DNA from: Candidatus Saccharimonadota bacterium
GTDB taxonomy: Bacteria > Patescibacteriota > Saccharimonadia > Saccharimonadales > UBA4665
Assembly (NCBI GenBank): GCA_002952755.1
Contig: CP025011.1
Coordinates: 210,001-242,000 of the forward strand
Length of the DNA: 32,000 nt
Direction of reading: 5' to 3'
The notes under the pieces were generated by a model. That model was given only the letters and a program-made list of their open reading frames with translations, was not told the DNA's origin and made no database searches. This document shows, piece after piece, positions 1 to 32,000 of this stretch. Within the stretch, counting starts at the first letter, position 1, and the number at the start of each line of letters is the position of its first letter. The position numbers and the translations under genes are program-made.

Positions 1-933
1 AAAGATTTGCCAGGATGGCATGGAGGTGTCTTGCGTATCCGGTGTGATTGCTGTTTCATTGCTACCGTCGGTATTGATGCCATAGATGCGCTGGAAACTG
101 CCGCCGCCAAAGCCATCATAAATCAGCTTCGTGCCATCCGGCGACCAGCCCACATTGCGATTGTCGTAATTAACGCTGGACAACGTATGCATATTGCTGC
201 CATTAGCGTCCATAACCGTTAGATGGTGGTCGTAGGGGTGAATATTGGCAGTGAAGGCAATTTGCGTGCCATCCGGCGACCAGGCACCGGTATCGTGATC
301 TTGAGCGTCAGACGTAAGAGCCGAAGGGCTTGCCCCGTCGGCATTCACCAGACAAAGCTGGTCGTAGGTGCCGTCCGGACAGGTATAGAGCAACTGCATT
401 CCATTTGGGTTCCAGGCGGGTGACATGTCACCATTTGCACCGTTGGTAATCTTGGTGCGATTGCTGCCATTGGCATCCATCGTGTAAATGTAGCTTAGGC
501 TGGAATTGTCATCGGCATGGGTGAACGCCAGCTTGGCGCCATCCGGCGACCACTTTGGCTCGATATTGAAGGTGTTGTCGCTAGTAAGGTTTACTTGGTC
601 GGTGCCATCAGCGTACATAACGAAAATTTGTACATTGCCATCGTTATTCGGATCGGCAGCAAAGACTATCTTGCTTCCATCCGGCGACCAGGACGGCTCT
701 ACGCTGCCAAAACTATTGTGTGTAAGCTGCTGCTCATCGGAACCGTCGGCGTTGCTCGAATATATCTGGGCGATTGAGGAATTATCGGCGTGCACGTACG
801 CGATTCTGCCGTTACTGCTGCCATAGGCGTGACGGGGCTGCCGCTGTGTAAGGGCGGCAAAAGAAAGTATTACAATAACTCCCACCAGGAGCATTTTGTA
901 CAGAATAGCTTTGTAGTTGGCTATTTTGCTCAT
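1..933 (-). CDS. TolB-like beta-propeller (PD40 repeat) protein with N-terminal signal anchor; 3' end runs off the window
   Basis: It is absent from the ORF track because it has no in-window stop. The reverse complement from the ATG (cat at 931-933) reads MSKIANYKAILYKMLLVGVIVILSFAAL..., followed by repeated ...WSPDG... blades. The 14-mer ccatccggcgacca (reverse complement encodes W-S-P-D-G) starts at 134, 269, 539 and 677. Confidence 0.8.
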   Translation of the reverse strand, partial: MSKIANYKAILYKMLLVGVIVILSFAALTQRQPRHAYGSSNGRIAYVHADNSSIAQIYSSNADGSDEQQLTHNSFGSVEPSWSPDGSKIVFAADPNNDGNVQIFVMYADGTDQVNLTSDNTFNIEPKWSPDGAKLAFTHADDNSSLSYIYTMDANGSNRTKITNGANGDMSPAWNPNGMQLLYTCPDGTYDQLCLVNADGASPSALTSDAQDHDTGAWSPDGTQIAFTANIHPYDHHLTVMDANGSNMHTLSSVNYDNRNVGWSPDGTKLIYDGFGGGSFQRIYGINTDGSNETAITPDTQDTSMPSWQIF

Positions 934-1014
934 GCTTATATCTACTATACAGCCACAATCGCTCGTGAGTAAATGCGATCGTGACGAGTCTATCTGATGG
1001 CAGTGGTACGGCAA

Positions 1015-2202
1015 CTACGCCATAGAAGGTGCCTGGGCCTCTTGGCGAGCCCTTACGCGTGCGAGTAGTATGGCCTGTACTTCGTCGGGCCGAATGGTAT
1101 GCTCCTCGGCTAAAGACTCATCATTCAGATCCCGGTAGCGGGAATCGACTCTATACCAACGCTGGCCAAAACGGTCATTACTCCCTCGAAGCCGTTCTGT
1201 ATATAGGCGTTCGTGCTGTACGATATCCGGGGTTTCTCCGTCGTCGACGTATACTATAACAGCATTACGCGATTCAGCGGTGCGTAGCAGTTGCGCAAGC
1301 ATAGGTAACTTCCCCCGCGTCCATACATCAAGAGTGCCTAGGAACTCAGTAACTGCTGTAATAGTTTCCGATTCCGGCGGTGTCACACCTTGCAGCAAGT
1401 AGTTGCGCAGGTTTTGTAGCCGTGAGTAGAGGGCTTGTTGGTCTGGGACGTCGAGGTTGAGGCTTGGGAAGTCGGGTTTTAGAATCGATAATATGTTGTA
1501 CGCTTCTTCGAGCGATGGATCGTGTTCGAGCGAATGTTCCGCGTCTACTTCATCATCCAAGCGGGTACTGAGCGCCAGCTCATGATCTACTAAGTGACCT
1601 CCGGCATCCGGCATGGTTCTTTCTATAGCTGCCGAAGCAAATAGTATGTTGCTTTTGGGCCGAGTCGAAAAGGGTACGACACTTAGGGTGCGGGAGCCTA
1701 GGACATTTGCCCATTGCAAATTAGCCCTCTCCCTCGCAACTTCTAATGCAAACGGAAGGCTCGGCCGCAGAATGACTAATTTCCTGGTGTCGTAATCTTC
1801 TGCAAGCGGCATGATAGAACCGTCAAAGTCGAATAACGCTTCAACATTAGATTCAGGATGGTCGTGAGCGGCCCGACTAACCAGTCGAGTTAGAATGTCG
1901 CTGAAGTAGTATTCACTTAATACCGATTCTGCCACCACTTTATCTACCTGTTGTTCGAGCCAGTCGCGAACTCCAGCGGGCGTCCCCCCATCCTTCAGAC
2001 GTTTTTCTACAAAGCTCTGTACAGGTCTAACAGGGATACCATCGTCTATGGTGGCCTGATTGACACGGTCGATAGAGGCGACCATGCTATCATCAATAGC
2101 CTTACCCAACCTAAGCTCTTTGAGGCGTTCTATAACCTCGTCCGTGTGATGGACTTCAGTTAGTGGCGACCTGTCTAGAACTGCCGTGCCGATAATTTCC
2201 AT
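1015..2202 (-). CDS. hypothetical acidic protein (~395 aa), no recognisable motif
   Basis: This is a long ORF (track 1015..2241). I prefer the internal ATG at 2202 (MEIIGTAV...) because TGtTATAGT lies 6 nt upstream of it and TTGCGT lies 17 nt further upstream. Confidence 0.6.
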   Translation of the reverse strand: MEIIGTAVLDRSPLTEVHHTDEVIERLKELRLGKAIDDSMVASIDRVNQATIDDGIPVRPVQSFVEKRLKDGGTPAGVRDWLEQQVDKVVAESVLSEYYFSDILTRLVSRAAHDHPESNVEALFDFDGSIMPLAEDYDTRKLVILRPSLPFALEVARERANLQWANVLGSRTLSVVPFSTRPKSNILFASAAIERTMPDAGGHLVDHELALSTRLDDEVDAEHSLEHDPSLEEAYNILSILKPDFPSLNLDVPDQQALYSRLQNLRNYLLQGVTPPESETITAVTEFLGTLDVWTRGKLPMLAQLLRTAESRNAVIVYVDDGETPDIVQHERLYTERLRGSNDRFGQRWYRVDSRYRDLNDESLAEEHTIRPDEVQAILLARVRARQEAQAPSMA

Positions 2203-2208
2203 CGAGCT

Positions 2209-2237
2209 ACTATAACACACTATTCTAGTTGACGCAA
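2209..2237 (-). promoter_or_regulatory. promoter with leaderless geometry for the 1015-2202 gene
   Basis: The minus strand reads TTGCGT (2232-2237), a 17-nt spacer, TGtTATAGT (2209-2217), agctcg, then ATG (2202). Confidence 0.5.
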
Positions 2238-2282
2238 CCATTAGCGTACATCTAGCGTGTCATATGTTAAAGCATACACCAC

Positions 2283-2705
2283 CTATGGACTAAGCTGGGC
2301 TAGAGCCTCTATACGACTCAACTCTTGGAGTAGCGCTTCAACATTTGGAAGTAACCTCTCTTTGCGAGCTTCCTCGATACTGAAGAAGCGGAGCTCCTGG
2401 CATTCGTCGGAAGGCGTGAAGTCGAGATCCTTGAGTGTTACTTTATAGAGCGCGTTAGCCATATATACATCCAGACGTGGTTTCTTGGCGGTTATAAAGT
2501 AGACAGGGGCAGGCGAAATGTCGGTTACGGTGAGACCTGTCTCTTCGATAATTTCGCGTCTGAGTGCTGTCAAGGGGTGCTCACCATGATCAAGACCGCC
2601 GCCTAAGAGGTCCCAGGTGTCTCCCTCCCTGGCCAGTAAGAATTTTCCATTGGCATCGGTAATGAAGGCTTTTACACTCACACGATAAAAGCACGGTTCA
2701 TTCAT
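2283..2705 (-). CDS. Nudix hydrolase
   Basis: It carries the Nudix box GGGLDHGEHPLTALRREIIEETGL (GX5EX7REUXEEXGU). I chose the start at ATG 2705 (MNEPCFYRV...). The longer track ORF would overlap the upstream gene. Confidence 0.85.
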   Translation of the reverse strand: MNEPCFYRVSVKAFITDANGKFLLAREGDTWDLLGGGLDHGEHPLTALRREIIEETGLTVTDISPAPVYFITAKKPRLDVYMANALYKVTLKDLDFTPSDECQELRFFSIEEARKERLLPNVEALLQELSRIEALAQLSP

Positions 2706-2711
2706 GTCGAA

Positions 2712-2720
2712 AGTATAGCA
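2712..2720 (-). promoter_or_regulatory. extended -10 box, leaderless geometry
   Basis: The reverse complement reads tTGcTATACT, ttcgac, then ATG (2705). Confidence 0.45.
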
Positions 2721-2733
2721 AATCGTCGACGGC

Positions 2734-3597
2734 TTATAGAGCTTCTTGCTTTCTATGCCAAACCACAGTATGTAGGCCGCCAGTCGCCATTTGCGCAAAG
2801 AGTTCCTGAGCTTCATACAAGCTCTTTATGTCCCCTGGTTGAACCTTCGCCTCTCTTAACGCGATCTTTGTAAGGGTGGCTCCGGCTATTTCGCGTGCGT
2901 TGTAAAAGGCTCGGCTTCTTTCCGGGAGTGGGCCATATCTGCCACCACCCCTCCTATTAAGTTGGTCGCGTATACGCGTACCGAAAATGCGATTCGGGGC
3001 AACACCGGTGGCGGCCTCTAGGATGGCGCCAACGCGCACTGCTTGCCGGCCGGCCAGGATCTGAATACCGTGGTGGGGGTCGTCTCGGAGCTGGCCCAGA
3101 TCGAAGCAGTCGTTTTCAAGGGCGCCAATGACGTCGCCAAACGTATCTTTGGATTGGTCGTAGACTCTGACGATTTTATTAACCTCTTGTTCACTGTGAC
3201 CGCATCGATCAGCAATCATTGGTTTGCCGCGCCTAGAGCCTTGTAGGAGGGCATATTGTAGCGGCTCCGCCATTTTCGTCGCTTCGCCTTTGCCTGGTGC
3301 GGGTGCGAGACTCTCTCCTGCGCTGGTAATCCATCTAGCTGCTGTGCCGGGGTATCCAGCGCTAAAGACGGCAGAGGTATGAAAGCCGCTCCTGAATATG
3401 TCTGCTGCCGCCTGGGCTCGTTGATCGGAGCGTTCAGCAAGTCTATACGTAAAGGAAAGGTTGTTATACCCGCCATTTGGATCGTATTCGTCGCGCGGAA
3501 GGAAGGTTTCCTGAATGTATGACGAACCACCCGGGATAAACAATGTTAGGGAATGGATATCCTGAGGTGGGGAGGTGTTAGGGCCGAGGCGCAGCAT
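2734..3597 (-). CDS. hypothetical protein, possibly YdcF/DUF218-like
   Basis: The ORF spans 2734..3603 (GTG at 3603 or ATG at 3597). The loose pattern LFIPGGS ... SAVFSAGYPG ... DQSKDTFGDV ... HHGIQILAGRQAVRV resembles the DUF218 layout. This call is from memory and has not been profile-checked. Confidence 0.45.
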   Translation of the reverse strand: MLRLGPNTSPPQDIHSLTLFIPGGSSYIQETFLPRDEYDPNGGYNNLSFTYRLAERSDQRAQAAADIFRSGFHTSAVFSAGYPGTAARWITSAGESLAPAPGKGEATKMAEPLQYALLQGSRRGKPMIADRCGHSEQEVNKIVRVYDQSKDTFGDVIGALENDCFDLGQLRDDPHHGIQILAGRQAVRVGAILEAATGVAPNRIFGTRIRDQLNRRGGGRYGPLPERSRAFYNAREIAGATLTKIALREAKVQPGDIKSLYEAQELFAQMATGGLHTVVWHRKQEAL

Positions 3598-3638
3598 AAG
3601 CACCGTATTATGACGATGATGAGCTGGCTGAGCAAGAG

Positions 3639-4184
3639 CTATGAGTAAAAATGCTTTATGAGGTTCAGTAGCTCTGGGAACTCGGTCCGCTCGATAAAGT
3701 GTTTGCCATGGTGAATCTCAAGCCGTTCAGCGTTGAGCTGATCGGCAATGAAGCTAAACTCGTGTTGGGGGATGTAAGGATCGTCGTCACCCCACACCAC
3801 GGCGATGTTGCTCTGATTGGCTCTGATCCTCTCCCAATCCCATGATTTGTCGTAATAGCCGCTTTGTTTTTCCAATTCGTCGCCCCCAAGATCGGTATAA
3901 CTAGGGGATACCAAGATTGAGCCGCGGATCTTGTTGTCTTCAGCATAGCGCATCGCGGCTACGGCGCCTGAAGACCAGCCGATAACGACATCGTGCTGAC
4001 CAACGCGCACATGATCTCTTAAAAACGGCAGCCAGAATGTGGCACGAGCAATGATCGAGTCGGGCATTGTTTCAAAGAACGTTTCAAAGCCCAGCCGCTC
4101 AAGCTCAGCCTTGAGCCATGGCGCCCATCCGAACGACCAGTGGGTTGTTTCGTTCCCGTGGACAAAGACAAAACGGGGCTTCAT
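3639..4184 (-). CDS. alpha/beta serine hydrolase, YdeN/RBBP9 family
   Basis: The evidence is the ~180-aa size, the FVHG start, a GWSSG nucleophile elbow (GxSxG), and the later D and H (DDDPYIP, HHGKHF). Its ATG overlaps the HepT stop codon (ATGA at 4181-4184). Confidence 0.75.
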   Translation of the reverse strand: MKPRFVFVHGNETTHWSFGWAPWLKAELERLGFETFFETMPDSIIARATFWLPFLRDHVRVGQHDVVIGWSSGAVAAMRYAEDNKIRGSILVSPSYTDLGGDELEKQSGYYDKSWDWERIRANQSNIAVVWGDDDPYIPQHEFSFIADQLNAERLEIHHGKHFIERTEFPELLNLIKHFYS

Positions 4185-4516
4185 GCAATCAACCGTGTAA
4201 TTTCAGTTGTGAAGGTGCCTAACTTGTGAGTAACAATGTCCCAAATGATTTCAAAGTCGATTTCGCGGTAGCCATGAGAGATGATGTTGCGAAGCCCGAT
4301 GAGCTTATGCCATTCATCCGAGCCATTCAGTTTATAGAAATCCGGAAATTTATCGCGGATACGAACAAGCTGTTCGCCTATATCTTGCAAGCGCATAAGC
4401 GTAGCGTCTTGCGCGTTCGGATCCTGCATAAAAGTCGTCTTATCTTTTGGTGTATAAGTCTGAATAACCCTCAGGGTATCTAGGATGGAGTTGAGATTTG
4501 GCTTGGGCTCGCTCAT
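4181..4516 (-). CDS. hepT: HepT-type HEPN toxin (DUF86)
   Basis: It has the RNIISHGY motif (Rx4HxY HEPN motif) and is 111 aa. It lies directly downstream of a minimal nucleotidyltransferase. Confidence 0.85.
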   Translation of the reverse strand: MSEPKPNLNSILDTLRVIQTYTPKDKTTFMQDPNAQDATLMRLQDIGEQLVRIRDKFPDFYKLNGSDEWHKLIGLRNIISHGYREIDFEIIWDIVTHKLGTFTTEITRLIA

Positions 4517-4521
4517 TTCTG

Positions 4522-4812
4522 TTACAGGATGTTTACTAGTTCGGATCTGATATAAGGCTCGAAATGATGATTCAATCGTGTAGCAATATCTGCCCTCACT
4601 GCATAACGTTCTTCAAGTTCATACTGTAGTCTACCTAAATCGAGATAGGTTTTCCCCTCAGCTAATTCCACGAGCAAGTCCAGGTCACTTGTTGGCGTTG
4701 CCTGGCCCCGTGCGTAACTACCAAAAATAGATGCCGTTTTCACGCCGTTTTCGCGCAACATAGCACGCAGCTCATCAATCGGAATAGGAAGTTGTAATTC
4801 ACTAGCGACCAT
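4522..4812 (-). CDS. mntA: MNT-type minimal nucleotidyltransferase antitoxin
   Basis: It has GSYARGQATPTSDLDLLVE (the GSx10DxD nucleotidyltransferase motif) and is 96 aa. A 5-nt gap separates it from hepT. Confidence 0.85.
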   Translation of the reverse strand: MVASELQLPIPIDELRAMLRENGVKTASIFGSYARGQATPTSDLDLLVELAEGKTYLDLGRLQYELEERYAVRADIATRLNHHFEPYIRSELVNIL

Positions 4813-4819
4813 GCATATA

Positions 4820-4828
4820 AGTATACCA
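4820..4828 (-). promoter_or_regulatory. extended -10 box, leaderless geometry
   Basis: The reverse complement reads tTGgTATACT, tatatgc, then ATG (4812). Confidence 0.45.
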
Positions 4829-4831
4829 AAA

Positions 4832-5079
4832 TTAGAAAAAGCGGTTGATAACCTGCTCTAAGCCATCAGTTACTTGATTGGAGTGGCGTTTGATGAGCTC
4901 TTTCACTCTTGCGACTTCCATCCATTCGACGGCGGCCACTTCTTCTGGGAGGAGTGGGAACACGGGTAAAGGGTCGTGAACGATGAGTGTGAAAGGCCTT
5001 CCCGCCAGGCCTGTTGTTTTGAGGCGCTGCCACTCGGGTTATTCTGTTCGTCAACAATTTGAATAGGGAGGTCAGACAT
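4832..5079 (-). pseudogene. decayed Nudix hydrolase (frameshift plus loss of the Nudix-box core)
   Basis: The frame from ATG 5079 reads MSDLPIQIVDEQNNPSGSASKQQAWREGLSH and then stops. A second frame continues ...LIVHDPLPVFPLLPEEVAAVEWMEVARVKELIKRHSNQVTDGLEQVINRFF*. These resemble the N- and C-terminal ends of a Nudix enzyme, with the ~90-aa catalytic middle missing and a frame change near 4985. Confidence 0.45.
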
Positions 5080-5086
5080 ACCTTTT

Positions 5087-5095
5087 ATGATACCA
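5087..5095 (-). promoter_or_regulatory. extended -10 box retained upstream of the Nudix remnant
   Basis: The reverse complement reads cTGgTATCAT, aaaaggt, then ATG (5079). Confidence 0.35.
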
Positions 5096-5179
5096 GAAGC
5101 TACAGCTTCCTCATGCCCGGCTTCATTCGCTACCCGGGAAGCATGTATTGGCGCAAAAGTCCTGAGCCGAGGAGGTGAG

Positions 5180-5680
5180 CTAGGCTATTTTGAAGGCGTG
5201 CTTGGGCGGTTCATGGTACGTCGCCAGCAGTTCGGCGCATTCGGCTTCGAGCACGCCGCCACTGACTTTCATGGTGAGATTTTCCCGTAAATTCATGCGT
5301 TTGCCCTCTTGCTCGTCGCTAAAATCGCCTTTAATATCGAACAACGTTTCGTCCACATTTTTGCGGTACGCTCCAAAGAATATCTGGGGAACACGTGCCC
5401 AGGCCGCGGCGCTCAAACACATATGGCAGGGCTCCAGGGTACTAAAAAGAATAAGCCCGGATAGGTCGTCAGTGCTGCGCAACTTTGCAGCAGTCCGGAT
5501 GGCGGTGATTTCGGCATGGGCGGTCGGGTCCTTACTGATTCTCACCTGGCTGCCACCGGTTGCAACAACTTCTCCAGTGGCAGCATCCACTAGCACCGCG
5601 CCAATTGCCACGCCGCCATTTTTACTACTATCCATGGCGGCTTGTATTGCTATCTTCATGTACGCTTCACGTTGCTGCAT
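5180..5680 (-). CDS. CDA-fold nucleoside/nucleotide deaminase (TadA/guanine deaminase family)
   Basis: It has the zinc motifs HAEITAI and TLEPCHMCLSA (H[AC]E ... PCxxC). Confidence 0.85.
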   Translation of the reverse strand: MQQREAYMKIAIQAAMDSSKNGGVAIGAVLVDAATGEVVATGGSQVRISKDPTAHAEITAIRTAAKLRSTDDLSGLILFSTLEPCHMCLSAAAWARVPQIFFGAYRKNVDETLFDIKGDFSDEQEGKRMNLRENLTMKVSGGVLEAECAELLATYHEPPKHAFKIA

Positions 5681-5686
5681 AAAAAC

Positions 5687-5695
5687 ATCATAGCA
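5687..5695 (-). promoter_or_regulatory. extended -10 box, leaderless geometry
   Basis: The reverse complement reads tTGcTATGAT, gttttt, then ATG (5680). Confidence 0.45.
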
Positions 5696-5737
5696 AAAGC
5701 TGGTGGACGTGCGCGATTTTAGAAGTCCGATAGGTCG

Positions 5738-6388
5738 TCACGGCTGAAACAGATACTTTGCTGCCAAGTTGGTTAGCTCTTCGCGAACAGCAACTAGCTC
5801 GAGTAGGTCAGGGAATTGCTCTCTTAAACGGGCAGCCCGTTCGACAAAATTTTGCAACAATTCATCCGGGTTTATATATGAGCGTAGTGTCGCTCCTTTG
5901 TCGGCAAAATGAACCAGGATAGGCGTCCACTTATCGACGATGCGCACGAAACGCGCCTCAGGGGTTTTCTGCGCCTCATATTGTTCGACAAGCTGCACAA
6001 AACGGGGCATTGCGGCAAAATCTTTCTTAAGCTGCGCAAGACCTGCGGCTTCCCTCAACGCTTTTTGTTCCAATTCTTGCTTGCTTATAATATGAGTGGC
6101 AGTGTCACCAGCGTACGCCTCGACGGCGTCATGAATCGTTGCAAATCGGCATATTAAATTAGCATCTAGATGAGGGTAATATAGCTCGGCAACGGCGGGC
6201 GCTACAAGTGCGAGCATGGCTGAATGCTCGGCGACATTTTCCGCTCTGCCGGTGATGTGGTTTACGAGCGTGCGTTCTTCGAGCGCCAGGCGTGACGACA
6301 GGGCGGCAAGTTGGAGGGCGGTTTGGGCAATATCTGAAGCGTCCGGTATAGTCGCTGGGAGTTGAAAAGTAGTATTCGAATGTTCCAT
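5738..6388 (-). CDS. HD-domain phosphohydrolase, YfbR-like 5'-deoxynucleotidase
   Basis: It has RAENVAEHS ... IHDAVEAYAGDT (the H...HD...D metal ligands in YfbR-like spacing). Confidence 0.75.
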   Translation of the reverse strand: MEHSNTTFQLPATIPDASDIAQTALQLAALSSRLALEERTLVNHITGRAENVAEHSAMLALVAPAVAELYYPHLDANLICRFATIHDAVEAYAGDTATHIISKQELEQKALREAAGLAQLKKDFAAMPRFVQLVEQYEAQKTPEARFVRIVDKWTPILVHFADKGATLRSYINPDELLQNFVERAARLREQFPDLLELVAVREELTNLAAKYLFQP

Positions 6389-6394
6389 GTCGTT

Positions 6395-6403
6395 ACTATA
6401 GCA
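6395..6403 (-). promoter_or_regulatory. extended -10 box, leaderless geometry
   Basis: The reverse complement reads tTGcTATAGT, aacgac, then ATG (6388). Confidence 0.45.
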
Positions 6404-6432
6404 AGGCTGTTGCTATATAAGTTAGTGCGCGG

Positions 6433-6975
6433 TCATTTGTGTTCGAGGAAGGCTTTTATCTGGTCGAAAGGCTTTATCGTCAGGTATGTTTTTTTATCGT
6501 CTGCTTGATTCATTTCGGCGCGGGTTTGTGTATAGCCCTGTGGGATGAACAGTTTGTCCCACCCGTAGCCATGCTCCCCTCTGGGGTTGTCGGCGATGAT
6601 GCCTTGCAGACTGCCTTCGAAGAATTCTAAAGTGGTGCCGTCATAATAGCCGAAGATACACCTTGCGGTAGCATTGCGGCTCAGGCCATCGAGGGTACGG
6701 CAGATGGTCTCAAACGGAACTTCGTCGACATAAAACCGGATGAACGTTCCAGGCAGTCGTCCCAAGGCCTCAAATTCCAACGAGACATCTTCGACGAGGA
6801 CGGGGCCGCCAATGATATCATAGGCTTGACGGACTTTGTGCTCTACTACGGTCTTCAGATCAAGTGATTGAATTTCGTCGAGGTCGATTTTTCGATGCTT
6901 CACCGGAAACCCAAGGTATTTTGCCAGGTGGTCGGCTTTGGCTTGATTGCCGGTAACAAAGGTGATGTCAGCCAT
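6433..6975 (-). CDS. non-canonical purine NTP pyrophosphatase (Ham1/RdgB ITPase family)
   Basis: The N-terminus ITFVTGNQAKADHL, and EIQSLDL ... VEDVSLEFEALGRLPGTFIRF, are typical of XTP/dITP diphosphatases. Confidence 0.85.
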   Translation of the reverse strand: MADITFVTGNQAKADHLAKYLGFPVKHRKIDLDEIQSLDLKTVVEHKVRQAYDIIGGPVLVEDVSLEFEALGRLPGTFIRFYVDEVPFETICRTLDGLSRNATARCIFGYYDGTTLEFFEGSLQGIIADNPRGEHGYGWDKLFIPQGYTQTRAEMNQADDKKTYLTIKPFDQIKAFLEHK

Positions 6976-6981
6976 GCAAGC

Positions 6982-6990
6982 AGTATAACA
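6982..6990 (-). promoter_or_regulatory. extended -10 box, leaderless geometry
   Basis: The reverse complement reads tTGtTATACT, gcttgc, then ATG (6975). Confidence 0.45.
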
Positions 6991-6999
6991 AAACCCTTC

Positions 7000-7425
7000 T
7001 TATAGCTCGGATCGGATTTTCATCCATATTTTACCCAAGTGATTCTCTCCCGTGCCGTTCTTACCGCGCCCCCAAAAGGTGTCAACAGGTGAATCTTCGG
7101 CTATGTCTTGATTGCCACTCTGCACCAAAGCATCACGTACCTCTTGGTGCTGCTCGAACTTGGCGCGAAGTATGGACTCCATAACTGCCAGCTTTTTCGC
7201 ATTCCAATGAGGATCTTTTGCGGACCCGTATGTTTGATTACTGATTTCTTTCGCCTGCAGCGGACTTTTTGCTGCCAGAATTTCTCTCTTGCCGCGCGGG
7301 TCGGTGCATTTGGCGGCTTGATAGGCGTGCTCGCTGGTGGGATATAGCACACCATTGATCTCTACGGCATTGGCGGAAAAATTATTTAGAACGTCATACC
7401 ATTGATTATAAAAATAGACTCCCAT
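7000..7425 (-). CDS. NADAR (YbiA/DUF1768) family protein
   Basis: It has LSNFS-like NNFSANAV, YPTSEHAYQAAK and DTFWGRGKNGTGENHLGKIWMKIR, which are NADAR hallmarks. Confidence 0.8.
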   Translation of the reverse strand: MGVYFYNQWYDVLNNFSANAVEINGVLYPTSEHAYQAAKCTDPRGKREILAAKSPLQAKEISNQTYGSAKDPHWNAKKLAVMESILRAKFEQHQEVRDALVQSGNQDIAEDSPVDTFWGRGKNGTGENHLGKIWMKIRSEL

Positions 7426-7434
7426 GGTATATTG

Positions 7435-8034
7435 CTAGTGGAATTTTTTGCCCGCGCTCAGCATGGTAATGGATGTTTCTATCCTTGCCCTTCTGGTCTC
7501 GGGTCTTTTGGCGGTAGTGATACGCCATAGGAATGAATATCGGTTTGTTTTGTTTAGCGATAGGAAGAAGGCTTTTGCAGCAGGATTGCGGTCGAGTTCG
7601 GCCTGAAAATCGGGAGGTACGCTCATCTGTGATGGTGATGCATAGGCCTGCTCCCATCTGCCGTCTTGCTTCGCAGCTTCAACTTCCCCTAGTCCGGATG
7701 GCTTCATTTTGCCTTGTTTAGTAAGGAGCGCCACCTTGTCGACATTTATTTTCGACCATACGCTCTTTGGCCGTCTTGGTGTGAATTTTTGCAAGAAAAA
7801 GGTATCATCGTATGATCGTTTTTGGCCGTCGATCCATCCGTAGCAGAGAGCGCTTTCGAGCGCTTGCTCATAAGTGATTGACTGCACGCCCGAAGCCTTT
7901 TTCGCTATCATAAGCCACACGCCTTTGGACTTAGCGTGTTGGAGCTCGAGCCATGCTTCCCAGGGTTTCTGGGAGTCAAACGGCAAAAGTGGTAGGTCGG
8001 CAAAGGTTTCCATAGTTTTGTGCAGGTAGGCCAT
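7435..8034 (-). CDS. YdeI/OmpD-associated (OmdA) family protein
   Basis: It has WEAWLELQHAKSKGVWLMIAKK ... CYGWIDGQKRSYDD ... FTPRRPKSVWSKINV and the C-terminal RRARIE helix. Confidence 0.75.
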   Translation of the reverse strand: MAYLHKTMETFADLPLLPFDSQKPWEAWLELQHAKSKGVWLMIAKKASGVQSITYEQALESALCYGWIDGQKRSYDDTFFLQKFTPRRPKSVWSKINVDKVALLTKQGKMKPSGLGEVEAAKQDGRWEQAYASPSQMSVPPDFQAELDRNPAAKAFFLSLNKTNRYSFLWRITTAKRPETRRARIETSITMLSAGKKFH

Positions 8035-8255
8035 CTATATACTATCAAATATGTAGAGAATCATTGTCACAGACATTGCTCTAAAATGGCCCCCATAAAC
8101 GATTTAATTATCGAACTGAGATAACCAGGAGAGTTACCTTAGGATAGTCCCTAGCATATTTCCCAAAATTTCAATTGAGGCAGTATCCGTATCGCTAGTT
8201 AGAATATAGTTTCTAGGGCAACTTAAGGAAACTCTTATTAAGCAATTCTAAGGTG

Positions 8256-8885
8256 TTATCGCCTCCAAAATGCATTGCCGTTCTGGAGTGCTAGTTTACC
8301 AGCCAGAGCAAAATGAATCTGCTGTTGATAGATAGCGTCTTCCAGAGCGTTGTGTGTGAAGTCGCCCGGAGGTACAAGCGCTGCAGGCAATTGGCTTTTT
8401 GCTGTCTGACGCCAGTCATATGTACCGGGTAAGGCCATGGCTAAACTCTTTATGCAAAATCCTGCAACGCCAAATGGATTAGGCCCAATGCCAGCTTCTT
8501 TCATGGCCAGGTCAATCCATGGGAAGTCGAAACTTGCGTTAAATGCGGCTAGCACGGGAACTTCCTTGTTATATACTTCGGTCTTCTCGCTGACCCAGTT
8601 GCCTAGACTCAGTGCGGCGACTATTGGATCTGTTCCTTCTTCCAGTAGACGTTCGCGCTCCAGGGAATGTGCTTCTGTGAATCTACGGTTAGAAGGCAGA
8701 TATCTGTCGCTACTGGGGCGTAGTTCTTCATAAAAGGTGTCGCCCCAGGGGGTGACCGCGCCAATACTGAGCAGAGAACCATAGCCTGGTATGCCGTCTG
8801 CTTCGACGTCTAAATCTATATACAGCTGCGGTGCGGCGCGGACGATTTCTTTTCCGATGCCCACTAATTGTGTATGCGATCGCAT
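8256..8885 (-). CDS. DEDDh 3'-5' exonuclease (DnaQ/RNase T-like)
   Basis: The Exo motifs are DLDVEADG, FNASFDFPWI and HNALEDA (Hx4D). An AAGGAG Shine-Dalgarno sequence lies 7 nt upstream of the ATG. Confidence 0.75.
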   Translation of the reverse strand: MRSHTQLVGIGKEIVRAAPQLYIDLDVEADGIPGYGSLLSIGAVTPWGDTFYEELRPSSDRYLPSNRRFTEAHSLERERLLEEGTDPIVAALSLGNWVSEKTEVYNKEVPVLAAFNASFDFPWIDLAMKEAGIGPNPFGVAGFCIKSLAMALPGTYDWRQTAKSQLPAALVPPGDFTHNALEDAIYQQQIHFALAGKLALQNGNAFWRR

Positions 8886-8951
8886 TGCAGTACTCCTTAA
8901 TTACGGAGCACAGCATAGTGGAGAACGTTGCGGGAGTAAGTAAATATGTTT

Positions 8952-9668
8952 TTACTTACATATCAGCCGAAAGACCTCGTGCGGCTGTACGGAAGGCAGC
9001 CGATCAAATAGTGTAGCTACAAACATGCTCTTTTCAAATCGTGGGTTATCGACCCGTATATCATCTACTGGCCACCATTCGGTTGTAAATAAGGGGTGAG
9101 CTATGCGTGCAGGAGGGGCGTCCATCGGCTGCAACATAAAGATATAAGAAATGACGTGGTTTACAAATCCATCCTCTGACGTATGAATGGTGTCAGCGGT
9201 GGTGATTGGTCGGGCGGCTGGAAGCTGTGTGGGGCCAAAGATCTCCTCCAGGATGGCGCTTACACTTTCTTCGAGCGTTAATCCATAGCGGTAGATGTTG
9301 CCGGGTAGCAGTAGGTCGTTCAGCTGTTGTCGCAATTGGCCTTTCCGCACCGCTAGCAAGACGTTCCCGTGGTTATCTGGGATGATGAACTGTACAAGAG
9401 GACGCGGGGTTAAAACGGCAAAATCATGAAATACGCCGGCATAATTCGCCCATCGTGTGCCCTTAAGGGTAAGCCCGAACCCATCCTTTGTCTTACGAAT
9501 CAAGCCACGATCGATAAGCTTGTTGGCGTGGTACATAAACAAACTGTTTTCGATACCGGCATCTTTGAGGTCGCTAAATCGTATCGGCTTATCGGTTGCA
9601 GCTAGTCTGGAGATGATTTCAACTTGAAGAAAATGATCCAGCTGTCTGTGTAAGAAGTTGTTTGGCAT
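8952..9668 (-). CDS. winged-helix protein with a C-terminal Nudix-like domain whose Nudix box is degenerate
   Basis: The N-terminus resembles a MarR-type wHTH (IISRLAATDKPIRFSDLKD...LIDRGLIRKTKDG). PGNIYRYGLTLEESVSAILEEIFG aligns position-for-position with the Nudix box, but the E, RE and EE catalytic residues are replaced. Confidence 0.45.
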   Translation of the reverse strand: MPNNFLHRQLDHFLQVEIISRLAATDKPIRFSDLKDAGIENSLFMYHANKLIDRGLIRKTKDGFGLTLKGTRWANYAGVFHDFAVLTPRPLVQFIIPDNHGNVLLAVRKGQLRQQLNDLLLPGNIYRYGLTLEESVSAILEEIFGPTQLPAARPITTADTIHTSEDGFVNHVISYIFMLQPMDAPPARIAHPLFTTEWWPVDDIRVDNPRFEKSMFVATLFDRLPSVQPHEVFRLICK

Positions 9669-9674
9669 GGGATC

Positions 9675-9683
9675 ATCATAGCA
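9675..9683 (-). promoter_or_regulatory. extended -10 box, leaderless geometry
   Basis: The reverse complement reads tTGcTATGAT, gatccc, then ATG (9668). Confidence 0.45.
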
Positions 9684-9870
9684 AAAAGATCTTTGTTTAA
9701 GGCTCTTCTTGCCATTTACAATTATGACTACCGAGGCATCATAATGGGGAATCAGAGGTTGCCGATGCCTCAGGTTACTCGGTCATAGCAGCCGTAATGA
9801 AAAAGACCTCTTCAGCGGCCACGATTGCCCCAATTGGGCTATGTTACTGTAGCGATATCCACCCCTTAGG

Positions 9871-10965
9871 CTACTTGTAAGCCAGACTGAGGATAAAGTT
9901 TTCGAGTATCTTACTATATTCGCGAAGTGAGGAGAGACTAACTTGTTCATCGTCCCCATGGATACCTGCACCAGATGGGCCGAATACGATGGCATGCGGC
10001 GAGTAGAATCTGGCATCGGAAGAACCGTGTTTGCGAATGAGGGAAGGAGAACGGCCGGTTACTTCTGAGATAGAATCAACCAGGCGTTCTACAAGCGGGT
10101 CGTTGGCGCTTGCTTCAATGGGCGGCTCTATTCCTGTTATAAATACAATCTCGACGCGAGGATCGATACTTGCAAAGAAGGAGACAACCGAATGCCTATT
10201 GGCAAAGTTTTGGTCGTCCTTTATAAATCGGACGTCCAGTCCGGCAGCCGCATATTCCGGCACTAAATTGATCGCAGGGTTTTCCGTACCCAAGCTCGCT
10301 ATGTTTATCGTAGTCACCCAAGACGCTTGATCAGGAATCGGATAACGAGCGAGTGTACGGTTGAGTACTCGGAGCAGTCGAACGGCAGCATTATCACCAT
10401 TCCATAGATTGGCGCTATGCGCGGATCTACCATGCATGATTAATCTTAGGCGACAGAGGCCTTTTGATTCTGTGCAAATATCTAGATTGGTATATTCGCC
10501 CATTATAACCAAGTCTGCTGTAACACCTGACTTCATTTGGTGGCCCGTACCATCATAGCCGCCAACTTCCTCATCGCTTACTATTTGTAGTCCGATAGCG
10601 TAAGGTAGGCGCGGAGCGAGCCTGGCAAAGGTGTCCGCCAGCACAAGTGTGGCTAATTTCATATCCACGGTTCCTCTGCCGCTTAGCACATTGCCTCGCG
10701 TCTGCAGCCTGAAAAGACTATCTTTCCCTGGCACGACGTCAACATGACCATTAAGGAGTAGCTTAAAGTGTTTGGGCCGGCTCGTGCCTGCATACGCTAA
10801 GAAGCTGGGCTTTTTGTTGTGCAGAAAAGTCTCAACAGTAATGCTTGGGTCTGAAGCTGCAACGTGGGCAATCAGATCAATAGCATCTTGCAAACCCTGG
10901 CTACTCCCTTCTACTGATTTGATAGAGATAAGCTTACGGGCGAGTATGAGTAGCTGTTCGTCCAT
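9871..10965 (-). CDS. M20 family metallopeptidase/deacylase (ArgE/DapE-like)
   Basis: It has LLLNGHVDVVPG, GRGTVDMK and SDEEVGG. I chose the start at ATG 10965 (MDEQLLIL...), which is supported by the -10 box 7 nt upstream. Confidence 0.85.
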   Translation of the reverse strand: MDEQLLILARKLISIKSVEGSSQGLQDAIDLIAHVAASDPSITVETFLHNKKPSFLAYAGTSRPKHFKLLLNGHVDVVPGKDSLFRLQTRGNVLSGRGTVDMKLATLVLADTFARLAPRLPYAIGLQIVSDEEVGGYDGTGHQMKSGVTADLVIMGEYTNLDICTESKGLCRLRLIMHGRSAHSANLWNGDNAAVRLLRVLNRTLARYPIPDQASWVTTINIASLGTENPAINLVPEYAAAGLDVRFIKDDQNFANRHSVVSFFASIDPRVEIVFITGIEPPIEASANDPLVERLVDSISEVTGRSPSLIRKHGSSDARFYSPHAIVFGPSGAGIHGDDEQVSLSSLREYSKILENFILSLAYK

Positions 10966-10972
10966 GCCACCC

Positions 10973-10981
10973 ATCATAACA
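10973..10981 (-). promoter_or_regulatory. extended -10 box, leaderless geometry
   Basis: The reverse complement reads cTGtTATGAT, gggtggc, then ATG (10965). Confidence 0.45.
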
Positions 10982-11020
10982 GACTGACACACTGCTGAGG
11001 CCGGAGATCATGTACTGTTT

Positions 11021-13288
11021 TTAAGCTATATATGCTGCCCATACACCGATGTCGCCACTTTTCGCAGTCACGAGAGGTGTCCAGGTGAGGTTGGTAGTGT
11101 CCGAGACGGTGGGAACGCCGCCTGGGCAGACTGCAAGTACAACCAGTAACGTCCCGTGGCTAATGCTAGCGCTGATGTTGTCGGTTGATTGTTGTTGGTC
11201 GACATTGGTGCCGCTGACTAAGTAGTTAAGCGTGCCGCTTGCAAGGATTTCGGCCGCTGCTATGCCATTAAACTGGCCTTGCTCGTTGGTCGCTCCGACG
11301 GTAATGGGAGTCCCGGAAGTCGTCTTCGATGTGGTAATGAATGTCTGATAGCTACAGCCGCCATCCCCGCTGCCGGCAGAAAGTACGGTAACGTTGGAGG
11401 TTGGTGTCGGATCTGCACTACCGGGAAAGATTTGGTTGACCCCGACGATATAGCTGCCGGTTGCCGAGGGTGTAATAGTGGTCGTGAGCGCCTGTCCGGC
11501 CGAACCTCCATCTGTCGAGCCCGTTTGGCCGTTTTGAGCGGAGGCGGCATTGGTGAAGGCCAGAACACTCATAGCCGCGACTTGGCCGCTACCCACCGAC
11601 ACGGACACTGTGGTTGTCGGGGGCAAACCTGCGCCATAACCGGTCACAACGGAGAGGAACAGCCATTTGCCAAGACTGGCGCTGTAAGAGAAGGCGACCT
11701 TGCTCATACTGGAAGCCGTGGACGGTAGTGATGGCTGGCCAGACGTGCCAAACACGAATGCACTTCCCCAGGAAAACGTCCTGTTGCCAGTACTATCTTG
11801 GGTTATCTCGTAGCTGATGGTGTGGCCATCTATGGGATTGAGCGGTGTTGCAATCGTCCATCCAGAGGCCACGAGGGTCACACGGAACACACTTCCCAGC
11901 GAGGCGTCTGCCGTGACATTGCCCCCTGACTGGCTGACAGTGACTGCCCCCTCAATGGGGCCGAACGCGTACCCGGTGCCAGAGAGATTATACGGACCGC
12001 TGGTGCCCGTAGCAGCATTACTCGAGATAGTTGTCCCGGTACACGTGCCGGATGTCTGCACACCGTAGACCTGCTGGCCAGGCCCTGGCCCTGCCGAACT
12101 GCCGCTGCTGGCAATGCCAACGTTATTCGCAACACTGCAGTATGTCGCACCAGTAATGTTGATCGCAACGCCGGTGCTGCTGCCTGTCGAGTTGCTATCA
12201 CACTCGCAGCCGCTGACGTTGGTATATTGGCACCCGTTTAGATTAAAGCCATGGTTAGAAGACTGTTGGGATTGGCATACTTCAAATGTATTGTTCTTGC
12301 CGACGAGCTCGAAACCGTTTTTTGTAACGTCCCACACATGCGTCGCGTTATTATAGCCAGCCCAAAACGATTTACAGCTTGTAACCATGTTGTTCCAGCC
12401 GGCCATATAGAAACCATGGCCCCCCGACGGTCCACTATTACAATGACTGATAAACGAGTCCGTGCAGCCGCCCTCGAAGTAAAATCCGGTACCTGTTGCT
12501 TGGTACTGACTGCATCCGCTGACTAACAAGGCGCGCGTGTTGGCGCCAAAATGAAACGCATCGCCATCCGAGTTAAAGCTGAATACGTTGAGCACTCGAT
12601 GCATGCAGTCAAAAGGGTCACCACCGGCCCAACCGGTATTATCGAGTAAGATATGGCCCGCAGCGGCTCCGCCGTAAGGAGTGCTGAGTGCGAGATCGCG
12701 AATTGTTACCTGGCGGCTAGTGCTCGGATGGGTCAGGGTGATGAGGTAGCCGGTTGTCCCGGCCTTTGCTTGGAGAATTGTAGCCCATCCAGCGCCGCAG
12801 AGCGTGACATTTGTGTCGAGCGTTATATTCGAAATGACATAGGTCGCAGCGGGGAGGTAAACCACCCCACCACCGGCAGTAGCGGCAGCGCTCAGAGCGG
12901 CTTGGATTGCTGGGGTATCATCGGTGCTGCCATCTCCTACGGCGCCATACTGTTTGACATTGAACCAGTCGGTAAGCCCATTGGCATTAGGTTGGAGTGC
13001 GGTCCCCGCAGCTGTCAGCGCTGTTTGCACTGAGGAGGTTAAGTCTGAGGCGGGGATGCCACTCACAGGCTTCGAGTACTTTGCAGCTATGGCTGCGATA
13101 GCGGATTGTGTAGTGCCGTCTAAGTCAGTTGCGGGAATGCCGGAACCCGGCTTGCTGTATGCTCCGGCGGTAGTTACGGCGCTCGGCTGGAGCGTTCCAT
13201 CACCATTATGGGCGACCTGAAGAAAAGAATTTAAGACTTGCCCCCAGTCGCCATCATCGCCCCCAACATAGGGTAGACGCGTCGTCAT
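11021..13288 (-). CDS. phage tailspike/depolymerase-like right-handed beta-helix protein (pectate-lyase superfamily)
   Basis: FNVKQYGAVGDGSTDDTPAIQAALSAAATAGGGVVYLPAATYVI is the Pectate_lyase_3 signature. The N-terminus has GDDGDWGQVLNSFLQ plus a duplicated YSKPxSGIPAxDL tail-fibre-type motif. Beta-helix-type Gly/Ser/Asn-rich turns follow, then a beta-rich C-terminal domain. No signal peptide is evident. Confidence 0.75.
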   Translation of the reverse strand: MTTRLPYVGGDDGDWGQVLNSFLQVAHNGDGTLQPSAVTTAGAYSKPGSGIPATDLDGTTQSAIAAIAAKYSKPVSGIPASDLTSSVQTALTAAGTALQPNANGLTDWFNVKQYGAVGDGSTDDTPAIQAALSAAATAGGGVVYLPAATYVISNITLDTNVTLCGAGWATILQAKAGTTGYLITLTHPSTSRQVTIRDLALSTPYGGAAAGHILLDNTGWAGGDPFDCMHRVLNVFSFNSDGDAFHFGANTRALLVSGCSQYQATGTGFYFEGGCTDSFISHCNSGPSGGHGFYMAGWNNMVTSCKSFWAGYNNATHVWDVTKNGFELVGKNNTFEVCQSQQSSNHGFNLNGCQYTNVSGCECDSNSTGSSTGVAINITGATYCSVANNVGIASSGSSAGPGPGQQVYGVQTSGTCTGTTISSNAATGTSGPYNLSGTGYAFGPIEGAVTVSQSGGNVTADASLGSVFRVTLVASGWTIATPLNPIDGHTISYEITQDSTGNRTFSWGSAFVFGTSGQPSLPSTASSMSKVAFSYSASLGKWLFLSVVTGYGAGLPPTTTVSVSVGSGQVAAMSVLAFTNAASAQNGQTGSTDGGSAGQALTTTITPSATGSYIVGVNQIFPGSADPTPTSNVTVLSAGSGDGGCSYQTFITTSKTTSGTPITVGATNEQGQFNGIAAAEILASGTLNYLVSGTNVDQQQSTDNISASISHGTLLVVLAVCPGGVPTVSDTTNLTWTPLVTAKSGDIGVWAAYIA

Positions 13289-13484
13289 ATTTGGCGGCCT
13301 TCTATGAGGGTAATCAGGTCATGGGCTATAGGTAACATTTTTTCGTGGTGTTCTTCGCGATACATACTGCTTATTACGTTTTTCCAGGTGGTGTCGATCC
13401 GGAGCATAGAGTGCTCTCGCCTCAAATTGTGGCATCCGAATTTGAATATGCCTGAGACATAATCATAAACCTTTCCATGGTGCT

Positions 13485-13493
13485 ATTGTAGCA
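13485..13493 (-). promoter_or_regulatory. extended -10 box upstream of the tailspike-like gene
   Basis: The reverse complement reads tTGcTACAAT, agcacc, then ATG (13478). That ATG opens only an 18-codon ORF, and the transcript would continue into 13288. Confidence 0.4.
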
Positions 13494-13667
13494 ATAAAAA
13501 ACTCCTTACACGAGAGAAACATAAGCTTTTCCATTTCTGTAGTTATGGCCGCCGCCACGGTAGATGTTACGCTCCTAACTGAGAGCAAATCCTTCCGTTA
13601 TTTTCACTATAGTCTCTAGAGACTTACAGTACATATAGTCGCTGCTGAAGTCAGAAGTGAAAACAAA

Positions 13668-13979
13668 TCACTGATTTTTCAGTAGGGTAAGGGCCAGTGC
13701 GACACAATGCTTACAGAAAATATCGTGTTTTCTTGGATTGCCGGTGCAATGCCATGTCAGCCCCTGGGGAGTCGCATGTAACCAGGTGCGACGACGCGAA
13801 CTGCCGCCCTCGGCAACCGTGCCGTCCAGCCCGCCAACCCACGCCTCTACCTCTTGCGCTTCACTGAGGATAAATTCGACACCACCGCGGCTAAAGATAG
13901 CCTCTCCATATTTGAAATTAGACGGTAAAGACAAGCGCTTTATCTCTTCCAGGCTCAGGAGGTCGGTCAAGTCTTGCAT
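13668..13979 (-). CDS. SWIM-like zinc-finger protein
   Basis: WHCTGNPRKHDIFCKHCVALAL matches the CKH...A half of the SWIM finger. The first CxC is degenerate (HCTG). Confidence 0.5.
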   Translation of the reverse strand: MQDLTDLLSLEEIKRLSLPSNFKYGEAIFSRGGVEFILSEAQEVEAWVGGLDGTVAEGGSSRRRTWLHATPQGLTWHCTGNPRKHDIFCKHCVALALTLLKNQ

Positions 13980-13985
13980 ACTTCA

Positions 13986-13994
13986 AATATAACA
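13986..13994 (-). promoter_or_regulatory. extended -10 box, leaderless geometry
   Basis: The reverse complement reads tTGtTATATT, tgaagt, then ATG (13979). Confidence 0.45.
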
Positions 13995-14350
13995 AAAAGG
14001 CTCTAGAATTGAATGGGTGTCCTATTAAGCTCTATGAGCACTTCCCATGTTGACGTCTCTAGGTCAGAGAATTGAGACTTGGTGGTTGGAGGGTGTCTTC
14101 GGGTTGGCGCTTGATGCCGTCAGGATGCAGGACAAATTTAACTACGCAGTAATCGTAACAAACGGCTGAAGAGGGCAACGCTAGCATTAATCGTGATATA
14201 TGATATAAGTTATATATGCATACAAGATCAGGTACAGCTGAAAATGCAGGCCGAGACTTAGCGTATGCCACTCTCTTGCAGGAAGCAAATGCTTGCTGGA
14301 TCCGGCGGCAGATGTAACATCTATAGACATTACCATAACTGAAATTAGGA

Positions 14351-14356
14351 TATACT
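14351..14356 (+). promoter_or_regulatory. -10 box, leaderless geometry
   Basis: The sequence reads TATACT, acagct, then ATG (14363). Confidence 0.4.
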
Positions 14357-14362
14357 ACAGCT

Positions 14363-15292
14363 ATGAAAGCAGTACAGGATTTTACCAATGATCCCCGATT
14401 TCAACTTATCCGGCAGCTTAATACGCAGGTTCTTAAGCACCCCTTCGACCCGTCAGTAAGTATCAGTATTCAACATGATATAGCCAAGCGAATTCTACCG
14501 GAATCGGCTGGTCGTATGATTATACCAACAGTATACGGTTTTCGGCTTTTGATTGATCTTGATCAATCCCATACAGCAAGTATGCAAGGCTCTATCGAAC
14601 GAAACATATATTTTTTGGGTACCTATGAAGCAGGTACACTTGAAGTTATACATCGTTCGCTCTCATCTTGGGGAGGCGATACAACCTTCGTTGATATTGG
14701 TGCTCATAATGGGCTGATGTCCTTATACGCCGCCCTTATTAGTAGCGCCTCCAGGGTGTTTTCGTTTGAACCAAATCCACATATGTTTGAGGTGCTAAAA
14801 GCCAATCTCGAGCTAAATAGCTGCACTACTATCACGCCATTCGCACTAGCTTTGGGTGACCAACAAGGAACGGTCTCGATCGAAACAAACGCTGGGAATA
14901 GTGGCGCTGCCCATATTTCGACGTCGGCGGACGCCACTGAGCACAATATACCTGTCGATACGTTTGATCATGTTGCTAAAACCAACGGTCTGGATCATGT
15001 GAATTTGATGCTAATGGATGTGGAGGGTTATGAAAATAATGTGCTTATCGGTGCGAAGGAAACGCTCGGTGTACATAAGCCGGACTTGATTATTGAGTAT
15101 GATCCAACCGATAGAGACAACCGCGTGACGGATGTCTTGCAGCGGCATGGGTACGAAGTGTACGTCTTAGAGCGTTCACGCCATCTTCCAGGCCAATTGA
15201 TTCCATTTAAAATGATCGATGCTAGCACTACACAAAAAGATAATTATTTTTGCTTCCAGCCAGACAGGGCTAAGGTTCTTGGCCTTAAGTAA
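14363..15292 (+). CDS. FkbM family methyltransferase
   Basis: It has FVDIGAHNGLMSLYAA ... VFSFEPNPHMFEVLKANLELN ... MDVEGYE, which are Methyltransf_21 hallmarks. Confidence 0.85.
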   Translation: MKAVQDFTNDPRFQLIRQLNTQVLKHPFDPSVSISIQHDIAKRILPESAGRMIIPTVYGFRLLIDLDQSHTASMQGSIERNIYFLGTYEAGTLEVIHRSLSSWGGDTTFVDIGAHNGLMSLYAALISSASRVFSFEPNPHMFEVLKANLELNSCTTITPFALALGDQQGTVSIETNAGNSGAAHISTSADATEHNIPVDTFDHVAKTNGLDHVNLMLMDVEGYENNVLIGAKETLGVHKPDLIIEYDPTDRDNRVTDVLQRHGYEVYVLERSRHLPGQLIPFKMIDASTTQKDNYFCFQPDRAKVLGLK

Positions 15293-15562
15293 ACTATCTC
15301 TCTGGCTAACACTAAAGGACTTTTCTAATGCTTATGCTTGGGGGCCCGCATATACTTTTGAGCCGCAGCTCCTCAGTAATCTCATTGAAGAATTAACATA
15401 ACTATACGACGCCAGGCTGGTTGGCTTTGGTGCCGGGTATCAAAAAGGGCAGTATAGGCATGTCAACCTGATCGTTAATAGAATTCTATCGTAGATATAG
15501 CCACAATTGGTATAGGCAAGTGGTCGTTGGCTTGCGCCGTGCTGCGAGTATAGTAGCAAAAG

Positions 15563-16339
15563 TTAGTGAGAGGCTGCTGCTGCCCTCCCTGCATATAAAT
15601 CATCAAAGCCAACTTCAAACGTACGGGGACGTCGTCCCCAGAACGTGGGATAGTGAGCGCGCTCATGCATAAGCATTACCCGTTCCTTGGGATCATCTTC
15701 AAGAAGTAAGGATATCGTACTGGCTGCCTGGCGTTTGGAGGGGCGAATTTGAGGCGTAAGATCTCTAAGATCAGTAGCAGTCTTGCATGAGAAGAAACCA
15801 AGCCATAGTTCTCTCGTGAGCCGTGTCACATGCGTTGGGTCTTGTTCGTATATTTTACTAACGAAGTTTCCATGCCTGTCAGTGATTGGGATGATGGCAA
15901 GTACTTTTCGTCCGATACACTGCAGTTGTTCTGTCATCTCGCGCAGTTGGTTCTCTGGAACGTGTTCGAAAACATCTTGAGCTATAACTAGGTCAGCCGA
16001 GTCATTAGGAAGATCTGATAAGGATAGGCCGTCTGGACCGCCCAAAAGATAGACTCGGCCACGAGCCTCAGGTACTGCTTTTTCAATAGCATCGGGGGAG
16101 GGGTCGACGCCAATTGCTCGATAGCCCAGCTCATTGCAGGCGGCAGTTAGAGCTCCAGTGCCACAGCCGAAGTCGAGAATTCGGGCGCCATACCGTAGCC
16201 CCACCGCATCAACTATGGCTTGAGCTCGGGCGGTATCTCTATCGGGATCATAACCAGATGCATAGTGCTGATCATAGTAAGTAGGGCCATACGCTTGGGG
16301 CGCGGCTTGGGCTAAAGGGTTAGGAAACGTATTCCGCAT
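15563..16339 (-). CDS. class I SAM-dependent methyltransferase
   Basis: Motif I is ILDFGCGTGALTAA, and DLVIAQDVFEHV follows. I chose the start at ATG 16339 (MRNTFPNPL...). The 57-codon upstream extension in the track looks non-coding. Confidence 0.8.
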   Translation of the reverse strand: MRNTFPNPLAQAAPQAYGPTYYDQHYASGYDPDRDTARAQAIVDAVGLRYGARILDFGCGTGALTAACNELGYRAIGVDPSPDAIEKAVPEARGRVYLLGGPDGLSLSDLPNDSADLVIAQDVFEHVPENQLREMTEQLQCIGRKVLAIIPITDRHGNFVSKIYEQDPTHVTRLTRELWLGFFSCKTATDLRDLTPQIRPSKRQAASTISLLLEDDPKERVMLMHERAHYPTFWGRRPRTFEVGFDDLYAGRAAAASH

Positions 16340-16559
16340 GATCAAATAGGTATAAATACAAACCGTCCTCGCGGTTTTATAACAATCTGAATGTAATCTT
16401 TTTGGAGGTGCACTCGTAGAAAGTTTAAACCTATTCTTGATGAATTCAAGAGGTGGCGAGTTGTGCTCGAAGTACTTTAAGGAGCGCTGCTTTAGATTGC
16501 AGCAGACCATTTAACCAGAGATTGCTCAGATAAACCAGCATAGATAGTAAGGTTTGGAT

Positions 16560-16565
16560 TATACT
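16560..16565 (+). promoter_or_regulatory. -10 box, leaderless geometry
   Basis: The sequence reads TATACT, gtcttcg, then ATG (16573). Confidence 0.4.
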
Positions 16566-16572
16566 GTCTTCG

Positions 16573-17442
16573 ATGTGGTTTATGTATGCGCTCATCGGGG
16601 CTTTTGGTAAGTCGTATTCGGGATTTTTCCGGAAGAAAGTTGCAAAAAGCGTCAGTGGGCCAATGTATATTTGGATTGGTTATACGATCATACTGCTTGC
16701 TTTTACGCCGTTCATGATACCGCAGTTCCATGCAATCAAAGACTCCCTGTTGCGTTTTCCTTTGGTTGTCTTTGGCGCGGCTGCCTCGTATATGGTAGCT
16801 ACGCAGTTGAATCTAGAGGCGCTCAAACGCGAAGACCTATCATATACTGCTCCGCTTAATGCATTTGTGCCGCTATTCACACTCGCAATTGCTATCCCAT
16901 TTTTGAATGAGACGCCACCAAAATTCGGTCTCCTCGGCGTATTCGTTGTAGTAGTTGGTGCTTATATAGTTAGTATCAAACCTGGGCGAGTGCACTGGTA
17001 TGATCCTTTGAAGCGACTCCTGACGAGCGCGGGTGCTCAACTAAGCTTGGGAGTGGCGCTATGCTACGCGATCAACACTGTGCTCATGAAAGTATTAACA
17101 AATAATGGGTATGATGCCTTTGTTGTTTTGTACGCTACCACCCTAGTTGGATGGCTATTACTGCTGAATGTACCTGTTGCAAGGCGTAAAGAGTTCAAGC
17201 TGATCAAGGGTTCGAATAGAGTGGGCGTAATCGGTGGAGGACTAGGCTCTTTTGCGGGCAGCTTCTTCCATATTTTGGCACTCGCCAATACCTATACAAG
17301 CTATGCGACCAGCGTGCGCAGATTGGACGCGGTGATATCAGTAGTTCTGGGGTGGCGATACCTTGACGAGAAGAATATTCGAATCAAGTTGATTGGTAGT
17401 ATCGTGATGACGGTCGGTACGTTAATTATGCTGCTTTCATAA
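16573..17442 (+). CDS. EamA/DMT-superfamily transporter
   Basis: It is 289 aa with about ten hydrophobic segments in a two-halves arrangement typical of EamA proteins. Confidence 0.7.
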   Translation: MWFMYALIGAFGKSYSGFFRKKVAKSVSGPMYIWIGYTIILLAFTPFMIPQFHAIKDSLLRFPLVVFGAAASYMVATQLNLEALKREDLSYTAPLNAFVPLFTLAIAIPFLNETPPKFGLLGVFVVVVGAYIVSIKPGRVHWYDPLKRLLTSAGAQLSLGVALCYAINTVLMKVLTNNGYDAFVVLYATTLVGWLLLLNVPVARRKEFKLIKGSNRVGVIGGGLGSFAGSFFHILALANTYTSYATSVRRLDAVISVVLGWRYLDEKNIRIKLIGSIVMTVGTLIMLLS

Positions 17443-17489
17443 AAAAGACCTCCAAAGAGATCTTTCGTACTGCGGGTGTTTGGAGGGCC
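17441..17489 (-). repeat. copy A of the tRNA-Lys 3'-end/terminator-like unit; includes the terminator of the histidine phosphatase gene
   Basis: The minus strand reads GGCCCTCCAAACacccgcagtacgaaagatctctttggaggtctttttt. The hairpin is aagatctc/gaggtctt (17445-17464) with a tttg loop, followed by a T-run. Confidence 0.6.
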
Positions 17490-17526
17490 TTCGTGGAGAT
17501 TATTGGAACTAAAATTAGAAATGTAG

Positions 17527-18126
17527 CTATGAATGAAGCTGTAACTCGCGGATTTCAGCGGTTTCTAAGTGAGGCAGGCTGCGATGTGTTGAGCCATCGA
17601 CTTTCTGAAACGCAGTTTGCAAGATCTGCAGTGTGTCACCATGGGAGACAAGTAGGATACTTTTATTTTGGTATGTTTGTTCGAGCTGCCCGATTAGTGA
17701 AGTAACACGTTCAATGACTTCTTCGATTGACTCTACGCCATTGTTTTTGTGGTTTGCGTCAGTCGCATCATCATTCCAGACTAATTGGTAATTACTATGA
17801 TCAGTCTTTTCGTACGACCCAAAATTTCGTTCACGTAATGCAGTAGTAATATGAACTTCTTTGACGCTAAGTTGACTGCGAACGATTTCAGCCGTTTCTT
17901 TGGCTCGCGAGAAATCAGAGCTGAAAATGATGGTGTCGCTGTTTAAATGAGTGTTTTCAGCAGAGCTAAGTGCTTGATCGTACCCTATGTCACTAAGCGC
18001 GTAATCTGGATGAGTACCGTTTTCGGGATGGCTAATGATCAGGCCGGCTACGTTAGCCTTACTTTGTCCGTGACGCATCACATAGTAACGGTTATATAAT
18101 TTCCTTAGGTCTTGAAGGTGATTCAT
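17527..18126 (-). CDS. histidine phosphatase (phosphoglycerate mutase-like) family protein
   Basis: It has the RHG motif YVMRHGQSKANV and the distal LVSHGDTLQIL. Confidence 0.85.
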   Translation of the reverse strand: MNHLQDLRKLYNRYYVMRHGQSKANVAGLIISHPENGTHPDYALSDIGYDQALSSAENTHLNSDTIIFSSDFSRAKETAEIVRSQLSVKEVHITTALRERNFGSYEKTDHSNYQLVWNDDATDANHKNNGVESIEEVIERVTSLIGQLEQTYQNKSILLVSHGDTLQILQTAFQKVDGSTHRSLPHLETAEIRELQLHS

Positions 18127-18132
18127 GAATTG

Positions 18133-18141
18133 ATAATAACA
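18133..18141 (-). promoter_or_regulatory. extended -10 box, leaderless geometry
   Basis: The reverse complement reads tTGtTATTAT, caattc, then ATG (18126). Confidence 0.45.
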
Positions 18142-18190
18142 AGAAGACCTTCGAAATAGAGGTCTTTATAACACGTATGTTTGGAGGGCC
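18141..18190 (-). repeat. copy B of the tRNA-Lys 3'-end/terminator-like unit
   Basis: The minus strand reads GGCCCTCCAAACatacgtgttataaagacctctatttcgaaggtcttctt. The hairpin is aagacct/aggtctt (18144-18166). Confidence 0.6.
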
Positions 18191-18387
18191 GCAGTAGATG
18201 CTACCGCAACTAAACGTAAGCTTTCCAGCTTAAGTAATTAATTACTTGAATGGCGGTTTCTTCGGTACTTTGATCGTGATTAGAAATAGTGAAGTTAATT
18301 AGCAATATTACTCTATGCCAGGCTTGTTGATCTGGGCGTGGAGTATCGTGGCGGCAAAGTTTACCTACCTTATATGGAAACTAAAGT

Positions 18388-18413
18388 GAAGCTACAAGGA
18401 GAAGCTACAAGGA
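18388..18413 (+). repeat. perfect tandem duplication of gaagctacaagga, abutting the -10 box of the HAD gene
   Basis: The copies are at 18388-18400 and 18401-18413 and are identical. TATAAT follows at 18415-18420. Confidence 0.7.
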
Positions 18414-18414
18414 A

Positions 18415-18420
18415 TATAAT
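18415..18420 (+). promoter_or_regulatory. -10 box, leaderless geometry
   Basis: The sequence reads TATAAT, acaact, then ATG (18427). Confidence 0.45.
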
Positions 18421-18426
18421 ACAACT

Positions 18427-19155
18427 ATGATAAAAGCAATAATCTTCGACGCGGACGGCCCTTTGTACTATCGAAGTCCAGAAGTCCTTGAGCGACAACT
18501 TGCACTCCTAAACAAATATGGCTATCCAAATAATCTTACCAACCACCACGTAGCGCATTTGAATAAGTATGGGCACCTTGGAAACCTAAATGGGTTCAAC
18601 GCCGCATATGATCAAGAAAAATTCAAGGCATATGTTCGATCGGAATCGGTGCCAGTTATGATTCATCACATACTCCATAGTCTAGATATTAAGCTTTCAG
18701 ACCTAGACCTACAGAAATTTGCGAAAGAATTTAAAAAGCTGCATGCAGACATAACTCCGACTCGTGATGCCATCCCTACGCTCAAGCTACTGAGGTCTCA
18801 AGGATTTAAAACGTGCGTGCTTACTGATAGCTTCTACTCGACAGAAGAAAAGTGGCAATGGTTCAAAGCTGCCGGTTTAGATACTGTACTGGACTACATG
18901 GTGAGCTCATATGACATTAGGAGGCTAAAGGATGCGCGTGAAGCCTATGAAGATTGCCTGCAACTTTTACGAACAACACAAGACGAGGCAATCTTTGTAG
19001 GGCATCAGCAGTATGAGATGGACGGCGCAAAAGCGGCGAATGTAAAGGCGGTAGCTATTTTGCCAATAGCAACGCCAAACATTACGGCAGACTATACGAT
19101 TAACTCGTTATCCGAATTGCCGGACTTGCTTAGGCAACTTAATAACGCCCAGTAG
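18427..19155 (+). CDS. HAD-superfamily hydrolase
   Basis: Motif I is IIFDADGPLY (DxDG). VLTDS follows, and the distal region reads FVGHQQYEMDGAKAANV. The cap region contains an internal diverged duplication (LNKYGYPNNL / LNKYGHLGNL). Confidence 0.85.
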   Translation: MIKAIIFDADGPLYYRSPEVLERQLALLNKYGYPNNLTNHHVAHLNKYGHLGNLNGFNAAYDQEKFKAYVRSESVPVMIHHILHSLDIKLSDLDLQKFAKEFKKLHADITPTRDAIPTLKLLRSQGFKTCVLTDSFYSTEEKWQWFKAAGLDTVLDYMVSSYDIRRLKDAREAYEDCLQLLRTTQDEAIFVGHQQYEMDGAKAANVKAVAILPIATPNITADYTINSLSELPDLLRQLNNAQ

Positions 19156-19188
19156 CGCCATTTGTATCTTGTGATTAACAGAAATAAA

Positions 19189-19224
19189 GAAAGTGTTCCA
19201 AAAAATAAATCTTGAAACACTTTC
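19189..19224 (-). terminator. hairpin downstream of tRNA-Lys (and of the convergent HAD gene)
   Basis: The 9-bp stem is gaaagtgtt (19189-19197) / aacactttc (19216-19224) with an 18-nt loop. The minus strand continues tttatttc. Confidence 0.4.
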
Positions 19225-19241
19225 GTATCTATAACTATATT

Positions 19242-19318
19242 TGGAGGGCCAGGAGGGGCTCGAACCCTCGACATTCTGCTTAAGAGGCAGACGCTCTAAC
19301 CAACTGAGCTACTGGCCC
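19242..19318 (-). tRNA. tRNA-Lys (anticodon CUU), CCA encoded
   Basis: The reverse complement reads GGGCCAG-TA-GCTC-AGTTGGTTA-GAGC-G-TCTGC-CTCTTAA-GCAGA-ATGTC-GAGGG-TTCGAGC-CCCTC-CTGGCCC-T-CCA. This is a complete 77-nt cloverleaf with anticodon loop CT-CTT-AA. Confidence 0.92.
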
Positions 19319-19350
19319 GTGCCGTTCCAACAAAGGATTACAACGAAGCT

Positions 19351-19379
19351 AATATACCAAAATACCCCTGTTATTGCAA
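19351..19379 (-). promoter_or_regulatory. promoter of tRNA-Lys
   Basis: The minus strand reads TTGCAA (19374-19379), a 17-nt spacer, then TGgTATATT (-10 at 19351-19356), about 32 nt upstream of the tRNA 5' end. Confidence 0.5.
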
Positions 19380-19468
19380 GCGTAAGGTGTGTCGCTCCGG
19401 TTCACGTGCGTTATGAGAAAGGCTCCTGTACAATGAAACTTAAGATAAGCAGTAGAAGAAAGGATTCT

Positions 19469-19945
19469 ATGTTTGCCACCATTTTTGCACAGTCATATAC
19501 GACGTATACCACTACAACGACCGCATCGTCGTCCAAGATAAGCTTAGTACTCGTCCTCGCGTACCTGTTTTTCTTGGTATGTATGTTGATTTCAATGTGG
19601 AAGGTATACACCAAGGCAGGTAAGCCGGGATGGGTGGCAATCGTACCTATCTACAACACCCTTGTGTTGCTCGAAATAGTGGGCCGACCCTGGTATTGGC
19701 TCTTGTGGCTTTTCATCCCGATCGTTAATATTTACTTCTTGGCTGTTGTGTGTAACGACCTAGCGAAGGCGTTTGGAAAGGGGATGGGAATGACAGTGCT
19801 GCTCTTCCTGCTGCCATTTATTGGCTACCCAATTCTCGGTTTTGGTCCTGCAGAGTACCATGGAGGTCCGGCGAACATGGGGTGGAATCCGCCGCAGACC
19901 CCGGCAAACCCTCCAGTACCTCCGGCCCCAACCACAGGTGTTTAG
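19469..19945 (+). CDS. DUF5684-like small membrane protein with Pro-rich tail
   Basis: MWKVYTKAGKPGWVAIVPIYNTLVLLEIVGRPWYW is the signature I associate with DUF5684. I chose ATG 19469 because AAAGGA lies 7 nt upstream and TACAAT sits at 19429-19434. The track ORF start at 19241 runs across the tRNA on the other strand. Confidence 0.6.
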   Translation: MFATIFAQSYTTYTTTTTASSSKISLVLVLAYLFFLVCMLISMWKVYTKAGKPGWVAIVPIYNTLVLLEIVGRPWYWLLWLFIPIVNIYFLAVVCNDLAKAFGKGMGMTVLLFLLPFIGYPILGFGPAEYHGGPANMGWNPPQTPANPPVPPAPTTGV

Positions 19946-20082
19946 TACCTATGTATGCAACTTTTTCGGAATAAACATCACAAGTTCGATCCTTTATGGC
20001 ATGTGCAGCTAGTGCTGCTGGTCGTGGTGCTGGTAGCAGCCAGAGCGATTAGCGTACTGTAGCCTCGAAGACGATTGTTTCT

Positions 20083-21891
20083 TTATTGGCCGATAAAACC
20101 GTAGGTGTAAGGGTCATATTCCTCGGTAGTTGGGGCGGGAGTGGGGTTGGGCTTGGGGGCTGCTGGCGTTGCTGGTTGTGCAGCCACTGGTTGAGTATTG
20201 GGATCTAACCCAAGGTCAAGTATCTGGTTGATAGAATGAATAAGTACTTCGCGCGGCCGTGCGCCATCCGCAGGTCCTACAATTCCCTGTTTTTCCATTT
20301 CCTCGATGAGCCGCGCAGCCCGGCCATAGCCGATGCGTAAGCGCCGCTGCAGGAGGCTGGTGGAAGCTTTGCCGCCCAGCACCACAACTCGAATCGCCTC
20401 TTTGTAAAGTGCCTCGTCGGCAGCTTGGCTGTTTGTGTTTGGCGTATTCCAGTTTTGCGGAATGAATGAGCTTGGGTCTACGGCGGGAGCTTCTTCGGTG
20501 GGCGATTGGGTAGTGAGGAAGGAAATACTCATTTCCCGCGAGGCATAGTCTGTGAGCCATTCCCGTCCGATTTTGCCCTCCATGAGTGTACGCAGGATGC
20601 GATCGGACGCCAATTGGTCGGCTAAGCGTTTGAGCACTTCGGGATCGGCGTGCTTGAGTTTCTGCATCTTTAAAGACAGAGCGGTTGGTTGATCTGACAA
20701 GGCTGGATTATACAGTTTCCAGACGGCAATATCATCGGCAGACCAACTGCTGACAATCTCGCAATATTCCCGGTCCTCATGGGTGTCGTCGCCAATGAGG
20801 AGCCCGTAAAAATCACGCCAGCTGAGCTGCAAACTCCTGGTAACAGCAAAGATGCCTACGGGTAATCTGGCTGAGGTGCTGCCGCTGTTTTGCCGGTAAA
20901 TAGCACTATCGGTGATTAGGCGGTTAATAAAGCGAATGATGGTGCGCGGATTGTATTGGCAGACGCCGCCTATAACAGAGGAAATTGGCGCCAGATCGCG
21001 GGCGGTGCGTTTATCGCCCAGGTCGGCAATGATGTGTTTGGTGAAGTCGGCGATGCGGTTGGTGTGGGGTGGAATGTCGAATGACAGCTGGATCATCTTG
21101 TCGAGATAGGCGCTGCCGTCATAATGAGTGATGCCATACTGTTTCTGATATTTGGACTGCAAGTATTCTTCGATGACCACGCGTGAGGCACCCAGAATAA
21201 AGATAAAGCCTGGCTGCGAGAGGACCAGCTTAATACCTTCCAATAAGCGTACGGCATTTTCGGGGAAGCAGCGGTCCAGATCATCAATAAGCACCATGAT
21301 GGTAATATTTCGCGGCACGGCATTGTTGCTGATGGAACGGAATGCATCAAAAATGTTCTCGTACGGATCATCGTGGGCATAACCGTACATGCGGGTCTTG
21401 CGAAGGTGTTTGAAGGTCTCTCTAGCGGCACCAAAGCCGATCTCTGCCTCAACGTTGGCAAAACTGCCGGGCAATCCAAGCTTGCCCTTGAGCTTGAAGG
21501 CCCCTACTAATGCCTCAAGCGCGTCAATCAAGGTCTTACCGGCGTGTCCGGTTCGCAGCAGTAGATCTTCCTGTGCCTTGAGGGCTTCGGTGATGCTCTT
21601 AATGAGCGGGACGATCGGGTACTCGACCTTTTCGAACATCCAGGCGTTAAACCAGACCGGCACGACGATATGGTCTTCGGTACCTATATTTTGGACGCGT
21701 TGTTCAACCATCTTCATGAGACTGGTTTTGCCCATGCCCCATTCGCCGAAGATACCTATAGTAAACGGGCCACGCGTGCCTTCGACGATGCGGGCGATGA
21801 CGTCAGCATAGCTGGAAAATCCGAGTGCATCGGTGCGCGTGTTATCGAGTTCGGCAATGGCTTGGTCGGGGATTAGGCGGATGGGCTGCAT
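20083..21891 (-). CDS. soluble KAP-family P-loop NTPase fused to a C-terminal FtsK-gamma winged-helix domain
   Basis: Walker A is GIFGEWGMGKTSLMK (21721-21747), followed by VWFNAWMFEK. Walker B is IMVLIDDLDRCFPENAV. Residues ~492-551 (20239-20418) read DEALYKEAIRVVVLGGKASTSLLQRRLRIGYGRAARLIEEMEKQGIVGPADGARPREVLI, which closely resembles the FtsK gamma domain. A Pro-rich tail follows. Confidence 0.85.
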   Translation of the reverse strand: MQPIRLIPDQAIAELDNTRTDALGFSSYADVIARIVEGTRGPFTIGIFGEWGMGKTSLMKMVEQRVQNIGTEDHIVVPVWFNAWMFEKVEYPIVPLIKSITEALKAQEDLLLRTGHAGKTLIDALEALVGAFKLKGKLGLPGSFANVEAEIGFGAARETFKHLRKTRMYGYAHDDPYENIFDAFRSISNNAVPRNITIMVLIDDLDRCFPENAVRLLEGIKLVLSQPGFIFILGASRVVIEEYLQSKYQKQYGITHYDGSAYLDKMIQLSFDIPPHTNRIADFTKHIIADLGDKRTARDLAPISSVIGGVCQYNPRTIIRFINRLITDSAIYRQNSGSTSARLPVGIFAVTRSLQLSWRDFYGLLIGDDTHEDREYCEIVSSWSADDIAVWKLYNPALSDQPTALSLKMQKLKHADPEVLKRLADQLASDRILRTLMEGKIGREWLTDYASREMSISFLTTQSPTEEAPAVDPSSFIPQNWNTPNTNSQAADEALYKEAIRVVVLGGKASTSLLQRRLRIGYGRAARLIEEMEKQGIVGPADGARPREVLIHSINQILDLGLDPNTQPVAAQPATPAAPKPNPTPAPTTEEYDPYTYGFIGQ

Positions 21892-21897
21892 AGTGCT

Positions 21898-21903
21898 ATT
21901 TTA
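21898..21903 (-). promoter_or_regulatory. -10 box, leaderless geometry
   Basis: The reverse complement reads TAAAAT, agcact, then ATG (21891). Confidence 0.4.
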
Positions 21904-21953
21904 CGCTATCTGTCGACCGTCGGCGACAGCTCAACCAGAAACTCGTACCAATC

Positions 21954-21962
21954 TGTTACAAT
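21954..21962 (+). promoter_or_regulatory. extended -10 box, leaderless geometry
   Basis: The sequence reads cTGtTACAAT, atcacca, then ATG (21970). Confidence 0.45.
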
Positions 21963-21969
21963 ATCACCA

Positions 21970-22779
21970 ATGAAAGTGCTGAATGGCCGAGATTTGGCAG
22001 GTTATATAAAGCTGCGCCAGCAGCAGCAGGTGCGCGCGCTGCGCCAATCTTTGGGTGTGCAACCAAAATTGGCTATTGTGCTGACTATCGAGCATCCGAC
22101 CATCAATGTATATATGCGCATGAAGAGGCGCTACGGCGCCGACATTGACATTGATGTCGACATCCACCGCGTCAAACAAGACGATGCACCAGCAGTGATT
22201 GCTCAGCTCAACAAAGATGTGAGCGTACACGGCGTCATCGTGCAGTTGCCGTTGGAGCGACCTGAAGAAACCGAGACGATTGTAAATTTAGTCGCCCCCG
22301 AAAAAGATGTTGATGCTTTGGGTGAGCACGCAGTGTTTGAGCCAGCCACGCCGTTAGCAATTTTGTGGCTGCTCGCCGGCTATAACGTAGATCTAAATGG
22401 CAAAAAAGTGTTGCTAGTTGGGCGCGGTAAGCTGGTGGGCCGGCCCCTGGAGCGCATGCTTGTAGCCTCTGGCGTCGATGTTTCTAGCGCCGACCGCTCT
22501 ACCAAAGATTTAAAGGCGGAAACGCTAGTCGCCGATATCATTATTACGGCTACTGGCAACCCGGGCCTGCTTTCTTCGGACATGATCAAGCAAGGTGCAG
22601 TAGTGGTGGATGCCGGGGTGGCCGGCGAGCAAGGAAAAACAGTGGGCGACCTAGCTCCTGATGTCTATGAACGGGACGATTTGACGATTACCCCCACCAA
22701 AGGTGGTGTGGGCCCGCTTACGGTGTGCGCTCTCTTCGAAAACGTCATTCGCGCCGCCCGGCAATCGTCCGGGCAGTAA
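21970..22779 (+). CDS. folD: bifunctional methylenetetrahydrofolate dehydrogenase/cyclohydrolase
   Basis: It has LNGRDLAGYIK ... GVIVQLPL ... TPLAILWLL ... LVGRGKLVGRPL ... TATGNPGLL ... GGVGPLTVCALFENV. Confidence 0.9.
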   Translation: MKVLNGRDLAGYIKLRQQQQVRALRQSLGVQPKLAIVLTIEHPTINVYMRMKRRYGADIDIDVDIHRVKQDDAPAVIAQLNKDVSVHGVIVQLPLERPEETETIVNLVAPEKDVDALGEHAVFEPATPLAILWLLAGYNVDLNGKKVLLVGRGKLVGRPLERMLVASGVDVSSADRSTKDLKAETLVADIIITATGNPGLLSSDMIKQGAVVVDAGVAGEQGKTVGDLAPDVYERDDLTITPTKGGVGPLTVCALFENVIRAARQSSGQ

Positions 22780-23042
22780 GGACAGCCCTGTATAGTGCAA
22801 GCCTCGTATGACTGGCAGGGGGCTTACTATGGAATTCATCTCTGCTCCCTAGTCTGCCAGTATATAAGGAGGAATCATCCCTCTCTAGCCTAGGCGGCAA
22901 TTAGTATCTTCATACTATGCGTGATTGCGTTACTGCAAGTCGCTGTTGCTATGTGGGCCCAGACTATCACACTAAAATGCTTGTAAGTTCGGCGAGCCAT
23001 TGCTAGTATCGCGATCGTAACCTAAAAACGAAAGGCAAGGAG

Positions 23043-24020
23043 ATGTACCGAATGACCACCCAACTACTAACCGTTAGCCGCTTTGCAACTACCGCTGTAA
23101 CGACCGCCCTACTTTTGAGTGCCACGCCACCACTCTGTACGATTGTATCGGCCGCCGATATGCCCTATACCGATCACTCCAGCCAAGTCAGTTCCCGCGA
23201 GGTGGTCGATACACTTCGTCATACCTCAGGGATTTTGCAGGCTTCGGCTACAGCCAATATGGTTGATGATCGATCGGTAGTTACCGCAAACACCGCAGAA
23301 GATACGGTTGATATTCCCAAAGATGCCACACAGGGAGTTTCGGTCACGCCTAAAGACGGGCCAGACATGGGCATCAGCCTGCCAAACGCTGACCAAGCCG
23401 GCAGCGGACAGGAGGTTGCACCCGGCGTGATAGCTTACTCTTCTTCTGACGGTTCAGCCAATGCAGTGCAGGCTAATACCGATGGCAGTGTCAGAATGCT
23501 CACAGTGATAGATAACGCCAAAGCATCGCGAACGTATGACTACAAGATCACCGTTCCGGACGGCGGCCGTGTGGCACTTACATCCGACGGCGGGGCTGTT
23601 ATCCTGGACGTTGGCAATAATGTGCTAGCGCACGTGAATGCACCCTGGGCCAAAGATGCCCGCGGGAAGGCCGTTAAAACATGGTTCACTACTGACGGTG
23701 TTACGCTGACACAGCATGTCAAACATACTGTGCGTGGCATTGCGTATCCAGTTATAGCTGATCCATATTTCGATTGGCATTGGTATGGTGTAAATATTTA
23801 TATCGAACAGCCTGTCGTTAATCGAATGCTCGCTTTAATGTCCTCTGGCAGTGGAGCTATGGGCTTGGGGGCGGCAATTACGGGAGGTGCAGGCACACCT
23901 GCTGCTGCCGTTGGAGCTGCAGCGCTCGCGATTGGAAGTGGGGCGATGAGCTGGTGCTCGGCGCATGGGAACGGTATGTGGATTCATATGCATCTTGGTG
24001 TATCGTGGTGTAATGGATAA
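23043..24020 (+). CDS. secreted protein of unknown function with a C-terminal Gly/Ala-rich hydrophobic segment and a Cys pair
   Basis: AAGGAG lies 2 nt upstream of the ATG (unusually close spacing). The signal-like N-terminus reads FATTAVTTALLLSATPPLCTIVSAAD. The C-terminus reads SGSGAMGLGAAITGGAGTPAAAVGAAALAIGSGAMSWCSAHGNGMWIHMHLGVSWCNG. Confidence 0.6.
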   Translation: MYRMTTQLLTVSRFATTAVTTALLLSATPPLCTIVSAADMPYTDHSSQVSSREVVDTLRHTSGILQASATANMVDDRSVVTANTAEDTVDIPKDATQGVSVTPKDGPDMGISLPNADQAGSGQEVAPGVIAYSSSDGSANAVQANTDGSVRMLTVIDNAKASRTYDYKITVPDGGRVALTSDGGAVILDVGNNVLAHVNAPWAKDARGKAVKTWFTTDGVTLTQHVKHTVRGIAYPVIADPYFDWHWYGVNIYIEQPVVNRMLALMSSGSGAMGLGAAITGGAGTPAAAVGAAALAIGSGAMSWCSAHGNGMWIHMHLGVSWCNG

Positions 24021-24040
24021 AGATAGGCAGAAAGAAGAAT

Positions 24041-24205
24041 ATGACGCTTTTTGGAAGATTACTTAGCTTTTGTATGAGCCTAGCTGTTTTATCGACACTT
24101 GTGGTTAAGAATCATACACTCCGGAACCTACTTTATATTCTTGTAATATGTATGGCTGTGCCCCTAATGGTAATAGCAATATCCGAAATGCGAAACAAGC
24201 GATAG
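24041..24205 (+). CDS. candidate 54-aa two-TM micro-protein (below the ORF-track cutoff)
   Basis: Translation from ATG 24041 gives MTLFGRLLSFCMSLAVLSTLVVKNHTLRNLLYILVICMAVPLMVIAISEMRNKR*. It has two hydrophobic helices and a basic C-terminus. It starts 20 nt after the stop of the secreted protein. Support is weak: it is short and has no clear RBS. Confidence 0.35.
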   Translation: MTLFGRLLSFCMSLAVLSTLVVKNHTLRNLLYILVICMAVPLMVIAISEMRNKR

Positions 24206-24254
24206 GGATTTTGACCCTCTAGCTTCGATATCGAATAGATCTACAGACGGCTTG

Positions 24255-24626
24255 CTACTTTTCGTGCAGTTTGAGCTTCACGAGTTCGGCAACTTGGCGT
24301 GGCGTCATGGCTGCCTTGAGAATGACGGCATCAACGCCCAAGGTGCGGACTTCCGGTGGAATCTCTTGTTCGCCCCGGTTGGTAAGGATAATCACTTTTA
24401 TGTTCTTGCCCCAAGCGGCTTTCCGAAGTTTGGCGAGCATTTCTTCACCGGTCATGATGGGCATCATCAGGTCGAGCAAAATAATATCGGGGCGCATTTC
24501 CTCAGCAAGCGCTAAGCCAAGTTTGCCATTTTCGGCCGTTTCGACGGTGTAGCCCTCGGCCTCAAATTTAATACGATACATTTGCGAGATGGCGGCGTCA
24601 TCTTCGACAATTGCAACTTTGCTCAT
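24255..24626 (-). CDS. stand-alone response-regulator receiver (CheY-like), no output domain
   Basis: It has VAIVEDD ... RPDIILLDLMMPIMTGEEM ... VIILTN ... KA and is 123 aa. A GAGGGGA Shine-Dalgarno sequence lies upstream. Confidence 0.85.
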   Translation of the reverse strand: MSKVAIVEDDAAISQMYRIKFEAEGYTVETAENGKLGLALAEEMRPDIILLDLMMPIMTGEEMLAKLRKAAWGKNIKVIILTNRGEQEIPPEVRTLGVDAVILKAAMTPRQVAELVKLKLHEK

Positions 24627-24685
24627 ATCCCCTCTTTCTGTTCGTAATAGTGTATCACTTTAGCTCACTGATAATTATTTTCTGT

Positions 24686-25072
24686 CTAGGCTGTGTTCAT
24701 GGCTAATACCTCTTGCACAATGGCGACGATCTGCGCCGGCGTATGATGCGCCTTGACGACATAGCGATCGACATGTAAAAAACGAAGCGCTGGCGGCGCT
24801 TCATCTTTACTGATGTTGGTGAGAATGATGACTCGAACGTCGCTGCCCCACCTTTTCGATCGTAGGTGGGCCAGCATTTCTGACCCTCCCATCACCGGCA
24901 TTAGTAAGTCCAGCAGGACGATATCCGGCCGGATGTTTTCGATGATGCGTAAACCCTCGATACCATTGCCGGCCGCGTAGGTTTCAAAACCTTCGCGCTC
25001 CAGTTTTAATTTATACAAAAACTGCAAGTCGTCATCATCTTCGACTACGACTGCTTTTATGGGTGATAGCAT
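24686..25072 (-). CDS. stand-alone response-regulator receiver (CheY-like), paralogue of the previous gene
   Basis: It has VVVEDDDD ... RPDIVLLDLLMPVMGGSEM ... VIILTN ... KA and is 128 aa. Confidence 0.85.
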   Translation of the reverse strand: MLSPIKAVVVEDDDDLQFLYKLKLEREGFETYAAGNGIEGLRIIENIRPDIVLLDLLMPVMGGSEMLAHLRSKRWGSDVRVIILTNISKDEAPPALRFLHVDRYVVKAHHTPAQIVAIVQEVLAMNTA

Positions 25073-25277
25073 AGAGTACTTTTGTAATACCCCGTTATAT
25101 TTTTAAATCCTAACTATCAGTAGTACCACACCGTGGCCGGAGGGAGCAAGGGAATTATTAACTTTTGAACCTTCTTTGCAACAGAAAATAATCTTTCCTA
25201 GGTGAAAATATTTATTCCCATGCCGTTAAGGCGCATATGGCTTGCACTGTTTCTAGCCCGGCTACGTGAGGAGGCTA

Positions 25278-25306
25278 TTGACTTATTAGCTACTCTATAC
25301 TAAAAT
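25278..25306 (+). promoter_or_regulatory. sigma70-type promoter of element E1 (upstream of the ABC operon)
   Basis: The sequence is TTGACT (25278-25283), a 17-nt spacer, then TAAAAT (25301-25306). It shares the 10-mer TTGACTTATT with the promoter at 27664. Confidence 0.55.
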
Positions 25307-25347
25307 AGCTTTATATTCCTGAAATGGAGTTGGAAATTAGAAGACAG

Positions 25348-25390
25348 CGGCACACTGAGCATACGCCCAGGTGTCGTTTTTTGCTTTTTT
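25348..25390 (+). terminator. intrinsic-terminator-like hairpin plus T-runs inside the ABC operon leader (E1)
   Basis: cggcac(a)ctg...cag-gtgtcg pairs (25348-25376, one G-U pair and one bulge), followed by ttttttgctttttt. It ends 14 nt before ATG 25405. Confidence 0.45.
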
Positions 25391-25404
25391 AGGTATCGCT
25401 TACT

Positions 25405-26886
25405 ATGACTACAAATAATAATTTATTACCTCCCGACGGTATACCATCAATTGAAAGCGTCCAGGCAGACTTAGACCGCCGCGATAGAGACCAAGATCGT
25501 CGGCATCTTTTGGGTGCTGTGGGCCTCGGCATCGTTGCGGTTGGCCTCGTTGCGGGCGATGTTCTCGCCCAGCGTTACGGCATCGATGGACGCCTCAGCC
25601 ATACGCTGCCGTTTTTGGCGAAGGCGCAAGAGGCTATTAATAATGTAGATGATACTCTCGTGCCTGTAGGAGAGTACGGCATTCCAGCTGCCATTGGATT
25701 CGTCGCATCTGTAAAAGCACTCGCTCCTTTTAAGGGCGCTGCCCGTTTCGCCGATGGCTTTTCCGCTCGTGAGCCTAGCGCTGATGGCTCAGAGCGCAAG
25801 CGTCGTTTTGGTGGCATTCGTCGGAGAGTAGGTATGGCGATGGCTGGTGCCTCACTCGCTACTTTTACGGCGGGCATTGCTACTGAAGTGGGGCGTGGCC
25901 CGGATCGTCCCATAGACGCATTTGATGCACTTGTTCCTGGCAATAGCGTAGTGGTGCAATACAAGGAAGCGATGCCTATGGTGCAGAGCAGCTTGAACGT
26001 GGCCCTTGCGCAACAGATAAGGAAAGACGCAGCAAAGAAAAGCATCCCTACACATGCCTTCGGATTAAACTTAGGCACATACGAGTACAAAGGGCATGCT
26101 TACACTGATTTATTCGCTGGTGTAGAGACGAATGAGACGTCGCCTGTGCACTGGAATGGGGCAAACTGTAACGATGTTCCGGTAATTCTTGATAGCGCTT
26201 CTGGGGTTCCTAGGGGCGCTAAGCTATCGGTAAACGGCATTTCTGTCCAAGTGGTGGGGACTACTGAGCGTACATCGTCTATGAATCGTGTAAGCGGCAT
26301 CATAGACGAAAAGGCGCTGACGACATGCCTTGAGCAAGACTCCAATAAACCCCCGTACGGCATGACCATGGAAACCGATCCCGATACTGCACAGCAGCTT
26401 GTGGATGAAGCGCACGCCGAAACTGGCTTAACAGCTCCGGCGGCAGTTATTACGAAAGACCAAGAGAAGCAAAATAGTGAGCTTTTCTGGGATGCAAATG
26501 TGAAGCCAATCACCAGCGTGCTGTCGTTCGCAGCTATTGGTCTTGCCGGGATGGCTATGGCCAGCGCCATGGGCAGCCGCTTGCTGCGTAACCGGCGTGA
26601 GCTGGGTGCCCGTTTGGCCGCAGGGGTCTCAGTGAATACATTACGTCTTGCGGAAATCGTACGAGCTACAAAAGACGGAGTGGTTGCCGGCGTAGGTGGC
26701 GCTATAGTGGGCATACCATTGGCGATTATCCCAAATGCCATCCAGCAAGGTTTTGATGCGGGTGCAGGCGTCAGGGAAGCTGCCGTAGGTATGGCCGTAG
26801 GCCTAGCAGGCTCGGTGGGCGGCGCTGCATTTAAGCTCAGGAGACTAAGAGAAGTTGCTAATCCTGAGGAAACAACGAGGATATAA
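25405..26886 (+). CDS. ABC transporter permease, FtsX/MacB type (one N-terminal TM, large extracytoplasmic domain, C-terminal 3-TM FtsX domain)
   Basis: TM1 is LLGAVGLGIVAVGLVAGDVLA. A soluble region of about 300 aa follows. The FtsX-like region reads RRELGARLAAGVSVNTLRLAEIVRATKDGVVAGVGGAIVGIPLA. Confidence 0.7.
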   Translation: MTTNNNLLPPDGIPSIESVQADLDRRDRDQDRRHLLGAVGLGIVAVGLVAGDVLAQRYGIDGRLSHTLPFLAKAQEAINNVDDTLVPVGEYGIPAAIGFVASVKALAPFKGAARFADGFSAREPSADGSERKRRFGGIRRRVGMAMAGASLATFTAGIATEVGRGPDRPIDAFDALVPGNSVVVQYKEAMPMVQSSLNVALAQQIRKDAAKKSIPTHAFGLNLGTYEYKGHAYTDLFAGVETNETSPVHWNGANCNDVPVILDSASGVPRGAKLSVNGISVQVVGTTERTSSMNRVSGIIDEKALTTCLEQDSNKPPYGMTMETDPDTAQQLVDEAHAETGLTAPAAVITKDQEKQNSELFWDANVKPITSVLSFAAIGLAGMAMASAMGSRLLRNRRELGARLAAGVSVNTLRLAEIVRATKDGVVAGVGGAIVGIPLAIIPNAIQQGFDAGAGVREAAVGMAVGLAGSVGGAAFKLRRLREVANPEETTRI

Positions 26887-27626
26887 TGAGTAACATTGTC
26901 TCGCAGCCTATAGCCGAACTCCGTAATGTGGAGGTGACCGATGGTGATCAGCCTATTCTCCGCGGCGTTTCACTGGGGGTTGAGCGTGGAGAGCGACTCG
27001 CGATTACGGGACCCAATGGTTCCGGTAAATCTACTATCTTAGGTGTAATGGACGGCATTATAACTGCAAGTGCCGGCGAAACGTATGTATTTGGGAATAA
27101 TATGGCCGAGTTGGACCAGAAACAGCGGGATGAGTTGGTACGCACACGAGTCGGTGTAGGCTTTCAGACCTCAAACCTTGATGAGGGGAGAACTGTCTAT
27201 GACAATCTGGTGAGTTTGCGAGATACGACCCGCTCCCTAAGCCGGACTGAACGCCGCCAGCAGAACGGGAGGCTGGCCAGCCTCGTCGTATCATTAGGGC
27301 TGCACGACAAGCTGGATCAAATCGCTCACACCCTGTCGGGTGGTGAAAAACAGCGCGTAGCGATCGGTAGATTGCTGCTGCCAGATCCGGAACTCATATT
27401 GCTGGACGAACCGACGGCGTCTCTGGACTCCGCCGGTACCTATGGCAAAACACATATATATGAAGTAATCGGCGACTTTGCTGCGCGATCGGACGCCACA
27501 GTAGTAGTGGTAAGCCATGATGCGGAAGCTCTGAGGTTTACCACCCGTGAACTGCAAGTTCGCGACGGTTCCATAGTGTACGATGCTCCTTCTATAGACC
27601 TGGCAGGATACGGGGCCAATCCGTAA
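26886..27626 (+). CDS. ABC transporter ATP-binding protein
   Basis: It has Walker A GPNGSGKST, Q-loop GFQT, signature LSGGEKQR, Walker B LLDEPTASLD and H-loop VSHD. The start overlaps the permease stop (TAATG). Confidence 0.9.
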   Translation: MSNIVSQPIAELRNVEVTDGDQPILRGVSLGVERGERLAITGPNGSGKSTILGVMDGIITASAGETYVFGNNMAELDQKQRDELVRTRVGVGFQTSNLDEGRTVYDNLVSLRDTTRSLSRTERRQQNGRLASLVVSLGLHDKLDQIAHTLSGGEKQRVAIGRLLLPDPELILLDEPTASLDSAGTYGKTHIYEVIGDFAARSDATVVVVSHDAEALRFTTRELQVRDGSIVYDAPSIDLAGYGANP

Positions 27627-27663
27627 CATGCATGTTATGTGACATTTATCACCAGTTTGCAAC

Positions 27664-27691
27664 TTGACTTATTGGAAAAAAGGTAGATAAT
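27664..27691 (+). promoter_or_regulatory. sigma70-type promoter of element E2 (downstream of the ABC operon)
   Basis: The sequence is TTGACT (27664-27669), a 16-nt spacer, then GATAAT (27686-27691). Confidence 0.5.
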
Positions 27692-27735
27692 AATATGCAG
27701 TAAGTCTGAACAGGGCTTGCAGCTTAGAAGACTAG

Positions 27736-27776
27736 ATAGGCACCATCTTTCAAGAAGAGAATGGTGTCTATTTTTA
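27736..27776 (+). terminator. strong intrinsic terminator (E2)
   Basis: ataggcaccat (27736-27746) pairs with atggtgtctat (27761-27771), giving 11 bp with one G-U pair and a 14-nt loop. The sequence tttttat follows. Confidence 0.7.
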
Positions 27777-27822
27777 TATCGGAGTTTTGACAATTAGTGC
27801 TCTTTAGAGAAAGCGTATTTGT

Positions 27823-29214
27823 ATGAGCCTTACAGCTGACAGACAGACAGGGCATACCCTTGGGGGCGACATATCGCCTTTGCTACCTTTCGGGGTACTC
27901 CCTAATGAAAGTACTATCCTTGCCGAGGATCAGGTAGATGATGTAGCGGGTCTTGAGCCCTTTCCGCTCAATACGATTACGGCCGAGATTCCTATCGACC
28001 CCGATACACTAAACATTCCCGAGGATTTGCGACCACGCAGTATCGTACGGGTAGAGATGAAAGATCCCCAGGTCGAGGCGCTAGACCCAGATGACGTTGC
28101 TGCCGTGAGCGAGTGGGTACATAGTTTATCCACATATGTGAGGAGGCGCAAGGATAAAGGTGTCTACACACGCTTGCCTGGTTCCGCAGGTGGTACTTAT
28201 CTCGACGCAAACGGCCAGCATATAAACGGCCGGGCTAAAAAATATTGGGGCGATCAGGAGACTCGCGAAAGAGTTATTGCGGATATCGGCCCTGGAGCTG
28301 AAGCCTGGCTTGGTACGCTGCCAACTGGTCGGGCGCTTGAGATCGTCGAAGATATTTCACACGTACATGAGGTGCAAGACGATAAAGGTCGACACCTAGG
28401 CACTATGGATGAGATTGGTCGTTTAGTGATTACTGCCGCACCGGCTGCTCGTGGTATTCGTGCGCGCTATACCGATGAGGCCTATACCTTTGTAAATTTG
28501 GCAGAAGGATATGGTGGCACACTAGAAGGTAAGCGTATCGCTAGCCATGGATCAGGTTCGGCGCCAGGCCCAATGAAAGGTGCCCAGGTTATCCGAAGAA
28601 AGAATCCTGATGCTAGGGACCCTCATCTTTGGCATTATGATATTAACCCGCGAGCTATAGATGCCACTAGGGAATTGGCGCGAGGGGATATGGCTTTCGA
28701 AGGCCCGATAACGCAACGAGTGATGAATCTTCTTAATCCGCTCAAGATGGCAGTGGAAGGGTTGAAGTTACGATTGACAGGTAAGCGTCCGCATATCAGT
28801 GAATCCGAAGGCTTTTGGGAGTACATTGACCGCGATTTGCTACAAGCCATATGGAGTTCCAAGGGTGTGAAGGTACCGGAAAAACCAGAGGTTCGTTTCC
28901 TAAAGAGAGTGTACCGCGATGCCAAAGATGCAATTATGTTCAGCCAGATGCTGCCTGATGGGCCAGATCCAGAGTTCCTCGATGCCATAGGCTGGGGACA
29001 TGTAGTGTTGCGTGATGTGCCGACGGTACTACGGGCTATAAAAGAGGCTGGCATTCCACTTAGCCAGGTTGACGTACGAATTGTGGGGGACGGCTTCTGC
29101 GCTCGGTATATCGTAGATAAGCGTAGTGCCCCAAGTCGCCGTGAACGAGTGATACAGCGTGTAAAGCGCACCCTGGCACTCGGTAGTCTTGCCACTGCTT
29201 CTCAGAATACCTAG
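27823..29214 (+). CDS. hypothetical 463-aa protein; weak Rossmann/methyltransferase-like motif pair
   Basis: This is a long ORF with protein-like composition. ASHGSGSAPGP ... LWHYDINPRAIDATRELA faintly resembles SAM-MTase motif I and post-I. This has not been verified. Confidence 0.55.
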   Translation: MSLTADRQTGHTLGGDISPLLPFGVLPNESTILAEDQVDDVAGLEPFPLNTITAEIPIDPDTLNIPEDLRPRSIVRVEMKDPQVEALDPDDVAAVSEWVHSLSTYVRRRKDKGVYTRLPGSAGGTYLDANGQHINGRAKKYWGDQETRERVIADIGPGAEAWLGTLPTGRALEIVEDISHVHEVQDDKGRHLGTMDEIGRLVITAAPAARGIRARYTDEAYTFVNLAEGYGGTLEGKRIASHGSGSAPGPMKGAQVIRRKNPDARDPHLWHYDINPRAIDATRELARGDMAFEGPITQRVMNLLNPLKMAVEGLKLRLTGKRPHISESEGFWEYIDRDLLQAIWSSKGVKVPEKPEVRFLKRVYRDAKDAIMFSQMLPDGPDPEFLDAIGWGHVVLRDVPTVLRAIKEAGIPLSQVDVRIVGDGFCARYIVDKRSAPSRRERVIQRVKRTLALGSLATASQNT

Positions 29215-29266
29215 CACAAACCAAGACCTCTACGCTACAATACCTCATGAAGCATAGGGGGTACGA

Positions 29267-31459
29267 ATGACGCTAAGAATCGCATTACTCGTCATCGTGG
29301 GGCTATTCAATATTGTCCTCGCACTTATGGTTTTGGCGCGCGATCATCGAAAGCTCGTGAATGCTGCTTTTTTCGTGCTAGCCCTTAGTTGTGCGGCCTG
29401 GGTGTTTGGTATAGTCGGTTTTCTGACGGTGAATACCACACAATCTGCACTAGATTGGGCAAAGTTTTATTACGCCGCCCCTGTCCTATTGGTCGCATCT
29501 TCTATTGTTGTTGCGGACTTATTTCCTATCGGCAATGTAATTCACAAAAAGAAGATGGCCTTTCTCATAATGGCCTTAATCAGTGTGACAGTACCCCTTT
29601 TATTCGTGCCCGATTTTGTGACTGCCGGTATAGCTTATCGGAGTTGGGGCAAGGAAATCTTACTTAATAAGCCAGACTATTTATTGTATTCAGCCTATAT
29701 CGTTTTTGGATTCTGCTGGATGCTGACAATACTCGCCGGCAAGATGAAGAAAGAGCGGGGCATAAGTCGCGTTCAGGCCCAAATATTTTTTTACGGAACC
29801 ATGGGATCTGCGCTTTTTGGCACACTCTTCAATCTATTTTTGCCCTGGTTCGGCAACTATCGCCTTATTTGGGTAGGGCCACTGGCTACTAGTATATATT
29901 TGTCCACGACCCTTTATAGCATCGTAAAGCATAAACTTTTCGATATTCGCCTTATTATCGCTCGCTCCATTGGCTATATTTTGTCGATAGTAGCGCTCGG
30001 CACCCTGTTCGGCGCCAGTGCTTTTGTTATTGTTACTTTGGTTCTAAATGGGCAGGTTGCTTCAGTCTCAGAGCGGGTAGTTTCGGCCTCTTTGGCTGTT
30101 GCGTTGGCGATAATCTTCCGTCCGGTAAAGCGCTTCTTTGATCGCATCACGAATAAACTTTTTTATAGGGATGCATATGACACTCAGGTACTTATAGACA
30201 GCCTTAATCACATTTTGGTGGCGACAATCGAACTTGATACTCTTTTGTACGACACCTCAAAACTTCTCCAGGACACGCTTAAAGCTCAATATTGTATCTT
30301 TGCGCTATTCCCATTAACTAAGCAGCGCAAACAGGTTATTGGCACGTCCAAACAATTCGAGGATAGTGAGCTACTAAGAATCGCCCGGCTTGTGCCACGA
30401 GTGGCTCAAACCAAGGTTATTCTTACGGATAGTCTGGATACTATTCAAGACAAGCGGCTCTATATGCTGTTACAGTCGAACGATATTGCTATGCTTGGCA
30501 GTATTGGCACTAATATTAAGCAGGCCCACGAGATTTTAGGATATGTATTCCTCGGTCCTAAGAAAAGCGGTAATCCATACAGTAGTCAGGATCAAAAAGT
30601 TTTGGACGTTGTTGTAAATGAGCTGGTCATTGCTATTCAGAACGCTTTGCGCTTTCAGGAAATTGAGCGGTTTAACCTCACTCTCCAACAAAAGATCGAC
30701 GACGCTACCCGTAAGCTGCGCCACACCAATGACCGTTTAAGGGTCCTTGATCAAACTAAAGACGACTTCATTAGCATGGCTAGCCATCAGCTGCGCACCC
30801 CACTCACATCGGTGAAGGGCTATGTAAGTATGGTGCTCGATGGGGATGCCGGCAAAATTACCAGCCTCCAGCGTAAGCTGCTCAACCAGTCGTTTATTAG
30901 CTCGCAGCGGATGGTGTACTTGATTTCTGACCTCCTCAATGTTTCAAGATTGCGTACGGGTAAGTTTATTATTGAGGCGGTACCAACTAACCTCGCTCGG
31001 GTAGTCCAAGAGGAAATTGAGCAGCTGGTCGAGGCGGCGAAAAGCCGCGACCTGGAACTTACCTACCATAAGCCAGAGCATTTCCCGACATACATGCTGG
31101 ACGAGACCAAGCTACGCCAGGTAATCATGAACTTCATCGACAACGCCATGTACTACACTCCCAGTGGTGGGCATATTTCTATCACCATTGCCGATAAGCC
31201 TAAAACCATAGAATTTACCGTAACCGATGACGGTATTGGTGTGCCTACTCACGAGCAGCACCATCTCTTCACAAAATTTTACCGTGCGCCGAATGCCAAA
31301 CGGGCTCGGCCGGATGGTACCGGCTTAGGCTTATTTATGGCAAAAAAGGTGATTATCGCCCAAGGCGGCGCGATTATTTTCAAGAGCAGGGAAGATCACG
31401 GCAGCACCTTTGGCTTCACGTTTGCCAAAGACAAGCTGCAGCTGATAGAAACGAAATAA
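29267..31459 (+). CDS. sensor histidine kinase (multi-TM N-terminal domain, GAF-like linker, HisKA, HATPase_c)
   Basis: The H-box is ISMASHQLRTPLTSVKGY, the N-box is MNFIDNAMYYTP, G1 is DDGIGV and G2 is GTGLGLFMAKK. The first ~290 aa contain about 7 hydrophobic segments. AGGGGG lies upstream of the ATG. Confidence 0.9.
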   Translation: MTLRIALLVIVGLFNIVLALMVLARDHRKLVNAAFFVLALSCAAWVFGIVGFLTVNTTQSALDWAKFYYAAPVLLVASSIVVADLFPIGNVIHKKKMAFLIMALISVTVPLLFVPDFVTAGIAYRSWGKEILLNKPDYLLYSAYIVFGFCWMLTILAGKMKKERGISRVQAQIFFYGTMGSALFGTLFNLFLPWFGNYRLIWVGPLATSIYLSTTLYSIVKHKLFDIRLIIARSIGYILSIVALGTLFGASAFVIVTLVLNGQVASVSERVVSASLAVALAIIFRPVKRFFDRITNKLFYRDAYDTQVLIDSLNHILVATIELDTLLYDTSKLLQDTLKAQYCIFALFPLTKQRKQVIGTSKQFEDSELLRIARLVPRVAQTKVILTDSLDTIQDKRLYMLLQSNDIAMLGSIGTNIKQAHEILGYVFLGPKKSGNPYSSQDQKVLDVVVNELVIAIQNALRFQEIERFNLTLQQKIDDATRKLRHTNDRLRVLDQTKDDFISMASHQLRTPLTSVKGYVSMVLDGDAGKITSLQRKLLNQSFISSQRMVYLISDLLNVSRLRTGKFIIEAVPTNLARVVQEEIEQLVEAAKSRDLELTYHKPEHFPTYMLDETKLRQVIMNFIDNAMYYTPSGGHISITIADKPKTIEFTVTDDGIGVPTHEQHHLFTKFYRAPNAKRARPDGTGLGLFMAKKVIIAQGGAIIFKSREDHGSTFGFTFAKDKLQLIETK

Positions 31460-31524
31460 GGGCTTCTTAAACTTGCAGGAAGTTTATTGCTTTTTAATAG
31501 TTTCTGTGCTAGGATATAACCATT

Positions 31525-32000
31525 ATGCCAACAGAGTTACTGAATCGACCTGCGCCTGAAATCAACTTTGATAATCTCTTCGGTCCTGGATTCACGGCTG
31601 AGATGGACGCTCTTGACAGTCGTGTAACTGGCGAGGTGACTGCTACTGCAGTAGTGCACTCTTTGGGGGAAATTAGCCTGGAAGGCACCGTTTCCCAGGA
31701 AGAGATTGATAACTTTGCAGCGACAGACAGCCTCCTGTCCGATTCAGATCTTGCTTTCCTAGAGGAAGCCGGTATCGCCTCCGCATCGTTTAACGGAACT
31801 TTGGCCGAAGATGAACAGCAGCGCCTAGCTGATATCGACCAAACGATGTCCATGGCAGCTTTCGACTACCTGAATTCCGATGCCGGCCGCCAAGCGCAAG
31901 CAGCACAGCAAGCGGAGCGCCAGCGCCGTATCACTCTAGATCTCATTGAAAAAGACGAGAAGAAAAAGAAAAAACTCCAGCAGAGCGACGTTGACCTCGC
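31525..32000 (+). CDS. partial acidic protein of unknown function (runs off the window)
   Basis: It is absent from the ORF track because it has no stop. From ATG 31525 it reads MPTELLNRPAPEINFDNLFGPGFTAEMDALDSRV...QAERQRRITLDLIEKDEKKKKKLQQSDVDL, open to the window edge. The listed minus ORF 31509..31853 is its antisense shadow. Confidence 0.5.
   Translation, partial: MPTELLNRPAPEINFDNLFGPGFTAEMDALDSRVTGEVTATAVVHSLGEISLEGTVSQEEIDNFAATDSLLSDSDLAFLEEAGIASASFNGTLAEDEQQRLADIDQTMSMAAFDYLNSDAGRQAQAAQQAERQRRITLDLIEKDEKKKKKLQQSDVDL

What the first reader, a model, noticed from the sequence alone, without database searches (positions are those of the whole stretch)
20083..21891. Soluble KAP P-loop NTPase carrying an FtsK-gamma DNA-reading head: an architecture I cannot assign to a described system
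One uninterrupted 602-aa ORF combines two modules. The N-terminal half has KAP-family hallmarks: GIFGEWGMGKTSLMK, VWFNAWMFEK and VLIDDLDRCFPENAV. I see no hydrophobic insertion between Walker A and Walker B, unlike the classical membrane-inserted KAP NTPases. Residues ~492-551 (20239-20418) closely resemble the FtsK gamma winged helix (SLLQRRLRIGYGRAARLIEEMEKQGIV), the module that reads KOPS octamers and activates XerD. The FtsK translocase motor itself is absent. A Pro-rich tail ending EEYDPYTYGFIGQ follows. The gene is a solitary transcription unit, convergent with the DUF5684-like gene and divergent from folD, and sits beside tRNA-Lys. Comparative genomics has grouped KAP NTPases with NTP-dependent conflict and STAND-like switches. 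A sequence-reading dsDNA head on one suggests a DNA-sensing or DNA-tethered NTPase switch. Two readings are a single-gene defence sensor or a chromosome-resolution/segregation accessory in a reduced genome. Both are hypotheses.
Basis: partly seen in the sequence, partly recalled or inferred. Interest (0 to 1): 0.75.

Follow-up and report, generated by a model that had tools for sequence, protein, structure and literature searches.

The report
Defence-type KAP ATPase with FtsK head
This is a real, rare stand-alone gene, inserted between two housekeeping genes of a small-genome bacterium, that joins a defence-type KAP ATPase switch to the DNA-reading "gamma" head normally found only on the chromosome pump FtsK; it is most likely a single-gene anti-invader protein, not part of normal chromosome segregation.

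Summary
ORF 20083-21891(-) encodes 602 aa with a KAP_NTPase domain (E 6e-32) and an FtsK_gamma domain (E 1e-27). It has no transmembrane segment and no FtsK motor.

It belongs to a large family of soluble, stand-alone KAP NTPases. These share a ~460-aa core and swap the C-terminal module: TIR, CHAT, pentapeptide, IF2_N, SWIB, CSD, pYEATS.

The gamma version is very rare. It forms one 50%-identity cluster among 1.84 billion representatives and is absent from 185,579 GTDB species genomes. It is probably confined to Saccharimonadales.

A clade member (P0012) carries a whole FtsK alpha/motor/gamma module with degenerate Walker motifs, which fits the described "HerA/FtsK capture" theme.

In 41 syntenic relatives the gene is absent, and DUF5684 abuts folD in 10 of them. 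In this window it is therefore a ~2 kb single-gene insertion.

Clade members sit at different loci. Four of nine are in defence or toxin-antitoxin islands (Gabija, DUF4297-HerA, a PD-Lambda-2_B-like gene, TA clusters).

The gamma head is as conserved as the NTPase and keeps the KOPS-reading residues.

Best reading: a single-gene conflict NTPase whose output or targeting module is a captured DNA-reading head. The mechanism is inferred, not shown. It is a new variant of a known kind, of moderate interest.

The parts
20083..21891 (-). KAP-gamma gene (602 aa plus stop codon)
   Evidence: ORF listing. The same gene call is found on independent contigs. Pfam finds both domains.
20917..21819 (-). KAP-family P-loop NTPase domain (residues 25-325)
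   Evidence: Pfam PF07693, E 6e-32. The AF2 model has pLDDT above 90 except for the insert at 139-175. Foldseek's best matches are RdrA rings and Orc/Cdc6.
21721..21747 (-). Walker A motif GEWGMGKTS (residues 49-57)
   Evidence: G49, W51, G52, G54, K55, T56 and S57 are invariant in the 56-sequence family alignment.
21271..21294 (-). Walker B motif VLIDDLDR (residues 200-207)
   Evidence: D203, D204, L205, D206 and R207 are invariant in the family alignment.
20506..20916 (-). All-helical domain of the conserved core (residues 326-462), including the NPR motif (314-316) region and W445/L446/R452
   Evidence: It is conserved across the whole family. Its pLDDT is above 90. Mean identity within the clade is 54%.
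20425..20505 (-). Disordered linker (residues 463-489)
   Evidence: pLDDT is below 50 for residues 468-487. Mean identity within the clade is 12%. In P0012 the FtsK alpha and motor domains occupy this position.
20233..20424 (-). FtsK gamma winged-helix head (residues 490-553)
   Evidence: Pfam PF09397, E 1e-27. PDB 2ve8/2ve9/2j5p match at E 3e-11. The model shows three helices plus a wing with pLDDT 76-91 per 10-residue block. Mean identity within the clade is 61%.
20293..20313 (-). Recognition-helix residues R527, E530, E533, equivalent to E. coli FtsK R1300, E1303, E1306
   Evidence: These residues are needed for KOPS recognition in E. coli (PMC2680272). In the clade they are invariant, E or D, and invariant.
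20086..20232 (-). Disordered Pro-rich tail ending in an acidic/aromatic motif (EEYDPYTYGFIGQ)
   Evidence: pLDDT is below 50 from residue 567. Only P0001 shares a full counterpart (…NDYYFYPPIGQ) and P0013 has a short aromatic end.
19946..21953 (.). Inserted segment relative to syntenic relatives (~2.0 kb, holding only this gene)
   Evidence: None of 41 related loci has the gene. In 10 of them DUF5684 lies directly upstream of folD on the same strand. No target-site duplication or terminal inverted repeat was found.
21954..21962 (+). folD -10-like element TGTTACAAT, part of the conserved backbone
   Evidence: The element (TGTTACAAT, or TGATACAAT/TGATATAAT in some) is kept just upstream of folD in the window and in the empty loci.
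19469..19945 (+). DUF5684 membrane-protein gene (left flank of the insertion)
   Evidence: Pfam PF18936, E 2e-27. Gene call.
21970..22779 (+). folD (right flank of the insertion)
   Evidence: Pfam THF_DHG_CYH and THF_DHG_CYH_C.
19242..19318 (-). tRNA-Lys(CTT), part of the conserved backbone and not the insertion site
   Evidence: ARAGORN. The same tRNA lies upstream of DUF5684 in 7 of 7 relatives that lack the gene.

Best explanation
The gene encodes a stand-alone, soluble KAP-family NTPase of the conflict (anti-invader) type. Its conserved ~460-aa core (P-loop domain plus helical domain) is the NTP-driven switch and oligomerisation unit. This core is shared by a large family whose members differ only in the module hung on the C-terminus by a flexible linker: TIR, CHAT, pentapeptide repeats, IF2_N, SWIB, CSD, pYEATS. 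In one rare clade, probably confined to Saccharimonadales, that module is the DNA-reading gamma winged helix captured from cellular FtsK. The capture either went through, or ran alongside, a form that carries a whole motor-dead FtsK C-terminal half (P0012).

Inferred mechanism: on a trigger sensed by the core, nucleotide-dependent assembly (ring-like, as in RdrA or Orc/Cdc6) brings several gamma heads together. FtsK needs several gamma heads to read a KOPS octamer. The clustered heads then bind double-stranded DNA at KOPS-like motifs, or bind XerD. This would either tether the NTPase to DNA or block DNA transactions such as FtsK loading, Xer recombination, segregation or invader DNA processing.

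Shown: the domains, the intact motifs, family membership, rarity, the insertion polymorphism and the defence-island neighbours. Inferred: oligomerisation, DNA binding, the trigger and the outcome.
For: Domains and intact catalytic and DNA-reading motifs.

All sisters share the layout of a core at 1-~440 with a C-terminal module starting at ~440-470, including the death effectors TIR and CHAT.

No recurrent neighbour gene was found in 28 sister loci or among the clade's contexts, so the gene is stand-alone.

P0012 is the KAP core plus FtsK alpha, motor and gamma, with Walker A K->R and Walker B D->N. It nests in the clade (93% and 100% bootstrap) and lies among PemK, PIN and ParE genes.

The literature reports FtsK ATPase modules, often inactive, as effectors of NTP-dependent conflict systems, KAP displacing STAND NTPases, 'HerA/FtsK capture' as a defence theme, and KAP NTPases with diverse C-terminal regions that protect against phage.

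The gene is an accessory. It is absent from 185,579 species genomes. It forms one 50% cluster in 1.84 billion representatives. It is absent from 41 syntenic loci, with DUF5684 abutting folD in 10 of them.

Clade members lie next to full-length GajA+GajB, DUF4297+HerA and a PD-Lambda-2_B-like gene.

The gamma head is under the same constraint as the NTPase (61% vs 65% identity; linker 12%).

The structural neighbours are the ring-forming RADAR ATPase RdrA and Orc/Cdc6.
Against: There is no experimental datum for this protein or for any family member with the same core.

The window's own neighbours are housekeeping genes, and 5 of 9 contexts are not defence islands.

No close relatives were found on phages, plasmids or viral contigs, and the insertion carries no mobility signature.

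A gamma head is not an obvious killing effector, so whether it is output, targeting device or sensor is open.

Matches to PADLOC and NCBIfam defence models cover only the generic NTPase part.

The defence-island tally rests on nine loci.
Confidence: 0.55

Rival explanations
1. It has the same conflict role but the opposite wiring. The gamma head, like the IF2_N, CSD, SWIB and pYEATS modules of sister proteins, is the sensor: an integrated copy of a housekeeping module. It would detect invader DNA, or invader proteins that target FtsK or Xer (for example Xer-exploiting elements). The NTPase core would itself be the output.
For: Many of the alternative C-terminal modules are small binding domains borrowed from essential housekeeping proteins rather than enzymes. 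Isolated gamma can engage XerD and activate XerCD/dif in trans (PMC2965235). The KOPS-reading residues are conserved.
Against: TIR and CHAT, which are clear effectors, occupy the same position on the same core. By positional homology the C-terminal slot is therefore an output slot. No effector activity is known for a KAP core on its own.
Confidence: 0.15
2. It is an NTP-gated DNA-binding regulator or nucleoid protein with no defence role. It would resemble STAND or Orc/Cdc6-type ATPases that carry a C-terminal winged helix, controlling transcription or replication of some target.
For: The layout of ATPase, helical domain and C-terminal winged helix parallels Orc1/Cdc6, which are among the best structural matches. 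The gamma head is a sequence-reading wHTH.
Against: No neighbouring gene or locus is conserved that could be a regulatory target. Distribution is sporadic. Sisters carry TIR and CHAT. Several clade members are adjacent to defence systems.
Confidence: 0.12
3. It is a housekeeping accessory of chromosome dimer resolution or segregation in a reduced genome. A soluble gamma carrier would activate XerD or mark KOPS in place of, or alongside, FtsK.
For: The gamma head is intact and conserved. Isolated gamma can activate XerCD/dif. The window neighbours are housekeeping genes. The host is probably a small-genome Saccharimonadales bacterium.
Against: The gene is absent from all 41 syntenic relatives and from every GTDB species representative. 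It lies at different loci in different genomes. The lineage has canonical FtsK with its own gamma domain (P0152). Its family is of the conflict type.
Confidence: 0.07
4. It is a functionless remnant of a KAP-FtsK fusion that lost its motor, or an assembly or frameshift artefact.
For: P0012 shows a longer form with a degenerate motor. P0012 itself is a singleton on one contig.
Against: Fourteen orthologous clusters keep both domains intact at 53-69% identity. The NTPase and gamma head are well conserved while the linker has diverged. The identical protein is found on 4 contigs from independent samples.
Confidence: 0.03

Closest known systems
Soluble KAP NTPases with swapped C-terminal modules (KAP-TIR, KAP-CHAT, KAP-pentapeptide, KAP-IF2_N, KAP-SWIB, KAP-CSD, KAP-pYEATS). 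These are uncharacterised and annotated only as 'P-loop NTPase fold protein'.
   Same: They share the same ~460-aa core at 35-44% identity, the same invariant motifs, a module at the same C-terminal position, and stand-alone genes.
   Different: Here the module is the FtsK gamma winged helix. The clade is far rarer (one 50% cluster against ~1,300 for the family at E<=1e-30) and taxonomically narrow.
FtsK/SpoIIIE gamma domain (KOPS/SRS reader and XerD activator)
   Same: It matches Pfam FtsK_gamma well above the cut-off, has the winged-helix fold, and keeps the R/E/E recognition residues. It is 61-77% identical to the nearest gamma domains in the database, including a Saccharibacteria FtsK.
   Different: There is no 4TM domain, no alpha domain and no motor. 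The head hangs on a KAP NTPase, so it cannot direct a translocase.
'HerA/FtsK capture' conflict systems and FtsK-ATPase effectors of NTP-dependent conflict systems (Aravind lab; PMC10853773, PMC7159879, PMC8195603)
   Same: A module of cellular FtsK origin is joined to a conflict-type NTPase. P0012 keeps FtsK alpha, motor and gamma with inactivating Walker changes, matching the reported 'predicted inactive' FtsK effectors.
   Different: Those systems capture the ATPase ring, usually alongside nucleases and in multi-gene operons. Here only the 60-aa reading head is kept, in a single gene. A KAP-FtsK or KAP-gamma fusion is not mentioned in the passages retrieved from those papers.
[quoted passage not shown]
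   Same: They have a KAP NTPase domain. Function depends on Walker B and on the C-terminal region in EF_KAP. They play a single-polypeptide or defence role.
   Different: EF_KAP has transmembrane helices and an unknown C-terminal region. Matches to QatA, PifA and PDC-S20 models cover only the first ~270-310 residues of profiles that are 450-720 long. There are no QatBCD partner genes.
RADAR RdrA
   Same: It is the best structural match (Foldseek E 1e-6) and a ring-forming defence ATPase.
   Different: TM-score is only 0.38 and sequence identity 11-13%. There is no RdrB adenosine deaminase partner, and RdrA is about 230 residues longer.

Membership tests
KAP family P-loop NTPase (Pfam PF07693) | Profile match above the gathering threshold, with Walker A and Walker B present | tested here: met
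   111.5 bits against a cut-off of 20. GEWGMGKTS and LIDDLDR are invariant in the family.
KAP family P-loop NTPase (classical form) | Transmembrane helices inserted between Walker A and Walker B (a feature recalled from Aravind et al. 2004; that paper is not held in the library) | tested here: not met
   The highest hydropathy in the insert is 0.84, and the model shows soluble helices. Soluble KAP proteins such as QatA are known, so this does not exclude family membership.
FtsK_gamma domain (Pfam PF09397) | Profile match above threshold and a winged-helix fold | tested here: met
   96 bits against a cut-off of 30.6. PDB 2ve8 and 2j5p match. The model shows H489-506, H511-518, H522-534 and a strand at 547-549.
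FtsK_gamma domain | KOPS-recognition residues (E. coli R1300, E1303, E1306) | tested here: met
   R527, E530 and E533 are respectively invariant, E or D, and invariant in the clade.
FtsK_gamma domain | Binds KOPS-like DNA and activates XerD | not testable with these tools
   This needs EMSA or SELEX and Xer recombination assays.
FtsK/SpoIIIE DNA translocase | FtsK alpha domain and a RecA-like motor (PF17854, PF01580) | tested here: not met
   Pfam gives no hit in the window protein. Both are present only in the relative P0012.
Qat system (QatA) | Full-length QatA equivalog score and QatBCD neighbour genes | tested here: not met
   NF041923 scores 125.8 bits against a cut-off of 600, over residues 17-275 only. 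The neighbours are folD and DUF5684.
PifA / PADLOC PDC-S20 | Full-length match to the model | tested here: not met
   Matches cover profile positions ~10-273 of 464 (PDC-S20) and 11-257 of 720 (PifA). The same is true for sister proteins.
RADAR (RdrA/RdrB) | RdrA-like ATPase with an adjacent RdrB deaminase | tested here: not met
   The resemblance is structural only (TM 0.38). There is no partner gene.
HerA/FtsK capture conflict systems | An FtsK/HerA-derived module joined to conflict-system components | tested here: inconclusive
   The window protein keeps only gamma. Its clade-mate P0012 has alpha, motor and gamma. The published definition concerns the ATPase domain.
Anti-phage defence gene (operational definition) | Enrichment next to known defence systems; accessory distribution | tested here: met
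   Four of nine contexts are next to Gabija, DUF4297-HerA, a PD-Lambda-2_B-like gene or TA clusters. There is a presence/absence polymorphism. The sample is small.
Anti-phage defence gene | Protection in a challenge assay | not testable with these tools
   This requires experiment.

The most novel reading that the evidence does not exclude
The protein uses the chromosome-polarity code itself as part of immunity. Nucleotide-driven assembly would display several gamma heads, which could act in one of two ways. They could read KOPS-like octamers as a self versus non-self or DNA-presence cue. Alternatively they could seize KOPS and XerD to stall FtsK loading and dimer resolution, or drive Xer recombination against Xer-exploiting elements. 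Either would be a non-enzymatic, segregation-targeting abortive or exclusion mechanism not yet described for any defence system. It would have evolved by trimming a captured, motor-dead FtsK down to its reading head.
Probability: 0.15. Interest if true: 0.8.

Novelty: new variant of a known kind. Interest (0 to 1): 0.5.

Why it matters
Functional evidence that KAP NTPases act in phage defence is recent, and the targets of their variable C-terminal regions are unknown. Here the C-terminal module is one of the best-understood sequence-reading heads in bacteria, with known recognition residues, a known class of DNA motif and a known protein partner (XerD). This makes the family unusually testable: DNA motif, partner and blind mutants can all be predicted in advance. 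The case also shows a possible trimming series, from a whole motor-dead FtsK half to the gamma head alone. It documents a defence-type accessory gene in Saccharibacteria, whose small genomes carry few such systems. It also points to a large uncharacterised family of stand-alone KAP-TIR, KAP-CHAT and KAP-pentapeptide proteins (about 1,300 clusters at 50% identity) that current defence catalogues hit only partially.

Tried and rejected
Membership in QatA, PifA or PDC-S20 was rejected. Matches are partial and well below the curated cut-off, and there are no partner genes.

A transmembrane insertion was rejected.

A frameshift or assembly artefact was rejected for the window gene. For the singleton P0012 it cannot be fully excluded. 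It is unlikely, because the junction falls exactly at the FtsK alpha start and the motor has degenerate Walker motifs.

A mobile-element origin was sought and not found. Viral contigs, phage records and plasmid records hold no close relatives, only KAP proteins at 20-39% identity and unrelated gamma domains. The window has no integrase or transposase. The insertion has no target-site duplication or terminal inverted repeats.

No dif-like site lies at the boundaries. The nine loose matches all have 2 mismatches, and none is at a boundary.

tRNA-Lys as the integration site was rejected, because the tRNA is part of the conserved backbone.

A conserved partner gene was sought and not found. The small downstream genes of P0007 and P0011 are unrelated. 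Twenty-eight sister loci share no neighbour gene family across more than two loci.

Promoter and terminator scans gave nothing above the shuffled expectation.

Naming the window's own organism failed. All window proteins are singleton clusters without names, and the names of folD relatives were truncated. Assignment to Saccharimonadales is direct only for P0001's contig.

Literature searches for KAP with FtsK or FtsK gamma found nothing relevant. One search was swamped by unrelated 'kap' words. Aravind et al. 2004 is not held in the library.

A gamma-only homology search was dominated by short contig-end fragments and gave no clean gamma phylogeny.
Full report
**Observation**

The ORF at 20083-21891 (minus strand) is uninterrupted and encodes 602 residues.
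- Pfam places a KAP_NTPase domain at residues 25-325 (111.5 bits, cut-off 20) and an FtsK_gamma domain at 492-551 (96 bits, cut-off 30.6). There is no FtsK alpha or motor hit.
- The gamma region aligns to the solved gamma domains of P. aeruginosa and E. coli FtsK.
- An AlphaFold2 model built on a 56-sequence alignment is confident (mean pLDDT 83, pTM 0.73). It shows a P-loop domain, an all-helical domain, a disordered linker (468-487), a three-helix-plus-wing head (489-559) and a disordered tail.
- No segment is hydrophobic enough for a membrane helix. The best window, 222-240, is a core strand.
- Walker A and Walker B are invariant in the family.
- The fusion is not an artefact. The identical protein lies on four contigs, including two independent sequencing runs. 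Fourteen further clusters share the architecture at 53-69% identity.

**What family it belongs to**

The homology search showed that the first ~460 residues are a conserved core shared at 35-44% identity with hundreds of proteins of similar length.
- Pfam scans of representatives show one layout throughout. The core occupies residues 1 to ~440, and a different module starts at ~440-470: TIR_2, CHAT, pentapeptide repeats, IF2_N, SWIB, CSD or pYEATS.
- An exhaustive profile search of 1.84 billion cluster representatives found 1,344 proteins at E<=1e-30. Only one cluster (P0007) had the full KAP+gamma architecture, plus P0012 and one fragment.
- A scan of one genome for each of 185,579 species found 50 family members, mainly Actinomycetota, Desulfobacterota, Chloroflexota and Cyanobacteria. 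None exceeded 46% identity, and that was a short fragment; no full-length match exceeded 42%. The patterns used are invariant in the clade, so none of these is a KAP-gamma protein.
- In 28 sister loci no neighbouring gene family is shared by more than two loci, so the family is stand-alone.
- Defence-model libraries match only the generic NTPase part. QatA scores 126 bits against a cut-off of 600, and PifA and PDC-S20 match only the first ~270-310 profile positions. The protein is therefore not a member of those systems.
- The closest solved structures are the ring-forming RADAR ATPase RdrA, then Orc/Cdc6 and clamp loaders. TM-scores are low.

**The motor-bearing relative**

P0012 (979 aa) has the same core at 57% identity, followed by FtsK alpha, the FtsK motor and gamma.
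- The junction falls exactly where the FtsK C-terminal half normally begins.
- In the HMMER alignment to P. aeruginosa FtsK, the Walker A lysine is arginine (GSGRS) and the Walker B aspartate is asparagine (INE). This predicts a dead or altered motor.
- In a neighbour-joining tree of the core, the KAP-gamma proteins plus P0012 form one clade (93% bootstrap), and P0012 pairs with P0013 (100%).
- Either the alpha and motor domains were lost more than once, or P0012 regained them. The data do not decide.
- P0012 is a singleton. It lies among PemK, PIN, ParE and Phd-type toxin-antitoxin genes.
- Its motor also matches the FtsK-like modules of the defence proteins SspH and mad8.

**Host and accessory status**

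- The window comes from a 1.45-Mb contig.
- Ribosomal protein L33 on the contig of the closest orthologue (P0001) clusters at >=90% identity with proteins of Candidatus Saccharimonadales and Patescibacteria.
- The one organism-named hit among the listed nearest gamma matches is a Saccharibacteria FtsK, at 65% identity.
- Syntenic relatives of the window are single contigs of 0.8-1.2 Mb.
- The window's organism is therefore probably a Saccharimonadales bacterium. This is an inference.
- A scan for close folD relatives in metagenomes gave 80 loci, of which 41 have at least 2.5 kb upstream of folD (67-80% identity). None of the 41 encodes a KAP-gamma protein. In 10, DUF5684 lies directly upstream of folD on the same strand. 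The two response-regulator genes downstream are also conserved.
- tRNA-Lys(CTT) precedes DUF5684 in 7 of 7 loci checked.
- In the window, the gene is therefore a ~2-kb single-gene insertion into a conserved tRNA-Lys/DUF5684/folD backbone. The folD -10-like element is left in place. No target duplication, terminal repeat or dif-like site marks the insertion.

**Neighbourhoods of clade members**

The nine distinct contexts all differ.
- Five look like housekeeping or generic accessory regions: the window, P0001, P0002, P0003 and P0008.
- P0007 lies 111 bp from a divergent, full-length GajA+GajB (Gabija) pair.
- P0011 lies 12 bp downstream of a DUF4297+HerA pair.
- P0013 lies 7 bp downstream of an HTH-M78 gene that matches PD-Lambda-2_B.
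- P0012 lies in a toxin-antitoxin cluster.
- The small genes downstream of P0007 and P0011 are unrelated, so there is no conserved partner.
- No close relatives occur on viral contigs, phages or plasmids.

**The gamma head**

- Within the clade, mean pairwise identity is 65% for the NTPase, 54% for the helical domain, 12% for the linker and 61% for gamma. Both ends are under constraint and the linker is a tether.
- The residues whose substitution makes E. coli FtsK KOPS-blind are R1300, E1303 and E1306 (PMC2680272). They correspond to R527, E530 and E533, which in the clade are invariant, E or D, and invariant.
- The residue two positions after the conserved glycine is G or A in the clade. The same residues (G or A) predominate among the closest gamma domains in the database. 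E. coli has N1296 at this position, by my own numbering.
- The head therefore looks like a normal, lineage-typical FtsK gamma, probably with that lineage's motif preference.
- Isolated gamma produced in trans can activate XerCD/dif (PMC2965235). A motor-less gamma is therefore not inert in principle.

**Interpretation**

Several lines point to a conflict or defence role rather than a chromosome-maintenance role:
- the positional equivalence with TIR and CHAT;
- the stand-alone genes;
- the rarity and the insertion polymorphism;
- the variable loci;
- the repeated adjacency to known defence systems.

Published comparative genomics gives direct precedents.
- FtsK ATPase domains, often predicted inactive, serve as effectors of NTP-dependent conflict systems, and KAP ATPases displace STAND NTPases (PMC7159879, PMC8195603).
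- 'HerA/FtsK capture' from cellular FtsK is a general defence theme (PMC10853773).
- KAP NTPases with diverse C-terminal regions protect against phage in a manner that depends on Walker B and on the C-terminal region (PMC13552941).

The most likely mechanism is as follows. The core is a nucleotide-driven switch that assembles on a trigger. Assembly clusters several gamma heads. The clustered heads bind DNA at KOPS-like motifs, or bind XerD. This tethers the complex or blocks DNA transactions. These steps are inferred. The trigger, the oligomeric state, DNA binding and the outcome are untested. Whether gamma is output, address label or sensor remains open, and the sensor or integrated-copy reading is the main rival. 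The housekeeping reading is unlikely, and the artefact reading is excluded.

**Novelty**

No paper in the library pairs KAP NTPases with FtsK or its gamma domain. The fusion is a new variant within a known kind: KAP-type conflict NTPases with swappable modules, and FtsK capture. It is interesting chiefly because the captured module has known recognition residues and partners. That makes the family's mechanism testable.

Noticed in passing
proteins P0135, P0158, P0195, P0201, P0246: Many short proteins (66-154 aa) consist of little more than an FtsK gamma domain. Several lie on long contigs (62-620 kb), so they are not contig-end fragments. They may be stand-alone gamma proteins or split ftsK genes.
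   Followed up: no
window 20086-20232 (residues 554-602); P0001 C-terminus: A Pro-rich spacer ends in an acidic/aromatic motif: EEYDPYTYGFIGQ here and NDYYFYPPIGQ in P0001. P0013 has a short aromatic end (YYEGIRQNY). The other orthologues lack it. It could be a docking peptide.
   Followed up: partly
L003 2448-5387 (P0012): This is the only KAP core plus FtsK alpha/motor/gamma fusion found. Its Walker A is GSGRS and its Walker B is INE. Its motor is only 44-45% identical to the nearest canonical FtsK (Lachnospiraceae). It sits among PemK, PIN, ParE and Phd-type genes.
   Followed up: partly
L160 5906-8686: P0013's KAP-gamma gene starts 7 bp after an HTH_3 plus M78-peptidase gene that matches PD-Lambda-2_B (99 bits). 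The two may form an operon with an ImmA/IrrE-like regulator. An EVE-domain gene lies nearby.
   Followed up: partly
L008 and L047 (Candidatus Hydrogenedentes chromosome OY782877.1, 3.60-3.65 Mb): Two members of the KAP core family lie within about 27 kb of each other on one chromosome. This suggests an island holding paralogous systems.
   Followed up: no
phage records H25-H30; BFVD hit A0A6G9L9G0: Gamma-like domains occur in Pseudomonas phages (51% identity; one annotated feature is 'DNA recombination-dependent growth factor'). One also occurs in a Bacillus phage 'gamma domain-containing small terminase subunit'. These are other cases of the reading head used outside FtsK.
   Followed up: no
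window 24255-25072 and 29267-31459: Two tandem single-domain response regulators lie downstream of folD and are conserved in most relatives. A HisKA_7TM histidine kinase lies 4 kb further on. The output of this signalling set is unknown.
   Followed up: no
window 21954-21962 and the equivalent positions in L082, L099, L104, L116: A -10-like element, TGTTACAAT or a close variant (TGATACAAT/TGATATAAT), lies about 8 bp upstream of the folD start codon in all loci aligned. It is probably the folD promoter.
   Followed up: partly
window 1015-2241, 2734-3603, 23043-24020, 25405-26886, 27823-29214: Five sizeable ORFs (289-493 aa) have no Pfam match. The 325-aa one has an N-terminal signal-like hydrophobic stretch and a Gly/Ala-rich C-terminus.
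   Followed up: no
window 19241-19945 (+): The mechanical ORF for DUF5684 starts at a TTG inside the tRNA-Lys gene on the opposite strand. The gene callers' start at 19469 (158 aa) is the plausible one.
   Followed up: yes

Follow-up and report, generated by a model that had tools for sequence, protein, structure and literature searches.

Comparative sequence analysis indicates that two short elements bracketing an ABC transporter operon, designated E1 and E2, are paralogous copies of one leader RNA family that was previously uncatalogued and is so far found only in Saccharibacteria. Both were located on the forward strand of the 32,000-nt stretch of DNA analysed here (the window). Family members share an ordered layout in which a near-consensus sigma-70 promoter is followed by a 5' hairpin (P1), a single-stranded core, G-N4-UUAGAAGAC, and a strong intrinsic terminator. 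This layout was identified in 33 elements, which occupy the same pair of syntenic sites in loci of at least 19 Saccharibacteria (CPR) genomes, covered to ~6 kb either side. Its retention in these homologous loci bears out a preliminary description of the window, in which E1 and E2 were taken to be related promoter-leader-terminator units ahead of adjacent operons.

Layout of E1 and E2

The E1 promoter (25278-25306) comprised a -35 box TTGACT (25278-25283), a 17-nt spacer and a -10 box TAAAAT (25301-25306), whilst that of E2 (27664-27691), the position of which is conserved, comprised TTGACT (27664-27669), a 16-nt spacer and GATAAT (27686-27691). Each scored 10/12 in the promoter scan, and the two -10 boxes were the top two matches between 20 and 32 kb of the window. 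Folding and family covariation placed the E1 P1 hairpin (AUUCC / UGAAAU / GGAGU) at 25315-25330; it starts ~8-9 nt past the -10 box, about where the transcript is predicted to begin. The predicted 5' end of the E2 transcript also carries P1 (GUAAGUCU / GAACA / GGGCUUGC; 27700-27720; z = -2.95), which contains three U·G pairs and was likewise supported by family covariation. A position profile assigned the cores to 25330-25345 in E1 (UUGGAAA-UUAGAAGAC, invariant G at 25332) and 27717-27732 in E2 (UUGCAGC-UUAGAAGAC, invariant G at 27719). The E1 core was unpaired in both the MFE and centroid folds, and the first 4 nt of the E2 core overlap the 3' arm of P1. The intrinsic terminators occupied 25346-25390 in E1, with a GC-rich stem at 25346-25378 and U-runs to 25390, and 27734-27776 in E2, the latter being the sole terminator following the ABC operon. 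Folding energies were -21.5 kcal/mol for the whole E1 leader (z = -2.6; terminator segment alone -16.1 kcal/mol, z = -3.6) and -27.7 kcal/mol for E2 (z = -4.0; terminator segment z = -6.0).

The preliminary description had recognized four shared blocks. Its placement of TTGACTTATT (25278-25287 and 27664-27673), of the CTGAA blocks (from 25319 and 27706) and of TTAGAAGAC (25337-25345 and 27724-27732) was verified, as were the distances from the -10 boxes to TTAGAAGAC (30 and 32 nt in E1 and E2, respectively) and from the terminators to the downstream ATG (14 and 46 nt). The promoter scan and folding also recovered the -10 boxes and the terminator hairpins with their T-runs at the coordinates proposed. 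Two of the blocks are nevertheless not features of the family. TTGACTTATT represents the -35 box plus a T-rich spacer, reading TTGACWTTTT in other genomes, and the CTGAA block corresponds to the loop and one arm of a hairpin conserved in structure and not in sequence. The conserved core extends beyond the block originally described to include the invariant G 5 nt upstream of UUAGAAGAC.

Conservation across Saccharibacteria genomes

Judged from the window alone, the likeness of E1 and E2 appears weak and marginal. Ungapped identity was 30/70 compared with 24.5±2.4 in shuffles (P = 0.027), and the local alignment score of 20 was not the highest of 3175 tiles. A third exact copy of TTAGAAGAC at 12255 was considered as a further element and rejected as a chance match, lying within an ORF. 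Across genomes, in contrast, the core and the layout are clearly non-random, and these comparative data decide the question. A covariance model seeded with four sequences, all from other genomes (R1), matched only E1 and E2 in the window and gave no false matches among 212 kb on both strands. The R2 covariance model returned 26 matches in 283 kb, all on the gene strand at E1 or E2 positions, along with one weak stray. E1 and E2 attained covariance-model bit scores of 31.4 and 26.8, respectively. At the E2 position, the leader of the closest sampled relative (L006) was a different one.

The elements had not been recognized as any known riboswitch class in the preliminary description, and scans of the window, the locus and six ortholog loci against the riboswitches, leaders and sRNAs of Rfam 15 agreed in assigning them to no family. 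At the gathering threshold a tRNA was the sole match in the window, at E ≤ 10 the region 25000-28000 yielded just a chance ssnA match on the opposite strand, and at E ≤ 1 the six ortholog loci yielded one 23-bit match to a family with a threshold of 100 bits. Our literature search found no report of the motif, and no report of a native riboswitch or sRNA for Saccharibacteria.

P1 proved to be conserved in structure, its arms covarying across the family. Paired cells reached 97.5 % compared with 69.7 % in shuffles, a level attained in 0/500 shuffles, and cells changed on both sides numbered 36 against 11.3 in shuffles, with all five pairs displaying such changes. In slid controls, pairing fell to 50-63 %. 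The presence of G·U pairs (one U·G in E1) indicates that the structure is specific to the RNA strand. The loop was 3-6 nt long and unconserved in sequence, with several GNRA examples (GCAA or GAAA), and this variation in length and sequence excludes a loop-tail pseudoknot. A specific pseudoknot between a GCAA loop and the linker UUGC was rejected as sterically implausible, since it would require a fully paired tetraloop, and it was missing in many members. A K-turn was also rejected, as the bulged-strand-like A-GAA-GA-C was not accompanied by a GA-bearing partner strand. One element, L009a, retained the exact core but apparently lacked P1, for which neither model gave a match; its promoter call was uncertain.

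Promoters scored at least 9/12 in all 33 elements, at a conserved position, and terminators ranged from -12.8 to -31 kcal/mol with U-runs of 4-8, much stronger than expected by chance (mean z = -5.8). Between them, the core formed an exposed 16-nt stretch with the consensus u-G-c-A-N-N-UUAGAAGAC. It was conserved as sequence and not as structure, reaching 2.0 bits at G(-5), U1, U2 and A6, and was unpaired in the folds. A scan of viral contigs with the 14-nt core gave 120 random matches, 0/120 of which carried a terminator; these were discarded as a route to regulon discovery and serve solely as a negative control.

Conservation of the core in sequence and not in structure would also fit a DNA-level operator, with TTGCAGYTTAGAAGAC as a transcription-factor site past the start site and the hairpins incidental, and the region does bear putative sites for a CRP-like factor. 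The palindrome TGTGACATTTATCACC (27638-27653), CRP/FNR-like, lies shortly before the -35 box of E2. In 283 kb there were 16 palindromes with no more than one mismatch, and 11 of them adjoin E1 or E2 elements, making it a possible shared transcription-factor site. We nonetheless regard an operator role for the core as very unlikely. Between 26 and 51 nt separate the -10 box and the core, yet the core always lay 2-8 nt from the terminator; it forms no palindrome and no repeat of regular spacing, and kept a single orientation relative to transcription; and P1 covaries and uses G·U pairs.

The core also displayed a likeness to the loop of 23S rRNA helix 43 (A1067, GTPase-associated centre). CUUAGAAG is identical over 8 nt to the H43 loop GGCUUAGAAGCAGCC, which we verified in E. 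coli 23S rRNA, and element L016b agreed over 9 nt (UUAGAAGCA). The number of 8-mer matches expected by chance against ~4.5 kb of rRNA is roughly 0.07. The elements, however, offer neither a closing stem like that of H43 nor an H44 partner, and the flanks of the core do not pair.

Termination, read-through and alternative readings

The preliminary description had seen the signature of an attenuator in these elements. Such a leader consists of a promoter, an intrinsic terminator and a co-oriented ORF without another promoter, an arrangement that was present in 29/33 elements; in these, no credible second promoter (at least 9/12) was detected ahead of the downstream gene, as an attenuator predicts. 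The absence of a second promoter indicates that the downstream gene in these 29 must be transcribed by read-through of the terminator. Gaps between terminator and start codon were as short as 10-22 nt, and in the 14 nt between the E1 terminator and the permease ATG no second promoter was detected, nor is there room for one. A full promoter did lie between terminator and gene in four elements (L009a, L009b, L021b and L148b), and a conserved TTGACA box followed the E2 terminator in 9/16 genomes, suggesting that some copies may be independent small transcription units.

A search of the region upstream for an antiterminator pairing with the 5' arm of the terminator gave no conserved signal (mean z = 0.03 over 30 elements). 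Alternative pairing between the P1 5' arm and the core was no better for cognate than non-cognate combinations (-1.87 vs -1.64 kcal/mol, P = 0.11), and the candidate interaction of UCUU in the arm with AAGA in the core was accordingly rejected as weak. A leader peptide was rejected on inspection: E1 contains a 22-codon ATG ORF, whilst E2 and the orthologs contain none in a conserved frame. Stop triplets UAA or UAG were frequent just past the core, where they belong to the A-rich terminator base.

These results make a metabolite- or ion-sensing riboswitch, in which P1 and the core would form a small aptamer controlling the adjacent terminator, highly improbable. The position and terminator recall a transcriptional OFF/ON switch and a transporter is among the downstream genes, but Rfam gave no match even at E ≤ 10, and the leader contains a single helix with a variable loop instead of a conserved multi-helix aptamer or pseudoknot. 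Together with the missing antiterminator and P1-core pairing, this argues against the riboswitch option raised in the preliminary description.

Because the RNA displays neither an intrinsic antiterminator nor an aptamer, read-through is most likely set by a trans-acting factor. We therefore tentatively favour, over any other single reading, a leader attenuator in which such a factor acts on the single-stranded core and gates read-through into the transporter and kinase operons. Under this model, the sigma-70 promoter would fire and the first nucleotides of the transcript would fold into the short, protective P1, after which the exposed 16-nt core and, 2-8 nt later, the strong terminator would emerge. 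By default most transcripts would halt there to give a ~70-80-nt RNA, and the ABC transporter (E1) and the methyltransferase-like protein and 7TM kinase (E2) would be produced by read-through only. The factor, probably a protein, would read the core next to the terminator's base, either blocking or promoting formation of the hairpin. We infer from the sequences that termination is regulated and that the effector is a protein; since the same core precedes both operons, their co-regulation would be expected. The terminated product may also persist as a ~70-80-nt sRNA.

Protein-dependent attenuators (PyrR, TRAP, HutP, LicT/SacY RAT and ANTAR) share with this arrangement a constitutive promoter, a short leader, an intrinsic terminator directly before the operon and, by the terminator, a sequence-specific RNA site, single-stranded or hairpin, that is read by a trans factor. 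None of their RNA signatures (UAG/GAG repeat arrays, RAT hairpin, dual hexaloops or PyrR loop) occurs in the E1/E2 family, which also differs in having neither an antiterminator nor an anti-antiterminator helix, in matching nothing in Rfam and in the lack of a gene for a cognate RNA-binding protein close by. ANTAR leaders in particular carry two tandem hexaloop hairpins, with A at position 1 and G at position 4, the second of which overlaps the terminator, whereas the present elements carry one hairpin with a varied 3-6-nt loop before the terminator, and no ANTAR domain occurs in the response regulators encoded alongside.

The main rival to an attenuator is that E1 and E2 are stand-alone sibling sRNAs of ~70-80 nt, in which UUAGAAGAC and its flank would act as a seed that pairs with distant mRNAs or titrates a protein, the upstream position being incidental or a matter of shared promoter control. 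We consider this somewhat unlikely. The strong promoter, stabilizing 5' hairpin, exposed conserved 16-mer and strong terminator with U-tail amount to an autonomous unit, and the absent antiterminator, the four full second promoters, the TTGACA boxes and L009a, with its exact core, apparently no P1 and a downstream promoter, point the same way. As with sibling sRNAs and 5'-UTR-derived sRNAs made by premature termination, such as OmrA/B, Qrr1-4 and Listeria SreA/B, there are two paralogous RNAs of ~75 nt that expose one and the same seed, each running from its own strong promoter to a Rho-independent terminator, and a terminated E1/E2 leader could act in trans. In contrast to those systems, the present elements are fixed at two positions. 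Each one immediately precedes one of the same two gene sets and runs in its direction, and these genes mostly have no promoter of their own (29/33) and may begin 10-22 nt away. A search of ~6 kb either side of 19 loci found no conserved complementary target other than the trivial self-antisense.

A further alternative invokes Nus-factor sites of the boxB-boxA type, whereby P1 would be boxB and the core a lineage-specific boxA bound by NusB/NusE (S10), allowing a modified RNA polymerase to pass the terminator. As in rrn leaders and lambda nut sites, a hairpin with an unconstrained loop, several being GNRA, precedes a conserved linear box near the start of the transcript, and the order of promoter, hairpin and box equals that of rrn leaders. 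The core also partially resembles Gram-positive boxA, CUUAGAAGACU agreeing at 9/11 positions with the Firmicutes/Mollicutes spacer boxA (CUUUGAAAACU); the string TTCTTTGAAAACT occurs in the published literature, including several papers on the detection of mycoplasmas. Non-rRNA genes are also regulated by boxA elements (PMC5725501). Even so, the core GCAGCTTAGAAGAC has no TCTTTAA and misses the consensus GYTCTTTAANA, itself gamma-proteobacterial, with CUUAG standing in place of the UCUUU run. Complexes of the rrn type act on Rho-dependent terminators and are not known to act on intrinsic ones, whilst the terminators found here are intrinsic, follow the core immediately and precede transporter and sensor genes, not rRNA. 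The likeness was found post hoc, and the unrelated one to 23S H43 surfaced as easily. We thus judge this reading improbable.

Neighbouring genes and implications

The operon downstream of E1 (25405-27626, forward strand) encodes an FtsX-like (MacB-type) permease (25405-26886) and an ABC ATPase (26886-27626). One homologue is annotated as 'FtsX-like permease family protein' and two match PF02687; there was also a weak MacB match. Downstream of E2, the second operon (27823-31459, forward strand) encodes a 463-aa protein (27823-29214) and a 7TM histidine kinase (29267-31459). The 463-aa protein contains a divergent class-I SAM-methyltransferase-like domain: the profile of its orthologs matched PDB 7v6h (1.5e-5) and Methyltransf_31 matched 7/13 orthologs, although the window copy itself had no Pfam match. 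Two divergently transcribed response regulators (24255-24626 and 24686-25072, spanning 24255-25072 on the reverse strand) are receiver-only proteins that carry neither an output nor an ANTAR domain, and this pair was syntenic in most loci. No candidate RNA-binding protein was found in the gene neighbourhood.

This arrangement raises the conjecture, to which we assign a low probability, that the neighbouring two-component system acts through the RNA as its missing output. The receiver-only regulators would be phosphorylated by the 7TM kinase, and either a regulator or a partner, for example the co-transcribed methyltransferase-like protein, would bind G-N4-UUAGAAGAC by the terminator and switch on both operons. 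If true, this would constitute a two-component-to-RNA-antitermination route without an ANTAR or DNA-binding domain, so far confined to CPR/Saccharibacteria. Still more speculatively, the core might mimic the 23S H43 loop or boxA and so titrate or sense a ribosome- or Nus-associated factor.

The regulatory RNAs of Patescibacteria/CPR are essentially uncharted. Covariation, occurrence in at least 19 genomes and a pair of syntenic copies in each mark the present elements as a well-supported lineage-specific RNA family, situated at the control point of a conserved module that comprises a 7TM kinase, two output-less regulators, a MacB-type ABC transporter and a methyltransferase-like protein. Inducible systems are lacking in this group (PMC11665869). 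The family offers a handle on how sensing is coupled to expression in reduced genomes, and could supply a native expression-control part for Saccharibacteria.

The E1 and E2 elements and their gene neighbourhood

Reading both regions located every block listed in the preliminary description. TTGACTTATT starts at 25278 in E1, the promoter-leader-terminator element upstream of the permease, and at 27664 in E2, the element upstream of a methyltransferase-like gene, whilst exact copies of TTAGAAGAC start at 25337 and 27724 (string matches). The -10 boxes, TAAAAT in E1 and GATAAT in E2, were the top two sigma-70-like matches in a 12-kb promoter scan, CTGAA blocks were present in both elements, and in both terminators a T-run follows a GC-rich hairpin. 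The window has one further exact TTAGAAGAC, at 12255; it falls within a 755-aa ORF and was rejected as a chance match. Folding predicted transcripts with a small 5' hairpin (P1), then an unpaired stretch with UUAGAAGAC (the core) and a strong terminator, at -21.5 kcal/mol (z = -2.6) for the whole E1 leader and -27.7 kcal/mol (z = -4.0) for E2. The E1 terminator ends 14 nt before the permease ATG. In the window alone, the similarity of the two elements exceeded chance marginally by ungapped identity (30/70 versus 24.5±2.4 in shuffles; P = 0.027), but not by local alignment, with a score of 20 against up to 24 among unrelated tiles. The core includes GAAGAC (within 25337-25345 and 27724-27732), a BbsI/BpiI recognition site, probably by coincidence.

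Judged by its homologues and the names given to their sources, the organism belongs to Saccharibacteria (TM7, CPR). The gene order is two response regulators, E1, permease, ABC ATPase, E2, a 463-aa protein and a 7TM histidine kinase. Both response regulators are receiver-only (24255-24626 and 24686-25072, minus strand), and the 493-aa permease between E1 and the ATPase gene is FtsX/MacB-like. The 463-aa protein (27823-29214) has no Pfam match on its own; a profile of 13 positional orthologs matched a PDB class-I SAM methyltransferase (1.5e-5), and seven of the 13 matched Methyltransf_31. Its C-terminal half resembles class-I SAM methyltransferases. The orthologs are 15-29 % identical, marking a fast-evolving family, and motif I of the window copy, HGSGSAPG, is apparently degenerate. 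Elsewhere, a 602-aa protein (20083-21891, minus strand) carries a KAP-family P-loop NTPase domain and a C-terminal DNA-binding FtsK-gamma domain, seemingly an unusual pairing, and a tRNA-Lys(CUU) gene (19242-19318, minus strand) lies ~6 kb upstream of E1. Just past the window end, 3' of the kinase operon, is a ParE/Phd toxin-antitoxin pair (13243-13810 of L151, the locus from the same genome).

Conservation across genomes

Homologous permease loci (L-numbers) were drawn from GTDB genomes, metagenomes and individual contigs. Relatives keep the ordered layout, both before the permease (E1 type) and before the methyltransferase-like gene (E2 type), and our table of such elements comprises 33, in 19 different genomes. 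All 33 have promoters matching at least 9 of 12 positions (most at least 10) and terminators of -12.8 to -31 kcal/mol with U-runs of 4-8; in 30 of them the core lies 26-36 nt past the -10 box, the largest distance being 51 nt, in L008b, and the L009a promoter call being uncertain. Mean z was -5.8 for terminator segments and -1.5 for 5' segments. In an ungapped motif-anchored alignment, the core consensus was u-G-c-A-N-N-UUAGAAGAC-u-A, with G(-5), U1, U2 and A6 at 2.0 bits each; the block first described is thus conserved but part of a longer core. Variants (UUAGUAGAC, UUACAAGAA and UUAGAUUAAAAC) occur mainly in E1-type copies.

A covariance model (R1) seeded with four sequences from other genomes recovered 21 sites, including E1 and E2 of the window, all of them in the expected places and on the strand of the genes; both strands of 212 kb were searched and gave no false match. 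Its successor, R2, found 26 such sites plus one weak stray match in 283 kb. With filters off, E1 and E2 were the sole significant matches in ~42 kb of the source genome. In the R2 alignment, itself fitted to the model structure, 97.5 % of P1 cells were paired versus 69.7 % in shuffles, all five pairs changed on both sides, and the 36 compensatory cells (11.3 in shuffles) were reached by 0/500 shuffles; slid controls fell to 50-63 % paired. P1 contains G·U pairs and starts 7-9 nt past the -10 box, at the predicted transcript 5' end, whilst its loops, several of them GNRA, differ in length and sequence. Two proposed shared blocks dissolved: TTGACTTATT is a -35 box plus T-rich spacer, and CTGAA is formed by the loop and an arm of P1, a hairpin of which the structure alone is conserved.

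In L006, the closest sampled relative (permease C-terminal region 73 % identical), the E2-equivalent position holds a different, longer leader (~150 nt) that ends in a terminator and lacks the UUAGAAGAC core, so the element turns over even between close relatives. L008, L013, L018 and L021 have no leader whatever upstream of the permease. At L151 14144-14168, ~1.4 kb past the window end and upstream of a glycosyltransferase gene, TGCTATAAT-N9-TTAGAAGAT gave an 11.9-bit model match with a promoter-like -10 box, without P1 or terminator. Either chance, with ~0.8 such 9-mers expected, or a degenerate third copy of the core could account for it.

Possible DNA sites also accompany the elements. Of the 16 palindromes of CRP/FNR type (TGTGA-N6-TCACA with no more than one mismatch) in 283 kb, 11 adjoin elements; they occur at window 27638-27653 and at L003 5802 and 8149, L005 8213, L015 6232, L016 8209, L148 7649, L019 4700 and 7325, and L150 4886. 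Most element-adjacent copies lie immediately 5' of the E2 -35 box; L019 and L150 differ in that their palindrome overlaps the methyltransferase-like gene's ribosome-binding site instead. The pattern suggests that a common DNA-binding regulator acts alongside the RNA element. A conserved box, (C/T)AGTAGTA(C/A)CA(C/T), lies at 25118-25129 between E1 and the response-regulator gene, ~45 nt 5' of the start codon of that divergent gene, and recurs at L014 5813, L015 3727, L016 5758, L147 4781, L003 5674 and L005 5760; its minus-strand reading, TGGTACTACT, makes it a possible extended -10 box of the response-regulator operon.

Candidate modes of action

The preliminary description had raised a riboswitch. 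Rfam gave no family match in the window or six ortholog loci, leaving E1 and E2 in no known class, and literature searches returned no report of the motif or of native regulatory RNAs in Saccharibacteria. No conserved antiterminator was detected in 30 elements (mean z = 0.03), nor did the 5' arm of P1 show any alternative pairing to the core (P = 0.11), and the variable P1 loops exclude a loop-tail pseudoknot. Together, these results make a metabolite riboswitch very improbable. A core acting as a DNA-level operator is equally hard to credit, given its constant orientation, short distance to the terminator (2-8 nt), variable distance to the promoter and the P1 covariation.

Slightly less remote, though still doubtful, is a boxA-like Nus-factor site: CUUAGAAGACU of the core matches, at 9 of 11 positions, the Gram-positive boxA, CUUUGAAAACU, but fails the published consensus GYTCTTTAANA, which is gamma-proteobacterial. 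Likewise, CUUAGAAG of the core is identical (8/8) to the 23S H43 (A1067) loop, probably by coincidence; the string is present in E. coli 23S rRNA, but the element lacks an H43-like stem. Two unrelated resemblances found so easily call for caution on both, and we treat them as leads only.

Read-through or stand-alone sRNAs

Between terminator and next ORF, 29 of the 33 elements have no credible second promoter, and gaps are as short as 10-22 nt. Transcription of the downstream operons therefore appears to require read-through, an argument for a leader attenuator. A full promoter follows the other four (L009a, L009b, L021b and L148b), counting against attenuation and towards a pair of stand-alone sibling trans-acting sRNAs, whose architecture the 5' hairpin, exposed conserved 16-mer and terminator would also fit. 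In nine of 16 genomes the E2 terminator is followed, after 10-20 nt, by a TTGACA(A) box that is perfectly conserved (window 27787-27792; also L005, L019, L023, L147, L149, L150, L009 and L021, at +63 to +78 relative to the motif); this box, at its constant offset and usually with a poor -10 box, likewise speaks for sRNAs. Only L009 and L021 have a good -10 box 17 nt further on; elsewhere that position holds T(A/G)TAG(G/A) or nothing recognisable, and the box may represent a second promoter that is decaying or needs an activator, or else an RNA element of the 5' UTR. A search within the loci found no complementary sRNA targets. We consider the sRNA pair unlikely, yet a more serious contender than the preceding alternatives.

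Our preferred reading, held tentatively, takes E1 and E2 for factor-dependent attenuators: a factor acting in trans, most probably a protein, would bind the single-stranded core at the terminator foot and set how much transcription continues into the two operons. The RNA that ends at the terminator may additionally accumulate as an sRNA. The observation is real and marks a new lineage-specific RNA family, although its general kind, most likely a leader attenuator and possibly also an sRNA, is already known. The family goes with a conserved two-component/ABC module, the response regulators of which have no output domain.
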